Shown piece by piece: positions 1 through 64,000 of a stretch of DNA of 64,000 nt (positions within the stretch are counted from its first letter, which is position 1; each line of letters begins with the position of its first letter). The stretch covers positions 608,001-672,000 of the forward strand of contig CM000155.2 of NCBI GenBank assembly GCA_000004695.1, read 5' to 3'. The stretch comes from Dictyostelium discoideum (taxonomy: Eukaryota). The notes beneath the pieces are model-generated. The model saw only the letters and a list, made by a program, of their open reading frames with translations, was not told the DNA's origin and did no database searches. The position numbers and the translations under genes were made by a program.

Positions 1-2016
1 TACAAGGACGAACAGTGTGGGTGATAGTGGATCTCCTTGTTTAACTCCTCTTTTGATCTCAAAGGGTATAGTAATTTCAATTCTTGCTTCAGATTTGGTG
101 AGTAGATTCATTATCAGGTTGATTATATTGGTTGGAATGTTGATGTGTTGTAGTGATCTAAGTATTGAACCGTGTGAGATCGAGTCAAAAGCTTTTTCGA
201 AATCATATAGTGTAATTATTCCGTTAATTCTTTTATCATTACAATAGTTGATTAATTCGTTCATTGATATGATATTATCTAGAATGAATCTGCCTGGTAC
301 GAAACCTTTTTGATTGTGGTTGATCACTTTCGTTAGTATTGGGATTATTCTATTGTTTATTAGCTTTGAGTGGATTTTATATATCCAGTTAGCCAGTGTA
401 ATTGGTCTTCTGTTTTTGATTAGTTCGGGGTCTCCCTTTTTAGGTATCGTGATAATGAGGCCTTCTTTGTAATTTTTGCTAATTAGATGAGGATTTCTTA
501 GAGTGTCGTTGAATGCTGAGGCCAGTATTGGAGCTAGTTTTTCTTTGTGTGTTATGTAGAATAAGTTTGGAATTCCATCTGGGCCTGGAGATTTGTGTGG
601 GTTCAATTGTTTTATTACTTCTAGGATCTCTTGTGATGTGAATTCATTTTCAAGGTTGTCCCATGTTGAGTCCCTGGTCACTGTCCAATTTTCCAACATT
701 TCATAATGAGATGGTGGGTCATCTTCTTTGTAGTCATAAAGATTTGAGTAATATTTTACGTATTCTTCTTCGATCAATTCCTGTTTGTTGATTGTTCTAC
801 CTTGTGCATCTTTTACTGCGTTGATGGTGAAATCATTGTGTCTTTTCTTGATTCTCGCGGAGATGTACTTGAGTGAGGTTTCTTCGCAATAGTTGTTCAA
901 TTCTTGTTTAAGTTGTTCTTCTCTTTTTTTAGATTCATTTATTGCTGAAAGGGTTGCGAAGGCTTGGTCTTTAAATTCTGTCTCTAGTAGGGAGATTAGA
1001 TTTTTGATGTTTGCCTTATTGTTGTAGTCATTTTGTTTTTGAAATTCTGTGTATAGTTGTTTTATTTTGTTTAGTAAGCTGTTGAGTTGAGAGAAGGAAA
1101 TAGAGTTATGGTTGGATGACAGCTCCCTTGAATAATCGTTAAGTAGGAAGTCTATTTTCTTAAGCATTATGCTTGAGAGGATTGAGGATTTTTTTAATCT
1201 CCATCTGCGCTTGTTCATCTGTATGTTGGGTAGAGTGAAGGTGGTTGATAGGAAGTTGTGATCTGATAGAGGTATGTCATTAATTTTTGGGGGGATTAGG
1301 TTCCTTAAGTATAATTGGCTGTAGTTGATTATGCTATTGTTAAGGTATATTCTGTCTAGTCTCCTTTCCAAGATTCTTGTGAGGTTATTGTTTGTGTTGT
1401 GTATCGTTCTTGAGAAGGTGGGTCTTTTATTTAGTTGGTCCATATCCATTAGGTTATTTGAAATTCTGATGGCTTCGATTACTGTGGCCATCTCATCTGG
1501 GGATTGTGTTGTCAAGTTGCCTTGGTCATCATTTGATGTGTGATTGTCATTGAAGTCTAAACAATTGAAGTCGCCTGCTATGATGTCGATGTTTTTTTTA
1601 GGGTTAGACGTTAGGTTGTGGTATTGGTTGTTGAAGTGTTTGTTTAGTGTTGAAGCTAGTATTTTTCTTTTATCAGGTTGGGCCGGGGCGTATATGGCCA
1701 AGATTCTCGTTGTGGTATCTTTTATTAGAATGTCTGATATTATTAGTCTACCTTCTATTATGAATATTGGTGAGAGTTTTATGTTTTGGTTGTTGTGGTT
1801 TAGTATTCCTATTCCGTTGCCTCTTTTGGTTGCGCTAATGATGGAGCCAGGGAATAGCTGGTGTGCTTGTGTTGCGTCGGCGTTGAGTTCATTGACTATG
1901 GTTAGTGCCAATGAGTTTGGGGGGGATTGGGATTTGATAAAGTCTGTTTTGTTTTTGAAGGAGGTGTCAGTGCCCCAACCTCTGACATTCCATTGGTTGA
2001 TTTTGATTACTACCAT
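1..2016 (-). CDS. Retrotransposon ORF2 with apurinic/apyrimidinic endonuclease then reverse transcriptase, partial (C-terminus off window).
   Basis: The ATG is the reverse complement of 2014-2016. The hand translation gives MVVIKINQWNVRGWG...IYAPAQP...GDFNCLDF...SDHN (APE motifs), followed further 3' by the RT motif SPGPDGI. It is absent from the ORF track because it has no stop inside the window. Confidence 0.7.
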   Translation of the reverse strand, partial: MVVIKINQWNVRGWGTDTSFKNKTDFIKSQSPPNSLALTIVNELNADATQAHQLFPGSIISATKRGNGIGILNHNNQNIKLSPIFIIEGRLIISDILIKDTTTRILAIYAPAQPDKRKILASTLNKHFNNQYHNLTSNPKKNIDIIAGDFNCLDFNDNHTSNDDQGNLTTQSPDEMATVIEAIRISNNLMDMDQLNKRPTFSRTIHNTNNNLTRILERRLDRIYLNNSIINYSQLYLRNLIPPKINDIPLSDHNFLSTTFTLPNIQMNKRRWRLKKSSILSSIMLKKIDFLLNDYSRELSSNHNSISFSQLNSLLNKIKQLYTEFQKQNDYNNKANIKNLISLLETEFKDQAFATLSAINESKKREEQLKQELNNYCEETSLKYISARIKKRHNDFTINAVKDAQGRTINKQELIEEEYVKYYSNLYDYKEDDPPSHYEMLENWTVTRDSTWDNLENEFTSQEILEVIKQLNPHKSPGPDGIPNLFYITHKEKLAPILASAFNDTLRNPHLISKNYKEGLIITIPKKGDPELIKNRRPITLANWIYKIHSKLINNRIIPILTKVINHNQKGFVPGRFILDNIISMNELINYCNDKRINGIITLYDFEKAFDSISHGSILRSLQHINIPTNIINLIMNLLTKSEARIEITIPFEIKRGVKQGDPLSPTLFVLV

Positions 2017-2981
2017 TATGAGATGATATCGATCTCCTCTTGGGAGTCGTTTAGCTGCGGTTTGGATGGTGAAGGGTAGATACTCTCTATGAAGCTCTCA
2101 ATGATTCCTTTCCTTTCTTTTTTGACAGGTGTCTTAGGGGTGGATGGGATGTAAGGGTTGCTTCTGTTTATTGTTGGTGAGAGTTGGGTGACTTCATTGT
2201 TTGAGTGGATTTCCTCGTTCTTGCGTTTATGTGATGGAGGGATGTTTAGTGTCTTCTCTCTGTTTTCCGAGGATGAATGGATGTTAGTGCTTGTTTTGTT
2301 GGCATTGTCTTTTTGGATGGCGTTGGATGTTGTGGTAGTGGTTGTGGTGGGTTTGACAGATTGAGATTCTGCTGGGTTTTTGGGGGGAAGAGGTTGAGAT
2401 GACTTTTTTGCTTGGGCTTTTTTCTCTTGTGTTGATTGTTTATCAGACTGATTGTTTGCTGGGTTGTTTGTTTGGGTGTTAGGAGGATCTGTCATCTCAT
2501 CTTCTAATGGTTCCTCCGTGTTGTTTGTCTCTACTTTCTTGTTTTTCTTTTGTGAGGAGTAGGTTTTGGTGGCCGTTCTGATGGTAAAGTTTGCGATTTC
2601 TGTAATGTGTTGGCCAGATTTCATTTGATCGCCTATTTTGCATTCTATTAGACCGAATACTATGAGGTGGTCGGTGGAGTATATAGTATTGTATATTGCA
2701 TAGGGTATTTCTTCTGCAAAGGCAGTTTTGATGAGGGCGTCCACTATTCCTGCCTTTTCTCTGGGAATTCTTACTCTTCCTGTGAGGACGTGGAAGTCTC
2801 TACTGGAGGTGATGAAGGTTCCCAATTTGCTTCTATCTCTAATGATATTTAGGAGAGATTGTTCGTTTTTAATCATCAGGTGGATCATTTTTCTAGTTCC
2901 TTTGCCTATGTATATCTTGTCGATTGGGATATCGTAGTTTGAGAGTGTTTTTCTCATTTCTTCTAACCCCTTGAGATCCAT
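2016..2981 (-). CDS. Retrotransposon ORF1 (321 aa).
   Basis: ORF-track ORF MDLKGLEEMRKT..., with an ATG at 2979-2981. It lies immediately 5' of ORF2 and overlaps it, as in TRE/L1-like elements. Confidence 0.6.
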   Translation of the reverse strand: MDLKGLEEMRKTLSNYDIPIDKIYIGKGTRKMIHLMIKNEQSLLNIIRDRSKLGTFITSSRDFHVLTGRVRIPREKAGIVDALIKTAFAEEIPYAIYNTIYSTDHLIVFGLIECKIGDQMKSGQHITEIANFTIRTATKTYSSQKKNKKVETNNTEEPLEDEMTDPPNTQTNNPANNQSDKQSTQEKKAQAKKSSQPLPPKNPAESQSVKPTTTTTTTSNAIQKDNANKTSTNIHSSSENREKTLNIPPSHKRKNEEIHSNNEVTQLSPTINRSNPYIPSTPKTPVKKERKGIIESFIESIYPSPSKPQLNDSQEEIDIIS

Positions 2982-3278
2982 TTTGGGGAATTCGAGTGTA
3001 ATTGGGTAGAATCCGTTGTTCTTCTCCTAGGTTGAGAGCGCAGTCATGTTCAATATGGTCTCGCAGTATTTGGAGATGTCTTTGAGGCCTATTGATAGTT
3101 TGGGGTAGGTCTCCTTTATCTCTGCTGTTTTTGTGGAGAATTCCTTAATGAAGTTCTCCGATGCCTCGTCCATATGGGTGGAGGGGTTGGCCATTTTAGC
3201 CGCGTCTGCGTAGGAATTCATCTCGATGGGATTGCTTTGAATCGCCGATTTGGTAAGCTAGATCTGCAGATCGCGCCG

Positions 3279-3378
3279 NNNNNNNNNNNNNNNNNNNNNN
3301 NNNNNNNNNNNNNNNNNNNNNNNNNNNNNNNNNNNNNNNNNNNNNNNNNNNNNNNNNNNNNNNNNNNNNNNNNNNNNN
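3279..3378. other. Assembly gap (100 N).
   Basis: A run of N. Four further identical 100-N placeholders lie at 10332-10431, 19337-19436, 25315-25414 and 58800-58899. Confidence 1.
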
Positions 3379-3443
3379 TTGAAAAAAACAATCACCCACA
3401 ACAATTTTTTTTTTTGAATATTTCATTTTTCAAATAAAAAAGC

Positions 3444-3488
<45 letters not shown>

Positions 3489-3563
3489 GGAACCAAGTTA
3501 ATTAGAAAATTTCCAGATTTTTAACTTTTTAAAGAAAAATAAAAAAGATAGAAAGAAAATAAA

Positions 3564-4898
3564 ATGAAAATCACAAACAACACCACAAATATTAAGCAAC
3601 ACAAATGCCTACAAAAAATAAGCGAAATTGTGGATAAAACTCAATTAAAAAAAAAACAATTCAAATACGTCATAAACATCAATCACGAACCAGACGATAA
3701 AATAAAAAAAGATTTAGAAAAAAGTTTGGACAAAAAAGATGTTTTAATCAAAAGTAATAATACATTCAAAATTCTCACAGACAGTATTAGTACAGTAATC
3801 TATTTTGTAAATATGTTTGATGCAGAATTAAAAGGACAATTTATAACCACTATAAGACCAAAAAATATGTATACAGATTTTGATTGGTATAAATCACTCA
3901 CAGAAATAGAATGGGTAATAGAAAATGAAGGATGTAAACTAATTAAATCAGAAATTAAAGGCGAAACTCTAATTATCAAAACAGTGAAAAGAGTCGTAGA
4001 AGAATTTGACACTATCATTGAACTAGACAATCTAACATTAATTGGACACTCCAACAAAGGATGGAGAGATCAAACCTCATTACCAGAAAATCAAGAAGAA
4101 AACAAAAATAAAAAACAATCAGATGAACAACAACCACAATCTACATCAGAACAAATACCAAAACAAGGAAAAAGAACAATCATTATCCCACCAATCACAT
4201 CCTCATCTAATGATAAAACATTTATGGCCCTAGATGATACAGCTCAAAAGGTAATAGAAGCATCACTAGAAAACGTAGATGAACTAACAAGAATAGAGAA
4301 TGAGATCAATACACAATCGATAAACAATCAAGAAATTAAAACAAAATCAGAAAAACCTATCGAACCACCATCTCCATACAATACACCAATAAAACAACAC
4401 GGCGAAACAAAGGGACTAACAACGGAAGAAAAACTTAGAGAGGCAAATGATATCTTCGACTTCACCAGCCCAAACACTGATGCAATAAGAAAAATAGAAT
4501 TCCCACTTTCAATCCCTTCAAATCAATGGTTCTTCTCCTCTCCAATAAAACATATCATGAGTTTCAGCCCAACCTATGGTACACCATCGAAAATTATCGA
4601 TTCACCAAGTAAATTGTTAAACACACCAAAAAAGAAACAACAAGACAAAACAAACAAGACCAACAAAACACCAGTCAAACCAAAATTGGGTGAATATGGA
4701 CAAAAAAGCATAAAAACAAAAATGGATGAAGATATAGACAACTTCAACAAGGAAATTCTAAAACAAATCAATAAATCAAAAAACCCCACAAACACACAAG
4801 ACCAACAACACAATGAACAAAGTAAAGATCAGTTAGAAGACAAAATAAACCAGAAACTTCAAAAGGTAGATAAAAATCTACCCCAAATAAAACTATAA
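3564..4898 (+). CDS. Retrotransposon ORF1 protein (444 aa).
   Basis: Long ORF MKITNNTTNIKQHKC... The same 5' 200 nt is repeated at 5297-5497. An endonuclease-type ORF2 start lies directly downstream. Confidence 0.6.
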   Translation: MKITNNTTNIKQHKCLQKISEIVDKTQLKKKQFKYVININHEPDDKIKKDLEKSLDKKDVLIKSNNTFKILTDSISTVIYFVNMFDAELKGQFITTIRPKNMYTDFDWYKSLTEIEWVIENEGCKLIKSEIKGETLIIKTVKRVVEEFDTIIELDNLTLIGHSNKGWRDQTSLPENQEENKNKKQSDEQQPQSTSEQIPKQGKRTIIIPPITSSSNDKTFMALDDTAQKVIEASLENVDELTRIENEINTQSINNQEIKTKSEKPIEPPSPYNTPIKQHGETKGLTTEEKLREANDIFDFTSPNTDAIRKIEFPLSIPSNQWFFSSPIKHIMSFSPTYGTPSKIIDSPSKLLNTPKKKQQDKTNKTNKTPVKPKLGEYGQKSIKTKMDEDIDNFNKEILKQINKSKNPTNTQDQQHNEQSKDQLEDKINQKLQKVDKNLPQIKL

Positions 4899-5152
4899 AG
4901 AAAAACACAATAAGAATAGGTGTTTGGAACGTCCAAGGATCCAACACCATCCAATCTGCCAGCATAATAAACACCGTTTTAGACAACAACAAGCTGGACG
5001 CAGCACTTCTAACTGAAACAAATATAAAAACAAATAAAATTTACTCAATAAATCAACAATATAAAAACAAAATAACACACCACGCACCAATTGATAAAAC
5101 AGGACAAGGGGTGTCACAAATCATCATCAACACCCGCAATAGAACTTCCTAA
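4874..5152 (+). pseudogene. Truncated ORF2 (APE N-terminal fragment) of the TRE3-like copy.
   Basis: The frame -1 relative to ORF1 reads PNKTIKKNTIRIGVWNVQGSNTIQSASIINTVLDNNKLDAALLTETNIK... and ends at a TAA at 5150-5152 next to the deletion junction. No in-frame ATG precedes it. Confidence 0.5.
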
Positions 5153-5194
5153 ACATCTCAAAAAATACAATAATTCACTCAGTACTTTCTATAA

Positions 5195-5250
<56 letters not shown>

Positions 5251-5253
<3 letters not shown>

Positions 5254-5566
5254 CCAGTTTATTCAGAAAAATTAAAAAAGATAGAAAGAAAATAAAATGA
5301 AAATCACAAACAACACCACAAATATTAAGCAACACAAATGCCTACAAAAAATAAGCGAAATTGTGGATAAAACTCAATTAAAAAAAAAACAATTCAAATA
5401 CGTCATAAACATCAATCACGAACCAGACGATAAAATAAAAAAAGATTTAGAAAAAAGTTTGGACAAAAAAGATGTTTTAATCAAAAAGACCCTGTAAAAA
5501 AAAAAAAAAAATAAAATGAGATCTAGCATCTCAAGGAGAAGCAAATAATAATTGCGTTATCCAATT

Positions 5567-5602
<36 letters not shown>

Positions 5603-5750
5603 GAACCAAAAAAAAAAAAAAAAAAAAAGTAAACTAACCCCTCTTTTAGAGACCCTGTAAAAAACTACAAATAAAATGAGATCTAGCATCTCAAGGAGAA
5701 GCAACTAATAATTGCGTTATCCAATTCAAAAAAAGGACTTATTATTAATC
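5251..5750 (+). mobile_element. Second, severely truncated TRE3-like copy: 5' UTR plus the first 63 codons of ORF1, fused to two tandem ~85-bp 3' modules separated by A-tracts.
   Basis: 5272-5486 is near-identical to 3539-3760 and diverges at ttaatcaaaa|agaccctg. The unit agaccctgtaaaaa..taaaatgagatctagcatctcaaggagaagcaa.taataattgcgttatccaattc occurs at ~5487-5569 and ~5658-5740. Confidence 0.5.
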
Positions 5751-5951
5751 CCCATTAAAAAAAGACTTTTAATATGAATAAATATTAAAAAAAAAATGAA
5801 AATGATTGGAAATAAGTTTATTATATATTTATTTAAAGAAACAACTATAAAAAATGTTTAATCAGCTTTTTTTTTAAAATCAGTTTATTTGAAATTTATC
5901 AAATAAAAAAATAAAAACTGGAAATTATTGGAAATTAAGTTTTATTTTAAT

Positions 5952-8504
<2,553 letters not shown>

Positions 8505-9176
8505 TATATATATATATATATATTTATTATTATTTTTTTGGATGTGATTTTATTTATTTGTGTGAATATTAAAAATTTGGAATTAATACAATGGAAAAAA
8601 AAAAAAAAATTTTAAACAAAATAAATATTTAAAAAAATGAGAAAAGGTATAATTTAATTAATATTAAAATAAATAATAAAAAAAAAAAAAAAAGGATTAT
8701 TATAATGAGAAAAATTTGTATAAATTATTAAATTATTATTATAAATGGGGTTCACTTTTTTGGTTAATTTTTAATTTTTAATTTTTAATTTTAATTATTT
8801 TTAATTTTGGTTTTAATTTTTTTTTTTAATTTTTTTTAATTTTTTTTAATTTTTTTTATTTTTATTTTTATTTTTATTTTTATTTTTATTTTTATTTTTA
8901 TTTTTATTTTTATTTTTTTTATTCAACTAATTAATTTAATTTAATTTAATTTAGTTTTTTTTTTTTTTTTTTTTTGTTTTATTTTTTTTTTTTTTTTTTT
9001 ATTAGGAAATGATTTAACAATTTAAAAGGAACATGTAATGCAAATAAAAAATAAAAACTAAAATATTTACCCTATTCATATATGAATTGATTCAACTCGT
9101 TAACCCATTACACTATTTTGTGGATTTTTTATTTATTCGAGTTAAAAAAAAATTCTTAAAAAAAAATTTTTTTAAG

Positions 9177-9211
<35 letters not shown>

Positions 9212-9277
9212 TTAATTTTGTTTTTTTTTTTTTATTGCTTACGTAATAAACACAAAAAAAATACATACTATCCTTTT

Positions 9278-9308
<31 letters not shown>

Positions 9309-9353
9309 CTTTTGTTAAACCTTAATTTATATATTAAAGATTGTTTTTTTAGA

Positions 9354-10095
9354 ATGGCTGATGATGGTGAATTGGTATGCAAAAATTACTCTCACAATTC
9401 TTTATTTTAAACCCTTTTTTTTCCAACAAATATTTTTTTATAAACTATTAACTTTCAACTTTTTTTAAACAAACAAATAAATAAACAAATAAATATAAAT
9501 ATAAATAAACAAATAAAATTTATAATAAAATTTAAAATAAATATAAATATATATAGCCATTTAGTTATGTAGAAGAGAATACACCAGATGGATTAGAATG
9601 TGTAATTTGTTATTGCCCATTAATTGATCCAGTTGAACATATAACACAAAATTCAACATGTAATTCATCATTTTGTAAACAATGTGTTTGCACATTGAAA
9701 TCTTGTCCCATTTGCAGATTAGAAGTTTCAAATTGGACAAGGGTACAACTTACACCTTCAACACTTCGTTTTATATTTAGACCACTATCAGATATTAAAG
9801 TAACATGTAATGTTTGTAAAAAAGAAACAACAAGAAAAGAAATTAAATCTCATGTTGAATCTTGTGGTATTAGTATGTATTATTCAATTATTTTTTTTTG
9901 TTAATTTATTAAATATTTAATATTAATAATTATATTATATCATATGACACAGAGTTACCAGAAGGACTATACCCAGAATTAGAAGTAAATAAACAACCAC
10001 AACTTCAACAACAACAACAACAACAATCATCAAATACTCTTTCAAACTTTTTTGGAGGAATTTCTGAAAAATTAAAATTCAAAACAAATGATCAA

Positions 10096-10162
<67 letters not shown>

Positions 10163-11497
10163 GAAGTCCAATAGATGATAGAAGGAATACTCCATTACCA
10201 CCACCACAACAACAACCAATTACACCAAACCAACAACAACAACCACAAATACAACAGCATCAACAAATACAGCCACCTCAACAACAGCAACCAATATATA
10301 ACCCTTATCCACCATATCCATATTATCAAACNNNNNNNNNNNNNNNNNNNNNNNNNNNNNNNNNNNNNNNNNNNNNNNNNNNNNNNNNNNNNNNNNNNNN
10401 NNNNNNNNNNNNNNNNNNNNNNNNNNNNNNNTTATCAACCTCCACCAAATCCATATTATTATAAACATCCACCACCAGCACCACATTATGTTCCACCTAA
10501 TCCTTATTATCAAATTCCACAACCCCCACCAGCACCACAACCACCACAACCACCACAACCACCCCAACCACCACAAGCACCTCTACCACCTCAACCACCT
10601 CAACCACCCCAAGCACCTCAACTACCTCAACAACTAATTCCATCACAAAAACAAGAGCATCAAAATATAAGTAGAACGTCAGCTTCAGTAATAGCAGAGG
10701 CAACAGCTGCCTCATCAAATAATCAAAAATTAAACTATCAACCACCACCACCAAGTTATTATCAACATCAACAACAACAACCAAATAATTATCAGCAACA
10801 ACAACAACAACAACAACAATCATCACCATTACCACCACCAAATTATTATTTAAATCCATTATCACAAACTCCAATTGATCCACAAATGGCAAGTACATCA
10901 GCAAATTTAATTGATAGAGAGTTAGAGAATGAACAATTTTATCCACCAATTCAAAGTTTCTCAGCCAATATTTTAGCAAATGGACAAACATTAAGCAATG
11001 TTAATTTTAATAATCAAACCTTGAAGAACATTACCTTTTTAAATAGTACAATATCGGCAAGTCGTTATCAACATACAAGATTCGAAGGTTGTATCTTTCA
11101 AGAATGTAACATCAATAGCAGTTCCTTTATCGAATCTGCATTCATTGATTGTATATTTATGAATTGTAATATCAATGGTTGCGATTTCTCAAAATCAACC
11201 CAAGAGAACTGTTATCATGTCAATAGTGATATCTCCAATTGTAATTTCTTTCAATCCTCTGGTAACAATGTCAAATATGTCGCTGTCACTATGTTAAATA
11301 ATAATTTCGCTCATAGTATTCCTCGTAGTACATTCTGTAGATGCAACCTAACAAATGCTCAATTCTCAAATTGTAATCTCTCAAAAACAAGATTTAAAAT
11401 CTCACAACTCAATTATGCTAATTTTGTCTCTGCTTATTTCGACCTTCCATTAGACCATATCTTTGATCAAAGATCTGAAAGAAAACTTTGTAAATTT

Positions 11498-11503
<6 letters not shown>
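9354..11503 (+). CDS. RING finger plus TRAF-type zinc finger protein with a Pro/Tyr/Gln-rich linker and a C-terminal pentapeptide-repeat-like domain, 3 exons.
   Basis: Exons: 9354-9374 (MADDGEL, donor gtatgc), 9557-9866 (ECVICYCPLIDPVEH...CPICR RING; VTCNVCKKETTRKEIKSHVESC), and 9952-11503. The frame breaks at an extra A at 10140 inside (AAT)n, and there is an N gap at 10332-10431. The C-terminus has CNL.NA.FSNCNLSKTRF-type repeats. Confidence 0.6.
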
Positions 11504-11532
<29 letters not shown>

Positions 11533-11860
11533 ATCTTTTTTTTTTCCTTTTCCTTTTCCAAAAAAAAAAAAAAAAAAAAAAACCTTTTTTCCTTTTTCCA
11601 AAAAAAAAAAAAAATTAAAATAAAAAAAAAAAGAAATAAACTTTGCAGGGTCCAGAAAAATAAAAATATATGTTTTGTTTCTTTTTTCCTATATCTTGTT
11701 TTTTGTTTTTTTTTTTATTTTTTTTTAATCCTAATAAAATTAATTGGTCATAGTATATGAAAAATTTTTATTCCTATTATGAAGGATCCAACGTTGTAAT
11801 ATAACATATTTTGGTTTATTTATTAAGTTTTTTGTGTTTTTGTTTAAAAATTTATCTGTT

Positions 11861-11890
<30 letters not shown>

Positions 11891-11896
<6 letters not shown>

Positions 11897-12662
11897 GTCA
11901 ACCTTATGTTCACCTGGGCCACCCTCTAATAATGTATCTTGTTGTGAGATTAGTCTTAGTACTGTCTTTTTACTTGTTTCTTGTAATTCACCAGCCATAA
12001 TTAATTCATCTAAAATATAATATGCCTTGTGAAAATTAAAAATTAGATCTAATTCACAAACCTAAATTGAATTAATGTAAATTTTATTATTATCATTATT
12101 ATTATTATTATTATTATTATTGAATATTTGAGTATTTGAGTATTTGTGGTGTGTATATATTTATACGTAAAAGTTAGTAATCTATAATATAAAAAAGGTA
12201 AAGATAGATAGAGAGAGAATAAAATTATAATTATAAAAATTTACATTTCCAAAGTATCTATCTAAAATTTCTACAAAATGATGAATAATTTCTAAAACGA
12301 TAAGTTCATTATCTTCTCTATCACAACAAACTACAAAATATAAACTTGCATATCTTTTGAAAATGATTTTATATTCTTTCCATTCTAAAAAATTACATAA
12401 TTTGGGTGGTCTATTTAGAACCATATTACCAATTTCTCTTGTAAATCTTGATTTTTCTTTATTTGTGAATGGTGAATACCATTTTGTTAATCTTGTTTTA
12501 CCTTGTCTAGATAATAATAATAAAAAGTGAAATGTCTAAAGAAAAAAAAAAAAAAAATAATAAAAAAATAATAAAATATATACATATATTAATATTTTTA
12601 TTTATTTTGATTATTTTGAATGTGGAGTATATATATATATCAAATATTTTATCCATTACCAT
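11891..12662 (-). CDS. ap1s1: AP-1 complex sigma subunit (clathrin adaptor small chain).
   Basis: Exons on the minus strand: 12535-12245 ([20 protein letters not shown]...[20 protein letters not shown]...[17 protein letters not shown], donor gtaaat) and 12061-11891 ([35 protein letters not shown]...*). It is a near match to AP-1 sigma1. The first exon (ATG at 12662-12660 followed by gtaatg) is tentative. Confidence 0.8.
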
Positions 12663-12774
12663 TCTTTAAAAATATTTTGGGTGTATAATATTAATATATT
12701 ATATATACAAACTATGGGAAAATAAAAAAAAAAAAAAAAAATGAAAAATTAAAAAATAAAAAACTAAAAAATTG

Positions 12775-12806
<32 letters not shown>

Positions 12807-12918
12807 AATTGACCACCTAACAACCACAACATATTTTCATTTTTTTTATTTTTATTTTAATTTTTTATTTTTAATTTTTATCTTTATATTTCTGATTTGA
12901 TTTATATTATTAATAAAA

Positions 12919-13509
12919 ATGTTGGTGAATAATATTTTTCAAGATTTATAAAATGTAGTAGATTATTAATTTTTTGCTTTTAAAAATAGGTCCAAAGTCA
13001 CTTTTAAAATCACTTTAACATCAGATCCAAAATTACCATTTAGAGTGTAAATTATTATTATCATTATTATTAATAATATTATTAATATTAATATTAATAT
13101 ACTAATCTTTTTTTTTTTTTTAGAATTAATGTTACAGAAGATACACCATTTACAGCAGTTTTAAGATTTGCATGTGAACAAGTAAGAATAAAGAATTTTT
13201 TAAGATTTTCTTTTTTTTTTTTTTTTCAAGGTTATACTAATTTTTTATTACTATCATATAGTTTAATGTCCCATGGCAAACATCAGCAATTATTACAAAT
13301 GATGGTATTGGAATTAACCCAGCACAAACAAGTGGTAATATATTCCTTAAAAATGGTTCAGATTTAAGAGTAAATATAAACTTCACCCTTTTTATTTATA
13401 TTTTTTTTTTATATTAATAATAACTAATTTTTATTTTATCTTTATTATTATTTTTTTTTTTAAAAAAAAAAAAAAGTTAATTCCAAGAGATAGAGTTGGT
13501 GGTTTATAA
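12919..13509 (+). CDS. ufm1: Ubiquitin-fold modifier 1 (UFM1).
   Basis: Exons: 12990-13046 ([19 protein letters not shown]), 13124-13181 ([19 protein letters not shown]), 13262-13369 ([36 protein letters not shown]) and 13477-13509 ([10 protein letters not shown]). The start codon is apparently split (AT at 12919-12920, then an intron, then G at 12990). This is tentative. Confidence 0.8.
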
Positions 13510-13819
13510 ATAATAAAAAAATATAAAATAAAAAAATAAAATAAAAAAATCTGTAAAAAGTAAATTTAAATAATAAAGAAAAGAAAAGAAAAGAAAAGAA
13601 AAGAAAATAGTTATTTTAATCTCATCATGATTTTAAAAGATAACCATTATTTGGTTGTTAATAATTTAAAAATATTAAATAATTATTAAAATTCAAATTC
13701 CAATTTAATTATTAAAAAAATATTAATAATAATAATAATATACTAAAAAAATAATAATAAAGAAAAATGTTGATAAATATTTATTTTTTAAATTTTTATT
13801 ATTATTTATTATAATTATT

Positions 13820-16284
13820 TTAATTAATTGATAAAATTGATTTATATAATAAAGGATAATGAGTTTTTAAAGAACTCATTTTTATATCACTATTAAATGT
13901 GAAATTAATTAATGAATCATTGTTTGGATAAATACGAAACTCGTTAAAAATGAATGACCAAACTTTAAAGTTTGTAGGATTTTCAATTGAATTTTGAAAC
14001 TTTTGAAATATTTGATAACCAGATTTAGTGGTTGAGACTGAAGCTTTGATAAGGTACCATTGACTTTTTAATAAATATTCCATTAATACTTGATTATTTA
14101 ATATCCATTCAATATTATGTAGTTTGAATTTTGGTTCTGTAAAAGTCAATATATTCAAAGAAAATAATTTAATATTTTCAATTGAATTTTGACAAAAATC
14201 ACACCAATTGTCAATTATAAATTGGTAACAATCAATATCATACTTTTGATTTGTTAATAGTAATTGACTATAATTTATAGTGAAATTATAATATTCTGTT
14301 GGGTATTTACATTTGATATGAATTGCAAATTTTTGATTAAATTTAATGAAATAAATGATAGCATCACTGAATAAATGATGACCATTTTTATTCTTTAATT
14401 CTTTTATTTCTACTAATGGGAATAAATTATAAATTTGATCAAACATTTCAATTGATTTAAATTTACAAATGATATTTGTTGAAAAGAAATTAAAATTACC
14501 AACATCAACACCACCACCACCACAATAAACTTCATTTTGTTGAATTTCTTTATTTTTAAATTCATTAATTGCCAAATTCAAATATTCAAAATTATCACAA
14601 TCTATACAAAATTCAATAATATCGAAATAAGAATTTTGTCTTTTCTTTTGATCTTTTTGATTACTTAATGTTTGAAATGAATTTTTTAAAAATGATAATC
14701 TTGAATTATGTTGATCATGATCATCATTCATTACAACAGTTGAAAATTCAAATATCTTATTATTAAATCCTCTTGAATTATTTTGTTTAAAACAATTAAT
14801 TCTTAAATGAGAATTTATATGTTCATTTGAATCAAAATCACCAAATTGAAATCTATTAAATGAAAATTGTAAATCATCTTCTTTAAAATTTAAAAATAAT
14901 TTACTATATTTTGCTTTATAGAATAAATAATTTTTAAATAATTTAAATTCACCTTTAACCTCTTTTAAACCTATGAAATACATTAACCAAGAGTATAACT
15001 TTTTAACTCTTTTATCTTTTGATGAAAAATTACCAACAATTTGTTTCAATTCATCATTTGTAAATGTTGATTTAATTTCATTAAATTCAAACATTGTTAA
15101 TTTTACATTCAATGATGATGATGATTCATTTTCAATTTGATTAATTATTGTAACATTATTATTATCTTTTAATTTTAATATTAAATTTAAATATTGTTGT
15201 TGTGATGAATTATATAATAATAAAGATTGACAACAATTTAAAATAGTTTCTAAATTTTCTTTAAAAATAAAAAAATCAAAAAATAATAATAATTTACAAT
15301 TTTGATTTTTTGGTTTTTTTAATTTTAATTGATTTTCTAATAATTCAATTCTATTTTTAATTAAATTTGATATATATTCATTATTATTATTATTATTATT
15401 ATAATTATAATTATTTTTACTACCTCTATTAAAATCTGAAATTGAAATATTCCAAAATGACTCATATCAGATTTATCAATATCATAATCAAATGTTTGAT
15501 ATAAATAATTTGCAACTTTATTTGAACCAAGTTTAATTGATTCTATAAATTGTGAAAATCTAGTTAAATGATAATATTGTTCAACTAAAATATTCATTAA
15601 TATTACACTATCCAATTCAATTGAAATGGTTTCTAATATTGTTTTTAATTTACTTGATAAAATTAATTGTTTACCACCATTGTGGTGTTCTTCTTCCACA
15701 ACTAAATTATCCTTTATATAATTTGAAATTATTATTTTATCTTTACCTCCATCATCAAGATTTTCATCATTTTTAAATATTTTAAAAAATGGGTATAATA
15801 AATTATAATCAATATTACTATCACCATATAAATGTTCATTTCTATTGATTTTAAATTTTAATAAATCAATATATCCATATTTTATCATCCAACCCATACT
15901 AATAACTTGGTCATATGAAAAAACACCCAATTTAAATGATGATTTTAATAAACTAAATATTTTAAAATTTAAAAATACATTTCTATAAACTTTCCAAAAT
16001 AAAATTTCATTTTTATTATTATTTTTATTATTATTATTATTATCATTTTGTGTATTACTAATAATATTTAAATTTCCTATTTTATTTGATAGTTGTTGTT
16101 GTTGTTGAATAAAATCATAATTATCATTTTTTTTATTATTTTTTTTTTGAGAATTTCTTTTTTTTGGAATTTCTTTTTCAAGTCTTGCCATTTCTTTACA
16201 GAAAGCGTCTTCCTCCTCTTCTCTTTTTTTCTTCCTTTTTTCATTTTCTATCTTTGAGTTTTTTGATGTTTGTTTTAATGTCAT
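13820..16284 (-). CDS. Hypothetical Asn/Lys-rich protein. Two ORF-track ORFs (16284-15361 and 15112-13820) belong to one gene.
   Basis: The frame of the downstream ORF stays open upstream through ...NEYISNLIKNRIELLENQLKLKKPKNQNCK... into the (ATA)n tract at ~15385-15410. There the frame shifts by +1 relative to the upstream ORF. This is an indel in the microsatellite or a micro-intron. No recognisable domain. Confidence 0.5.
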
Positions 16285-16701
16285 TCTTTTTTAACAATAA
16301 AAGAAAAATTAAAAAAAAAAAAAAAAAAATTTAATTTGCCACAAGAAAAATTATTCTTTTTTTTTTCAGGATTTTTTATTCTTTGAAAATTAAACAAAAA
16401 AAAATAAAAATAAGTTATTTTTACACCCAACCAAAGAAAAATCTTTTTTTTTTTTGTTTTATAAATATTAATACAATTTTTTACTTTATTCAATAAAATA
16501 CCTAGAATCCTTTAAGGAATATATTTAATAAAAAGTGATTGCATACTTTTTTTTTTTTTTTGATTTTGTTCTTTTTGGGTTTTTTTTTTTTTTTTTTTTT
16601 TTTTTTTGGTTGACTAAGAAAAAGACCAAATTTAAAAATAAAAAAAAATCTTTTGTTTTTGTTTTTCTTTTCTTTTATTTGAAGATTAGTTTATTAAATA
16701 A

Positions 16702-21217
<4,516 letters not shown>

Positions 21218-21461
21218 CTTTTTTCTGTTGCTTATATGTGATTTATGCTAGTTTTTTTATTTTTTTTTTTTTTGGAAAAAAAAAAAAAAAAAATTATTTC
21301 CTAATGAACTAAATTATATTTAAAATATATTTTTGATTAATACAATAAATGATGAAGGGATTTATTTTTTTTTTTTTTTTTTTGTGTGTGTTGGTGTGAA
21401 AATTTAAAAAAAAATAAAAAAAATAAAAAAATAGAGTTGATGGTTTTTTTTTTTTTGTTTT

Positions 21462-21497
<36 letters not shown>

Positions 21498-21525
21498 TTT
21501 AATTATTTTTATTATTATTTTATTA

Positions 21526-21603
<78 letters not shown>

Positions 21604-21686
21604 TTATTATTATTATTTTATTTTAAAAATTATTATTATTTATGTAACTCTTTATTTAACAATTAAAAAAAATTAAATAAATTAAA

Positions 21687-21893
21687 TGTTGTAGGGAATT
21701 TTCAATAAAATTTCACTACAGTAGCGTAGTGAATTTTATTATTTAATTTCACTACAGTAGCGTAGTGAAAAAAAAAAATCACTGACCTTAAATGTTGTAG
21801 GGAATTTTCAATAAAATTTCACTACAGTAGCGTAGTGAATTTTATTATTTAATTTCACTACAGTAGCGTAGTGAAAAAAAAAAATCACTGACC
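21687..21893. repeat. Tdd-4 left terminal inverted repeat, two tandem ~101-bp units.
   Basis: Direct tandem duplication visible. Each unit contains two cactacagtagcgtagtg hairpin motifs. Confidence 0.8.
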
Positions 21894-22069
21894 CTAAATT
21901 TTTTTTTTTTTCAAAAAACAAATAAAGTTTATTAAATTATTATCTTTTATTTGATTATTAGTTCTATTTAAGTTTTTTTATTTTTTTTTTTTTTAATTTA
22001 ATTTTTTTTTTTTTTATTTTATTTTTTTTTTTTTTTTTGCGCCAAAACTTTTTTTTTTTTTCCCCAACA

Positions 22070-22104
<35 letters not shown>

Positions 22105-22119
22105 TTTCATTTTCCCAAA

Positions 22120-24617
22120 ATGAAACAAGATAAAATAAATGAAATTATAAATTATTTAAAATTTATTGAAGATAATAATTTTGAAAATACTAAACATAAA
22201 AATTATAAATTTTTACATGATGAGTAAATATTTTTCCTTACAATAACACAATCATTTTTTAAATTCTGACCAATAAAAAACAGAAACAGAAAAGAAAAAT
22301 TATTTAGAATTGAAAAAAAAGTCATGAATTGTGGCGGAGATAGAAATATATCAAAAGAAGTGTGTTTAGAAGTAATTAATGATTATAGAATGGTATCACT
22401 CTGGGAAGAAATGCATAAAGGTCATATAGGAAGAGATGCAACCTATGGGAACTACAAGACTAAATATTATAATATGGGATTGTATTCTTTTGTATCTGAT
22501 GCAGTAGATACGTGTGACATTTGCCAACGAAATAGAATAAAAGGTTTGGTATCAATCATTTTTATATGATGTTTTGTAACTTTTATATTAAAACTCTTTT
22601 AATAATTTAAATAAATTAATAGGTATAACAAAGGATTTTGCTCCAATTGTAGATACCGAGGAATACTCAAGATTGGTTTATGATTTAACATCAATTAAAG
22701 GTGAACATAAAGAAAAAGTTACATACGATGATGATAATGAAAAGATACTAACTAAACTAGATGATCTTATCCAATATGACTCTGTACAACCGTACGACAC
22801 CGATGTTGTTTACATTATTCTATGCATAGATTCTTTTACAAAATTTGCTACTGGAAGGTATTTATTTTTTATTTATTAATTTATTAGTTTTCTTTTTTTA
22901 TTTTAATTATCATTTATTTTTTAGATGTTTGACAACAAAGAGAACAGTTCCCATATACAATTTTTTGGCTCTCACGTACTTTGGCAAACCTGTGAAAGTA
23001 TGGCACTGCGATAATGGACGTGAATTTAAAAACAAAGTCCAAAAAGAATTCCTAAAACTTTTTCCAGGCTCCAAGTCAGCACATGGAGCTCCTCGTACAC
23101 CAACAACTCAAGGTATGGTAGAAAGATTGAATCGAACTATCAAGGAGAGGATCTCAAAATTAAAACAACAAGAGTATGATATTGTGAACAATATAAATTA
23201 TCGATATGTTTATTAATTAATCATTTATAAATAAATTTTAGTTTTCTTGATGGTACTTCTAGGTCTCTTTCTGAACTATTAAAACAAGCTTTGTATGATT
23301 ACAATAATACAAAAACAAGAACAATTAAAATGACACCATCTCAAGCTGTTGGTATTGTTCCTTTGTTTATTAATGTTCAATCAGAACAAGACTCTCAATC
23401 AATTGGTGTTTCAGATGTTTCAAAAGAAGAAAGAACAGCTATTATTCTTGAAAATCTCACAAGTTACCAAAATCAATGGAATTCAAAACCACCAAAGGGA
23501 TTGAAAGTTGGTGATACTGTACTCTTTCTAGAAATTAAAAAAAATAATGTAAGTAATTAAAACATAAAGATTAATAATATATGAAACAGTAATAATTAAC
23601 AAATTTTATATTTAATTCTAATAGAAAATATTGATTTTGTGTAAAATTCATAAGGTAATACAGGAAGACACTAAACAACTTTATAAACTTGAATTTTTGG
23701 AAGATGGAATCAATAGCCTTCAAAAAAAAGGTTTATACTCTGGTTTTGTAGGAGGTAACAAGTTGGTTCTTTATAAACAATCAACAGTTGATATTTTTAG
23801 AACATCGCCAAACATACAAAAAGATATTGATTCTTTTACTTCTGGTCTTTATTTAAATAATGATGGGAAAGTTATTGAATTTCTGGTTCAGTTTATTAAA
23901 AATCTTGGTAAGGATTTATCCAATTTCAACTTGCATCAATTGGTAACACAAAATGATCCATTTAGGGTTTTGGAAGATGCTCTTAACAATCCATCAAATA
24001 TTCCACCTATCATTAACGATAATCCATTTCAACACAAACTCAATAATGAAATGGAACAAGAAGAAATACTCCCATTTTTAAATAATAATCCAACAGCGCC
24101 AAATTTAATGAATTGTTTGAGAAAGGATATGAATTTAAAAGAAATAGTACCACCAATACCTCAAGTGCAAATAATACCATCGTATACTATACCACAATCT
24201 GGTAGTGGTATAGTAACAACTGTTAAACGTCTCAGAGGCCGTCCTCATAAGATACCAATTGTTAATAAACCTCCTTTAAAATCACATTCTAAACCATCCA
24301 AATCACCTCTCAAATCACCATCCATTTCACCTTCCAATTCACCATTTAAATCACCATTTAAATCACCTTCCAAATCACCATTTAAATCACCTTCCAAATC
24401 ACCATCCATTTCACCTTCCAATTCACCATTTAAATCACCTTCCAATTCACCTTTTAAATCACCATTTAAATCACCTTCCAAATCACCATCAATAGGAAAA
24501 ATCGTTAATGTGATACCTTCAAAAAAAGTTGCAAAAACAAAGTTAACAAGGACACAAAAATTAGAACTTGATTTGGTTGCAATTAATAGAAGGGGGTATG
24601 GGGAAATTAGAAAATAA
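22120..24617 (+). CDS. Tdd-4 transposase, integrase-like (HHCC zinc finger, DDE core, SPXX tail), ~6 exons.
   Basis: Approximate exons: 22120-22231 (MKQDKINEI...), 22324-22545 (HKGHIG...CDICQRNR), 22622-22859 (...ILCIDSFTKF), 22925-23185 (WHCDNGREF...GMVERLNRTIKE), 23247-23548, and 23623-24617 (SPFKSPFKSPSKSP... x15). Exact splice sites were not all resolved. Confidence 0.7.
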
Positions 24618-25438
24618 AAACAAGTGGCCAAATCAAAAAAACAAAAAAAACACAAATCAACACAAAAAATTAAAAAAAAAAAAAAAAAATTAAAAATTAA
24701 AAAAAAAAAAAATTGAAAAAAATAAAAAAAAATTACATTTGTTAAAAAAAATAAAAAAAAATAAAAAAAAATAAAACTTAAAAAAAATTGAAAAAACAAA
24801 ATAAAAAAAAAAAATTGAAAAAACAAAATAAAAAAAAATTTCAAAAAAAAAGAATGATCGAAGAATTAATAGATTCGATAAAACTCTTAAAAAATTTAGC
24901 CATTGAATATGGCAATGAAGAATAGTTAGATTCAGAGGAAAATTTGACTAAATTCCTCGAAAAAGCAGCCAAAGTACTATATGTAAATAGGGGGGATGCT
25001 TTAATCGTTAAAAATTCAAATATGATGTTAGAAGCATTAGAATTAAAATCAAAACAATTTCCCCAACATTGTGTAAAAACTGTAATAAAAAACGAATAAT
25101 ATTTGGACTTTTTTGTATACAAAGGAAAATGCAAAAACATCAAATGCACCAGAGGTAACAAAGCTAGAAAAAATTCAATTGGGTGCAGTGTTTACAGTGA
25201 TATGGTAAATCAAGCAATTGAACAACTCAGGGAGTTAATAAAAATAAATCAATAAAAATAAATTAAAAAAAAAAAAATTGAAAAAAAAAGCAAATTAACC
25301 TTAATGATCAATGANNNNNNNNNNNNNNNNNNNNNNNNNNNNNNNNNNNNNNNNNNNNNNNNNNNNNNNNNNNNNNNNNNNNNNNNNNNNNNNNNNNNNN
25401 NNNNNNNNNNNNNNAAAAATTTTAAAAAAAAAAATTTG

Positions 25439-25477
<39 letters not shown>

Positions 25478-25577
25478 AACAATAATTTTAATAAAAATAA
25501 ATAAAATAATAATTAAAACAAAAAATAAAATTTCAATTTAATAAACTTTTTTTGTTTTTTGAAAAAAAAAAAAATTT

Positions 25578-25680
25578 AAGGTCAGGGATTTTTTTTTTTC
25601 CCTACGCTCCTGTAGGGAAATTAAATAATAAAATTCCCTCCGCTCCTGTAGGGAAATTTTTTGGAAAATTCCCTCCCCCC
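25578..25680. repeat. Tdd-4 right terminal inverted repeat.
   Basis: Its reverse complement aligns to the left unit, with A/T to C/G substitutions in both arms of each hairpin motif. Confidence 0.8.
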
Positions 25681-25684
25681 TTAA

Positions 25685-25716
<32 letters not shown>

Positions 25717-25812
25717 AAAGAAAAACGATGGGGCCAAGATTTTTTTAAAACACATAAAATCTAATTGAGATTTGATCAAATAAATAACCCAATAACTGAC
25801 ACCACAAAAAAC

Positions 25813-25846
<34 letters not shown>

Positions 25847-26016
25847 CCAACCTCTTTTTTTTTTTATGTCCAATTTATTAATTTTCGAAATACTTTTATT
25901 TGATATAATGATTTATTTATTAAACTGTGCACAATATGATCTATATTTATTTTATTATTATTATTATTATTATTATTGATATATTCATTTATAAAATTGG
26001 AACATAAATCAAATAT

Positions 26017-26077
<61 letters not shown>

Positions 26078-27647
26078 AAAAACGTTGTAAAAAAAAATAA
26101 TATTAATAATATTAAAAAAAAAAAAAACAAACAAATAAACCCAACCAATAATAGGAAAAAAAAAAAAAAAAAAATGATAAATAAAAAAAAAAATAATATT
26201 AATAAAATTAGATGTTTTGGTTATTTATGTTGTGTGGTGGTGAGAGGTGTGTTTGTGTGTGTTAAGTTTTTTTTTTTTTTTTTTTTTTTTCTATTCATTT
26301 TTTTTTTTTCTTTTGTGTTGATAATCACATTGAAAGGTGATTTCAAAAATATTGTTATTGTTGTGATAGTGGTTGAATATAAATAAATAGAGTTTGGGGT
26401 ATTATAATGTGGTGGTGGTGGTGGTGGTGGAGTTTTGTGTTGTTGGTCTGCTTGAAGTTTATATAAATAAAAACAATTGTAATTTATGAAGGAGGAGAAG
26501 GATTTAAATTGAATGTAAAGATTATATTTGATTTCAGTTTTTTATTTAAATGTCTATATGAAGGGAAATTATTATTTATTTTTTTATTTATTTTTTTATT
26601 TATTTATTTATTTATTTTTTTATTTATTTTTTTTTTATTTTTTTTTTTTATAATATAATGCTTTACTATTCAAAGGTTATATGTGGTCGCATTACTACAA
26701 TAATCAAGTATCACAGATAATTTAAAAAACAAAAATGAAAAAAATAAAAATAAAAAATAATAAAATTAAAATAAAAAAAAAATAAAAAAAAAAACAATAA
26801 AGAAAAAAACAAAATAAAATAAAAATAGAAAGGGATGTGTTAAATGAATAGACATACTGACTTAGTTTTTTTTATTTTTTTTTTTTTTTTTATTTATTAA
26901 ATAAGTGCATATATGTATTATTATTATTTTTTTTTTTTTATTTTTTTTTTTTTATTTATTTTAAAAATTATATGCAAAAGTATAAAATAATTATTTGAAA
27001 CTAAATACTATGTTTAAGAATTTTTTTTTTTTTTTTTTTTAAAAAAATTATTATTATTTTATTAAAAATAGGAAATAAAAAAAATAAGAATTTATAAATA
27101 ATTCTTTGAAATCATACGAATATTTTTTTTTTTTTTTACCTTTTTTTTATTTTTTTTATTTTTTTATTTTTTTTGTTTTTTTTTTATCCAAGTTATTTGA
27201 TCAAATGTGAATATACTAAAAATATGTATAAATGAATATAAGTGTTTAATCAAATAGTTAAAAATATATTATAATCTGCAATGGACAAAAAAAAAAATTC
27301 GATCAATATTAGATGTGTAGATGTGAGTATAAAAAAAAAAATAAAAAAAAAAAAAAAATAAAAAAAAAAAGAAAAAAAAAAAAGAAAAAAAATAAAAAAA
27401 AAAAAAAAAAGAAAAAAAAAAATTTACCGTTTTTTATTTGAAAATTTTGGCAAATTTAAAATACGAGCACGAGCTTTTTCAACAATGTAACGCTTTTTTA
27501 GCCCATTTTTAATTAATTAATATCATTTTAGATTTTTTTCATTATTTTGTTTTTGTTTTGTTTTATTTTTTTTCTTTTTTTTTTTTTTTTTTTTTTTTTT
27601 TTCCAAAGACCCATTTTTTTTTTTTAAATGAATTAATACCAAATTTC

Positions 27648-27688
<41 letters not shown>

Positions 27689-28377
27689 CCCCTTTTTTTT
27701 TTTTTTATTTTTTTAATTTGTCAAATTGTTTTGATATTAAAAAAAAAAAATTTAAGTGGTAATTAAAAATTTGGGAATTGGTTTTTTTTTTTTTTTTTTT
27801 TTCTTTTCAAACCACAGTGATAAAAAACAATTCAAGAATTGTTTTATTTGAGAATCACCAAATAATTTTTAAAGGATAGATTTACAAATCAAGTGAATGA
27901 TTTCATATCAAATATAAATTAAGATTGTAACATAATATGGATAAGTTTTATTATTCTGGGTGATTAAAAAAAAAAAAAAAAAAAAAAATTGTTATTTTTT
28001 TTTTTCTAGTTTTTTTTTTTTTTCCATACTTGGTACCAAATACTCAAATTTTAAATCAAGAAAAATAAAAAAAATATTTAAATGAGCTCAAACCTTTTTT
28101 TTAAGCAACAAACCTTTTTAAAAAGATATTTTTTTATTTTTTTTTTTTAAAAAATAAAAAAAATAAAAAAAAAAAAAATAAAAAAAAAATAAAAAAAATT
28201 AGTTTTTTGGAAGTCTCTTAAGAAAAATTAAAATAAAAAAAAATAAAAAAAATAAAATTAAAAATAAAAAGTCGTTGTTATAATTATAATTTATCTTTAT
28301 TTTTTTTTTATTATTTTTTTTATTATTTTTTTATTATTTTTTTTATATTAAACTTTTTTTTATATATAAAATTGTAG

Positions 28378-28408
<31 letters not shown>

Positions 28409-28471
28409 AAAAAAAACTGGGGCCAAATTTTAAAAATAATAATAATAATAAAAATAATAATAAAAGTAATA

Positions 28472-28515
<44 letters not shown>

Positions 28516-28557
28516 AACAAATAACACACATGCATTCACGCCAACACTGAACAAATA

Positions 28558-33010
<4,453 letters not shown>

Positions 33011-33044
33011 TAATAAAAATAAATATCAAAAATAAATTTAAAAT

Positions 33045-33080
<36 letters not shown>

Positions 33081-33119
33081 AGGAAATAATCATAAAATCA
33101 TATGTAGTTGATTTTTTTT

Positions 33120-33173
<54 letters not shown>

Positions 33174-33378
33174 TTTTTATAATATAATTAATTTATTAGT
33201 TTTGGAGTAAAGAGAAATAAGGAAAAAAAAAAGTGGAAAAAAAAAAAAGTTCTGCCCAGCATTTTTTTTTTTTTTTTTTTTTTTCACTTTTTTTTTTTCA
33301 CTTTTTTTTTTTTTTTATACGAAAGAATGTTTTTATTTTTTTTTATTTAAATATTTGTGTAATAACTTAATAAAATAA

Positions 33379-35436
33379 ATGTTTTCTAGATTGTTAAATA
33401 GAGGAAACGGTGGTGTAAATAAAAATATAACATCAGGACTATTATTAAGGAGAACAACAACAACAACAACAAGATTATCATATATTAATAATAGTCCTAC
33501 CTTATCAATTAGATCATTTTGTTCAAAATCAACAACAATAACATCAGATGAAAAGTTAGATTTATCAGGTTATACAACAGATAGAATTAGAAATTTTTCA
33601 ATTATAGCGCATATTGATCATGGTAAAACAACATTAAGTACAAAGTTATTATCATTGACAGGTACATTACCAAAGAGTATATATGGTAGTGGTGAAGATA
33701 GTTTGGTTCAAAAAGAAAAGAGTGAAGAAAGAAGAGAACAATATCTTGATAAATTACAAGTCGAAAAAGAGAGAGGTATAACAGTGAAGGCTCAAACATG
33801 TACAATGAAATATCGTAATAAAGAAGATGGCAAAGATTATCTATTGAATCTTATCGATACACCAGGTCATGTTGATTTTTCCTATGAAGTTAGTAGAAGT
33901 TTAATGGCATGTCAAGGCGCGCTATTGGTGGTTGATGCAGTTCAAGGCGTGCAAGCTCAAACAATGGCAAACTATTATTTAGCCTTGGATTCAGGGTTAG
34001 AAGTTATTCCAGTTATAAATAAAATAGATTTACCAACTGCCGATGTAGAAAGAGTGAAACAAGAATTGAAAGATGCTTTTGGATTTCATCCAGATGATGC
34101 AGTGTTGGTATCGGCTAAAACTGGTGTTGGTATCACTGATATCCTTCCAGCGGTAATCGATCGTATCCCACCACCTCAAGAACCAACTAAATCACCCAAA
34201 GTACCCTTCAAAGCATTGTTATTCGATTCATGGTTCGATAGATTCAGAGGAGTGATTTGTTTAATTAAAGTTGTGGATGGTAAAGTGAAAAAGGGTGATT
34301 CGATAGTATCAGCTGGTAATAAACAAACCTATGAAGTATTCGATGTTGGTATTATGCATCCTGAACAAAGACCAGCTCCTTCACTATTCACAGGTCAAGT
34401 AGGTTATATAACACCAGGTATGAAAACTAGTAAAGAGGCAAGAGTTGGTGATACTTTCTACATGAAAGACTTCCCTGTGGAACCATTACCAGGTTTTCAA
34501 CCTGCCAAACAAATGGTGTTTGCTGGTATTTATCCAGTGGATTCTTTGGATTACACTCAGTTGAGAGAATCATTTGAAAAGTTAATGTTAACCGACTCGA
34601 GTATATCAATGACCAATGAAACTTCAGTTGCATTGGGTATGGGTTTTAGATGTGGTTTCCTTGGCTTACTTCATATGGATGTGGTTTTACAACGTCTAGA
34701 GCAAGAGTATGGTCAAGTGGTTATTGCAACACCACCAACCGTACCATATAGATGTTTATTAACCGATGGTAAGGAGATATTGATTTCAAACCCTGCTGGG
34801 TACCCTTCTGCTGAACATTTATCAAAAACTTTTGAACCAATGGTAACTGGTCATGTTACATTACCAACTGAATATTTTGGTGCTGTCGTTAAACTTTGTA
34901 TGGATAGTAGAGGTATTTTAACCAATCAAGAAACATTGGAAGGTAATCGTACCAGAATCACATTCAATTTCCCTTTGGGTGAAATCGTTACCGATTTCTA
35001 TGACAATCTCAAAAGAATTAGCTCAGGTTATGCTTCTTTGGATTATGAAGACAATGGTTATCAAGAATCTGATGTTGCAAAAGTTAGAGTACTATTAAAT
35101 GGTGAGGAAGTCGATTCCCTATCAGCAATCGTACATAAATCAAATGCTCAAAGATATTCTCGTTCTTTGGTTAAACGTTTAAGAAAAGTTATCGATCGTC
35201 AAATGTTTCAAGTTAATATTCAAGCTATGGTCGGTAGTGATGTTCAAGCTCGTGAAACTATCTCTGCCATGAGAAAAGATGTAACTGCAAAATGTTATGG
35301 TGGTGATATTACTCGTCGTAGAAAGTTATTGGATAAACAAAAAGAAGGTAAAAAGAGAATGAAACAAATGGGTTGTGTTGAACTTAGTCAAGAAGGTTTC
35401 CTTAAACTTATGAAATCAACAAATGATGATGATTAA
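33379..35436 (+). CDS. guf1: Translation factor GUF1 (LepA/EF4 homologue), mitochondrial, single exon, 685 aa.
   Basis: N-terminal presequence. G-domain NFSIIAHIDHGKTTL...DTPGHVDF...NKIDL. C-terminal LepA_C-type tail ...AKCYGGDITRRRKLLDKQKEGKKRMKQMG. Confidence 0.9.
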   Translation: MFSRLLNRGNGGVNKNITSGLLLRRTTTTTTRLSYINNSPTLSIRSFCSKSTTITSDEKLDLSGYTTDRIRNFSIIAHIDHGKTTLSTKLLSLTGTLPKSIYGSGEDSLVQKEKSEERREQYLDKLQVEKERGITVKAQTCTMKYRNKEDGKDYLLNLIDTPGHVDFSYEVSRSLMACQGALLVVDAVQGVQAQTMANYYLALDSGLEVIPVINKIDLPTADVERVKQELKDAFGFHPDDAVLVSAKTGVGITDILPAVIDRIPPPQEPTKSPKVPFKALLFDSWFDRFRGVICLIKVVDGKVKKGDSIVSAGNKQTYEVFDVGIMHPEQRPAPSLFTGQVGYITPGMKTSKEARVGDTFYMKDFPVEPLPGFQPAKQMVFAGIYPVDSLDYTQLRESFEKLMLTDSSISMTNETSVALGMGFRCGFLGLLHMDVVLQRLEQEYGQVVIATPPTVPYRCLLTDGKEILISNPAGYPSAEHLSKTFEPMVTGHVTLPTEYFGAVVKLCMDSRGILTNQETLEGNRTRITFNFPLGEIVTDFYDNLKRISSGYASLDYEDNGYQESDVAKVRVLLNGEEVDSLSAIVHKSNAQRYSRSLVKRLRKVIDRQMFQVNIQAMVGSDVQARETISAMRKDVTAKCYGGDITRRRKLLDKQKEGKKRMKQMGCVELSQEGFLKLMKSTNDDD

Positions 35437-35918
35437 ATGATTGAAAAATTTAAAAATAAATAAATAAATAAATTATATTACTATTTTTTTTTTTTTTAAA
35501 TTTTTTATTAGAATTTGGTATGGAAAAGATTCTTTTAATCATTTTTTTTTTTAATTTTTTTTGTGCATTAAAATTATTGACTTAAAAATCCATTTTTCTG
35601 AGCTAATTTCTATTTAAAAATTGAAGAGATTAAAAAAAATTAAATTGCCAAAAAGATAATTTGATTATCAAACAAATCAATACCTGGTACGAAATTAAAA
35701 TTGCGGGTGGGAATTTTTTTTTTTTTTAACTTAAAAATAGTTTTTAATTTTTATAGTTTTTATCCTAAAATTTTGATTTCTGAGGTATGTGTATATTAAA
35801 AATTTAAGATATCAAAAAAAAAAAAAAAAAAAAAAAAAAATATTAATAATAAAAATGTATAAATATAAAAACTATTTTTTATTTAGAACAAAGTAATAAA
35901 AAAAAAATAATAATAAAA

Positions 35919-36277
35919 ATGAAATTTTTAATTTCTTTAATTTTAATTTTATCAATCGTATATAATAATTGTAATGCCTTTTCTTTAAACAAAAACTCTA
36001 ATAAAAAAGTATTGGACTATGATATTTGTTTCCCATCTGGTTCAACTGGAATCAATGGATTCAGAACTAATATACTTGGCGTTGGTTATAATTCATTATA
36101 TCCAAATGGTGATGGTGCAATTTCATCATACATTGAAGAAAACCAAATCGATGTTGATTTTGAAAACCAAAGATTATTTGCAAATTACTTTATGAAATTA
36201 GATGGAAATACTGAAAATATCTTTGGAAGTTTTTGGGCATTTTCATCAAATGTAATGTATCTCTCAAATAATTTAAT

Positions 36278-36335
<58 letters not shown>

Positions 36336-36794
36336 TTAATACTAATAAAATCTTTTTATTTTTTTATATTTAATTTAAAATTTATATATAAATTATTATA
36401 GAAAACTGAATATTACTATATAGTTGATAATGATGGTGTTTATAATTGTTATTCATCAGAAATGGATTATGAAATTTCAGCAAATTTCGAATTAGATTAT
36501 GTCTCTGAAAATCAAATCGGTGCAACCCCATGTGAAGTTTATCATTTAAAATCAAATTTATTACAAAATACTACTATTCAAAGTATTATTGTTGACAAAT
36601 CCCAATGTGCATTAACAGCTTCAATTCTTACCATGGTTTCTCCAGCTAGTACAGGAGTTACATTGGTAAACTATTTCAACTATAATCCAAGCTCAAATCC
36701 AATTAATTATGAATTACCGGTAGAATGTGGAAATCCAGTCCCAATTAATCAAGTTATCAGACCAAGATCATTAAACTTATTTAAACAACATTAA
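35919..36794 (+). CDS. Hypothetical secreted protein (signal peptide), probably 2 exons.
   Basis: MKFLISLILILSIVYNNCNA signal. Proposed exon 1 is 35919-36251, ending ...AFSSN with donor gtaatg. The intron contains an A50 tract. Exon 2 is 36402-36794 (KTEYYYIVDNDGVYNCY...), in frame. The intron is inferred in order to avoid a poly-Lys read-through. Confidence 0.5.
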
Positions 36795-37329
36795 ATTTAA
36801 TAAGTCAAATAAACTTTTTTATTATTATATATCTTTTATTTTTATATTAGTTTATTCTATTGTTGTTGAATTTCTTTTTTCAAATATAAGTTTTAGATGG
36901 CATATCTACTAAATAATATTATCCATATTGTTTAGTTTTTTATTTATTACCTACTCTTTTTTAAAAAATACAGATAATAATAGGTAATTATTAATTTTAA
37001 AATTATTTTGTTATATGAATTGTATCACATTAATATTTTTTGTTTTATTTATTTTTTGATTTTTTGATTTTTTTTTTTTGATTAAATTTTTTTTTTTTAT
37101 TATTTATTTGTATTAAATTGAGTTAAAAAAAATAATTTAAAATCAAAGTTTCACAAATAATATCTCATAGTTTTATTTTTTATTTTTTTTTTTTTTAGGT
37201 GTATTATGAAACTTTTTCAAATCCATTTTAAATCAAATAACAAAATTTTAAATTAAAAAAACCCTTTAATTTAATTTTAAATAAATGTTTTACACAAAGA
37301 AAAAAAAAAAAATTAATTATTTATTCATT

Positions 37330-38436
37330 TTAAGGTGAAGTTGTAGTAGTGGTAGTGGTAGTTGTAGTCGTTGTAGTGTTATTATTATTATTATTAATTG
37401 AAAGTATAACCTGTGGTTTATAACTAAATAAATAATCAATTATTGATTGTCTTGATTCAGGTGGTGATTGAATTAATTTATAGATAATAAAATGTTGAAA
37501 TAATAATTTTGTTCTAAAGGTTGGTGATAAATTTTGAAGGAGAGCAGCTATCAATTCATTTTTAATGATTGTTGAAGAAGGTGAAGAAGAAGGTAACTGT
37601 TTATGATTATTAATGAAATCAAAGAGCACAGAGGAGATACCAGAGATTAAAGATGTATGAACGTTCATTTGAGATTTATCTAAACGACAACTTTCCAATA
37701 CGTCTTCATGTAAATCAACCAATACTCTACTTGAATTTCTATTTGCAATATCACCTAAAACCGATGGTGGTAAATCTTTGATTACCATTGAGATCTCTTT
37801 TTTAAAATTCTCTGATTCCTTTTGATCATTTTCATTAACGCTAGTAAAACTAATTAAAACTGCGTAAAAACTGATTAAATTCTCTTTTGATTGAATTGAA
37901 TAAACATTTTTAAAATGTTCAATGATAGTGTTTACAATTGAGAATTTAATTTTTTCATTATCAACTTTTGATAGAATACTTTGCATTTCTTTGAATTGTT
38001 TCTCTAATGTATCTGATTCCTCTAATGATAGATTATGAATTATATGACTATATATTAAATCTTCATCAATTTCACCTTCTTCATTTAAATAATCTTTAAT
38101 CTTTTTTTTATAATCTTTTAAACTTATTGTTGGTTTTTGATCTATATTTTTAAATGAATTTAATGATTGTTGTTGTTGTGTTGGAGATTGTGGTTGCTGC
38201 TGTTGTTGAGTTGGTCTTTGTTGTGAAGTTGTTGGATTATTACTATTATTATTGCTATTGCTATTGCTATTATTATTATTATTATTATTATTATTTATAG
38301 TTATAGAATGTTGTGGTTGTTGTTGTTGTTCTTCTTGTCCATCTTGTTGTTCAATTTGATTTTGTAGTTGTCTTGGATAAAAGAAAGATGCAATCCATGT
38401 GTACCATGACATTGACCATTGATATAATCCTTCCAT
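37330..38436 (-). CDS. Hypothetical protein, 368 aa, with an N-terminal hydrophobic segment and a Gln-rich region.
   Basis: ORF-track ORF MEGLYQWSMSWYTWIASFFYP... No recognised domain. Confidence 0.45.
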   Translation of the reverse strand: MEGLYQWSMSWYTWIASFFYPRQLQNQIEQQDGQEEQQQQPQHSITINNNNNNNNNSNSNSNNNSNNPTTSQQRPTQQQQQPQSPTQQQQSLNSFKNIDQKPTISLKDYKKKIKDYLNEEGEIDEDLIYSHIIHNLSLEESDTLEKQFKEMQSILSKVDNEKIKFSIVNTIIEHFKNVYSIQSKENLISFYAVLISFTSVNENDQKESENFKKEISMVIKDLPPSVLGDIANRNSSRVLVDLHEDVLESCRLDKSQMNVHTSLISGISSVLFDFINNHKQLPSSSPSSTIIKNELIAALLQNLSPTFRTKLLFQHFIIYKLIQSPPESRQSIIDYLFSYKPQVILSINNNNNNTTTTTTTTTTTTTSP

Positions 38437-38776
38437 TTTATTAATATTATTATTTTTACTTTATCACCTATTCAAATAAACCTATTCAAAATTATAATTT
38501 CTTTTTTTTTTAATATTTGTTGTGTGTGGGGTTGGTATATTTTTAAAAAAATGAAAAATTTAAAAAAAAAAATTAAATTAAAAAATAAAAAATAAAAAAT
38601 TATTTTCTTGTTACCAAAAAAAAAAAAAAAAAAAAAAAAATGATTTTTTATTTTTTTTATTTTTTTTTTATTTTTTTATTTTTCTTTATATTTTACTTTT
38701 GATTACCAAAAGTGGATTTTGGATCAAAAACCTGGAAAAAATTTTATTTTACTTTTTTTTTTTTTTTTAAAACTTT

Positions 38777-39058
38777 TCATTCAACTATGAATTGTAAAGT
38801 ATGTTTTGGATCAGCTTGTTTAAAATTTTTGTTTTTTGTTTTTCTTTTTTCAGGTGGTTTCAAAGCATTTTGATTTGCTTTTGGTCTGGAAATTAAATAA
38901 TGACAAATATTATATAAAGTAATTGCATCACCTGGTACATTCGAATTATTTGATAATGATATTAAATTTGTAGAATCATCTTCAATATTACTTTTTAATT
39001 CTTTTCTCTTTGAAGAATCTAAATAAGATTTTATACCACCACCAACATGTTTTACCAT
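38777..39058 (-). CDS. Small hypothetical protein, 93 aa.
   Basis: ORF MVKHVGGGIKSYLDSSKRKELK... with a true ATG and an AT-rich 5' flank. Confidence 0.35.
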   Translation of the reverse strand: MVKHVGGGIKSYLDSSKRKELKSNIEDDSTNLISLSNNSNVPGDAITLYNICHYLISRPKANQNALKPPEKRKTKNKNFKQADPKHTLQFIVE

Positions 39059-39181
39059 CCTTAACCATTGAATTTGTTTTTCGATACTATTTTATTAATA
39101 ATAAAAAAAAAAAAAAAAAAAAAAAATGTTAATATATTATTAATAAAATAAAATGAAATAAAAATTAAATAAATAAATATT

Positions 39182-39968
39182 TTACCTAGAATAAGTTTCT
39201 TCAGGAGAAATAAACCAATTATCTCTAGTTTTTTTAGAATTAATTGAGGAGATCAATTTCTCTTTAAAGATTTTAAAATATTTTGAAATTTTTTTATTTA
39301 TTCTTTCTTGACCTTCTTTTGAATTATAGTATGTTAATCTCTCCAAATCATTATGTCTTTCATATTTTTTAATTTTATTTGTTGTATATTTATTTATGAA
39401 TAATTTTTGAATTCTTTTAAAATCTGAAATATCAATAAAACTATTTGAATTTACAATATTTTGAAAAATTATAAAATGTAATGCCATTGGTTCTTTTTTA
39501 ATTACTGCATTCACTGAATCGAATAAAACACTATTTCTACTATATAAGGTTGGTATACCATTCTTATATTTTTCATCAATTTTAATTTTAATTGTTAATT
39601 TTCTAGGTGGTAAAATTAATTTTTGTTTCTTTTTATTATTATTATTATTTTCATCATCATTATTGAAATTATTACTTTGAAATTTTTCAAATAAATTTTC
39701 AGAATCACTTGAATCTATATCTGATTCTGAAATTTCTGATGTTGAATCTGAAGAAAGAGTTGGTGATGAAATATTATCAATTTTTCTTTTTTTATCATTA
39801 TTTATATTATTATTATTAATTTCATCAACTTCGTTAATACTATTATTGTTAATATTATTATTGTTATTATTATTATTATTAATATTATTATTAATATTAT
39901 TATCATTATTATTATTATCATCATCTTTATTATTGTTATTAATATTATTAATATTATTATTAATATTT

Positions 39969-40045
<77 letters not shown>

Positions 40046-40267
40046 ATTATTATTATTATTATTATTAAAATTATTATTTAAATTAAATTCTTTAATTAAT
40101 TTTGTTTCCAATTGTGAACTACCACCATATAATATTGCAATTGGGGAATAACAATTATCCACTATTCCTTTATTAAGTAATAGTTTATTATTTTCATTTT
40201 TGATATGAGAACTAATAATAGTATTTTTTAAGATACTACTATTCCTATTTATAATATGTTTAACCAT
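39182..40267 (-). CDS. Hypothetical Asn-rich protein, 361 aa.
   Basis: ORF MVKHIINRNSSILKNTIISSHIKN... with a long (AAT)n poly-N. No recognised domain. Confidence 0.45.
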
Positions 40268-40951
40268 TGTTTATATTTAGAAATTTTTAAAAGAAGAAAA
40301 AGGAATAAAACAAAAAAAAAAAAAAAGTTAAAATTCATGGTTTAATTTACAAAAAGTAAAAAAAAAAAATAAATAAAAAAAATAAAAAAAAATATAAAAA
40401 TAAAAAAAAATAAAACAAAAAAAACTTCACCCCCTTCCCCCGATTAAGTAAATTAAAACACGAAAAATATGAAAAAAAAACAAAATAAAAAAAAAAAAAA
40501 AAAAAAAAACAAAAAAAAAAAAAAAAATTAATAAAAGAGGGAAATTAAAATGGAAGTATTTTTGATTTAATTAAAAAATAAAAATAAAAATAAATAAAAT
40601 TATTCGTCAAATTAGGTATTCCCTAAATTCTTTTTTTTTTTATTTTATTTTTTATTTTATATTTTTTTTTTTTTTAAATTTAGTAAAATAAAAATTTTTA
40701 CAAGCTAGCTAGTCTGGGTTAAGTAAAAAATCTTTTAATTAATTTAAAGATTTTTTACTTAACCCAATTGCTGTTCATATGAAGTCTGTTTTTTTTTTAT
40801 TGTTGAATTGGAAATTATTATTTATTTATTTTATTTTTTTAATTTTTAAATTCTAAACAAAAAATAAATAAAAAGAAAAATAAATACCATATTATTATTA
40901 TATTTTTTTTTTTTATATTTTTTTTATTTTATTTTATTTTATTTTTTTTTT

Positions 40952-43900
40952 TTAAACATTAGAAAGTTTTAAACTAAACCAAATAAAAGAATCAAGAGAT
41001 AATCTAAAAATTTGTTGTTTAATTGAATCAGTTCTTTCATAATAAGCTAAAAGGTAATCACCATGAAGTGTTATATTTAAAGCGGCGATTGATGAAGGTG
41101 GAATATCACCAGTACAAACGAATTGATTCCATTCAAAAGTTTCTAAATTTAGGATATGAATTTGATTGAGTAATCTTGCTTTATTGAACCAACCACCAAT
41201 AACAATCAAAGAATTATTCCAAAGTATACTACTATGACCAACCATTGGTAATGGTGGAATACCTTTACATTCGATTTCAACCCAACCATTTTTATTTGTA
41301 GTTGGAACTGTGAATTTAAATCTATGGAAAGAATCTTCAATTGAAGAGATAACAAAAGTTAATGTATCATTGAAAACTGTAACCGATGGACCATCAGGGA
41401 AATCGATTTTATTTTTCAATTCTTTCTTCAAGAGGAATGGTAAATTAATTTCCTTTGGAGCATTCTCACCAATGAATACTTGATAAATCTTTTTAGATTG
41501 GATTTTAATGATTTCACGATCGTCAGGTGTTTGATTTGGTAAAGATTTGAAAGTTTTAATAGCTTCATAAAACATTAAATTCTCTTCATTGAATTCTGAT
41601 TGCATGTGAGTATAAAATGCTTTATAGGTGGTTGACTGTTTATTATTCAATACAACCATTAATTTATCCTCGAATAGCATGCTTGAAAGATTTAATGCAA
41701 ACACTTTTGAATGTGGTTTCGATGAATTATTCCAACCACCGAAATGGATGATTTTATCTTGATAAATGATTGAACCACCAGATGGTAATGGATGGTCAGA
41801 GTAAATGTTATTATCCGACGCTAAACTCTTATAACTATGTTCCTTTGATTCAATCTCTTTCTTTATCGTATAGAGTTGTGATATTATTTTAGATGGTGAT
41901 GGACGATTCAATGGTTCACCTGACCAACAATCTTTAATTAAATCTGCAAATGATGGTAAACAATCTAATGGAATCGATGGACGTTGACCACTAATAACAA
42001 TATTTGAGAATCTATCATGATCTTGGAATGCTATTGATCTAGTTAACAATTCATATAAAATAATACCAAATGAATAGACATCACTATTTTCATGATAATT
42101 TAATTTTTGTAATACTTCTGGTGAATGATATGATTTTGGTGTTGTACTAGTTGGAAATAGTGACGGTAAAAATGATGATTGTGAAAAATCTATAATTTTT
42201 GCATTTACAAATGGTTCAATTTCAAGACCATTGCCACTTGACTGATGGTCATTTGATTTCTCTAAAATTATACCAGAACTTGTTAAATTTGTTAATAGGA
42301 AAGGTGGAGAATGTGAATTTAATTTATCCATTGCACGAGCTATATCCAATGCAATCTTTAATTTAATATTCCATGGAATTTCAGGATGCTTTTGTCTGTC
42401 TTGAATATACTCTGATAGGGTTGTGCTACCTTTACTACCGAATGTCGGATTCTCTGTTATGATTGCGATTGGGTTCATTGAAATACCAATTATCGATAAA
42501 ACATTTGAATGACGGAAATTATATAATGACAATGCTTCATGTCTAAAACTTGATAGAATACGAGCACAATTATTTTGGAAATCTGCGCCCAACAATGGAG
42601 CATTGAATACTTTAATATTTACAAACTGTTTACCATACATTCCCATCATTGATTGTGTTGATGTACCATTTTCATTTTGATTAGAATGATCTGGTAAAAC
42701 TTCAATCTCTCTATAATCAATTTCTTTAATAAAATGACAAATTGAAAATTGATCTAATAATAGTGATCGAATTGGTACCAAAAATGAATCATCTCTATAA
42801 ATTTCAACTTTTCTTTCTTTTTCTTTTTCTTTATCTTTATCTTTTTCTTTTTCTTTTTCTTTTTCTTTATTTTGTTTTGCTAATTCTTTCAAATCTTTTT
42901 TAGATAAACTATTATTATTATCATTATTATTTGATTGAATTAGGTTTTTAGAATCTTTTCTTGAAATCTTTGGATTTGATCTAGATGAAGCAATTGGTGA
43001 ACTTGTATCATTTGAACTATTATTGTTATTTGGTTTATATTGACAATAAATACCTAATTCACCTTTAAATATTTGTGCTTCACATTCTTCCAATTTAAAT
43101 AAATGAGGTGTAACGATTTTCTTTTCAATACAATGACTACATGGTATAAAAGTTTTAAATGATACTTTATACCATTTTGAAACTAAAGATTCGAAAATAC
43201 TATAAACTTGACTTGATAAGGTTGATGGTCTAATAAATCTTATTGTAATTTCAATTGTATTACTATCATGATCAACATTTACTAAAATACGTTCTTCACG
43301 GAATTGTTGTTGTAATGTGTTGTTGGAAGATCCTGATGCTAATGATTGGAGAGTTGTTGCTGATGTTGTTGTTGTTGAGTTTGCTGTTGATGATGATGAT
43401 GATGATGATGTTGTTGACATTGATGCTATCTCTGGTACTAAAATTGCTAAATCCTTCCAACATTTATAAAGATGAGCATGTTGCATTAGTCTACTTAATA
43501 ATCTACCAAATAAACCATTTGGAATTACATCTAATGAGAATCTTCTTGAAAATTGATGAATTTCAGGTGACTCTGGAAAAGCTTCCCAAATACCTGGTAA
43601 ATCAATGATTGGTATCATTGATGAAATATTATTCAAATTTAATGCATTACTTAATGAAGATGATGAAGATGATGAATTTGAACTAATTGAACAATTACCA
43701 TTGATTGATAGTTGTGGTGGTGGTGCTAATAATGATGAAACCAATGCCCAACCAACACGAGCATTAAATGAACTTGAACGACCATTTCTAACTTTTTGAT
43801 TTGATGTAAAACTTGATAAACTACTTGTATTATTTAAATTAACACCAAAATAAGAATTACTGCGATTTGCTTCATGAATACTCATTGATCTTGATCCTGA

Positions 43901-46900
43901 TCTACCACGACCTACATTATTGCCATTGCTATTATTATTATTATTATTATTAACTTCTAATGAATAAATATTAATTGCTAAATCATTACTTTCTAATAAT
44001 GATAAAAATAATGAAAAGAATCTTTCAGGTACATAATATTTTGAATTTGTACCCCAAACATAACGTAAAACTCTATGTGGTAAAATACCAGTGATTGTTG
44101 AATCATGTGATGCATCATTTGCTTCTTCAGCACTAACACTAACATTGAATGGTAAATTTTGAGGATTAAAACAAACCAATGAAGCTATTGCCTTTGCTAT
44201 CCAAATTGGATTCAAAGCAATCATTTCAGTTTTTTGAGGTGTTGAACCTGGTTCCATACGAATGAATTGTTCAAACAATGCAATTGAACCCAATGAATTG
44301 AATAACGATTTCAATTGAGTGAAATGTGGTTCATTATGTAACTCCATTGTACGTGCCATTTGTTGTAGTGTCTTTTTGGTAACCAATGGTGGTGACATTA
44401 AATTTGATTCCTCTTTAAGATAATCCTCTAAAAACATAAAGGAGGCAGGATAGGTTTGTTTTAGTATTGGATTCTTTGCAATCATTTGTTTAATATCTCT
44501 TCTAAGTTTTCTAATTCCATCAGCATCTGATTTCAATGTTGAAACTGCATGAAAAACCAAATTAAGTGTTGGAAATAATTGTTTATATTTTAAAGATAAA
44601 CAATCGAATACTTTATCAACTTGTTTCTTACTATTGGATGAAATCTCATCCAAATGAGTACCAATGATAATGATTGTTGCTTTTTTATCATAATTATTAA
44701 TACCATGTAAATAAGATGTTATCTTTTGTTCATTTGATTTACTTGAACCAAATTTAGATAAATTGAAACAAACTGTATAAATTATATTTGGTACAAAGAA
44801 AACATGACTAATATCATTTTGCATACCTTCAAATTCCCAAAGATGAATTGTAATAGTTTTCTTTTTCTTACCATCTGGACCATCAACATTAATTGGACAT
44901 TGCCAATCTTGAATATCTAAAATATTTGTTTTACTATTACCTGAATTATTTGAATTATTACTGTTTAAATTATTTAATGATGGTAAATTACTTGAAGAAG
45001 ATGAAAAACTTGATTTTGGTAATTTTTTTAAACATTTTATTAAATTTGATTTACCAGTTGATTTATCACCCAACATAATGATTCTAGTACGATAACAAGG
45101 TACGTTGGTTCTCATGGTTTCAGAAAAGAATGAGAAAATACCTTCTTTACCTTTTTGAATATATTTCTCTGGTATATTATCTTTTAATGGTTTATTACCA
45201 GTTAATTCTAATGAATTTAATTTCTTTAAAGCTACAATACCAGGTGGTAAACGTGAGATATTATTATTTGTTAATCTAAGTTCAATGAGTGATTGCATTC
45301 TATGAATTGCAGAACTAATCGATTGTAATTGATTATTATCTAAATAAAGTTTCTTTAAATTTGTTAATAATAAAAGTTGGGGTGGTAATGACTGGATTTG
45401 GTTTCCATTTAAATTGAGTTCAGTCAATGATGTTAATTTTTGGATATCAGAAGTTAAATGAGAAATTTGATTATCTGCCAATGTCAATACTTGTAATTCC
45501 ACTAAATTAATTATACCCTCTGGTATGGAGGTTAAATGATTCTTTCTTAAATCCAGTGACCTTAATTTAGTGGATGTGCATATCTTTGGAATACCATTAT
45601 CGTCCAAATCGTTATTACTAACACGTAACACCTCCAATGTCGGGATTTGAAAGATATCAATTGGTAATTTAGTGAGATAGTTATTTGAAATATTTAAAGT
45701 TTTCAATTTTAACCAAGTATACAATGGTGGTAATACCACCAATCTATTACTACTCAATGTCACATTCTCAAGATTACTTAATCTCGTTCCCAAGAAATCT
45801 GCCATCTCTGATGAAATCTCGGTTAAATTATTCTCTTCTATACAAATGGTTCTCAATGATGTTAATCTTGCAAGATCACCTGGTAATAATTTAAATTTAT
45901 TTCTATTCAAATTTAATTCTTGTAAATCTTTAAGTTGTTTAATTTCGTTTGGTAAACTTTCCAACTCTAATGAAAACATATCCAACTTTTGTGGTATAAT
46001 TCTATTCAATTGTGATATTGATTTAGTTACTGAATTTATATATGCATATATTAATTTACATGTTGAAGGTGACTGAAATGAAAATGTTATAACTGTTTTA
46101 GTATCACTACTACAATAAACTGTAAAATTAGGTAATACTTTTAATGATGATGATAGTGATGTTGACGATATTGATGGTGTTGATGATGACGATGATGATG
46201 CTGATGACGAATTTGATATTGATGATGATGACGATGATGATGATGATTGTGGTGGTGTATATAATACAATTTTTAAAATACTGCTAAATAAAATAGCTAA
46301 ATCAGGTTCACCATGATCAATATTAACCTTTGGTCTCCAAACAATTTGTTTATGAAATAACCATAAATTACCAACTGATGATTGATGTTGACTCTTTTGT
46401 GTTGATGTTAATACCTCTTCAATATAAAGAATTTGAGCATCATCTGTATTCATACGTTCTTCAGGTGATTGGAATAAAATATCAGCTTGTTGAATAAACA
46501 TTGTTACAATATCTTTAATTGTCTTTAAATGTGATTCACTAATCTCTTTACTTTGAGCAATTGTTCCAATAGTTGGTCTTAATATAAATTTATGAAATCT
46601 TTCAACTAATAATTCCAATGTAACATCATTAAAATTTGTATATACCATAATATCTTTTAAATATTTCATTAATCTACATAAAATTGATTTATTTGGATTA
46701 TTCATTTTCCTAATCATTAAATGTAATAAAGTTTCTATAAAAAAATAAAAATAAATTTATTAATATATTATTAATATTATTATTATTAAATTGTTTAATA
46801 TATTGATGATATATTAATATTTACCAGTTTGATAATAATTTAAAAGAGTTTCATAAAATTCAACACTTATAATTGGTTCAGGTAAACGATTAAAAAATTC

Positions 46901-47984
46901 AATTAAAATTTCTGAAACAACATGAACATTACATTTTTTAAGTGATACTTCAATACCTTGATCATATTGATTACAAATATTTTCAACTTCTAATTTAATT
47001 GATTTTTGTGATAAATATTGATGTGGTGATGTATTTGTATTTGTTGTTGTTGTAGTAGTAGGCTGTGGTTGTTGTTGTTGTTGTAGTTGATTTATAATAT
47101 TTGGTGATGAATTACCAGATGAACCAGATGAAGAAGATGATGATAATGATGATGATAAATTTGGAGATGTTGGTACACTAATTGTTGGTATGGTTGTATT
47201 TGCAGCAGTTGAGATTGGACTAATACTTGAGGCTAAATTACTAGTACTTGTATTATAATCACCATAAAACAATCTATTTGTTGATAATGCACTACTTGAT
47301 TCTAAGATTGTAAAGATTGAATTTAAAATTGAGGGTATTTGATTACCACTTTCGTTTGGGTAACGTAATATTACACGTAATGGTATACCGAATATACCTT
47401 CGAATGGTACAACTTGAACACTGTTTAAAGAGTTTGGTGATGTGTGACCACTAATTGTACCACTACCACTTGATATAGAGGAGGAGGTTGATTGCTGGTA
47501 TGGTGATGATGGTGTTTTATATTGTTCTTTACTTTGACTAACTAATTTACTCATTCTCTCTTTTGAAAGACTCATTTTACCTAAAAATTGCATAACTTTT
47601 TCACCGGCACCTGCTTGTTTAACACCTGATGATGACGATGATACACCTGTTGAATTCATTAATGGTGACCTATTTTGACTGCTAACTGCAGATGCTGATG
47701 TTTTCTTATTATGATTACCTCTTGGATAACCCATAGTTGGTGATGATGATAATGGCATTTGTGAATCAGAGTTTAGTCCTGTTAAATGTGGTGGTTGTGG
47801 TGATGTTGATTGAATAATTGGCGATGTAACACCACTTGATTGATTACTACTGCTACCATGAGTATTACTATTATTATTATTATTACCACCATTATCAATA
47901 CCACTACCTGACATTGATAATGAACCACTGGTACCATTTGAAGGTGAATGATTACCATTCATTGGATGTTGTGGTTGTTTATTG

Positions 47985-48015
<31 letters not shown>

Positions 48016-48982
48016 AACCTGCTACTGAATTATGAAAATTACCATGGGTTGAATGTTTATTTAGTGCTGGCATTGTTGGTGAACTTAAATAATTATTATT
48101 ATTATTATTGTTGTTGTTGTTGTTACCATTACGTTGTTGTTGTTGTAATTGTGATAAAATATTTAAAGTTTGAGTTGAAGCTGTACCAGATGGTGAAGTA
48201 CTATTATAGATACCACTACCACTATTGTTTAAAGAGATTGAAGGTGAAACATCACCAGCAGCACTTGTACTACTAATTTTAATTGGTGATAATGGTGGTT
48301 TATTACCACCAGAATTCCTTTTACCATTATTATTTCTAGAGAGTGTTGGTGATGGTGATATAAATAATGGTACCTCTGGTAATGATGAAATTAAATCTTT
48401 TTTTTGCGCTTTAATATTTTCTTTCTCTTCTGTTGTTAATGGTAATTCTTCATTAATTAATGTTGCAAAGGTTTCATTATCTTTATCTTTATCTTGTTTG
48501 TTGTTATTATTAGTTTGTAAATTTGGTGGTGTTGATGTTGGTGATGTTGGTACTGGCGGAATTGGTATATTGCTTGCCAATAATAATGATTTCAATTGTT
48601 GTGCATTAAATGTATTACCACCTGATAATCTAGTACCACTTGGTGATGTTATATATGTTGGTGAGGCTGATATTGTTGGTGATGATGTAGTAGTTGTTGC
48701 AACTGGTGACATTGCAGTTGTAGTTGTTGTTGTTGTTGTTGTTGTTATAATTGTTGGTGGAGGTGGTGATGATGATGTATTTATTGTTTGTGTTGGTAGT
48801 GGTGGTGGTGGTGATAATGTATCATTCTCTAATAAATTTTGTTGTGGTGAGCTTGGTGGAATTGATTTATTATCATCTGCACCATTTACACTATAATTTA
48901 ATGATGCACTACCAATTGATGATGTTATAATAGAATCTGGTGAAACTTGAATGATTTCATCATCATCCAATAAACCTGACAT
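40952..48982 (-). CDS. Roco-family protein with the domain order RhoGAP, LRR, Roc GTPase, COR, kinase-like, RGS, kelch. 2 exons, 2646 aa.
   Basis: Exon 1 is 48982-46825, ending ...CNVHVVSEILIEFFNRLPEPIISVEFYETLLNYYQT (RhoGAP). The intron is 46824-46735 (gtaaat...tatag). Exon 2 is 46734-40952: LRRs (LPNEIKQLKDLQELNLNRNKFKLLP...), Roc (IIMLGDKSTGKSNLIK, HLWEFEGMQ, IIIGTHLD), kinase-like domain, RGS (FYTHMQSEFNEENLMFYEAIKTF...IYQVFIGENAPKEINL) and kelch repeats at the C-terminus. Total CDS length is 7941 nt and is in frame. Confidence 0.8.
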
Positions 48983-49504
48983 TTTTTCTTCTTTTTCTTC
49001 TTTTTTTTTCTGATTAATTATTAATTATAAATAAATAAATAAAATAAATAAATAAAATAAATAAATAAATAACCTATAAGTTTAAATAAATATTTATATA
49101 TTAATATATTATATTTATATAATAAAATTATATTATATTATATTATATTGGTTTTTATTATTAAAATATAAAATAAATATTTCTAAAATAAAAAAAAAAC
49201 AAAAAAAAACAACAATAATAATATTAAAAAAGGAGGAATAAATTAATATATAATTTTACAAATTGTGTGTGTGTGTTTAGAATGAATAAATTAACAATCC
49301 AAATAAAAAAGTGTGTAGAAAGGAGATTTTTTTTTTTTTTTTTTTCTAAACAAAAAAAAAAAAAAAATTATTTAGTAATAAATTAATGACAAACAATAAA
49401 TTGTAAGTTATCAATTAATTTAATTACTATTATTATTACTATTATTGTTATTATTATTATAATTAAATAAACATAAAATAAAAAAAGTGTAATTTGTTTT
49501 ATTT

Positions 49505-49551
<47 letters not shown>

Positions 49552-50233
49552 TAAAAATAGTTTTTAAAAAAAAAAAGACATACACTTTAATACTGATGAT
49601 TAACAAAAAATTAAAAAATAAAAATAAAAAAAAAAAAGGAAGGAGGTGTCCGGTTACCTTTTATTATTATTATTTTTTTTTTTTTTTTTTTTTTTTTCCT
49701 TTTTTTCAATTTAATTTGTTTTAAAATATAATATCTTTTGTGAAAGTGGTGTGGATTGATTAATGGTGTGTGATAAAAATAAATTTGAAAAAAAAAAAAA
49801 AGTTTTTTAAATTCACCCCCAAAAATATAAAATAATAATCACAATGTAATTGGGGGTGAAAAAAAAAAATTAAAAAAATAAAATAAAATAAAAATAAAAA
49901 ATAAAGAGATCTAGATTGATTTAAATATAGTTTTAAAAGAAGAAAAAAAGAAAAGAATAGTATTTGTTTTCCTTGTGTCCTTTTTAAACAAATTTCCAAT
50001 ACCTACTTATAAGAATAAATATGAAAGTCTAATTTTGAAAATTTTTGGGGGGAATGTAAATGTACAATAAATAAAATTAATTGAAAATAAATAATAAATT
50101 GAAAAAAAAAAAAAAAAAAAAAAAAAATTTTTGTGAAGGTTTATTTGGGGAAGGATTTTTGTTATTGTTACTGTTATTACTATTATTATTATTATAATTA
50201 ATATTAAGTTAAATTCGGGATTCTAAAAAAATA

Positions 50234-50288
<55 letters not shown>

Positions 50289-50466
50289 TATTTTAATGGA
50301 AAAAAAAGGGGGGCCCCCTGCAAAAAAAGTTGTTTTTTAAAATGAAAAAAAGGGGATGAGGATTATTGGTTTATTAAAAAGGATTTCCCATTGGTTTCAC
50401 ACCGAAAAAATTTTTTTTTTTTTCAACAAACAACAAAATATAATCAAATGATATGAAAAAAAATAT

Positions 50467-50497
<31 letters not shown>

Positions 50498-51590
50498 AAA
50501 AAAAGGTTTTAAAAAAAAAAAAAAAAAAAAAAATCTTTTTTTTTTATAGTTTTTTTTTCCAAACGGTTAAAAATCATTTTTTAAATATTTTTAAATGTTG
50601 TCATTCGATTCAAATCTAAGCAGGCCTTTTTTAAAAAAAAAAAATTTAAAAAAAAAATTAAAAAAAATAAAATAATGAAATGAAAAAAATTAAAAGAAAT
50701 TGAAAAAAAAAATAAAAAAATAAAATAAGATGAACCACAAGATTTGATCAAATCTAACTTTTATTATTATTATTATTATTTTTAAAAATAATAATAATAA
50801 TAAAATAATTAAACAAATAATAAAAAAATAAAAAAAAAAAAAAAAATAAAAAAATAATTATTTCACATTACTGTAGATTTTAAAATTATAATTTACGACA
50901 ATGTAAACAATTCACGTTTTTTTTTTTTTTTTTTTTTTTTTTTCAACACAGCAAATTTGCACATTTTCTAATTTTTTTTTTTCTTTTTAAAATTTTATTA
51001 TGAACTACAACCATTTTTTTTTTTTTTTTATTTTAAAAAAGGGGAATAAAATAACCAAAAAAAAAAAAAAAAGTTAATTATTTTTTAGAAAAAAAAAATA
51101 AAAAGTAAAAAAATATAAAAAAAAATAATAAAAAATAAAAAATAATAATTAAAAATAATTATTACTTACACAGTTATAATAGGCATATTAAATAAGTTTT
51201 AGCCTTAATTTTTTTTTTTTTTATCTTTTATCCATCCCACATTTTAGATTAATTTTATTTGTTTTAATCCTGTAACAATAAATCCAGTGAGGGGAGATGG
51301 GTGAGGGGGTCATGATAGCTTTATTTTCTTAATTTAGAATAAATAAAGATCTATTTTCTATTATTTTTTATTATTTTTTTTTTAATAATTATTTTTTTTT
51401 TTTTTTGTTTTATTATTATTTTCTTTTGGTTTTTTTTTTTTTTCAATTGGTTTTTTTTTTTTTTTTTTTTTTTTTTTCCTAATAATTTTTTATTAAAAGG
51501 GTTAATAAACAAAAAAGGAATTACTTACTAATTATCATATGCATAATATTTTTTCCATTATTTTTGGATTTGGAAAAAAATATTTTTTCC

Positions 51591-51623
<33 letters not shown>

Positions 51624-51730
51624 TTTCACCCCTACCCAAATAAAATAATTTATTCTTTATTATTAATTATTAAAATTTTAAAAAAATAAAAAAAAATTGG
51701 AATTTAAATTTTAAAAGATTATTTAAAAAA

Positions 51731-52655
51731 GATGTTAATGGTCCATGGTCTTTGCCAATTATTGGTGGTATTTATTTAATTAATGATAATCCAAACAGAG
51801 CATTAACAAAATTATCAAAAAAATATGGTGGAATTTATAAAATTTGGCTTGGTGAATCATTTTCAATGGTAAAAATTATTATAATAATTAAAAATAATAA
51901 TAATTTATTAATTTTAAATATTTTTTAAAAAAGGTTGTTTCAGATCCAGAGATTGTAAATGAAATTTGGGTTAAACAACATGATAATTTTATTAATCGTC
52001 CAAAAAATATTACACATAAAATGTTTTCAAGTAATTATAGGTCACTCAATTTTGGTGATAATCCAAATTGGAAATTTAATAGATCAATGGCTTCAAGTCA
52101 CTTTACAAAAACAAAATTATTATCATCAAAAGTAACATCTGTTGTTGAAAAAAAATTAAATAAATTAATTGAAACAATGGAATATCATTCAATAAATAAA
52201 TTACCAGTAAGTATTTATTATTATATATATAAATAAATAATATTTATTTATAATAATAAAATTTAAATTATAGTTTGATTCATATGTTGGATTTAGTGAG
52301 TATTCATTAAATATAATTTTAAATATGCTTGTTTCAATGGATATTGATGAATGTGAAAATTCAACACAAAATGTAATTTATTCAATTAATGAAATTTTTA
52401 AAATGCTTTCGACAAATAGTCCACAATATAGCTTTCCATATTTAAAATTCTTCTTTAAAAAAGATTTAAATAATTTTAAATTCCATTTAGATAAAATTAA
52501 ATCTTTCATTCATTCAATTTATTTAAAACAATTAGAATCATATGATCCTTCAAATCCAAGAAATATTTTAGATTCATTCATTAGTGATCTCCAATCAAAT
52601 GATATTGATATTTTATTGCAAATTTGTATAGATATAGTGGTTGCAGGAACTGGTA

Positions 52656-52745
<90 letters not shown>

Positions 52746-53121
52746 TATTTTAAATTATCCAATTATACATAAATTAATTAATTAGTTTTTTATTTATTAT
52801 TATTATTTAATATAGATACTGTTGCAAACTTATTACAATGGTTTGTTTTATTTTGTATAAATTATCCAGAAATTCAAGAAAAATTATATAATGAAATTAT
52901 TGAAGTTGTTGGAAAAGATTGCAAGGTTTTAAAATATGAACATATTTCAAAAATGCCTTATTTATATGGATGCTTTAGAGAATCATTAAGAATTCGTCCT
53001 GTCACACCATTATCATTACCTCGTGTCGCAAAGTGTGATACATATATTAAAGATGATATTTTTATTCCAAAGGGTGTAAGTTAATTTTCAATTTCCATTA
53101 TTTATTTATTTTATTTATTAA

Positions 53122-53168
<47 letters not shown>

Positions 53169-53533
53169 CAACAATAATTCAAAATATATTTGGAATGGGA
53201 AATGATGAAAAATATATAAGCGAACCAAATAAATTTAAACCAGAGAGATGGGTTGAATATATTAAAAATAAAAAAGTTAATAAAAATGGAAATGAAAATT
53301 CTGTAAATAAATATTTTAATGATTTAGATAAAATTTCAATCCCATTTGGTGTAGGAAAAAGACAATGTTTGTCACCTGCAATGGCAGAACAAGAATCTTT
53401 ACTTTCAATCGCTACTGTGGTATTAAACTACAAACTAAAATCAAATGGACAAAAAAAATTAAATGAAAAAGAAGTTTATTCAATCACAATTAAGCCACAA
53501 CCTTTTAAATTATTTTTAGAAAAAAGAGTATAG
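51731..53533 (+). CDS. Cytochrome P450 monooxygenase, at least 5 exons. The N-terminal exon is unresolved.
   Basis: Exons: 51731-51868 (KDVNGPWSLPIIGGIYLINDNP...), 51934-52206, 52274-52652 (...VVAGTG, donor gtaata), 52816-53075 (DTVANLLQW...PVTPLSLPR...) and 53168-53533 (...KPERW...PFGVGKRQCLSPAMAEQE...*). The I-helix AGTDT is split by an intron made of (ATA)n. A candidate membrane-anchor ORF MHNIFSIIFGFGKKYFF lies at 51528-51580, but no GT donor links it. Confidence 0.75.
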
Positions 53534-54610
53534 AATAAAATTGATATAAATAGATAAATTAACAGATAAAGATATTGTGCGTTTTAAAAAAAATAAAAAA
53601 ATTTACCCAATTAAAAAAAAAAAAAAAAACGCTCAATTTTTTTTAAGTTTTATATATTTGTTTTAAAATTTTAAAACAAATATATAAAATTTAAAAAAAA
53701 AATTTTTTTATTTATTTATTATCATCTTTGAGTTTGTTAGAAAAAGAGTATAAAATAAATTTATAAACAGATAAAGATATTTAGTTTAAACAATAAGTTT
53801 TTTTTTTAATTGAGCACATTAAAGCTCTTTTTATTATTATTATTATTTTTTTTTTTTTTTTTTTTTTTTTTATTGAATAATATCGAGTTATAGATCACAG
53901 TAAGAGTTTGTTTACGTGTGTTGGGGCTTGGTTATTTGATGCAATTAGATTGGGATCTTTCTTATAAAAGATGGCAAAATACTACAATGGAAGCATAGAT
54001 TTCCATTCGACTCGACTAATTATTAGGGTCAATATCTTTTTTCTTGTACACAAGATCATTTCAAATCTATTTTAATAACACTAAGAATTATTAAAATAGT
54101 TTGAAAGAGAAAATTTTCTAATCGGAAAAATAAACTTGAAATCCTTGAATTAATAAGTGGATGATGATGGTGGTGATGATGGTGGTGATGATGGTGATGG
54201 GGTAGTGTTCTAAATTTAAAGTACTAAATTCATCTTGGGGATATGTTAATGCGGTAAGGCAATACTAAGCAAGAATAAATGTCTTCTAGTTGAATTGAAT
54301 TATTGACAATTCTCATCTAGATGAATGGACATTGATATGGTACTTTTGGATAGAGCACTTAATACTAATTCAAGTTGTAAGTGATTTCTTTTTTTTTTTT
54401 TCTTTTGAAAACCTTCAAAGGATAGAGTCTAATAAAAGTTGAGTTTTCGTGGAATTCTGTGGCGACCAAATAAAACCGCTGGTTGTAGTCTCGTTATAAC
54501 AAAATCAACAGAGGTTTTACCAAATGGATGACGTATAGATATTCTATATTCATGGCGTGTGGTTGAATTATGAGTTGGTTGGGGTTTGTTGCAATTTTTG
54601 AACACACAAG

Positions 54611-54701
<91 letters not shown>

Positions 54702-55021
54702 CATTAATTATTGAAAGCTTCTTTTAAGATATTGTTTCTTTTTTTTTTTTTTTCTTTTGGTGGAAATTGTTGAATGGCGAAGGATCAATAAAATTATTTT
54801 AATGAAACAAATGATAACATTGTGTGTGAGTGTGTGTAATAGTGATGTGGAATTGAGCAAACAAAGCAAAAACCGAATCTATAATCAAATAGAATTCAAA
54901 TAAAAATGTGACAAATAATGATGATGAAATTGATTGATTTTTTAAATTGAAAAATTAAAACAAAAAGTTTGTGTGTGGATATAAGTATAATAAAAAGTGT
55001 GTTGGTATTGTTTTATACTTG

Positions 55022-55053
<32 letters not shown>

Positions 55054-55459
55054 GAAAAACCAAATTAATTCCAACATAATAAATGTGAGGGTGAGAGAAC
55101 AAAACAAATATAAAATTGAAAAAACACAAAAATATAAAATATAAAATTGGTAATTATACTAGTATATACGTATATGTATAATTATTACTTTGAAGAGCTT
55201 AAACTTATATGGCAGAAAGCAGAAAAATCGATTATCCATTAACCTGTTCTTTCCATTAGAATCAACGTCTACGCAAAGCTTGGATAGGAGAGATTACAAT
55301 CAAGATATTCTAGACTGTAGGGGGTGTTTTGAAAGGTTTTTCCCAATTATACTCTAAAAGGATACTAGTAAACATCTTCTACTGGCTCTGATTGGGATAT
55401 TACAAAGCAGAAAGAATACATTTGATCCATGATGTCAACATCACCGTGTGAACGATGAT

Positions 55460-57912
<2,453 letters not shown>

Positions 57913-59320
57913 TTTATTATGTGTATGTATGACTATGTGTTGTGATATATAATTGTTTTTTTTTTTTTAAAAAAAAAAAAATTGCTACTTTAAAAAATTA
58001 AAATTTGGAATTTTGGAAAAAGGTTTTTTTTTTTTTTTAAAAAAACTTTTAATTTTTTTTTTTTTTTAAATTTTTTTTTTTTTTTTTTTTATGCTATGGA
58101 GTTACTAATTAGGAAATCTATTGTTAGTCAGTTACGAAAAAATAAAAAAAAAAAAAATATTAAGTTAGGAAGTGAATCTGCATTATTTTAAAATTTCAAA
58201 AATAAAAACTGGTAAATCTATCAATTTGCCAAATTTAACAGTAAATAGAAAACAATTTTAAAATTTTAAAATTTTAAAATATTATAATAAAACATACTTT
58301 TTGATTTTTTTTTGATTTTTTTTTTTTTTTTTGATTGATTTTTTTTATTTTTTTTATTTAATATTAAATAAAATATGTAGGGATAAAATAATTTAAAATA
58401 TTATTATAAAATTAATAAATTGTTTTTTTTTTTTTTTCTTTTTCTTATTTTATTTGTGATTAAAAAAAAATAAGAAAAACAGTGGGACTGCTTCAAATAT
58501 TTAAATTTATAAATTTGATTTGAAACAACCCAATCCTACCTTAAAATTGATGAGGATTGGGTTTTATTTTTTGTTTTGTATTATTTAGGTGAAAAGAAAA
58601 TTGGAAAAAAATACTGAATCGTATCAAAAAACTAACAATAAATAGAGAAATCTAAAAAAAAAGTTTTTTTTTTATTTTATTTTTTTTTAACTTTGCACTA
58701 TTATTGGTATTGTTGTTGTTTTGATACTTTTTTTATAGTTTTGTTTTTTTTTTTTTTTTGTTTTGTTTTGTTTTGTTTTGTTTTGTTTTGTTTTGTTTTN
58801 NNNNNNNNNNNNNNNNNNNNNNNNNNNNNNNNNNNNNNNNNNNNNNNNNNNNNNNNNNNNNNNNNNNNNNNNNNNNNNNNNNNNNNNNNNNNNNNNNNNT
58901 GTCTTGATTATAGATCAAATCTATTAAAGAGAAAAAAAAAGAAAAAGAGTGAAACAGTCTGAAAAATGTTTAAATAAATAATTATAAAAAGATTTACAAT
59001 TTTATATTGGGAGTGTTGCTATTTTTATATTATTTTCACCATCATATCAAAAATGTACTTTTTTTTTTTTTTTTTTTTTTTTTAGGGGGATCCCAACACC
59101 TCTACATGTAAATAAATAAAAAAATAAAAAAAAAAAATAAAAAAAAAAACACACACCCACAACAAGTGTTGTTGTTGGAAATTATAAATTTTATCTGGGG
59201 GGTAAGGGGGGGGGACTTTTTTTTTCTTTTTGAAAGGGAACCGGGGAATGGAAAATATATATATATATTAAAAAATAATAAAAATAAAAATAAAAATAAA
59301 ATTTAAATTAAAAATGTTAG

Positions 59321-59351
<31 letters not shown>

Positions 59352-59773
59352 TAAAAAAAAAAAAAACCCACCAAATTAAAACTTTTTCCAATTTAGGGGA
59401 GGGCCACTAAAAAAAATGGGGTTAATTTAATTTTCTTTTTTGGGTAAAAACACCTTTTTTAAATACCAAAAAATTATTTTTATTTTTTTAAAAATTTTAA
59501 AAAAAAAAACCAATCAAATAAAATAAAAATCAAATAATAAATAATTAATAAATAATAAATAAAAAATTAAATAATAAATAAAAAAAAAAAAAAAAAAAAA
59601 AAGGGAAACACCTTTTTTTTTTTTTAAACATTCTCTTATTTTTTTTCTTATATTTATATTTTTATTTTTATTTTCATAATGGGAATTTTATTTTTTTAAT
59701 TTTATTTTTTAATATCTTTTTTTTTTTTAATCACATTACACATATACAAAAAAAAAAAAAACATTACACACAC

Positions 59774-59881
<108 letters not shown>

Positions 59882-59902
59882 TAAATTGAATATAAAATAA
59901 AA

Positions 59903-60125
59903 ATGGATGATGGGAATGAAAATAATGAAAACGCTCAACATGACGAATATGATGAAGAAGAAATTGAAATACCAATCGATGAAATCATAATTGAAGAGGT
60001 TGACGATGATCACTTATTAGAAGGTGAAGGAGAGTTTCAAATTATAACTCAACCATCAAATAATAATAATAATAGTAATAATAATAATTTCGGGGATATT
60101 TACGTTTCAAATCCAAATACACCAC

Positions 60126-60197
<72 letters not shown>

Positions 60198-63100
60198 GTA
60201 ATAATAGTTTTAACAATAATAAAAAAAATGAAGTTTCAATAGGAATAAGTGAAAATACAAATGAAAATAATAATAAAAATAATAATAATAATAATAACAA
60301 TAATGATGATTATAATGATGGTGCAGATGAAAGAGTTAAAACTGAAGAAGAAATTAAAAAAGAAGCTGAAAATGAATTAAATCAATCAGTACCATTTTTA
60401 TCATTATTTAGATTTGCCGATAATACAGACAAGGTTTTAATGTTTCTCGGTACAATTGCTGCAGTAATAAATGGTGCAGCAATGCCAACAGTCTCTTTGG
60501 TATTTGGTTTAGTAGTTGATGCATTTAAACCAACTCAATTTAATGATGACCCAAATTATGATATTTATGATACTGTAAGAAGTATAAGTTTTTATCTTTT
60601 AATGTTGGGTGGTGGTGTTTTTGTTTTATCATATTTAGAAACGACATTATGGTAATTATTTCTTTTTTTTTAAAAAAAAAAAAAAAAAAAACCAAAAATT
60701 AACTAATCACTTTTTTCCAATTTTTTTTTTCCAATTTTTTATTTTTATTATTTTTAAAATAAAAGGATGATTGCTGGTGAAAGACAAACAAGTAGAATTA
60801 GAAGGGAGTATTTAGAGTCAACATTAAGACAAGAAATTGGTTGGTTTGATACAAATAAAGCAAATGAATTATCATCAAGAATTAATTCGTAAGTTTATTT
60901 TATTTTTTTATTTTTTTTTATAAATTAATATTTTTTAAAAATATTAATTTTTATAAAATTAAAAAATAAATTAGTGATACAGTTTTATTTGAAGAAGCAA
61001 TTGGTGAAAAAGTTGGTAGATTTATTCATTTTTTTTCCACATTTGTTGCTGGTTTTGTAATTGGATTTACTAAAGGTTGGCAATTAACATTGGTAATTAC
61101 ATCAGTATCACCATTATTAGCAATTGGTGGATTTTTTACTGCAAAAATGATGACACAAATGACAAAACTTGGACAAGAAGCATATTCAAGAGCTGGTGGT
61201 GTTGCAGAGGAGAATATTGGGTCCATTAGAACGGTTGCAACATTTTCAGGTGAAAAATTAGCAATTGATAAGTATTCAAATAATTTAAAGGATGCAAGAA
61301 CCGTTGGATATAAGAGATCATTTTTCAATGGATTGGGTTTGGGTTTCGTTCAATTTGTAATATTGGGTACTTATGCATTGGCATTTTGGTATGGTTCAAC
61401 TTTGATTTCAAATAAAGTTACCAATTCAGTATCTGATAGACCATGGACTGGTGGTGATGTTGTATCGGTATTTTTTGCAGTTATTATTGGTGCAACATCC
61501 ATTGGTCAGGCATCACCATGTTTGGCACTATTTGCACAGGGTAGAGGTGCAGCTTATAAAATTTTCCAAGTTATTGATCGTCAATCAAAAGCAAACCCAT
61601 TCTCAACTCGTGGTATTAAACCAGAGACTTTAAGTGGTGAGATTGAATTTAAAGATGTTGGATTCCATTATCCATCAAGACCTGATGTACCAATTTTCAA
61701 TGGATTTAATCTAAAAATTAAACCAGGTCAAACTGTTGGTTTAGTTGGTGATAGTGGTGGTGGTAAATCAACTATAATATCATTGTTGGAACGTTTCTAT
61801 GATCCATGTCAAGGGGAGATCTTATTGGATGGAGAAGATATTAGAAAATTCAATGTCAGAGGGTTACGTCAAAAAATTGGTTTAGTCAATCAAGAGCCTG
61901 TATTATTCGCCACAACCATTAGTGAAAATATTCGTTATGGTAAAGAAGGTGCCACTCAAGATGAAATTGAAGAAGCAGCTAAATTAGCAAATGCCCATAG
62001 TTTTATATCACAATTACCACAGGGTTATAATACTTTGGTAGGTGAGAAAGGTGTCCAAATGTCTGGTGGTCAAAGACAACGTATAGCAATTGCTCGTGCC
62101 GTTATTAAAAATCCAAATATATTACTCTTGGATGAATCAACATCTGCATTGGATGCAGAGTCTACAAAATTAGTACAAGAGGCATTAGATGTTTTAATGA
62201 AAGGTCGTACTACAATTGTAATTGCACATAATTTATCAACCATTAGAAATGCTGATGTTATTATTTACATTAAAAAAGGTGTTGCCGTTGAAAGGGGTAC
62301 TCATGATGAATTGATGGCTAAACAAGGTTTGTACTTTGATTTAGTTGAAAAACAATCTCATCAACAAATGTATAATCTACTTGAAAATGGTACAAGATCA
62401 AGAAGATCAAGTACATTCTCAGCAGAGGTCAATCCATTATTGGATAGTTTCCATGTTTCAAAGAGATCTCTAAGAAAGAATGAATCAGAGTCAAATAAAA
62501 AAGATAAAGAAGATTCAAATAATAAAAAGAAAAAGAAATCAAATAAGAAAAAAGTTGAAGAAGTACCAATGTCACGTGTTGTTAAATATAATAGACCAGA
62601 GTTGGGATTATGGTGTTTTGGTTTCTTGTCAGCTGTTGGAACCGGTGCAGTTTATCCAGGATTTGCAATGGTTTTCACAGAGATGTTAACAATCTTTCAA
62701 AATCCTGATCCAAATTATCTAACGGATCATGCAAATTTCGTGGCATTAATGTTTGTGGCATTAGCAGTTGGTGCAGGTATTAGTAACTTTTTCCAAGGTT
62801 TCCTTTTCTCTGTTATTGGTGAAAAATTAACTTATCGTCTAAGACGTGATTGTTTCGCTGCAATTATGAGACAAGATGTCGGTTGGTTCGATTTACCAGA
62901 AAATTCAACAGGTAAATTAACATCACATCTTGCCACTGATGCAGCATTGGTCCAAGGTATGACTAGTCAAAGATTGGGTATTGTTTTACAAAATATTCTA
63001 ACAATGGTTGGTGGATTGGTTATTGCATTCTATTCGGGTTGGCAATTAACTTTGGTAATTATTGCATGTTTCCCATTGGTTGTTATCACTTCAAAGGTAC

Positions 63101-64000
63101 AAATGCAAATTTTAGCAGGCTTTTCATCAAAAGATGGTTGTGGTCCAGCTGGTCAAGTTGCATCCGAAGCAATATCGGGTATTAGAACAGTTGCATCATT
63201 CACAACCGAGAAACAAGTCGTAGAACTCTATAAGAAACAACAAAAAGGTCCATCATCTGAAGGTATTAAAAAAGCACATATTAGTGGTTTTGCATTTGGT
63301 TTCACTCAATTAATATTGTTTTGTGTTTATTGTTTATCATTTTGGTATGGTGGTAAATTGGTTGGATCTGGTGTTTTTGGTGCAACCGATAAAGAGATCT
63401 CTGATAATTGTACACCACAAACTATACCTTACCTTTGGAAAGATTATGATACTTGTGAACGTGCACAAAATACAATCTATGGTTTCAATTCAATGACTAG
63501 AGTTTTCTTTGCAATTGTTATGTCTGCAATTGGTGTTGGTCAAGCGTCATCATTTGCTCCAGATTTAGCAAAAGCCAAAGCAGCAGCTGTATCAGTTTTT
63601 AAATTATTAGATACTCCATCAAAGATTGACCCAACCACTGAAGATGGTGATAGAATTGATATTGTCGGTGGTGATATTGAATTCAAGAATTTACATTTCT
63701 CTTATCCAACCAGACCTGATAATAGCGTTTTTAGAGGCTTCACTTTAACTTTACAATCTGGTACTACCACTGCATTGGTTGGTGATAGTGGTGGTGGTAA
63801 ATCAACATGTCTATCATTATTACAAAGATTCTATAATCCAGTCGTGGGTGAAATCTTCATCGATGGTCATAATATAAAGAATCTAAATGTTCGTCATCTT
63901 AGACATCTCTTTGGTTTAGTTGGTCAAGAACCAACTCTATTCAGTGGTACAATTGCCGACAATATTCGTTATGGTAAGCATGATGCAACTCAAGAGGAGA
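59903..64000 (+). CDS. ABC transporter, ABCB (MDR / P-glycoprotein-type) full transporter, partial (continues past the window end).
   Basis: Exons: 59903-60651 (acidic/poly-N N-terminal extension, then TM1, ...ETTLW), 60766-60888 (MIAGERQTSRIRREYLESTLRQEIGWFD) and 60975 to >64000. Walker A GDSGGGKST appears twice. Signature LSGGQRQRIAIARA. The second TMD-NBD half is present. Confidence 0.85.

Follow-up and report, generated by a model that had tools for sequence, protein, structure and literature searches.

The locus described here poses a simple question: what separates two retrotransposons whose 5' ends face each other across an assembly gap? The window, by which we mean the whole 64-kb stretch of AT-rich Dictyostelium DNA that was analysed, carries near its left end a minus-strand element, a run of exactly 100 N at 3279-3378, and a plus-strand element. 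The original prediction, made from this geometry, called the left element TRE5 and the right one TRE3, and proposed that a Pol III gene is hidden in the gap. The head-to-head arrangement and the 100 N are real, but the families are swapped: the left element belongs to TRE3 and the right one to TRE5-A. Because the geometry is mirror-symmetric, the idea of a hidden tRNA survives this exchange of labels, and it is supported at its core by the targeting rules of both families and by synteny. The strand does not survive, as the gene would lie on the minus strand and not on the plus strand implied by the first labels.

The minus-strand element (1-3278) is a defective non-LTR retrotransposon of the TRE3 family, most likely TRE3-A, the subfamily being assigned from length and abundance only. 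It is 96-98% identical to the TRE3 copies at two other loci, L009 and L010. Two ORFs are present, with the stop codon of ORF1 overlapping the start of ORF2 (TAATG, 2018-2014 on the minus strand), and ORF2 shows the APE-then-RT order of the family; its zinc finger would lie outside the window. The reverse transcriptase is well supported (Pfam RVT_1, E=9.3e-24, aa 524-671), and the endonuclease is represented by a weak Exo_endo_phos match (E=7e-4, aa 9-253) that falls under the curated cutoff. A full TRE3 copy at another locus (L020, 5830-11060) measures 5231 bp. The literature gives the consensus of TRE3-A as 5229 bp, that of TRE3-B as 5279 bp and that of TRE3-C as 4734 bp (PMC5006619, Table 1), hence the TRE3-A call, although length discriminates only weakly between TRE3-A and TRE3-B.

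The likeness to TRE3-A (formerly Tdd-3) extends to the two ORFs, the endonuclease and reverse transcriptase in ORF2, the length and the high copy number. Read through its stop codon, the 401-aa ORF1 product matches a D. discoideum protein of 417 aa (P0001) at 92% identity; the 90% cluster of P0001 contains 37 ORF1 sequences. In the window copy, unlike TRE3-A, ORF1 carries a nonsense codon and has lost 48 bp, and with them 16 amino acids (NRIAIKSSQPKPQQQT) that are present in intact copies; these defects relative to other copies were also examined by comparison with a second protein, P0002. Another protein, P0005, was considered as a gene model of the window copy and rejected on its sequence. 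An exact-protein look-up of the 321-aa ORF1 fragment in other assemblies returned no record. Position 3278 had been taken as the 5' end of this element, but at this point the 5' UTR runs into the gap, with about 114 nt to go to the start of the consensus.

Judged by its sequence, the plus-strand element (3379-5598) is a complete, non-autonomous TRE5-A.2 with a partly resolved A-module. TRE5-A has been described as having an AB-ORF1-BC architecture, with an A-module of 200 bp and a B-module of 290 bp that sets the start of ORF1 (PMC3159450), and an ORF1 product of 51 kD (PMC5911963). A TRE5-A.2 form without ORF2 is also known (PMC5391098). The window element reads, in order, as a partial A-module, oligo(A), a B-module with the ORF1 start, ORF1, a 3' B-module, a C-module and an A tail. 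Thus, the UTRs are modular, an ORF1 of about 51 kDa starts in the 5' B-module, and ORF2 is missing, the last of these making the element a non-autonomous TRE5-A.2. Eleven contigs of the D. discoideum assembly GCA_054883475.1 carry the identical 444-aa ORF1 protein, and nine of these loci (L002-L010) were taken as sister copies. Eight of the nine contain a 2.2-kb unit with which window positions 3381-5582 are colinear at about 98% identity, the comparison being with unannotated genomic copies. Compared with TRE5-A.2 (formerly DRE, a TRE5-A derivative), the window copy has the same 199-bp A-module, duplicated B-module of about 290 bp, ORF1 start within B, C-module with oligo(A), and lack of ORF2. 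Nothing essential differs, except that its A-module region is interrupted by the gap and that the 50 nt at the edge are about 88% identical to other copies. Segment 5197-5486 was also considered as the 5' end of a second element; this was rejected, since the colinear sister copies identify it as the canonical 3' B-module of TRE5-A.2.

These assignments change the reading of the DNA next to the gap. The right-hand element had been thought to start at about 3483, leaving some 200 bp of resolved spacer, but TRE5-A begins at the gap edge, with the first 70 nt of an A-module and then oligo(A). No host DNA is resolved between the two elements, as all of 3379-3484 is TRE5-A. The run of 11 T at 3405-3415, proposed earlier as a Pol III terminator, does exist. 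It lies, however, within the A-module, where the consensus reads CTCTTTTTTT and two C-to-T changes produce the run; in the window as a whole, runs of at least 11 nt number 87 for T and 90 for A. As a terminator it would also sit on the 5' side, and on the opposite strand, of the minus-strand tRNA predicted here. In other loci the 199-bp A-module unit is found in 1-21 tandem copies: 21 full units in L007 (1629-5810), eight in L008 (4218-5810), seven in L002 (4420-5814), and one each in L003-L006 and L010. Such tandem arrays are probably one reason why assemblies break at the 5' ends of TRE5-A. Feature coordinates are collected in Table 1.

Table 1. Features at the left end of the window, from the TRE3-A element to the DDHD gene (positions are those of the window).
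Feature	Position	Strand	Remarks
TRE3-A, defective	1..3278	-	Runs off the left end of the window; gap cuts it ~114 nt before the 5' end
TRE3 ORF2, N-terminal 672 codons (endonuclease and start of RT)	1..2016	-	No stop in the visible part
TRE3 ORF1, inactivated	2016..3221	-	In-frame TAG at 3029-3027 (Tyr elsewhere) and 48-bp deletion
TRE3 5' UTR, resolved 57 of 171 nt	3222..3278	-	Last 50 nt at the gap edge 89% identical
Placeholder gap	3279..3378		100 N; content predicted
Terminal partial A-module (first ~70 nt of the 199-bp unit), including T11 at 3405-3415	3379..3448	+	Alignment to sister copies and pairwise to the L005 A-module
Internal oligo(A) between A- and B-modules	3449..3484	+	In 9 of 9 sister copies
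5' B-module, ~290 bp, with ORF1 start at 3564	3485..3774	+	Duplicated at 5252-5486 (90% identity); 98% match to 3' B-modules of other copies
TRE5-A ORF1, 444 aa, 51.3 kDa	3564..4898	+	ATG 80 nt into the B-module
ORF2 stub (~300 nt) and internal oligo(A) at 5196-5251	4899..5251	+	ORF2 deletion that defines TRE5-A.2
3' B-module	5252..5486	+	Repeat of the 5' B-module
C-module (5487-5567) and 31-nt A tail	5487..5598	+	3' end of TRE5-A.2
Older, heavily 5'-truncated TRE5-A remnant	5599..5734	+	CCTTGAACC, A21, complete C-module 5629-5727, A7
Host intergenic DNA to the DDHD stop	5735..5951		First ~175 nt from the stop align with the L017 spacer: few mismatches, one 7-nt indel
DDHD gene	5952-8504	-	Neighbour of the transposon cluster

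Both families have published integration rules. [quoted passage not shown] The published distances are 47 +/- 3 bp upstream of the tRNA gene for TRE5-A and 14-228 bp downstream for TRE3-A. The reference genome has 102 TRE5-A and 67 TRE3-A copies, of which 98 and 60, respectively, are directly beside tRNA genes; both families are present at 13% of the tRNA genes (PMC5006619).

The sister copies of the two window elements were examined against these rules, which most copies in both sets followed; two junctions without a tRNA are discussed below. [quoted passage not shown] The TRE3-A set comprised six loci with intact copies (L011-L016). In five of them the conserved 5' start AAAAAAACCGCACCGCG follows the end of a same-strand tRNA at a distance of about 62-100 nt. 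In the sixth (L014, 2150-2330) the element is preceded by a sequence that resembles a tRNA and contains a B box (GGGGGATCGAATCCC); ARAGORN makes no call there, and the sequence may be a degenerate or unusual tRNA. The company kept by the sister copies fits the families given above: copies of the left element follow same-strand tRNAs, which makes it TRE3 and not TRE5, and copies of the right element stand upstream of opposite-strand tRNAs at 45-50 nt, which makes it TRE5-A and not TRE3. With TRE3-A on the minus strand at the left and TRE5-A.2 on the plus strand at the right, the published rules call for a minus-strand tRNA between them.

No such gene is visible in the resolved sequence, as the original prediction had correctly noted. 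ARAGORN found no tRNA in the resolved sequence of the whole window, and a permissive Rfam E-value scan of 2600-6000 gave chance-level matches only and no tRNA. The length of the gap carries no information in this respect. The 100-N run is one of five in the window, and the one at 10332-10431, inside a Pro/Tyr-rich coding repeat, corresponds to 45 bp (ACCACCTCCACCACAACATCCATATTATGTAAATACAAATAGAGG) in a near-identical assembly (L001, GCA_054883475.1); the N runs are therefore fixed-size placeholders. The other three lie at 19337-19436, in ATT/GTT trinucleotide repeats, at 25315-25414, in A-rich intergenic DNA, and at 58800-58899, in a GTTTT repeat. These three are simple-sequence assembly breaks unrelated to transposons. 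At the gap between the two elements the edges are of low quality, with 88-89% identity to sister copies in the last 50 nt as against 96-100% further in. The corresponding contig of the near-identical assembly (JBTAPE010000029.1) ends at its position 12918, equivalent to window position 5585 in the A tail of TRE5-A.2, and so does not bridge the site. A second, independent assembly has thus also failed at this transposon cluster, and the adjacency of the left and right elements is known from the present scaffold alone.

The right-hand flank offers an independent view of what was there before the transposons. Beyond TRE5-A.2 lies a short TRE5-A remnant, which points to a second TRE5-A insertion at the same target; TRE-TRE tandems at repeatedly hit targets have been described (PMC5391098). 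Candidate target-site duplication sequences in the 3' flank of TRE5-A.2 are CCTTGAACC or GGACTTATTATTA. Next comes the DDHD gene, whose orthologue in a related but divergent strain (L017, GCA_054859355.1) encodes a protein 86% identical. In that strain a tRNA-Glu(UUC) is located at 12704-12777, 234 bp past the DDHD stop, in the orientation that corresponds to the minus strand of the window. It is called by ARAGORN, as tRNA-Glu(ttc), and matches Rfam RF00005 with 56 bits, and an external B box (GGTTCGACTC) lies downstream of it. Also downstream, at 12960-13152, is a short remnant of the 3' end of a TRE3-like element, complete with poly(A) tail and 83% identical to the end of TRE3-A ORF2; it indicates that the same tRNA-Glu was hit by a TRE3-type element in the divergent strain as well.

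The spacers of the two strains align from the DDHD stop to a point that is 64 nt before the tRNA in the divergent strain and 42 nt before the TRE5-A remnant in the window. The end of this alignment fits integration some 47 nt in front of the tRNA, once a target-site duplication and small indels are taken into account. The D. purpureum DDHD orthologue has no tRNA within 4 kb, a result that is uninformative at that evolutionary distance, and the 850-aa DDHD protein is absent from the protein-cluster collection searched. On the other side, a 715-aa gene beyond the tRNA-Glu of the divergent strain was considered as an anchor for the left flank and rejected. A search for its orthologue in the near-identical assembly led to homologues, P0024 and P0026, at unrelated discoidin loci, so that the left flank of TRE3-A is not anchored. 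In two other strains (L018 and L019, about 6200-8800), homologues of this fast-evolving gene adjoin tandem discoidin-type genes (F5_F8_type_C and H_lectin). The family of the 715-aa gene has several members and shares no synteny with the DDHD locus.

Taken together, we consider it quite probable that the gap contains a tRNA gene. This would most likely be a minus-strand tRNA-Glu(UUC), whose presence in this genome and position inside the gap we infer from the orthologous locus and from the two elements that point at it. Read from left to right, the locus would then consist of TRE3-A, the gap with the predicted tRNA-Glu(UUC), TRE5-A.2, the older TRE5-A remnant and the DDHD gene, and in all probability represents a textbook case of a doubly occupied tRNA target. 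Doubly occupied tRNA genes in the reference genome (PMC5006619) show the same TRE3 - tRNA - TRE5 order with both 5' ends toward the tRNA, and the TRE5-TRE5 tandem on the upstream side is a shared feature too; the present locus differs in that the tRNA would be in the gap and is not visible.

The course of events might have been as follows. A tRNA gene about 230 bp downstream of the DDHD gene, most likely the minus-strand tRNA-Glu(UUC), would have served as the landing pad. [quoted passage not shown] TRE3-A, by now defective, would have inserted about 60-100 bp downstream in the tRNA's own orientation. The assembler would then have broken between the elements, probably in a tandem array of 199-bp A-modules, and a 100-N placeholder was left. 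From left to right, the gap is predicted to contain about 114 nt of TRE3-A 5' UTR, a spacer of about 60-100 nt with the external B box, the minus-strand tRNA-Glu(UUC), a spacer of 45-50 nt, and at least one 199-bp A-module. The hidden sequence should accordingly be at least about 300 bp long, and probably exceeds 500 bp.

Some junctions of this type do lack a tRNA. In two of the nine TRE5-A loci, L009 and L010, a minus-strand TRE3-A stands beside a plus-strand TRE5-A.2 with no tRNA between them. The junction in L009 (5860-5900) contains a 21-nt inverted piece of TRE5-A ORF1 (TAGGCATTTGTGTTGCTTAAT) and no target-site duplication, which suggests a secondary deletion or rearrangement with loss of the tRNA and both 5' ends. 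In L010 (5560-8020; GCA_054883475.1, JBTAPE010000034.1) a clean TRE5-A.2 insertion is flanked by a perfect 14-bp target-site duplication (CTATTAGAAATAGG), and a TRE3-A with a truncated 5' end lies 41 bp away. Neither a tRNA nor a B-box motif was found within 300 bp of the 5' end of this TRE5-A.2, and the nearest tRNA, a tRNA-Ser(tga), is 520 bp past its 3' end. A search for B boxes (GTTCRANYC) in TRE3-A and around the L010 insertion gave nothing convincing. L010 may thus be an off-target TRE5-A integration.

By analogy with these two loci, the window might have no tRNA left, through deletion or rearrangement as in L009 or through off-target insertion of TRE5-A.2 beside TRE3-A as in L010, and the gap would then be filled by A-module repeats, TRE3-A 5' UTR or both. 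The 45 bp behind the 100 N at 10332 show that a small gap would be possible. We nevertheless regard this as unlikely. In L009 and L010 TRE3-A is truncated deep in its ORFs, whereas the window copy continues up to 114 nt from its 5' end. Elements joined directly would form a unique sequence that assembles without difficulty, and one would not expect a gap there. Moreover, the syntenic tRNA-Glu is situated exactly where the 5' end of TRE5-A points, and two successive TRE5-A insertions argue for a real Pol III target. The more specific proposal that TRE5-A.2 integrated beside the 5' region of TRE3-A with no canonical Pol III target present, for which the clean L010 insertion would be a parallel, is rather improbable for the window. 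If true, it would imply that TRE5-A can be recruited by a cue different from tRNA genes and B boxes, such as chromatin or proteins associated with TRE3.

It is very unlikely that the contigs ending in TRE3-A and in the TRE5-A A-module are not neighbours at all and were misjoined during scaffolding, in which case tRNA-Glu might still adjoin TRE5-A.2, with TRE3-A coming from a different locus. The fixed placeholder (with five such gaps in 64 kb), the low quality of both contig ends over their last 50 nt, and the break of the independent assembly at the same element would all be expected from a misjoin. It would not account for TRE3-A having exactly the orientation expected for a minus-strand tRNA, nor for the TRE3-like remnant that also lies downstream of the syntenic tRNA-Glu in the divergent strain. 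As for the first labelling, with a minus-strand TRE5 at the left, a plus-strand TRE3 at the right, a plus-strand tRNA and the T11 run as its terminator, there is next to no chance that it is correct: the symmetric head-to-head geometry fits either labelling, but the tRNA strands and distances of the sister copies refute it for both elements, and the T run is A-module sequence.

A tRNA gene flanked by TRE3-A and TRE5-A insertions is a phenomenon already known, and nothing here is new in kind. Because the geometry of such a pair is the same in both directions, assignment of an element to a TRE family needs homology and not appearance. Beyond annotation the result means little: if the gap were closed as predicted, one more tRNA-Glu(UUC) and one more doubly occupied target would be added to the D. 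discoideum catalogue. In practical terms, the orientation of TRE elements can flag tRNA genes that are hidden in assembly gaps.

Follow-up and report, generated by a model that had tools for sequence, protein, structure and literature searches.

A TRE5-A.2 copy and a solo TRE5-A C-module beside an assembly gap in Dictyostelium discoideum

The stretch of Dictyostelium discoideum DNA analyzed here, 64,000 nucleotides of contig CM000155.2 and hereafter called the window, raises the question of how a composite repeat on the right of an assembly gap came about. Read by itself, the region resembles a retrotransposon copy followed by an A-tract, a truncated second copy and further 3′ modules, and a first-pass annotation had proposed two internally deleted TRE3-like copies in tandem, with junctions near 5150 and at 5486 attributed to local template switching, twin priming or recombination. 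We conclude, with a probability of about 0.96, that window positions 3379–5598 are a single canonical copy of TRE5-A.2 (formerly DRE), which is a known non-autonomous subform of the non-LTR retrotransposon TRE5-A (DRE). The window DNA is AT-rich, and the species is D. discoideum, the 444-aa ORF1 product being 99% identical to several AX4 proteins. The gap, 100 N at 3279–3378, lies directly before the element and is absent from the first-pass description.

TRE5-A is organized as A/B-ORF1/ORF2-B/C, with a 200-bp A-module promoter, a C-module of 134–137 bp and a 290-bp B-module that holds the ORF1 start and is duplicated from the 5′ to the 3′ UTR (PMC3159450). TRE5-A.2 has the layout A/B-ORF1-B/C: a large part of ORF2 is deleted, and a further 72 bp are lost across the B/C boundary, so that 87 bp remain at the 3′ end of the C-module (PMC3159450). 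Mobilization of TRE5-A.2 in trans by the TRE5-A.1 ORF2 protein has been shown experimentally, and its activity in vivo equals that of TRE5-A.1; retrotransposition depends on the C-module stem-loop, and the ORF1 protein, which binds subunits of TFIIIB, has been proposed to guide insertion to a site ~48 bp upstream of tRNA genes (PMC3159450, PMC5391098, PMC5633606). ORF1 also contributes in cis to activity and targeting (PMC3159450), and the orientation and distance rules of TRE5 versus TRE3 insertion are given in PMC5911963.

The two deletion junctions of the copy bear most directly on its origin. At the ORF2 deletion junction, 5135/5136 on the plus strand (represented by a 40-mer at 5116–5155), 3134 bp found in TRE5-A.1 are absent, and there is 1 nt of microhomology; the breakpoints of this deletion were mapped on the full-length copies in L002 and L003. 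At the B/C deletion junction, 5486/5487 on the same strand (34-mer at 5467–5500), ~70–72 bp are absent, made up of 22 nt of B and 48–50 nt of C. The length of the B/C deletion varies with A-run length. A search for other copies with the same junctions had been suggested by the first-pass annotation, and they were found at nine loci (L001–L009) fetched from the independent assembly GCA_054883475.1, where at least nine other loci encode exactly the same ORF1 protein; the loci were picked for this identity and form a biased sample of TRE5-A copies. The 40-mer occurs with 0–1 mismatch and the 34-mer with 0 mismatches in 9/9 of them. Positions 3381–5580 align as one uninterrupted block of 98–99% identity in L001, L002, L007 and L009, and what had been described as two copies in tandem is one element; the 5′-truncated copy in L008 aligns from 3459. 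When differences in A-run length and a patch private to the window copy are set aside, the ten copies compared show only four substitution sites over ~2.06 kb.

The sister loci differ in their flanking genes and tRNA genes, and each copy examined has its own 11–17 bp target-site duplication. Since nine loci with different flanks share both junctions, their copies are interpreted as the outcome of separate retrotransposition events within one lineage in which both were already present. Judged from this sequence comparison, both junctions are inherited TRE5-A.2 lineage markers that came with the RNA template and did not form at this locus, and their presence in all ten copies compared speaks against the local events proposed earlier. 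The different flanks, tRNA genes and target-site duplications also exclude segmental duplication of this locus as the source of the other copies. Assembly misjoins at the two junctions, which had been raised as a possible explanation, are rejected, given that an independent assembly carries both at nine other loci. The first-pass annotation had itself stated that a consensus element with this structure would count against it, and this is what we observed: its subfamily is built in the same way.

Full-length TRE5-A.1 copies, found at 10438–15870 in L002 and 2013–7441 in L003, explain the apparent second copy. Both have the A/B-ORF1-ORF2-B/C layout with the 290-bp B duplication, and at their 3′ end the ORF2 stop codon is followed by an A-tract, a 290-bp repeat running from CCTGGGAACC to CAAAATTC and equivalent to window 3485–3774, and a terminal module of ~136 bp (GAAAC, A22, GTAAAC...CCAATTC). 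Because the full-length copies share the A-tract and the repeated 5′ region, the supposed “copy 2” is part of the normal 3′ UTR. The window copy is 98% identical to TRE5-A.1 over 3382–5135 and has 3′ UTR modules in common with it, whereas TRE5-A.1 additionally contains the 3134 bp of ORF2 (with the reverse transcriptase at residues 501–742), a complete 290-bp 3′ B-module and a C-module of 134–137 bp, of which the window copy keeps 81 nt.

On the plus strand the copy begins with an A-module cut by the gap, a B-module, ORF1 and an ORF2 stub; after an internal A-tract come the 3′ B-module, the shortened C-module and finally the poly(A) tail. The last partial A-module unit (3379–3448) shares 84% identity with the 199-bp units of the A tandems and is followed by a run of 36 A (3449–3484); together they account for the 106 bp by which the element extends, toward the gap, beyond the start assigned in the first-pass annotation, and they are contiguous with the 98–99% block common to L001, L002, L007 and L009. 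The 290-bp 5′ B-module (3485–3774), delimited by its homology with the 3′ B-module of the full-length copies, holds the ORF1 start codon at 3564. Downstream of the ORF2 deletion lie the last 63 nt of ORF2 (5136–5198), with the stop codon of the full-length reading frame, and then 55 A (5197–5251), which separate the end of ORF2 from the 3′ B-module. This run, previously given as A52 after a 3′ tail, is indeed present, but it is an internal A-tract and no poly(A) tail; an internal A-tract of varying length occurs in all TRE5-A.1 and TRE5-A.2 copies compared.

The 3′ B-module (5252–5486) has the TRE5-A.2 form, which is without the first 8 nt, an internal stretch of ~31 nt and the last 22 nt. A second ORF1 start codon (ATG) lies within this module at 5297, and from there 63 ORF1 codons run to the 5486/5487 junction, just as first described. 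Positions 5259–5486 repeat 3526–3753 (228 nt, 98%), and the five private differences of the window copy fall at 5252–5272. The 3′ part of the C-module (81 nt, 5487–5567) contains stem-loops, with a predicted fold of −11.3 kcal/mol (z = −3.1); counting back from 5567, the nucleotides T15, C26 (stem III), A35 and C38 (stem I), which are the published mutagenesis sites of the C-module, are all present and lie inside predicted stems. The poly(A) tail of the copy consists of 31 A (5568–5598), and in the sister copies A-tails of ~10–30 nt are followed by target-site duplications. The two 3′ modules interleaved with A-tracts that had been noticed at the end of the region are real: 5499–5574 and 5659–5734 are 95% identical over 76 nt, with A-runs of 31 and 21 nt between them, and the internal repeats of the region far exceed chance.

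ORF1 (3564–4898, plus strand) is intact, as initially proposed, and encodes 444 aa with a mass of 51.3 kDa; the published size is 51 kDa (PMC5911963). The ORF2 remnant (4877–5152, plus strand) lies in frame −1 relative to ORF1 (ORF1 in frame 0, ORF2 in frame 2), which corresponds to the −1 frameshift and ~51-kDa ORF1 of TRE5-A.2. A stub of about 90 ORF2 codons ending in a jump near 5150 had been described; the stub and the jump are confirmed, but homology to full-length ORF2 covers only 86 codons and stops at 5135, and the junction is at 5135/5136. The 3134-bp loss shifts the frame, and five out-of-frame codons (RNRTS) therefore precede the stop codon at 5150–5152. The full-length relatives in L002 and L003 have an ORF2 frame of 1151 codons, and the L002 frame served for the comparison; it matches Pfam RVT_1 at residues 501–742, the sole match of this frame, with no endonuclease domain. 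Pfam searches of ORF1 and of the ORF2 stub returned sub-threshold noise only, and a PDB sequence search with the N-terminal 273 aa of ORF2 gave no match. The label “endonuclease” for ORF2 is putative and comes from the literature and from motifs read by eye.

Comparison with published TRE5-A.2 reveals no substantive difference, apart from the A-module cut by the gap and the five private differences at 5252–5272. The layout and both deletions agree with the DRE subform (Marschalek et al. 1992 as cited in PMC3159450; Beck 2002; Siol 2006, 2011), as do the 51-kDa ORF1 and the positions in the C-module stem-loop. The A/B-ORF1-B/C organization, with the B-module of 290 bp in the 5′ UTR and its duplicate in the 3′ UTR, is found in the window, its A-module being only partly visible at the gap. 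The large ORF2 deletion corresponds to the 3134 bp absent relative to L002 and L003, and the 72-bp B/C deletion to the 70–72 bp absent with 81 nt of C kept. This retained C part is shorter than the published ~87 bp because the A/TAAAA run is shorter.

On these grounds the family is TRE5-A and not, as first suggested, TRE3, an assignment drawn from sequence organization and based on the position of the sister copies, 45–57 bp upstream of tRNA genes in the opposite orientation, together with the A/B/C module layout. Placement was judged against the pattern for TRE5-A.2, that is, ~44–54 bp upstream of a tRNA gene, with 5′ ends facing and a 10–16 bp target-site duplication. At six sister loci a tRNA gene adjoins the element (His, Val, Thr, Ser, Val and Gly); their copies start 45–57 bp from the tRNA 5′ end, with the tRNA on the opposite strand, and have target-site duplications of 11–17 bp. 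No tRNA gene adjoins the TRE5-A.2 copies in L008 and L009, the latter of which is flanked by a duplication. No B-box was detected when the surroundings of the L008 and L009 copies and the sequence to the left of the gap were scanned for A-box and B-box motifs, and tRNA and Rfam scans of the window detected no tRNA gene and no Rfam family. TRE3 membership was rejected because the sister copies are placed upstream of, and opposite in orientation to, their tRNA genes (PMC5911963 for the TRE3 pattern). TRE3 UTRs are without A/B/C modules, whereas the element carries A, B and C, and the 3′ B duplicate is specific to TRE5-A.

A TRE3-type non-LTR element of 5.28 kb is nevertheless the neighbor on the other side of the gap, occupying window positions 1–3278 on the minus strand. 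Like TRE5-A, TRE3 (TRE3-A to TRE3-D) comprises tRNA-gene-targeted D. discoideum non-LTR retrotransposons with two ORFs and a −1 frameshift, in which the ORF2 domain order is endonuclease, reverse transcriptase and zinc finger (PMC5911963). In L004, a 3′ remnant of the TRE3-type neighbor lies in the same orientation 90 bp downstream of tRNA-Ser, and a TRE5-A.2 copy lies upstream of the same tRNA gene; the same order of TRE3-type element, tRNA gene and TRE5-A.2 is therefore likely across the window gap. Upstream of sister copies the 199-bp A-module units are arranged in tandem, with 8.5 units in L001, and the 5′ flank of the window copy falls inside the 100-N gap. From these comparisons, the gap probably hides the remaining A-module unit or units, the ~48-bp spacer, a minus-strand target tRNA gene and ~120 bp at the 5′ end of the TRE3-type element. 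We infer the targeting and promoter integrity of the window copy, as the gap leaves neither the full A-module, which is the promoter, nor a tRNA gene or 5′ target-site duplication visible.

Immediately downstream of the TRE5-A.2 tail, positions 5599–5734 (plus strand) form a separate 5′-truncated TRE5-A remnant that comprises four unassigned nucleotides (CCTT), a complete C-module (5603–5727; GAACC, A21, GTAAAC...CCAATTC) and an A7 tail (5728–5734). It lies outside the block shared by TRE5-A.2 copies, and the last 3′ module (5603–5734) does belong to a second element; in this point the first-pass view of more than one element was right. The DDHD gene at 5952–8504 lies beyond it. The remnant has the sequence of an older variant (CTACAAAT, GCAACTAAT), which also occurs in L003, where it stands alone between duplications as the tRNA-distal member of a five-member tandem, and the GCAACTAAT change recurs in old remnants of L005 and L006. 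In the tandems of L002 and L003 a copy of the target-site duplication follows every member and the oldest member is farthest from the tRNA gene, in agreement with the published observation that successive insertions at one tRNA target produce tandems with the oldest member in that position (PMC5391098). Because the variant recurs as an independent solo unit in L003 and the L002 and L003 tandems accumulate stepwise, we consider it likely that the solo C-module represents an earlier 5′-truncated TRE5-A insertion at the same target, which the later TRE5-A.2 insertion would have displaced to a greater distance from the tRNA gene. Only the reference assembly joins the TRE5-A.2 copy to the solo C-module; the orthologous locus in the second assembly (L010) confirms the sequence from 5584 onward, and its contig ends at ~5584 within the A-run.

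The strongest alternative, rather unlikely in our opinion, regards 3379–5734 as one chimeric insertion in which reverse transcription copied only the C-module of a TRE5-A.1-type RNA and then moved on to a TRE5-A.2 RNA at its poly(A) end. Such an event would fit the lack of a spacer or recognizable target-site duplication between the TRE5-A.2 tail and the solo C-module, around which no target-site duplication is visible. However, the solo variant is older and exists as a duplication-flanked unit in L003, the TRE5-A.2 part is near-identical to other young copies, and successive insertion at one tRNA target is the rule in L002, in L003 and in PMC5391098. In addition, the 9 nt CCTTGAACC could be the target-site duplication of the TRE5-A.2 copy, with its 5′ counterpart hidden in the gap. 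The two interpretations make different predictions for the 5′ flank before the A-module, which would match GGACTTATTATTAATC after one chimeric event and CCTTGAACC (± A's) after two events.

Another interpretation of the solo C-modules with CTACAAAT/GCAACTAAT is a minimal SINE-like lineage of “C-module only” elements, copied by the TRE5-A reverse transcriptase via the 3′ stem-loop. The two solo units (window 5603–5727 and L003 ~11001–11136) both start at approximately the B/C boundary or its A-tract; we consider such a lineage distinctly improbable.

It is also very improbable that the TRE5-A.2 copy was misplaced beside the gap through reads of other identical copies. This possibility is raised by the position of the 100-N gap, which abuts the element, by the >99% identity of the copies outside A-runs and by the break of the independent assembly at ~5584. 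Against it, the last bases of the independent contig, immediately before the solo C-module, are a run of at least 15 A, as expected of a polyadenylated element, and the window copy has private differences; even a misplaced copy would have the internal structure of a genuine canonical element. Two internally deleted TRE3-like copies joined in tandem at this locus would fit the resemblance noted at the outset and the TRE3-type element that does adjoin the gap on the left. This interpretation has almost no chance of being right, given that the same composite with identical junctions exists at nine other loci, that full-length elements also bear the A-tract and the repeated 5′ region, that sister copies show TRE5 placement at tRNA genes and that the structure fits published TRE5-A.2 (PMC3159450).

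A single TRE5-A.2 copy at this locus would have arrived by target-primed reverse transcription. The TRE5-A.1 ORF2 protein, with its endonuclease and reverse transcriptase, would be supplied in trans and recognize the C-module stem-loop, and the ORF1 protein would steer insertion to ~48 bp upstream of the tRNA gene via TFIIIB. The earlier idea that an ORF1-only element of this kind could be mobilized in trans was right, and for TRE5-A.2 it has been experimental knowledge since 2002. In this respect TRE5-A.2 resembles non-autonomous, internally deleted LINE derivatives mobilized in trans, which retain a promoter region at the 5′ end and a recognition structure at the 3′ end and borrow a reverse transcriptase; unlike that general class, TRE5-A.2 keeps an intact ORF1. 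The region is ordinary and already known, and its significance is slight beyond the correct annotation, namely a TRE5-A.2 copy and a TRE5-A solo C-module beside a TRE3-type element and an assembly gap. The dispersed, near-identical and duplication-flanked copies at tRNA genes that were compared here are consistent with recent amplification by target-primed reverse transcription.

The window copy of TRE5-A.2, the ORF1-only, non-autonomous subform of TRE5-A (3379-5598), directly follows a 100-N assembly gap (3279-3378). Left of the gap, a 5.28-kb non-LTR retrotransposon is present almost in full (1-3278, minus strand). Its ORF2 contains a reverse-transcriptase domain, its ORF1 is broken by a stop at 3027, and its 5′ ~120 bp extend into the gap. 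This element is TRE3-type because at L004, one of nine compared loci of the independent assembly GCA_054883475.1 that encode the same ORF1 protein as the window copy (L001-L009), a 176-bp 3′ remnant of it is found 90 bp downstream of a tRNA-Ser gene, in the same orientation. As for the gap itself, the TRE5-A A-module forms tandem arrays of 199-bp units in the independent assembly, with 8.5 copies in L001 (6226-7909) and a similar series of 199-bp matches, read from alignment matches, over the same span in L007 (6222-7814). Such arrays may have caused the interruption of the reference assembly at the 5′ end of the window copy.

Five private differences distinguish the window copy at 5252-5272, immediately 3′ of a 55-nt A-run, where it has CCCCAGTTTATTCAGAAAAATT against CCCAAGTTAATCAGAAAAAT in each of the nine other TRE5-A.2 copies. 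Either sequencing errors past the homopolymer or genuine private mutations could account for them. The host gene closest to the solo C-module, a separate 5′-truncated TRE5-A remnant (5599-5734), ends ~220 bp away and encodes an 850-aa DDHD-domain protein (5952-8504, minus strand; Pfam E = 1.8e-30) with long Asn/Thr homopolymer runs.

At L003, we observed a single tRNA-Thr gene with five successive TRE5-A-derived insertions (1814-11290). Besides a full-length copy and a TRE5-A.2, the series includes a 965-bp 3′ fragment, a solo C-module and one more remnant, and an identical target-site duplication, GTTTTGTAAT(T), comes after every member. The TRE5-A.2 copy of L009 (7567-10013) has an intact 14-bp target-site duplication, CTATTAGAAATAGG. 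A neighbouring TRE3-type element is 5′-truncated, and its truncated end lies ~35-50 bp from the TRE5-A.2 copy, near whose own 5′ end neither a tRNA gene nor a B-box motif was found. At L008, an inverted 20-nt piece of the TRE5-A ORF1 start (7877-7896) is flanked by a TRE3-type element on one side and a 5′-truncated TRE5-A.2 on the other. Units consisting of A-, B- and C-modules without ORFs occur in L008 (10009-10528) and L006 (2916-3423), and resemble what recombination of a 5′ with a 3′ B-module would produce.

Follow-up and report, generated by a model that had tools for sequence, protein, structure and literature searches.

The gene at 9354 to 11503 (+ strand) of the window, the 64-kb stretch of Dictyostelium discoideum DNA analysed here, starts with an ATG at 9354 and ends with a TAA at 11501 to 11503, where the original prediction had placed it. 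We consider it probable that this is an intact three-exon gene encoding a 610-residue probable RING E3 ligase in which a predicted beta-helix would form the target-recognition surface. The elements of the coding region are as follows.

9354..9374 (+): exon 1, encoding MADDGEL in phase 0 and followed by GTATGC; 43% GC, versus 12.6% in the intron
9375..9556 (+): intron 1 (GTATGC...ATATAG), 182 nt, 12.6% GC
9557..9872 (+): exon 2, residues 8 to 112 and the first base of codon 113, with the RING-like domain and the C2HC finger; 29% GC
9873..9952 (+): intron 2 (GTATGT...ACACAG), 80 nt, phase 1, 11.3% GC
9953..11503 (+): exon 3, closed by the TAA at 11501-11503, with an N gap inside
10108..10161 (+): (AAT)18, in-frame poly-Asn without an indel, the site of an alleged frameshift; identical in GCA_054883475.1
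10332..10431 (no strand): 100-N assembly placeholder, 45 bp in GCA_054883475.1: ACCACCTCCACCACAACATCCATATTATGTAAATACAAATAGAGG

The GC content is 28% to 43% in the exons and 11% to 13% in the introns, and the intron borders are GT..AG. The ATG of exon 1 coincides with the start of a 610-residue gene call in GCA_054883475.1, a gap-free D. discoideum assembly. A reading-frame check found no stop in any exon of the gene, and the probability that the 483 codons of exon 3 are stop-free by chance is 2.4e-14 at the exon's own base composition, which excludes a chance ORF. An antisense ORF of 167 residues at 10500 to 11000 (- strand) was rejected as a gene, its Val-rich product being that of CAA/CCA repeats. 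The neighbouring ORF, GUF1, is an exact match to B0G189 of D. discoideum AX4, and the window is assigned to this strain.

According to the original prediction, an extra A at 10140 creates a stop inside (AAT)n, exon 3 changes frame there, and the cause is either a miscall or a pseudogenizing indel. The run is exactly 54 nt long, corresponding to 18 Asn codons, and contains no stop. Tandem Repeats Finder reported 0% indels in the array at 10096 to 10162, and a single frame is uninterrupted from 9953 to 10331, with NNN…NRSPIDDRR read continuously. Since there is no break inside the run, neither a microsatellite miscall nor a pseudogenizing indel is needed, and the reported (AAT) frameshift is a counting error. 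That the gene is a pseudogene, or that a sequencing miscall breaks its frame at this A, has a negligible probability: the sole basis for such a break is an earlier manual frame count, whereas in GCA_054883475.1 the run is identical and the CDS intact. No frameshift or premature stop was found, and all 610 codons are intact once the gap is filled. The +1 offset claimed for the downstream frame is real, but it originates in the N gap and not in (AAT)n.

The gene is indeed interrupted by an N gap inside exon 3, as had been noted; the window has five gaps, each of exactly 100 N. GCA_054883475.1 is 100% identical to the window over 9354 to 10331, including (AAT)18, and over 13 kb the unique sequence of the two assemblies differs by only four substitutions. 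Its gene call is independent and has the same start and stop as the window gene. Taken from this assembly and not from AX4 itself, the gap content is 45 bp, in frame and without a stop or splice signal. It completes the protein as ...YYQ-TPPPPQHPYYVNTNRG-YQPP... and brings the spliced CDS to 1833 nt, i.e., 610 codons plus the stop. The +1 offset across the gap arises because the 100-N placeholder stands for 45 real bp (100 - 45 = 55 = 1 mod 3).

It is very unlikely that two genes flank the gap, one encoding a small RING-zinc finger (RING-ZnF) protein and the other a separate pentapeptide-repeat protein, or that the gap in AX4 hides a larger insertion or a stop. Although the AX4 gap is given as 100 N, Naegleria has a stand-alone RING-ZnF paralogue of 195 residues (P0153), and no AX4 protein for either half was found in the protein collections searched, the near-identical gap-free assembly shows 45 in-frame bases and one 610-residue product. 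Moreover, the first in-frame ATG past the gap lies 150 codons downstream, at 10886, and the ORF upstream of it is open, has proline- and glutamine-rich coding, and is exon-like in its GC content (34%). The gap thus hides only 45 in-frame bases and the locus is not broken. A complete product of 610 residues can therefore be modelled for this gene, for which the collections searched apparently contain no AX4 protein entry.

The domains and motifs of this product are encoded as follows.

9599..9718 (+): variant RING, candidate ligands C22, C25, H35, C42, C47, C50, C57 and C60, then R61
9806..9865 (+): C2HC zinc finger of the TRAF/LNX type, C91-x2-C94-x11-H106-x3-C110
9986..10885 (+): low-complexity linker, ~280 residues when gap-filled, with P 67, Q 64, N 39 and Y 20
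10517-10631: 9-bp repeat array in the linker
10748-10759 (+): PPxY motif PPSY
10835-10846 (+): PPxY motif PPNY
10964..11440 (+): pentapeptide-repeat domain, identified by three Pfam models above threshold, PDB phmmer and register analysis
10982-11251 (+): pentapeptide block 1, 18 contiguous units in one register (GQTLS...NCNFF)
Between the pentapeptide blocks: irregular stretch of ~27 residues
11333-11440 (+): pentapeptide block 2, ~7 units, register shifted by one
11441..11500 (+): C-terminal tail after the last repeat (DLPLDHIFDQRSERKLCKFY), described from sequence only, AF2 being unreliable here

The original prediction was essentially right about this architecture, in which a RING-like domain, a C2HC finger, a PY/Q-rich linker, and pentapeptide repeats form an uncommon combination. 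The linker was said to carry PPxY-like motifs, and two of its motifs, PPSY and PPNY, are true PPxY. The Pfam models that had been named as a check gave a divided result, with the pentapeptide repeat passing and the RING and zf-TRAF models failing their thresholds.

The RING call failed in Pfam but was recovered by profile comparison with solved structures. No Pfam RING model was above threshold on the Dictyostelium sequence alone: zf-RING_2 gave 10.3 bits for a 238-residue fragment and 16.4 bits, the best score, for a 116-residue fragment (cut-off, 27.3), and zf-RING_5 gave 13.7 bits (cut-off, 27.9). In a phmmer search of the PDB with the single sequence, the matches were nearly all RINGs, with RNF168 at 4e-3. 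When a family profile built from seven sequences was searched against the PDB, significant homology to solved RING domains was obtained, with LNX2 at 2.6e-14, LNX1 at 4.5e-11, TRIM21 at about 6e-11, RING2/BMI1 at 2.5e-9, and RBBP6 at 1.8e-8. Weaker matches were those to RAG1 (7e-6), TRAF5 (3.2e-5), TRAF6 (1e-4), RNF125 (9e-4), and SIAH1 (1e-3). Among the matches listed at E ≤ 1e-3, all 60 are RING or RING-like domains.

Canonical RING ligands are spaced C-x2-C-x(9-39)-C-x(1-3)-H-x(2-3)-C-x2-C-x(4-48)-C-x2-C. Seven of these eight ligands are present here, and the fourth, a His, is replaced by Ser44; the canonical His is missing from every family member, with Asn or Gln at the position in Naegleria. 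When the invariant His35 is included, the pattern becomes C-x2-C-x9-H-x6-C-x4-C-x2-C-x6-C-x2-C, with eight ligands in a swapped order. This invariant upstream His suggests a C2-H-C-C4 RING arrangement.

Alternatively, the gene could be intact and its RING catalytically dead, serving as a structural or scaffolding zinc module in a protein that would be an adaptor or, via the beta-helix, a decoy. We consider this rather unlikely. The substitution of the fourth ligand throughout the family and the subthreshold scores of all Pfam RING models would fit such a loss, but eight Cys/His residues with RING-compatible spacing, including His35, are invariant across Amoebozoa and Heterolobosea. The usual E2-contact and linchpin positions are also kept, as an Ile (I24) follows the first Cys, a Pro (P58) the seventh ligand, and an Arg (R61) the eighth. 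In addition, RBBP6, a strong profile match, also has Asn at the fourth-ligand position and is a functional RING-like domain whose ligands are shifted.

For the adjacent zinc finger, which had been predicted to be a TRAF zinc finger, a C2HC finger was supported by the profile (through TRAF5 and TRAF6), but a zf-TRAF Pfam match was not found. The finger lies directly after the RING and can be aligned with ZF1 of the TRAF, LNX, RAG1, and SIAH modules. The profile alignments run through both RING and finger, covering profile positions 2 to 98 with LNX2, 4 to 97 with TRAF5, 11 to 98 with TRAF6, 11 to 94 with RAG1, 14 to 97 with RNF125, and 13 to 99 with SIAH1, and the LNX1 alignment does likewise. 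C91, C94, H106, and C110 are all invariant in the family, and in total Dictyostelium and Naegleria have twelve invariant Cys/His residues in common. The zf-TRAF model (PF02176) had no match at E ≤ 1 in the Dictyostelium sequence, and its best match in a Naegleria relative had an E value of 0.0013. P0116 scored 13.8 bits (threshold, 27). TRAF proteins are defined by a C-terminal TRAF-C/MATH domain. Neither half of the protein gave a Pfam match to MATH/TRAF-C, and the product is therefore not a TRAF protein.

An AF2 model of the N terminus, made with a four-sequence alignment, had a pLDDT of 52.8, too poor for zinc-site geometry. The top Foldseek matches of this low-confidence model were LNX/TRAF-type RING-finger modules, as in the profile search, which is a weak corroboration. 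Judged by the profile comparisons, the first 110 residues share homology with the module that the RING and the adjacent C2HC finger form in E3 ligases of the LNX and TRAF types.

Relatives come from Naegleria. The N terminus is 36% identical over 101 residues to Naegleria fowleri P0153 (pairwise E value, 2e-16), and the RING-ZnF module heads proteins with BTB, pentapeptide, and TLDc domains in N. fowleri, Naegleria lovaniensis, and Naegleria gruberi. By sequence, the N-terminal module is thus linked to pentapeptide repeats in a Naegleria protein family. An exact look-up of the 610-residue product in its H330 and Q330 versions found neither in the protein collection, and an exhaustive HMMER protein search with the C-terminal 205 residues as the query returned no self-match and no dictyostelid orthologue. 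As the product itself is absent from the collections searched, the lack of dictyostelid orthologues is uninformative. A joined query of the N- and C-terminal domains had no match at E ≤ 1e-3 in a word-index protein search, and of the 150 pattern matches that the N-terminal family alignment gave in metagenome contigs, none was confirmed. Nothing relevant to a Dictyostelium protein with RING and pentapeptide repeats was retrieved from the literature.

The predicted C-terminal pentapeptide-repeat domain was confirmed by PF13599 (53.0 bits; threshold, 38), PF00805 (42.5; threshold, 20.2), and PF13576 (40.4; threshold, 27). The repeats show a five-residue periodicity, with F, L, or I in the centre and with positions i-2 and i-1 taken by small or polar residues. 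The best phmmer matches in the PDB were AlbG (1.7e-7), QnrB1 (6e-7), and MfpA (1.5e-5), together with AhQnr, and NleL and SopA were among the weak matches. In the exhaustive HMMER search, 2920 library proteins matched the C-terminal 205 residues at E ≤ 1e-3. These are generic pentapeptide proteins of 19% to 37% identity, and the similarity therefore gives no clue to the target. The Dictyostelium repeats are not specifically closer to those of Naegleria than to bacterial repeats, P0116 ranking 116th. A bacterial origin of the repeat domain by horizontal transfer was considered and is not favoured; the best matches are only 19% to 37% identical, and the exon composition is native.

[quoted passage not shown] A single-sequence AF2 model of the C terminus alone, too poor to judge this fold (pLDDT, 47.5), contained short strands with a period of five in residues 25 to 120 only. 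Its top Foldseek matches were AlbG, the SV2 luminal domain, and MfpA, all at E ≥ 6.7e-3, again a weak corroboration. The C-terminal tail may cap the helix.

Pentapeptide proteins that mimic DNA are typically strongly acidic. The domain encoded here has 7 D/E and 10 K/R residues, a net charge of +3, and a pI of 8.4, and a reading of the repeats as a DNA mimic was rejected on charge. In that reading, the domain would be of the Qnr/MfpA/AlbG type and would direct ubiquitination to a type II topoisomerase or some other enzyme that binds DNA, which we regard as unlikely. AlbG, QnrB1, AhQnr, and MfpA are the best solved-structure matches (1.7e-7 to 1.5e-5) and AlbG is the top Foldseek match, but the former reflect generic repeat similarity, the latter rests on the model with a pLDDT of 47.5, and the domain lacks the acidic surface.

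Most likely, judging from its domains, the product would function as a single-chain RING E3 with a target-binding beta-helix. The RING-ZnF module would bind three zinc ions, and conservation alone suggests that at RING site 2 the canonical Cys-x-His pair would be replaced by His35 and Cys42, both invariant. Through Ile24, Pro58, and Arg61 as the linchpin, the module would recruit a charged E2. The ~280-residue P/Q/N/Y-rich linker would serve as a flexible tether, and WW-domain proteins could bind to its two PPxY motifs. At the other end, the predicted pentapeptide-repeat beta-helix would be the target-recognition surface and, because the domain is not acidic, would bind protein rather than mimic DNA. 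The protein can accordingly be described as an uncharacterised probable RING E3 with the beta-helix as its presumed substrate-binding part.

The Zn-RING-Zn modules of LNX1 and LNX2 (PDB 5DIN and 5H7R) and the RING-ZF1 modules of TRAF6 and TRAF5 (3HCT and 7L3L) share with the Dictyostelium protein a RING followed ~30 residues on by a C-x2-C-x11-H-x3-C finger. However, in the Dictyostelium module the fourth-ligand His is changed to Ser and an invariant His lies upstream. The Dictyostelium protein also lacks the PDZ domains of LNX and the coiled coil and MATH domain of TRAF, and it ends in a predicted pentapeptide beta-helix instead. The uncharacterised Naegleria RING-ZnF/coiled-coil/BTB/pentapeptide/TLDc proteins (e.g., N. 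fowleri XP_044564133 and the N. gruberi and N. lovaniensis paralogues) are 34% to 37% identical to it in the RING-ZnF. They have the same invariant Cys/His residues, likewise lack the canonical His, and carry pentapeptide repeats on the same polypeptide, whereas BTB, coiled-coil, and TLDc regions are all missing from the Dictyostelium protein, and its repeat domain is much shorter (~25 pentapeptides).

This occurrence of RING-ZnF with pentapeptide repeats in Naegleria also hints at a conserved functional link. We propose, tentatively and as a rather doubtful extension, that the N-terminal module may represent a distinct ancient eukaryotic RING subfamily (C2-H-C-C4, the third and fourth ligands being swapped, with an obligatory C2HC finger) functionally coupled to pentapeptide beta-helices in Amoebozoa and Heterolobosea. 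If so, it would be a single-chain counterpart of the Cullin-3/KCTD9 system, in which the beta-helix would provide a dedicated receptor for the substrate. The stakes are modest, and the link between module and repeats can be addressed in a tractable model organism.

The pairing of a ubiquitin ligase with a pentapeptide beta-helix is otherwise known from BTB-type KCTD9 and from bacterial HECT-like effectors. KCTD9 and plant FIP2 combine BTB with pentapeptide repeats and have been described as Cullin-3 adaptors, and they have a ubiquitin-ligase-associated N-terminal module and a C-terminal pentapeptide beta-solenoid (PMC9658877), the arrangement predicted for the Dictyostelium protein. In Dictyostelium, however, the presumed ligase module is a RING-ZnF in cis and not a Cullin-3-recruiting BTB, and there is no pentamerisation domain; no Pfam match to BTB was found in the Dictyostelium protein, whereas the Naegleria relatives carry PF02214. 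NleL and SopA have a pentapeptide beta-helix and a HECT-like E3, and the helix has been proposed to bind substrate (PMC3013003). They thus resemble the Dictyostelium protein, as predicted here, in the fusion of an E3 module to a pentapeptide-repeat beta-helix but differ from it in their HECT-like thioester chemistry, in their reversed domain order, and in being bacterial secreted proteins.

The gene at positions 9354 to 11503 (+) is intact and uncharacterised, and its domain combination is real but has precedents. It lies in very AT-rich DNA of the Dictyostelium type and has three exons.

Exons of the RING-pentapeptide gene
Exon 1, (+), starts at ATG 9354, 21 nt, encodes MADDGEL, followed by GTATGC
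Exon 2, 9557-9872 (+), followed by GTATGT
Exon 3, (+), 9953 to the TAA at 11501-11503, preceded by ACACAG

The GC content is 28 to 43% in the exons versus 11 to 15% in the introns and flanks, and the chance of a stop-free exon 3 (483 codons, own base composition) is 2.4e-14. An antisense ORF at 10500 to 11000 (-; 167 aa, Val-rich), opposite the CAA/CCA-rich linker, was rejected as a gene and regarded as a by-product of repeat composition. Convergent with the 3' end of the RING-pentapeptide gene, with ~400 bp between them, is the gene for the sigma (small) subunit of a clathrin adaptor (~11902 to 12673, -).

The original prediction placed a frame break at 10140, inside (AAT)n. However, the run (10108 to 10161) is exactly 54 nt or 18 codons, the array at 10096 to 10162 has 0% indels (Tandem Repeats Finder), and one stop-free frame reads through the run and the peptide beyond. 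That peptide, previously assigned to frame +1, shares the frame of the upstream exon; the assignment was a manual counting error. The coding frame shifts, by +1, only across the N run at 10332 to 10431, which is one of five.

N runs, each exactly 100 N
3279-3378
10332-10431
19337-19436
25315-25414
58800-58899

Since all five have the same length, they are placeholders of unknown length, and a frame or distance measured across any of them is therefore meaningless; the run at 10332 to 10431, the sole one checked, stands for 45 bp. The flagged anomaly is thus an artefact of counting and of the gap placeholder.

The matching locus in a second, gap-free D. discoideum assembly (L001; GCA_054883475.1, contig JBTAPE010000029.1) was reached by a look-up with the neighbouring DDHD-domain ORF (5955 to 8549, -). 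Over 9354 to 10331, (AAT)18 included, it matches the window at 100% identity, and it has 45 bp, ACCACCTCCACCACAACATCCATATTATGTAAATACAAATAGAGG, in place of the 100 N. The clathrin-adaptor gene corresponds to L001 positions 5903 to 6674, where the gene call contains PF01217. With the L001 fill, the spliced coding sequence is 1833 nt (610 codons plus stop) and unbroken, and a 610-residue gene call is present in L001 at exactly this position. At the sequence level, the pseudogene reading is refuted. The same data make the rival reading, that the two halves belong to two separate genes, unlikely. The protein collections searched yielded neither an AX4 protein for one of the halves nor a dictyostelid orthologue, which is a weak negative since the 610-aa product itself is also absent there.

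Right of the gap, the two assemblies differ at four bases (10504, 10657, 10660, and 10678), one of which gives H330Q. These are the sole substitutions in unique sequence over the ~13 kb compared, all at third codon positions and all within 250 bp of the gap, and they probably reflect low-quality read ends in one assembly rather than polymorphism. The remaining differences are homopolymer lengths (at 8955-8956, 9179-9181, 9221, 12724-12727, and 12775-12778, among others) and one poly-T tract (8763 to 8849), T-rich with periodically interspersed A/G in the window and T at 12 of these positions in L001. Such differences, which lie in intergenic DNA, probably stem from the assembly or the technology. 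With so few differences over 13 kb, the second assembly is in essence a further, independent reading of this genome.

A RING followed by a TRAF-type zinc finger had been proposed for the N-terminus. Tested as a single sequence against Pfam, this assignment failed: zf-RING_2 scored 10.3 to 16.4 bits versus a cut-off of 27.3, and zf-TRAF gave no match. A phmmer search of the PDB returned RING domains almost exclusively, with weak E-values (RNF168, 4e-3). A module profile built from seq­uences of seven family members was also searched against solved structures.

Matches of the module profile to solved structures
LNX2 (5DIN), E 2.6e-14, profile positions 2-98, RING and the finger after it
LNX1, E 4.5e-11, 4-98
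TRIM21, E 6.4e-11, 8-78
RBBP6, E 1.8e-8, 8-82
RAG1, E 7e-6, 11-94
TRAF5, E 3.2e-5, 4-97
TRAF6, E 1e-4, 11-98
RNF125, E 9e-4, 14-97
SIAH1, E 1e-3, 13-99

Foldseek with a low-confidence AF2 model (pLDDT 52.8) likewise ranked the LNX2, TRAF6, and RNF125 modules first, so that the proposed pair of domains is right at the superfamily level. The protein is not a TRAF, as no MATH domain was found in it.

Twelve Cys/His positions do not vary within the family: C22, C25, H35, C42, C47, C50, C57, and C60, plus C91, C94, H106, and C110 of the finger. The canonical fourth-ligand site (the His of C-x-H) is never His, being Ser44 in Dictyostelium and Asn/Gln in Naegleria, and the invariant His precedes the third Cys by 1 to 6 residues. 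Most simply, this would be a cross-brace RING with His35 and Cys42 as third and fourth ligands (C2-H-C-C4), which, if true, would account for the low Pfam scores. Against the rival reading of an inactive RING, the usual contact positions of RING-E2 interfaces are occupied, by Ile24 (C-x-I-C), Pro58 (C-P-x-C), and, directly behind the final Cys, Arg61.

The predicted PY/Q-rich linker was borne out, with two canonical PPxY motifs. It spans ~280 residues, consists mostly of P (67), Q (64), N (39), and Y (20), and contains the (AAT)18 run and a 9-bp CCACAACCA array.

The pentapeptide-repeat domain predicted at the C-terminus is genuine, with three Pfam models passing their thresholds: PF13599 (53.0 bits; cut-off, 38), PF00805 (42.5; 20.2), and PF13576 (40.4; 27). 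Residues 438 to 527 form 18 unbroken pentapeptides in a single register, followed by ~27 irregular residues and ~7 further units in a register offset by one. In sequence, the nearest proteins of solved structure are AlbG, QnrB1, AhQnr, and MfpA (E, 1.7e-7 to 1.5e-5). DNA mimicry of the Qnr type is nevertheless unlikely, because the domain carries a net charge of +3 (pI, 8.4). HMMER, run exhaustively over 1.84 billion representatives, gave 2920 proteins at E <= 1e-3 (best E, 4.9e-19), with 19 to 37% identity throughout, and the similarity of the repeat domain to its relatives is generic.

The match of one of the 150 listed pentapeptide proteins, P0116, extends to the N-terminal 120 residues as well (E, 3e-13); P0116 is the 1099-aa Naegleria fowleri protein XP_044564133. 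Profile and full-length searches placed its family in N. fowleri, N. lovaniensis, N. gruberi, and two environmental contigs, with the architecture RING-zinc finger, coiled coil, BTB (PF02214), long pentapeptide repeats, and TLDc. A stand-alone 195-aa N. fowleri paralogue (P0153) shows 36% identity to the Dictyostelium N-terminus over 101 residues (pairwise E, 2e-16). Separate RING-zinc finger and BTB fragments share one 730-kb N. fowleri contig. The Naegleria family (P0116 and P0153 to P0162) is uncharacterised.

A single-chain RING E3 is the best-supported explanation for the Dictyostelium protein. The RING-zinc finger module would recruit E2~Ub, the predicted pentapeptide beta-helix would bind the target, and the disordered linker joining them may dock WW-domain partners. 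Ubiquitin-ligase machinery is paired with a pentapeptide beta-helix in two precedents: NleL and SopA, where the helix was proposed as the substrate-binding domain (PMC3013003), and KCTD9, in which BTB is combined with a pentapeptide beta-solenoid (PMC9658877). The Naegleria proteins unite both themes. The gene call is already present in a public assembly, as are related architectures in Naegleria proteomes; the conserved RING with its proposed ligand swap and its recurrent pairing with pentapeptide repeats are the sole points meriting follow-up.

Several other loci were seen in the window. Long retroelement ORFs occupy 1 to 3026 (-), among them a 699-aa ORF with a reverse transcriptase domain (RVT_1; E, 1e-23) that extends past the window start and, close by, is broken by an N gap. 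At 22830 to 24614 (+), two ORFs (128 and 330 aa), one with an integrase-like motif (...WHCDNGREFKNKV...), had no Pfam match at E <= 1e-5 and may be a degraded transposon remnant adjoining the gap at 25315. A 1295-aa ORF (28845 to 32729, +) has an N-terminal RUN domain and a C-terminal Rubicon homology domain, and the intronless ORF at 33379 to 35433 exactly matches GUF1 (B0G189/XP_001733053), which identifies the window as D. discoideum AX4. A 1934-aa ORF (40955 to 46756, -) encodes a Roco-family kinase with LRR, COR-A/B, protein kinase, RGS, and Kelch domains.

Follow-up and report, generated by a model that had tools for sequence, protein, structure and literature searches.

The roco10 gene of Dictyostelium discoideum very probably encodes a protein in which a kinase domain of the LRRK2 family has become a pseudokinase. 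Judged by sequence comparison, this domain still has the kinase fold, lacks the catalytic base, the lysine and asparagine of the catalytic loop and the glycine-rich loop, and would have lost catalysis in the distant past while being retained as a structural module of a putative scaffold whose likeliest catalytic output would be an RGS domain. That the catalytic residues are lost is correct but already known: Goldberg et al. 2006 (PMC1420674, Table S2) list VNIK, LTNLTSSG and DFS for this kinase, describe it as inactive and without G52, D166 and N171, and single it out as the sole inert Dictyostelium ROCO kinase, and UniProt Q6XHA6 bears the name "Probable inactive serine/threonine-protein kinase roco10". 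Since gene, domain set and predicted inactivity are all on record, the analysis offers little as a discovery. What it adds to the account of 2006 is that the orthologues have dead loops too, that the C-lobe is conserved, that DFS is not diagnostic, that the RhoGAP finger varies, and that the RGS contacts and the P-loop and G4 motif of Roc are conserved.

Gene model and domain architecture

In the window (the whole 64-kb stretch of DNA analysed here, within which we found no tRNA genes), roco10 is a two-exon gene in which two minus-strand open reading frames (46814..48982 and 40952..46717) are joined by splicing (Table 1). The spliced coding sequence of 7941 nt specifies 2646 amino acids and a stop, confirming the single protein of that length stated in a first-pass annotation of this DNA. 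The product is identical throughout to D. discoideum AX4 XP_630003.1 (UniProt Q6XHA6; DDB0201665); it is the same gene, with no difference. The orthologue from Heterostelium album has an intron at the matching position.

By its predicted domains the product belongs to the Roco (LRRK2) family: a RhoGAP-like domain comes first, then leucine-rich repeats (LRR), Roc, COR and a kinase-like domain, and after these an RGS domain set within a short stretch of kelch. Pfam detected every member of the set that the annotation had claimed (RhoGAP, LRR, Roc-COR, kinase, RGS and kelch), with Roc and COR-A under their cut-offs. Roc scores just below its threshold because a low-complexity insert, located after the P-loop helix, splits the domain. 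COR-A scores 24.4 bits, below the cut-off of 35.3, yet lies at the expected place and is 75% identical to that of H. album, and COR-B clears its cut-off of 27 with 39.5 bits. When compared with human LRRK2 by phmmer, the Roc-COR segment pairs WEFEGM with WDFAGR and GTHLD with GTHLD (E = 8e-11), and the alignment continues from Roc into COR-A, placing COR directly C-terminal of Roc. The Roc domain has both the P-loop and the Roco-type G4 (THxD) that mark the family, and each of the three species compared (D. discoideum, H. album and Clastostelium recurvatum) preserves both; G3 reads WEFEG in the first two and WECRSPAG in Clastostelium. The LRR_8 match upstream of Roc (aa ~1040-1200) and the TKL-type kinase domain downstream of COR reproduce the Dictyostelium/metazoan Roco layout.

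Table 1. Features of roco10, with positions in the window and amino acid (aa) positions in the 2646-aa product
Feature	Position	Strand	Basis or remark
roco10 gene	40952..48982	-	exon 1 48982..46825; intron 46824..46735 (90 nt, GT..AG, phase 1, inside Glu720 codon); exon 2 46734..40952 including stop
Low-complexity N-terminus, ~525 aa, S/T/N/Q/P-rich	47408..48982	-	translation; without Pfam match; only 33% / 27% identity to orthologues (H. album / Clastostelium), many gaps
RhoGAP-like domain, aa ~526-800, interrupted by intron	46493..47407	-	Pfam RhoGAP 1.7e-11, aa 663-772, profile 28-145 only; best PDB match OCRL1 7e-9
Arginine-finger position NRLFY, aa 569-573	47264..47278	-	Tyr573 where canonical RhoGAPs have catalytic Arg
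S/T/Q-rich insert, 75 aa, aa 581-655, after finger loop	47018..47242	-	absent in H. album
Leucine-rich repeats, aa ~976-1240	45173..45967	-	Pfam LRR_8 1e-24, LRR_14, LRR_4; 78% identity to H. album
Roc GTPase domain, aa ~1262-1470	44483..45109	-	Pfam Roc 25.1 bits (cut-off 27); phmmer LRRK2 Roc-COR 8e-11
Roc P-loop GDKSTGKS	45047..45070	-	
Roc G3 WEFEG (Glu replaces Asp)	44825..44839	-	
Roc G4 GTHLD	44648..44662	-	
COR domain: COR-A aa 1482-1644, low-complexity linker, COR-B to aa 1954	43031..44449	-	Pfam COR-B 6e-10
Probable pseudokinase domain, aa ~2055-2341	41870..42730	-	Pfam PK_Tyr_Ser-Thr 3e-24; Roco4 alignment; Goldberg 2006 Table S2
VNIK	42611..42622	-	VAIK equivalent (VNIKVF at 42622..42605)
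Helix-C FRHEAL	42530..42547	-	
Catalytic loop LTNLTSSG	42272..42295	-	
DFS	42182..42190	-	DFG equivalent (IIDFS at 42196..42182)
SPE	42116..42124	-	
First kelch-like blade, aa ~2370-2412, preceding RGS	41657..41785	-	weak Pfam Kelch_3 aa 2384-2408; stronger Kelch_4/Kelch_6 at same place in H. album; AF2 beta strands
RGS domain, R4 type, aa 2418-2525	41318..41641	-	Pfam RGS 1.8e-11; PDB matches RGS18, RGS2, RGS8, RGS1, RGS4 at 5e-9 to 1e-6
C-terminal kelch repeats, aa 2531-2643, ~two blades + one strand	40964..41302	-	Pfam Kelch_KLHDC2_KLHL20_DRC7 6.6e-18, Kelch_6, Kelch_1

The kinase-like domain and its conservation

The Pfam kinase match spans aa 2113-2340, covering profile positions 45-258 only, and phmmer aligns the domain with the Roco4 kinase structures (E = 2e-23), pairing PPIVHRDLRSPNIF with PPFLLTNLTSSGII and DFG with DFS. 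A MAFFT alignment of 21 sequences that included Roco4 and 18 other close kinase domains gave the same register. In the column whose canonical form is HRDLKSPN, roco10 reads LTNLTSSG (Asn for Asp, Thr for Lys/Arg and Gly for Asn), and in both alignments Ser takes the place of the DFG Gly; all 18 relatives read HR[DN]LKxxN. The loop lies within LLTNLTSSGIIL at 42298..42263, matching the ~42262-42303 of the first-pass annotation, whose four substitutions are thereby borne out and whose motifs proved not to be mis-registered. It had also reported the VAIK-like lysine and the helix-C glutamate as retained, and both align: the equivalents of K72, E91 and D184 are present as VNIK, FRHEAL and DFS opposite VAIK, FRRE and DFG. 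The glycine-rich loop GxGxxG is absent, with NGTSTQSMMGM standing in the column where the relatives have GEGGxxxVY. We note that the annotation had not mentioned this loop.

The domain thus gives significant kinase matches while missing D166 and N171 (PKA numbering) and G52, the residues looked for in a competent kinase, and this supports the annotation's reading of a likely pseudokinase. Because the catalytic base (Asp to Asn), the loop Lys and Asn and the glycine-rich loop are lost, the domain would not be expected to phosphorylate by the canonical mechanism. DFS was rejected as a sign of inactivity: it is also carried by four of the 18 closest relatives, with HRD intact, so that loss of catalysis cannot be read from DFS alone. 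The top PDB match for the domain is 4F1M, the Roco4 G1179S structure.

Searches for orthologues returned two in total, and none from D. purpureum, Cavenderia or other dictyostelids in the libraries searched. Word-indexed protein searches, made with the kinase-RGS-kelch region as a single sequence and then with a three-sequence profile, yielded the H. album orthologue alone; the C. recurvatum protein, known from a transcript, was the sole addition from an exhaustive HMMER search. P0003-P0010 were rejected as orthologues, being multi-kinase-domain proteins with intact HRD. Both orthologues match roco10 in architecture, and both are without the canonical motifs, the catalytic loop and DFG equivalent reading ITNLSSSN and DLS in H. 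album and YQALSMDT and CFG in Clastostelium. Since it recurs in the H. album genome and in a Clastostelium transcript, the degenerate loop is old and not a sequencing error; by these sequences, a dead loop is common to a group-2 dictyostelid and a protosteloid amoeba.

That the domain is an active kinase of non-canonical mechanism, working with Lys2094, Glu2119 and Asp2235 and an alternative base or metal arrangement, is improbable. Some kinases without canonical residues are active (the exceptions of the WNK, CASK and haspin type), H. album and D. discoideum alike retain the VAIK Lys, helix-C Glu and DFG Asp, and the highly conserved C-lobe includes the substrate-side motifs SPE and DVYSFG. 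Against this, four features are lost jointly (the catalytic Asp, the loop Lys, the Asn in D. discoideum and the glycine-rich loop), the usual way to make a kinase-dead mutant is this very change from Asp to Asn, as in LRRK2 D1994N, and Clastostelium has Arg for the VAIK Lys and Cys for the DFG Asp, so that the orthologues share no common catalytic set. The same residues bear on the first-pass description of the domain as ATP-binding. The retention of the Lys and helix-C Glu on which it relied stands; binding itself does not follow, given that the glycine-rich loop is gone, Gly replaces the metal-binding Asn, conservation of the N-lobe is poor and Clastostelium has changed both the Lys and the DFG Asp. 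With the Lys, helix-C Glu and DFG Asp still in place, the dictyostelid proteins may nevertheless bind ATP or carry out a non-canonical reaction.

It is highly improbable that the region is a decaying remnant without function in a protein that works through its other domains only. The catalytic residues are lost, and the N-lobe, 53% identical to that of H. album and 14% to that of Clastostelium, is the least conserved folded part. The C-lobe, however, is 74% and 37% identical to its counterparts in these species, at least as high as Roc, COR-B, RGS and kelch, so that few parts of the protein are better conserved, and the domain is full-length with an open reading frame in three distant lineages. 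Ancient loss together with strong conservation of the C-lobe argues that the pseudokinase domain has probably been kept as a structural module, most likely a structural and conformational one beside Roc-COR. An artefact of sequencing, assembly or gene modelling can be dismissed, as nothing interrupts the reading frame, the product matches the curated reference exactly, the Roco4 and MAFFT alignments agree in register, and the degenerate loop is found in an independent genome and an independent transcriptome.

Accessory domains and predicted output

The first-pass annotation had the protein turning off Rho-family GTPases through its RhoGAP domain, while noting that the arginine-finger region (TNRLFYGDY, 47281..47255) looked atypical. 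The fold is clear (44.6 bits against a Pfam cut-off of 24.5; PDB matches to OCRL1, p190 and p50RhoGAP), and the finger is indeed atypical, Tyr573 occupying the position of the arginine of GxFR (p50RhoGAP Arg85). In H. album the finger reads ANLFR, its Arg aligning with the IFR finger of p50RhoGAP, and in Clastostelium the position is Gly. With Tyr, Arg and Gly in the three species, and with Gln in the nearest structure, the RhoGAP-like domain of OCRL1, RhoGAP catalysis by D. discoideum roco10 is doubtful. We note that NRLFY contains an Arg three residues upstream of Tyr573. At least in D. discoideum, the domain may bind Rac/Rho-family GTPases and not inactivate them.

The likeliest remaining catalytic output would be the RGS domain, a predicted GAP for G-alpha subunits. 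It exceeds the Pfam cut-off of 23.9 with 44.9 bits, and its SEFNEEN and APKEINL pair with SEFSEEN and APKEVNL of RGS18 and RGS2, so that the Glu-Asn and Asn (RGS4 N128) that contact G-alpha are present; these contact motifs are conserved in both orthologues as well as in D. discoideum. Around it, the kelch region (65.3 bits for Kelch_KLHDC2_KLHL20_DRC7 against a cut-off of 50) has room for about three blades, one segment (aa 2370-2412) preceding RGS and the other (aa 2531-2646) following it. A kelch propeller is usually six-bladed. For the last 618 aa, AF2 run on an alignment of three sequences gave a model of low confidence (mean pLDDT 58, pTM 0.42), which was used for secondary structure alone; it has kinase-like secondary structure and about 12 kelch strands in all, nine of them in the C-terminal block (pLDDT mostly 57-87).

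Taken together, the pattern of conservation leads us to infer that roco10 would be a Roc-GTP-regulated scaffold, which would put it in chemoattractant and cytoskeleton signalling. In two independent roco10 insertion mutants the motility of growing cells is reduced (PMC8386026); roco10 is absent from the main text of a SILAC cytoskeleton paper, in which Roco7 and Roco9 are mentioned. A more far-reaching proposal, which we regard as speculative and on the whole unlikely, is that roco10 represents an ancient Roco lineage, older than the split between Dictyostelia and Protosporangiida, and that two of its three enzymatic accessory modules now serve for binding (the kinase in all species, RhoGAP in some). 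The Roc GTPase cycle, via the conformation of the pseudokinase, would then gate an RGS domain spliced into a three-blade kelch half-propeller that would become six-bladed only in a COR-mediated dimer. If true, this proposal would make the lineage a natural experiment separating the scaffolding from the catalytic role of an LRRK2-type kinase domain.

For the LRRK2 field, there is residual value in a naturally kinase-dead Roco protein with equivalents of both D1994N and G2019S of LRRK2. Because this protein is dead by nature, has a C-lobe kept across very distant amoebozoan lineages and has a null mutant with a motility phenotype, it would be a tractable system for the non-phosphorylating role of a Roco kinase domain. 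To the annotation the analysis adds two minor points: the arginine finger of RhoGAP has been lost in a lineage-specific way, and RGS is lodged within kelch.

Relation to known systems

The RGS domain shares the SEFxEEN and KE(I/V)NL contact motifs with R4-type RGS proteins (RGS18, RGS2, RGS8 and RGS4), and RckA, too, is a Dictyostelium protein in which an RGS domain and a TKL kinase domain occur together (PMC1420674; PMC6397043). Unlike in these, the RGS domain of roco10 lies within kelch sequence, C-terminal to a dead kinase. For the RhoGAP-like domain, the best solved match is that of OCRL1/INPP5B (PDB 2QV2, 3QIS), and neither OCRL1 nor D. discoideum roco10 has the finger Arg; OCRL1 differs in being a 5-phosphatase with an ASH domain and without Roco context, and H. 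album roco10 retains the Arg. The RhoGAP-like domain of OCRL1 binds Rac/Cdc42 without known GAP activity.

Among pseudokinases, MLKL of the TKL group likewise has a degenerate catalytic loop on a kinase fold (PDB 4M67, 6VBZ; match 1e-14), but it is a small two-domain executioner without orthology to roco10. MLKL still binds ATP.

With Roco4 (PDB 4F0F, 4F1M), LRRK2 and LRRK1, roco10 has the LRR-Roc-COR-kinase core in common; its kinase-like domain is nearest to that of Roco4 and its Roc-COR to that of LRRK2, with which it shares an identical G4. Whereas Roco4 and LRRK2 are active and have an intact HRD/YRD, Asn and glycine-rich loop, roco10 is without all of these, and its DFS corresponds, as a natural variant, to Roco4 G1179S and LRRK2 G2019S. 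Its Roc G3 is ExxG in place of DxxG, its C-terminal module consists of RGS and about three kelch blades in place of a WD40 propeller, and a RhoGAP-like domain has been added at its N-terminus.

Gene structure and domain order of roco10

The window is strongly AT-rich (GC 10-18% in intergenic and 25-34% in coding DNA), and the roco10 region contains two long minus-strand open reading frames (46814..48982 and 40952..46717) separated by a 90-nt AT-rich intron, with GTAAAT at its start and TTTTATAG at its end. Splicing of 46825 to 46734 puts both in one frame, yielding a coding sequence of 7941 nt that specifies 2646 residues plus a stop codon, the length given in the first-pass annotation. Exact look-up of this protein returned XP_630003.1/EAL61591.1 of Dictyostelium discoideum AX4, showing that the gene is roco10 and the DNA nuclear; the entry corresponds to UniRef100_Q6XHA6, named "Probable inactive serine/threonine-protein kinase roco10". 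The single intron, of phase 1, lies inside the RhoGAP domain and splits the Glu codon of YYQT-E-TLLHLM.

Pfam matches (cut-off for Roc, 27 bits), together with alignment of Roc-COR to that of human LRRK2 (8e-11; pairing VPCYRTRIIMLGDKSTGKS/VPYNRMKLMIVGNTGSGKT, LWEFEGM/VWDFAGR and GTHLD/GTHLD), indicate that the domains originally listed for roco10 were correctly called. The Pfam score for Roc is weak because of a low-complexity insert, which lies behind the P-loop helix; such inserts also break up the linker within COR and the region of COR-B in D. discoideum. A conserved stretch between RhoGAP and the LRRs (e.g. GNLWLFHKQIVWRPKVN ... LPNFTVYCSSDTKTVITFSFQSPSTCKLIYAYINSV) has no Pfam match and may be a candidate PH/GRAM-like module. 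Four neighboring ORFs with Pfam matches are unremarkable genes that show no evident connection to roco10, and several further ORFs of 360-630 aa in the window have no Pfam match.

Features of roco10 and neighboring ORFs (aa, roco10 residues; identity, % to H. album / Clastostelium)
Feature	Position	Strand	Pfam support	Identity
DDHD-domain (phospholipase-like) protein ORF	window 5952-8504	-	match	
Pentapeptide-repeat protein ORF	window 10175-11503	+	match	
RUN and Rubicon-homology-domain protein ORF	window 28893-32732	+	match	
LepA/GUF1-type translation GTPase ORF	window 33379-35436	+	match	
roco10 intron	window 46735-46824	-		
Low-complexity insert, S/T/Q-rich	aa 581-655 (window 47018-47242)	-		
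RhoGAP	aa 663-772	-	1.7e-11, profile positions 28-145 only	
Conserved stretch	aa ~801-975 (window 45968-46492)	-		60 (H. album)
LRR families	aa ~1040-1200	-	LRR_8 1e-24	
Roc	aa 1315-1415	-	25.1 bits	56 / 27
Roc G3	aa 1352-1356 (window 44825-44839)	-		
COR-A	aa 1482-1644	-	24.4 bits, under cut-off	
COR-B	aa 1863-1954	-	6e-10	57 / 32
PK_Tyr_Ser-Thr	aa 2113-2340	-	3e-24, profile from position 45	
Kinase N-lobe		-		53 / 14
Kinase C-lobe		-		74 / 37
Kelch_3	aa 2384-2408	-	weak	
RGS	aa 2418-2525	-	1.8e-11	57 / 29
Kelch	aa 2531-2643	-	6.6e-18	59 / 30 (kelch)

The kinase-like domain

When PDB sequences were searched with phmmer, the Roco4 kinase was the top match of the roco10 kinase domain (E = 2e-23), and the alignment pairs PPIVHRDLRSPNIF/PPFLLTNLTSSGII and (A)DFG/(I)DFS. 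We also aligned roco10 and two orthologues with the 18 most similar single-domain matches from an exhaustive HMMER search. The catalytic loop reads HR[D/N]LKxxN in all 18 relatives, 17 of which have the Asp, whereas roco10 reads LTNLTSSG; the Gly-rich loop is GEGG, GKGG or GSGS in the relatives but NGTSTQSMMGM in roco10. VNIK, FRHEAL and SPE of roco10 align to VAIK, FRRE and APE, respectively. Both alignments bear out every motif that the first-pass annotation had read, and loss of the Gly-rich loop is a further defect. Roco10 retains the kinase fold but lacks the catalytic base.

The change from DFG to DFS, previously taken as a sign of inactivity, is a different matter. DFS is also present in four of the 18 relatives, each with an intact HRD, and the best PDB match is the Roco4 G1179S mutant (4F1M), which ranks top because it reads DFS like roco10; the Gly-to-Ser change is thus no mark of inactivity. 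The pseudokinase observation is confirmed, and its interpretation supported in its core, but both the UniProt name and Goldberg et al. (PMC1420674), who had already called the roco10 kinase inactive, make it a known finding.

Orthologues and conservation

Heterostelium album PN500 has a roco10 orthologue whose annotated protein model (P0002, 1056 aa) is truncated. At its locus (L001; GL290985.1, reversed 581186-604632) the orthologue is annotated as two genes, 6266..9888 (1036 aa) and 10001..13447 (1056 aa). ORFs and alignment reveal that 6266-13447 is one gene with the full RhoGAP-LRR-Roc-COR-kinase-RGS-kelch order: an open frame (9194..13447) crosses the supposed boundary, and the upstream model is the N-terminal part (start MSSLLEEDDEIIV, versus MSGLLDDDEIIQV in D. 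discoideum). An intron at ~7881-7960 is identical in position and codon phase to that of D. discoideum, and several further introns lie upstream of it. A much more remote orthologue was also found (P0006, 2339 aa); this protein, from a transcript of the protosteloid amoeba Clastostelium recurvatum (Protosporangiida), has the same Pfam architecture (RhoGAP-LRR-COR-kinase-RGS-kelch).

In a three-way alignment of D. discoideum, H. album and Clastostelium, the catalytic loop reads PPFLLTNLTSSGIIL, PPFLITNLSSSNIIL and PPYLYQALSMDTVLV, the DFG position DFS, DLS and CFG, and the VAIK position VNIK, VNIK and VLVR, respectively. All three retain the helix-C Glu and lack the catalytic base, which rules out sequencing error as the cause of the dead loop and places the loss in the ancestor of the orthologue group. 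With a canonical loop in neither orthologue, the pseudokinase reading withstands the refutation test proposed with the first-pass annotation, and the base-less state is ancient and constrained. P0006 keeps a Gly-rich-loop-like GAGSGE (aa ~1715-1730) and has lost the VAIK Lys, HRD and DFG Asp; the dictyostelid proteins are the opposite, having lost the Gly-rich loop and kept the Lys and Asp.

The kinase C-lobe is conserved at least as well as Roc, COR-B, RGS and kelch, whereas the N-lobe has the lowest identity among the folded parts. Such a contrast is in keeping with a structural or docking role that the C-lobe has retained, and lends no support to a conserved ATP site; the predicted binding of ATP may hold for the dictyostelid proteins but is unlikely for the Clastostelium orthologue.

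Accessory domains and proposed working

In D. discoideum, the low-complexity insert of 75 residues comes immediately after the finger loop of RhoGAP, which explains why the Pfam match lacks the N-terminal quarter of the domain; the three-way alignment shows no such insert in H. album. A phmmer search with the H. album domain aligned SLSTANLFREPENT to ALTTEGIFRRSANT of p50RhoGAP, which puts an Arg at the arginine-finger position; Clastostelium has Gly there, and the D. discoideum loop, ALSTNRLFYGDYNT, has Tyr573, so the region was rightly called atypical. Among solved structures, both dictyostelid domains are closest to the OCRL1 RhoGAP-like domain (7e-9, 2e-9), a domain that carries Gln in place of the finger Arg and binds Rac/Cdc42 without known GAP activity. 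Of the earlier proposal that roco10 turns off Rho-family GTPases, the RhoGAP-like domain itself holds, but shut-off is doubtful for D. discoideum, given Tyr573 and OCRL1 as nearest solved relative.

By its sequence matches, the RGS domain is of the R4 type (RGS18, 5e-9, then RGS2, RGS8, RGS1 and RGS4), with SEFNEEN and APKEINL aligned to SEFSEEN and APKEVNL; both motifs, and EDSFHRF, are retained in both orthologues. Among the accessory catalytic-type modules (RhoGAP-like, kinase-like and RGS), only RGS appears to have an intact active surface. One kelch-like blade precedes RGS and about two follow it in all three species, and a low-confidence AF2 model (pLDDT 58) has ~12 beta strands, or about three blades. 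With blades on both sides, RGS is inserted into a short, probably incomplete kelch unit.

We suggest that Roco10 would act as a Roc-GTP-controlled scaffold in which the pseudokinase may serve as a conformational module adjoining Roc-COR, the RGS domain would be the likely enzymatic output, acting on G-alpha subunits, and the D. discoideum RhoGAP-like domain may bind Rac/Rho. Growth-phase movement is reduced in two independent roco10 insertion strains (PMC8386026), which is consistent with involvement in G-protein and cytoskeleton signaling without bearing on mechanism. Our small additions are a dead catalytic loop that is deeply conserved, a C-lobe that is conserved while the N-lobe drifts, a RhoGAP arginine finger whose loss is lineage-specific, an RGS domain set within kelch and the split H. 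album gene model.

Relative to LRRK2, the Asp-to-Asn change in the catalytic loop of roco10 corresponds to kinase-dead D1994N, and the Gly-to-Ser change in DFS to activating G2019S. Of the Roc motifs, G1 and G4 are retained; G3 is WEFEG in D. discoideum and H. album, with Glu for the DxxG Asp, whereas LRRK2 reads WDFAG, and the equivalent of LRRK2 Arg1398 is Met in roco10.
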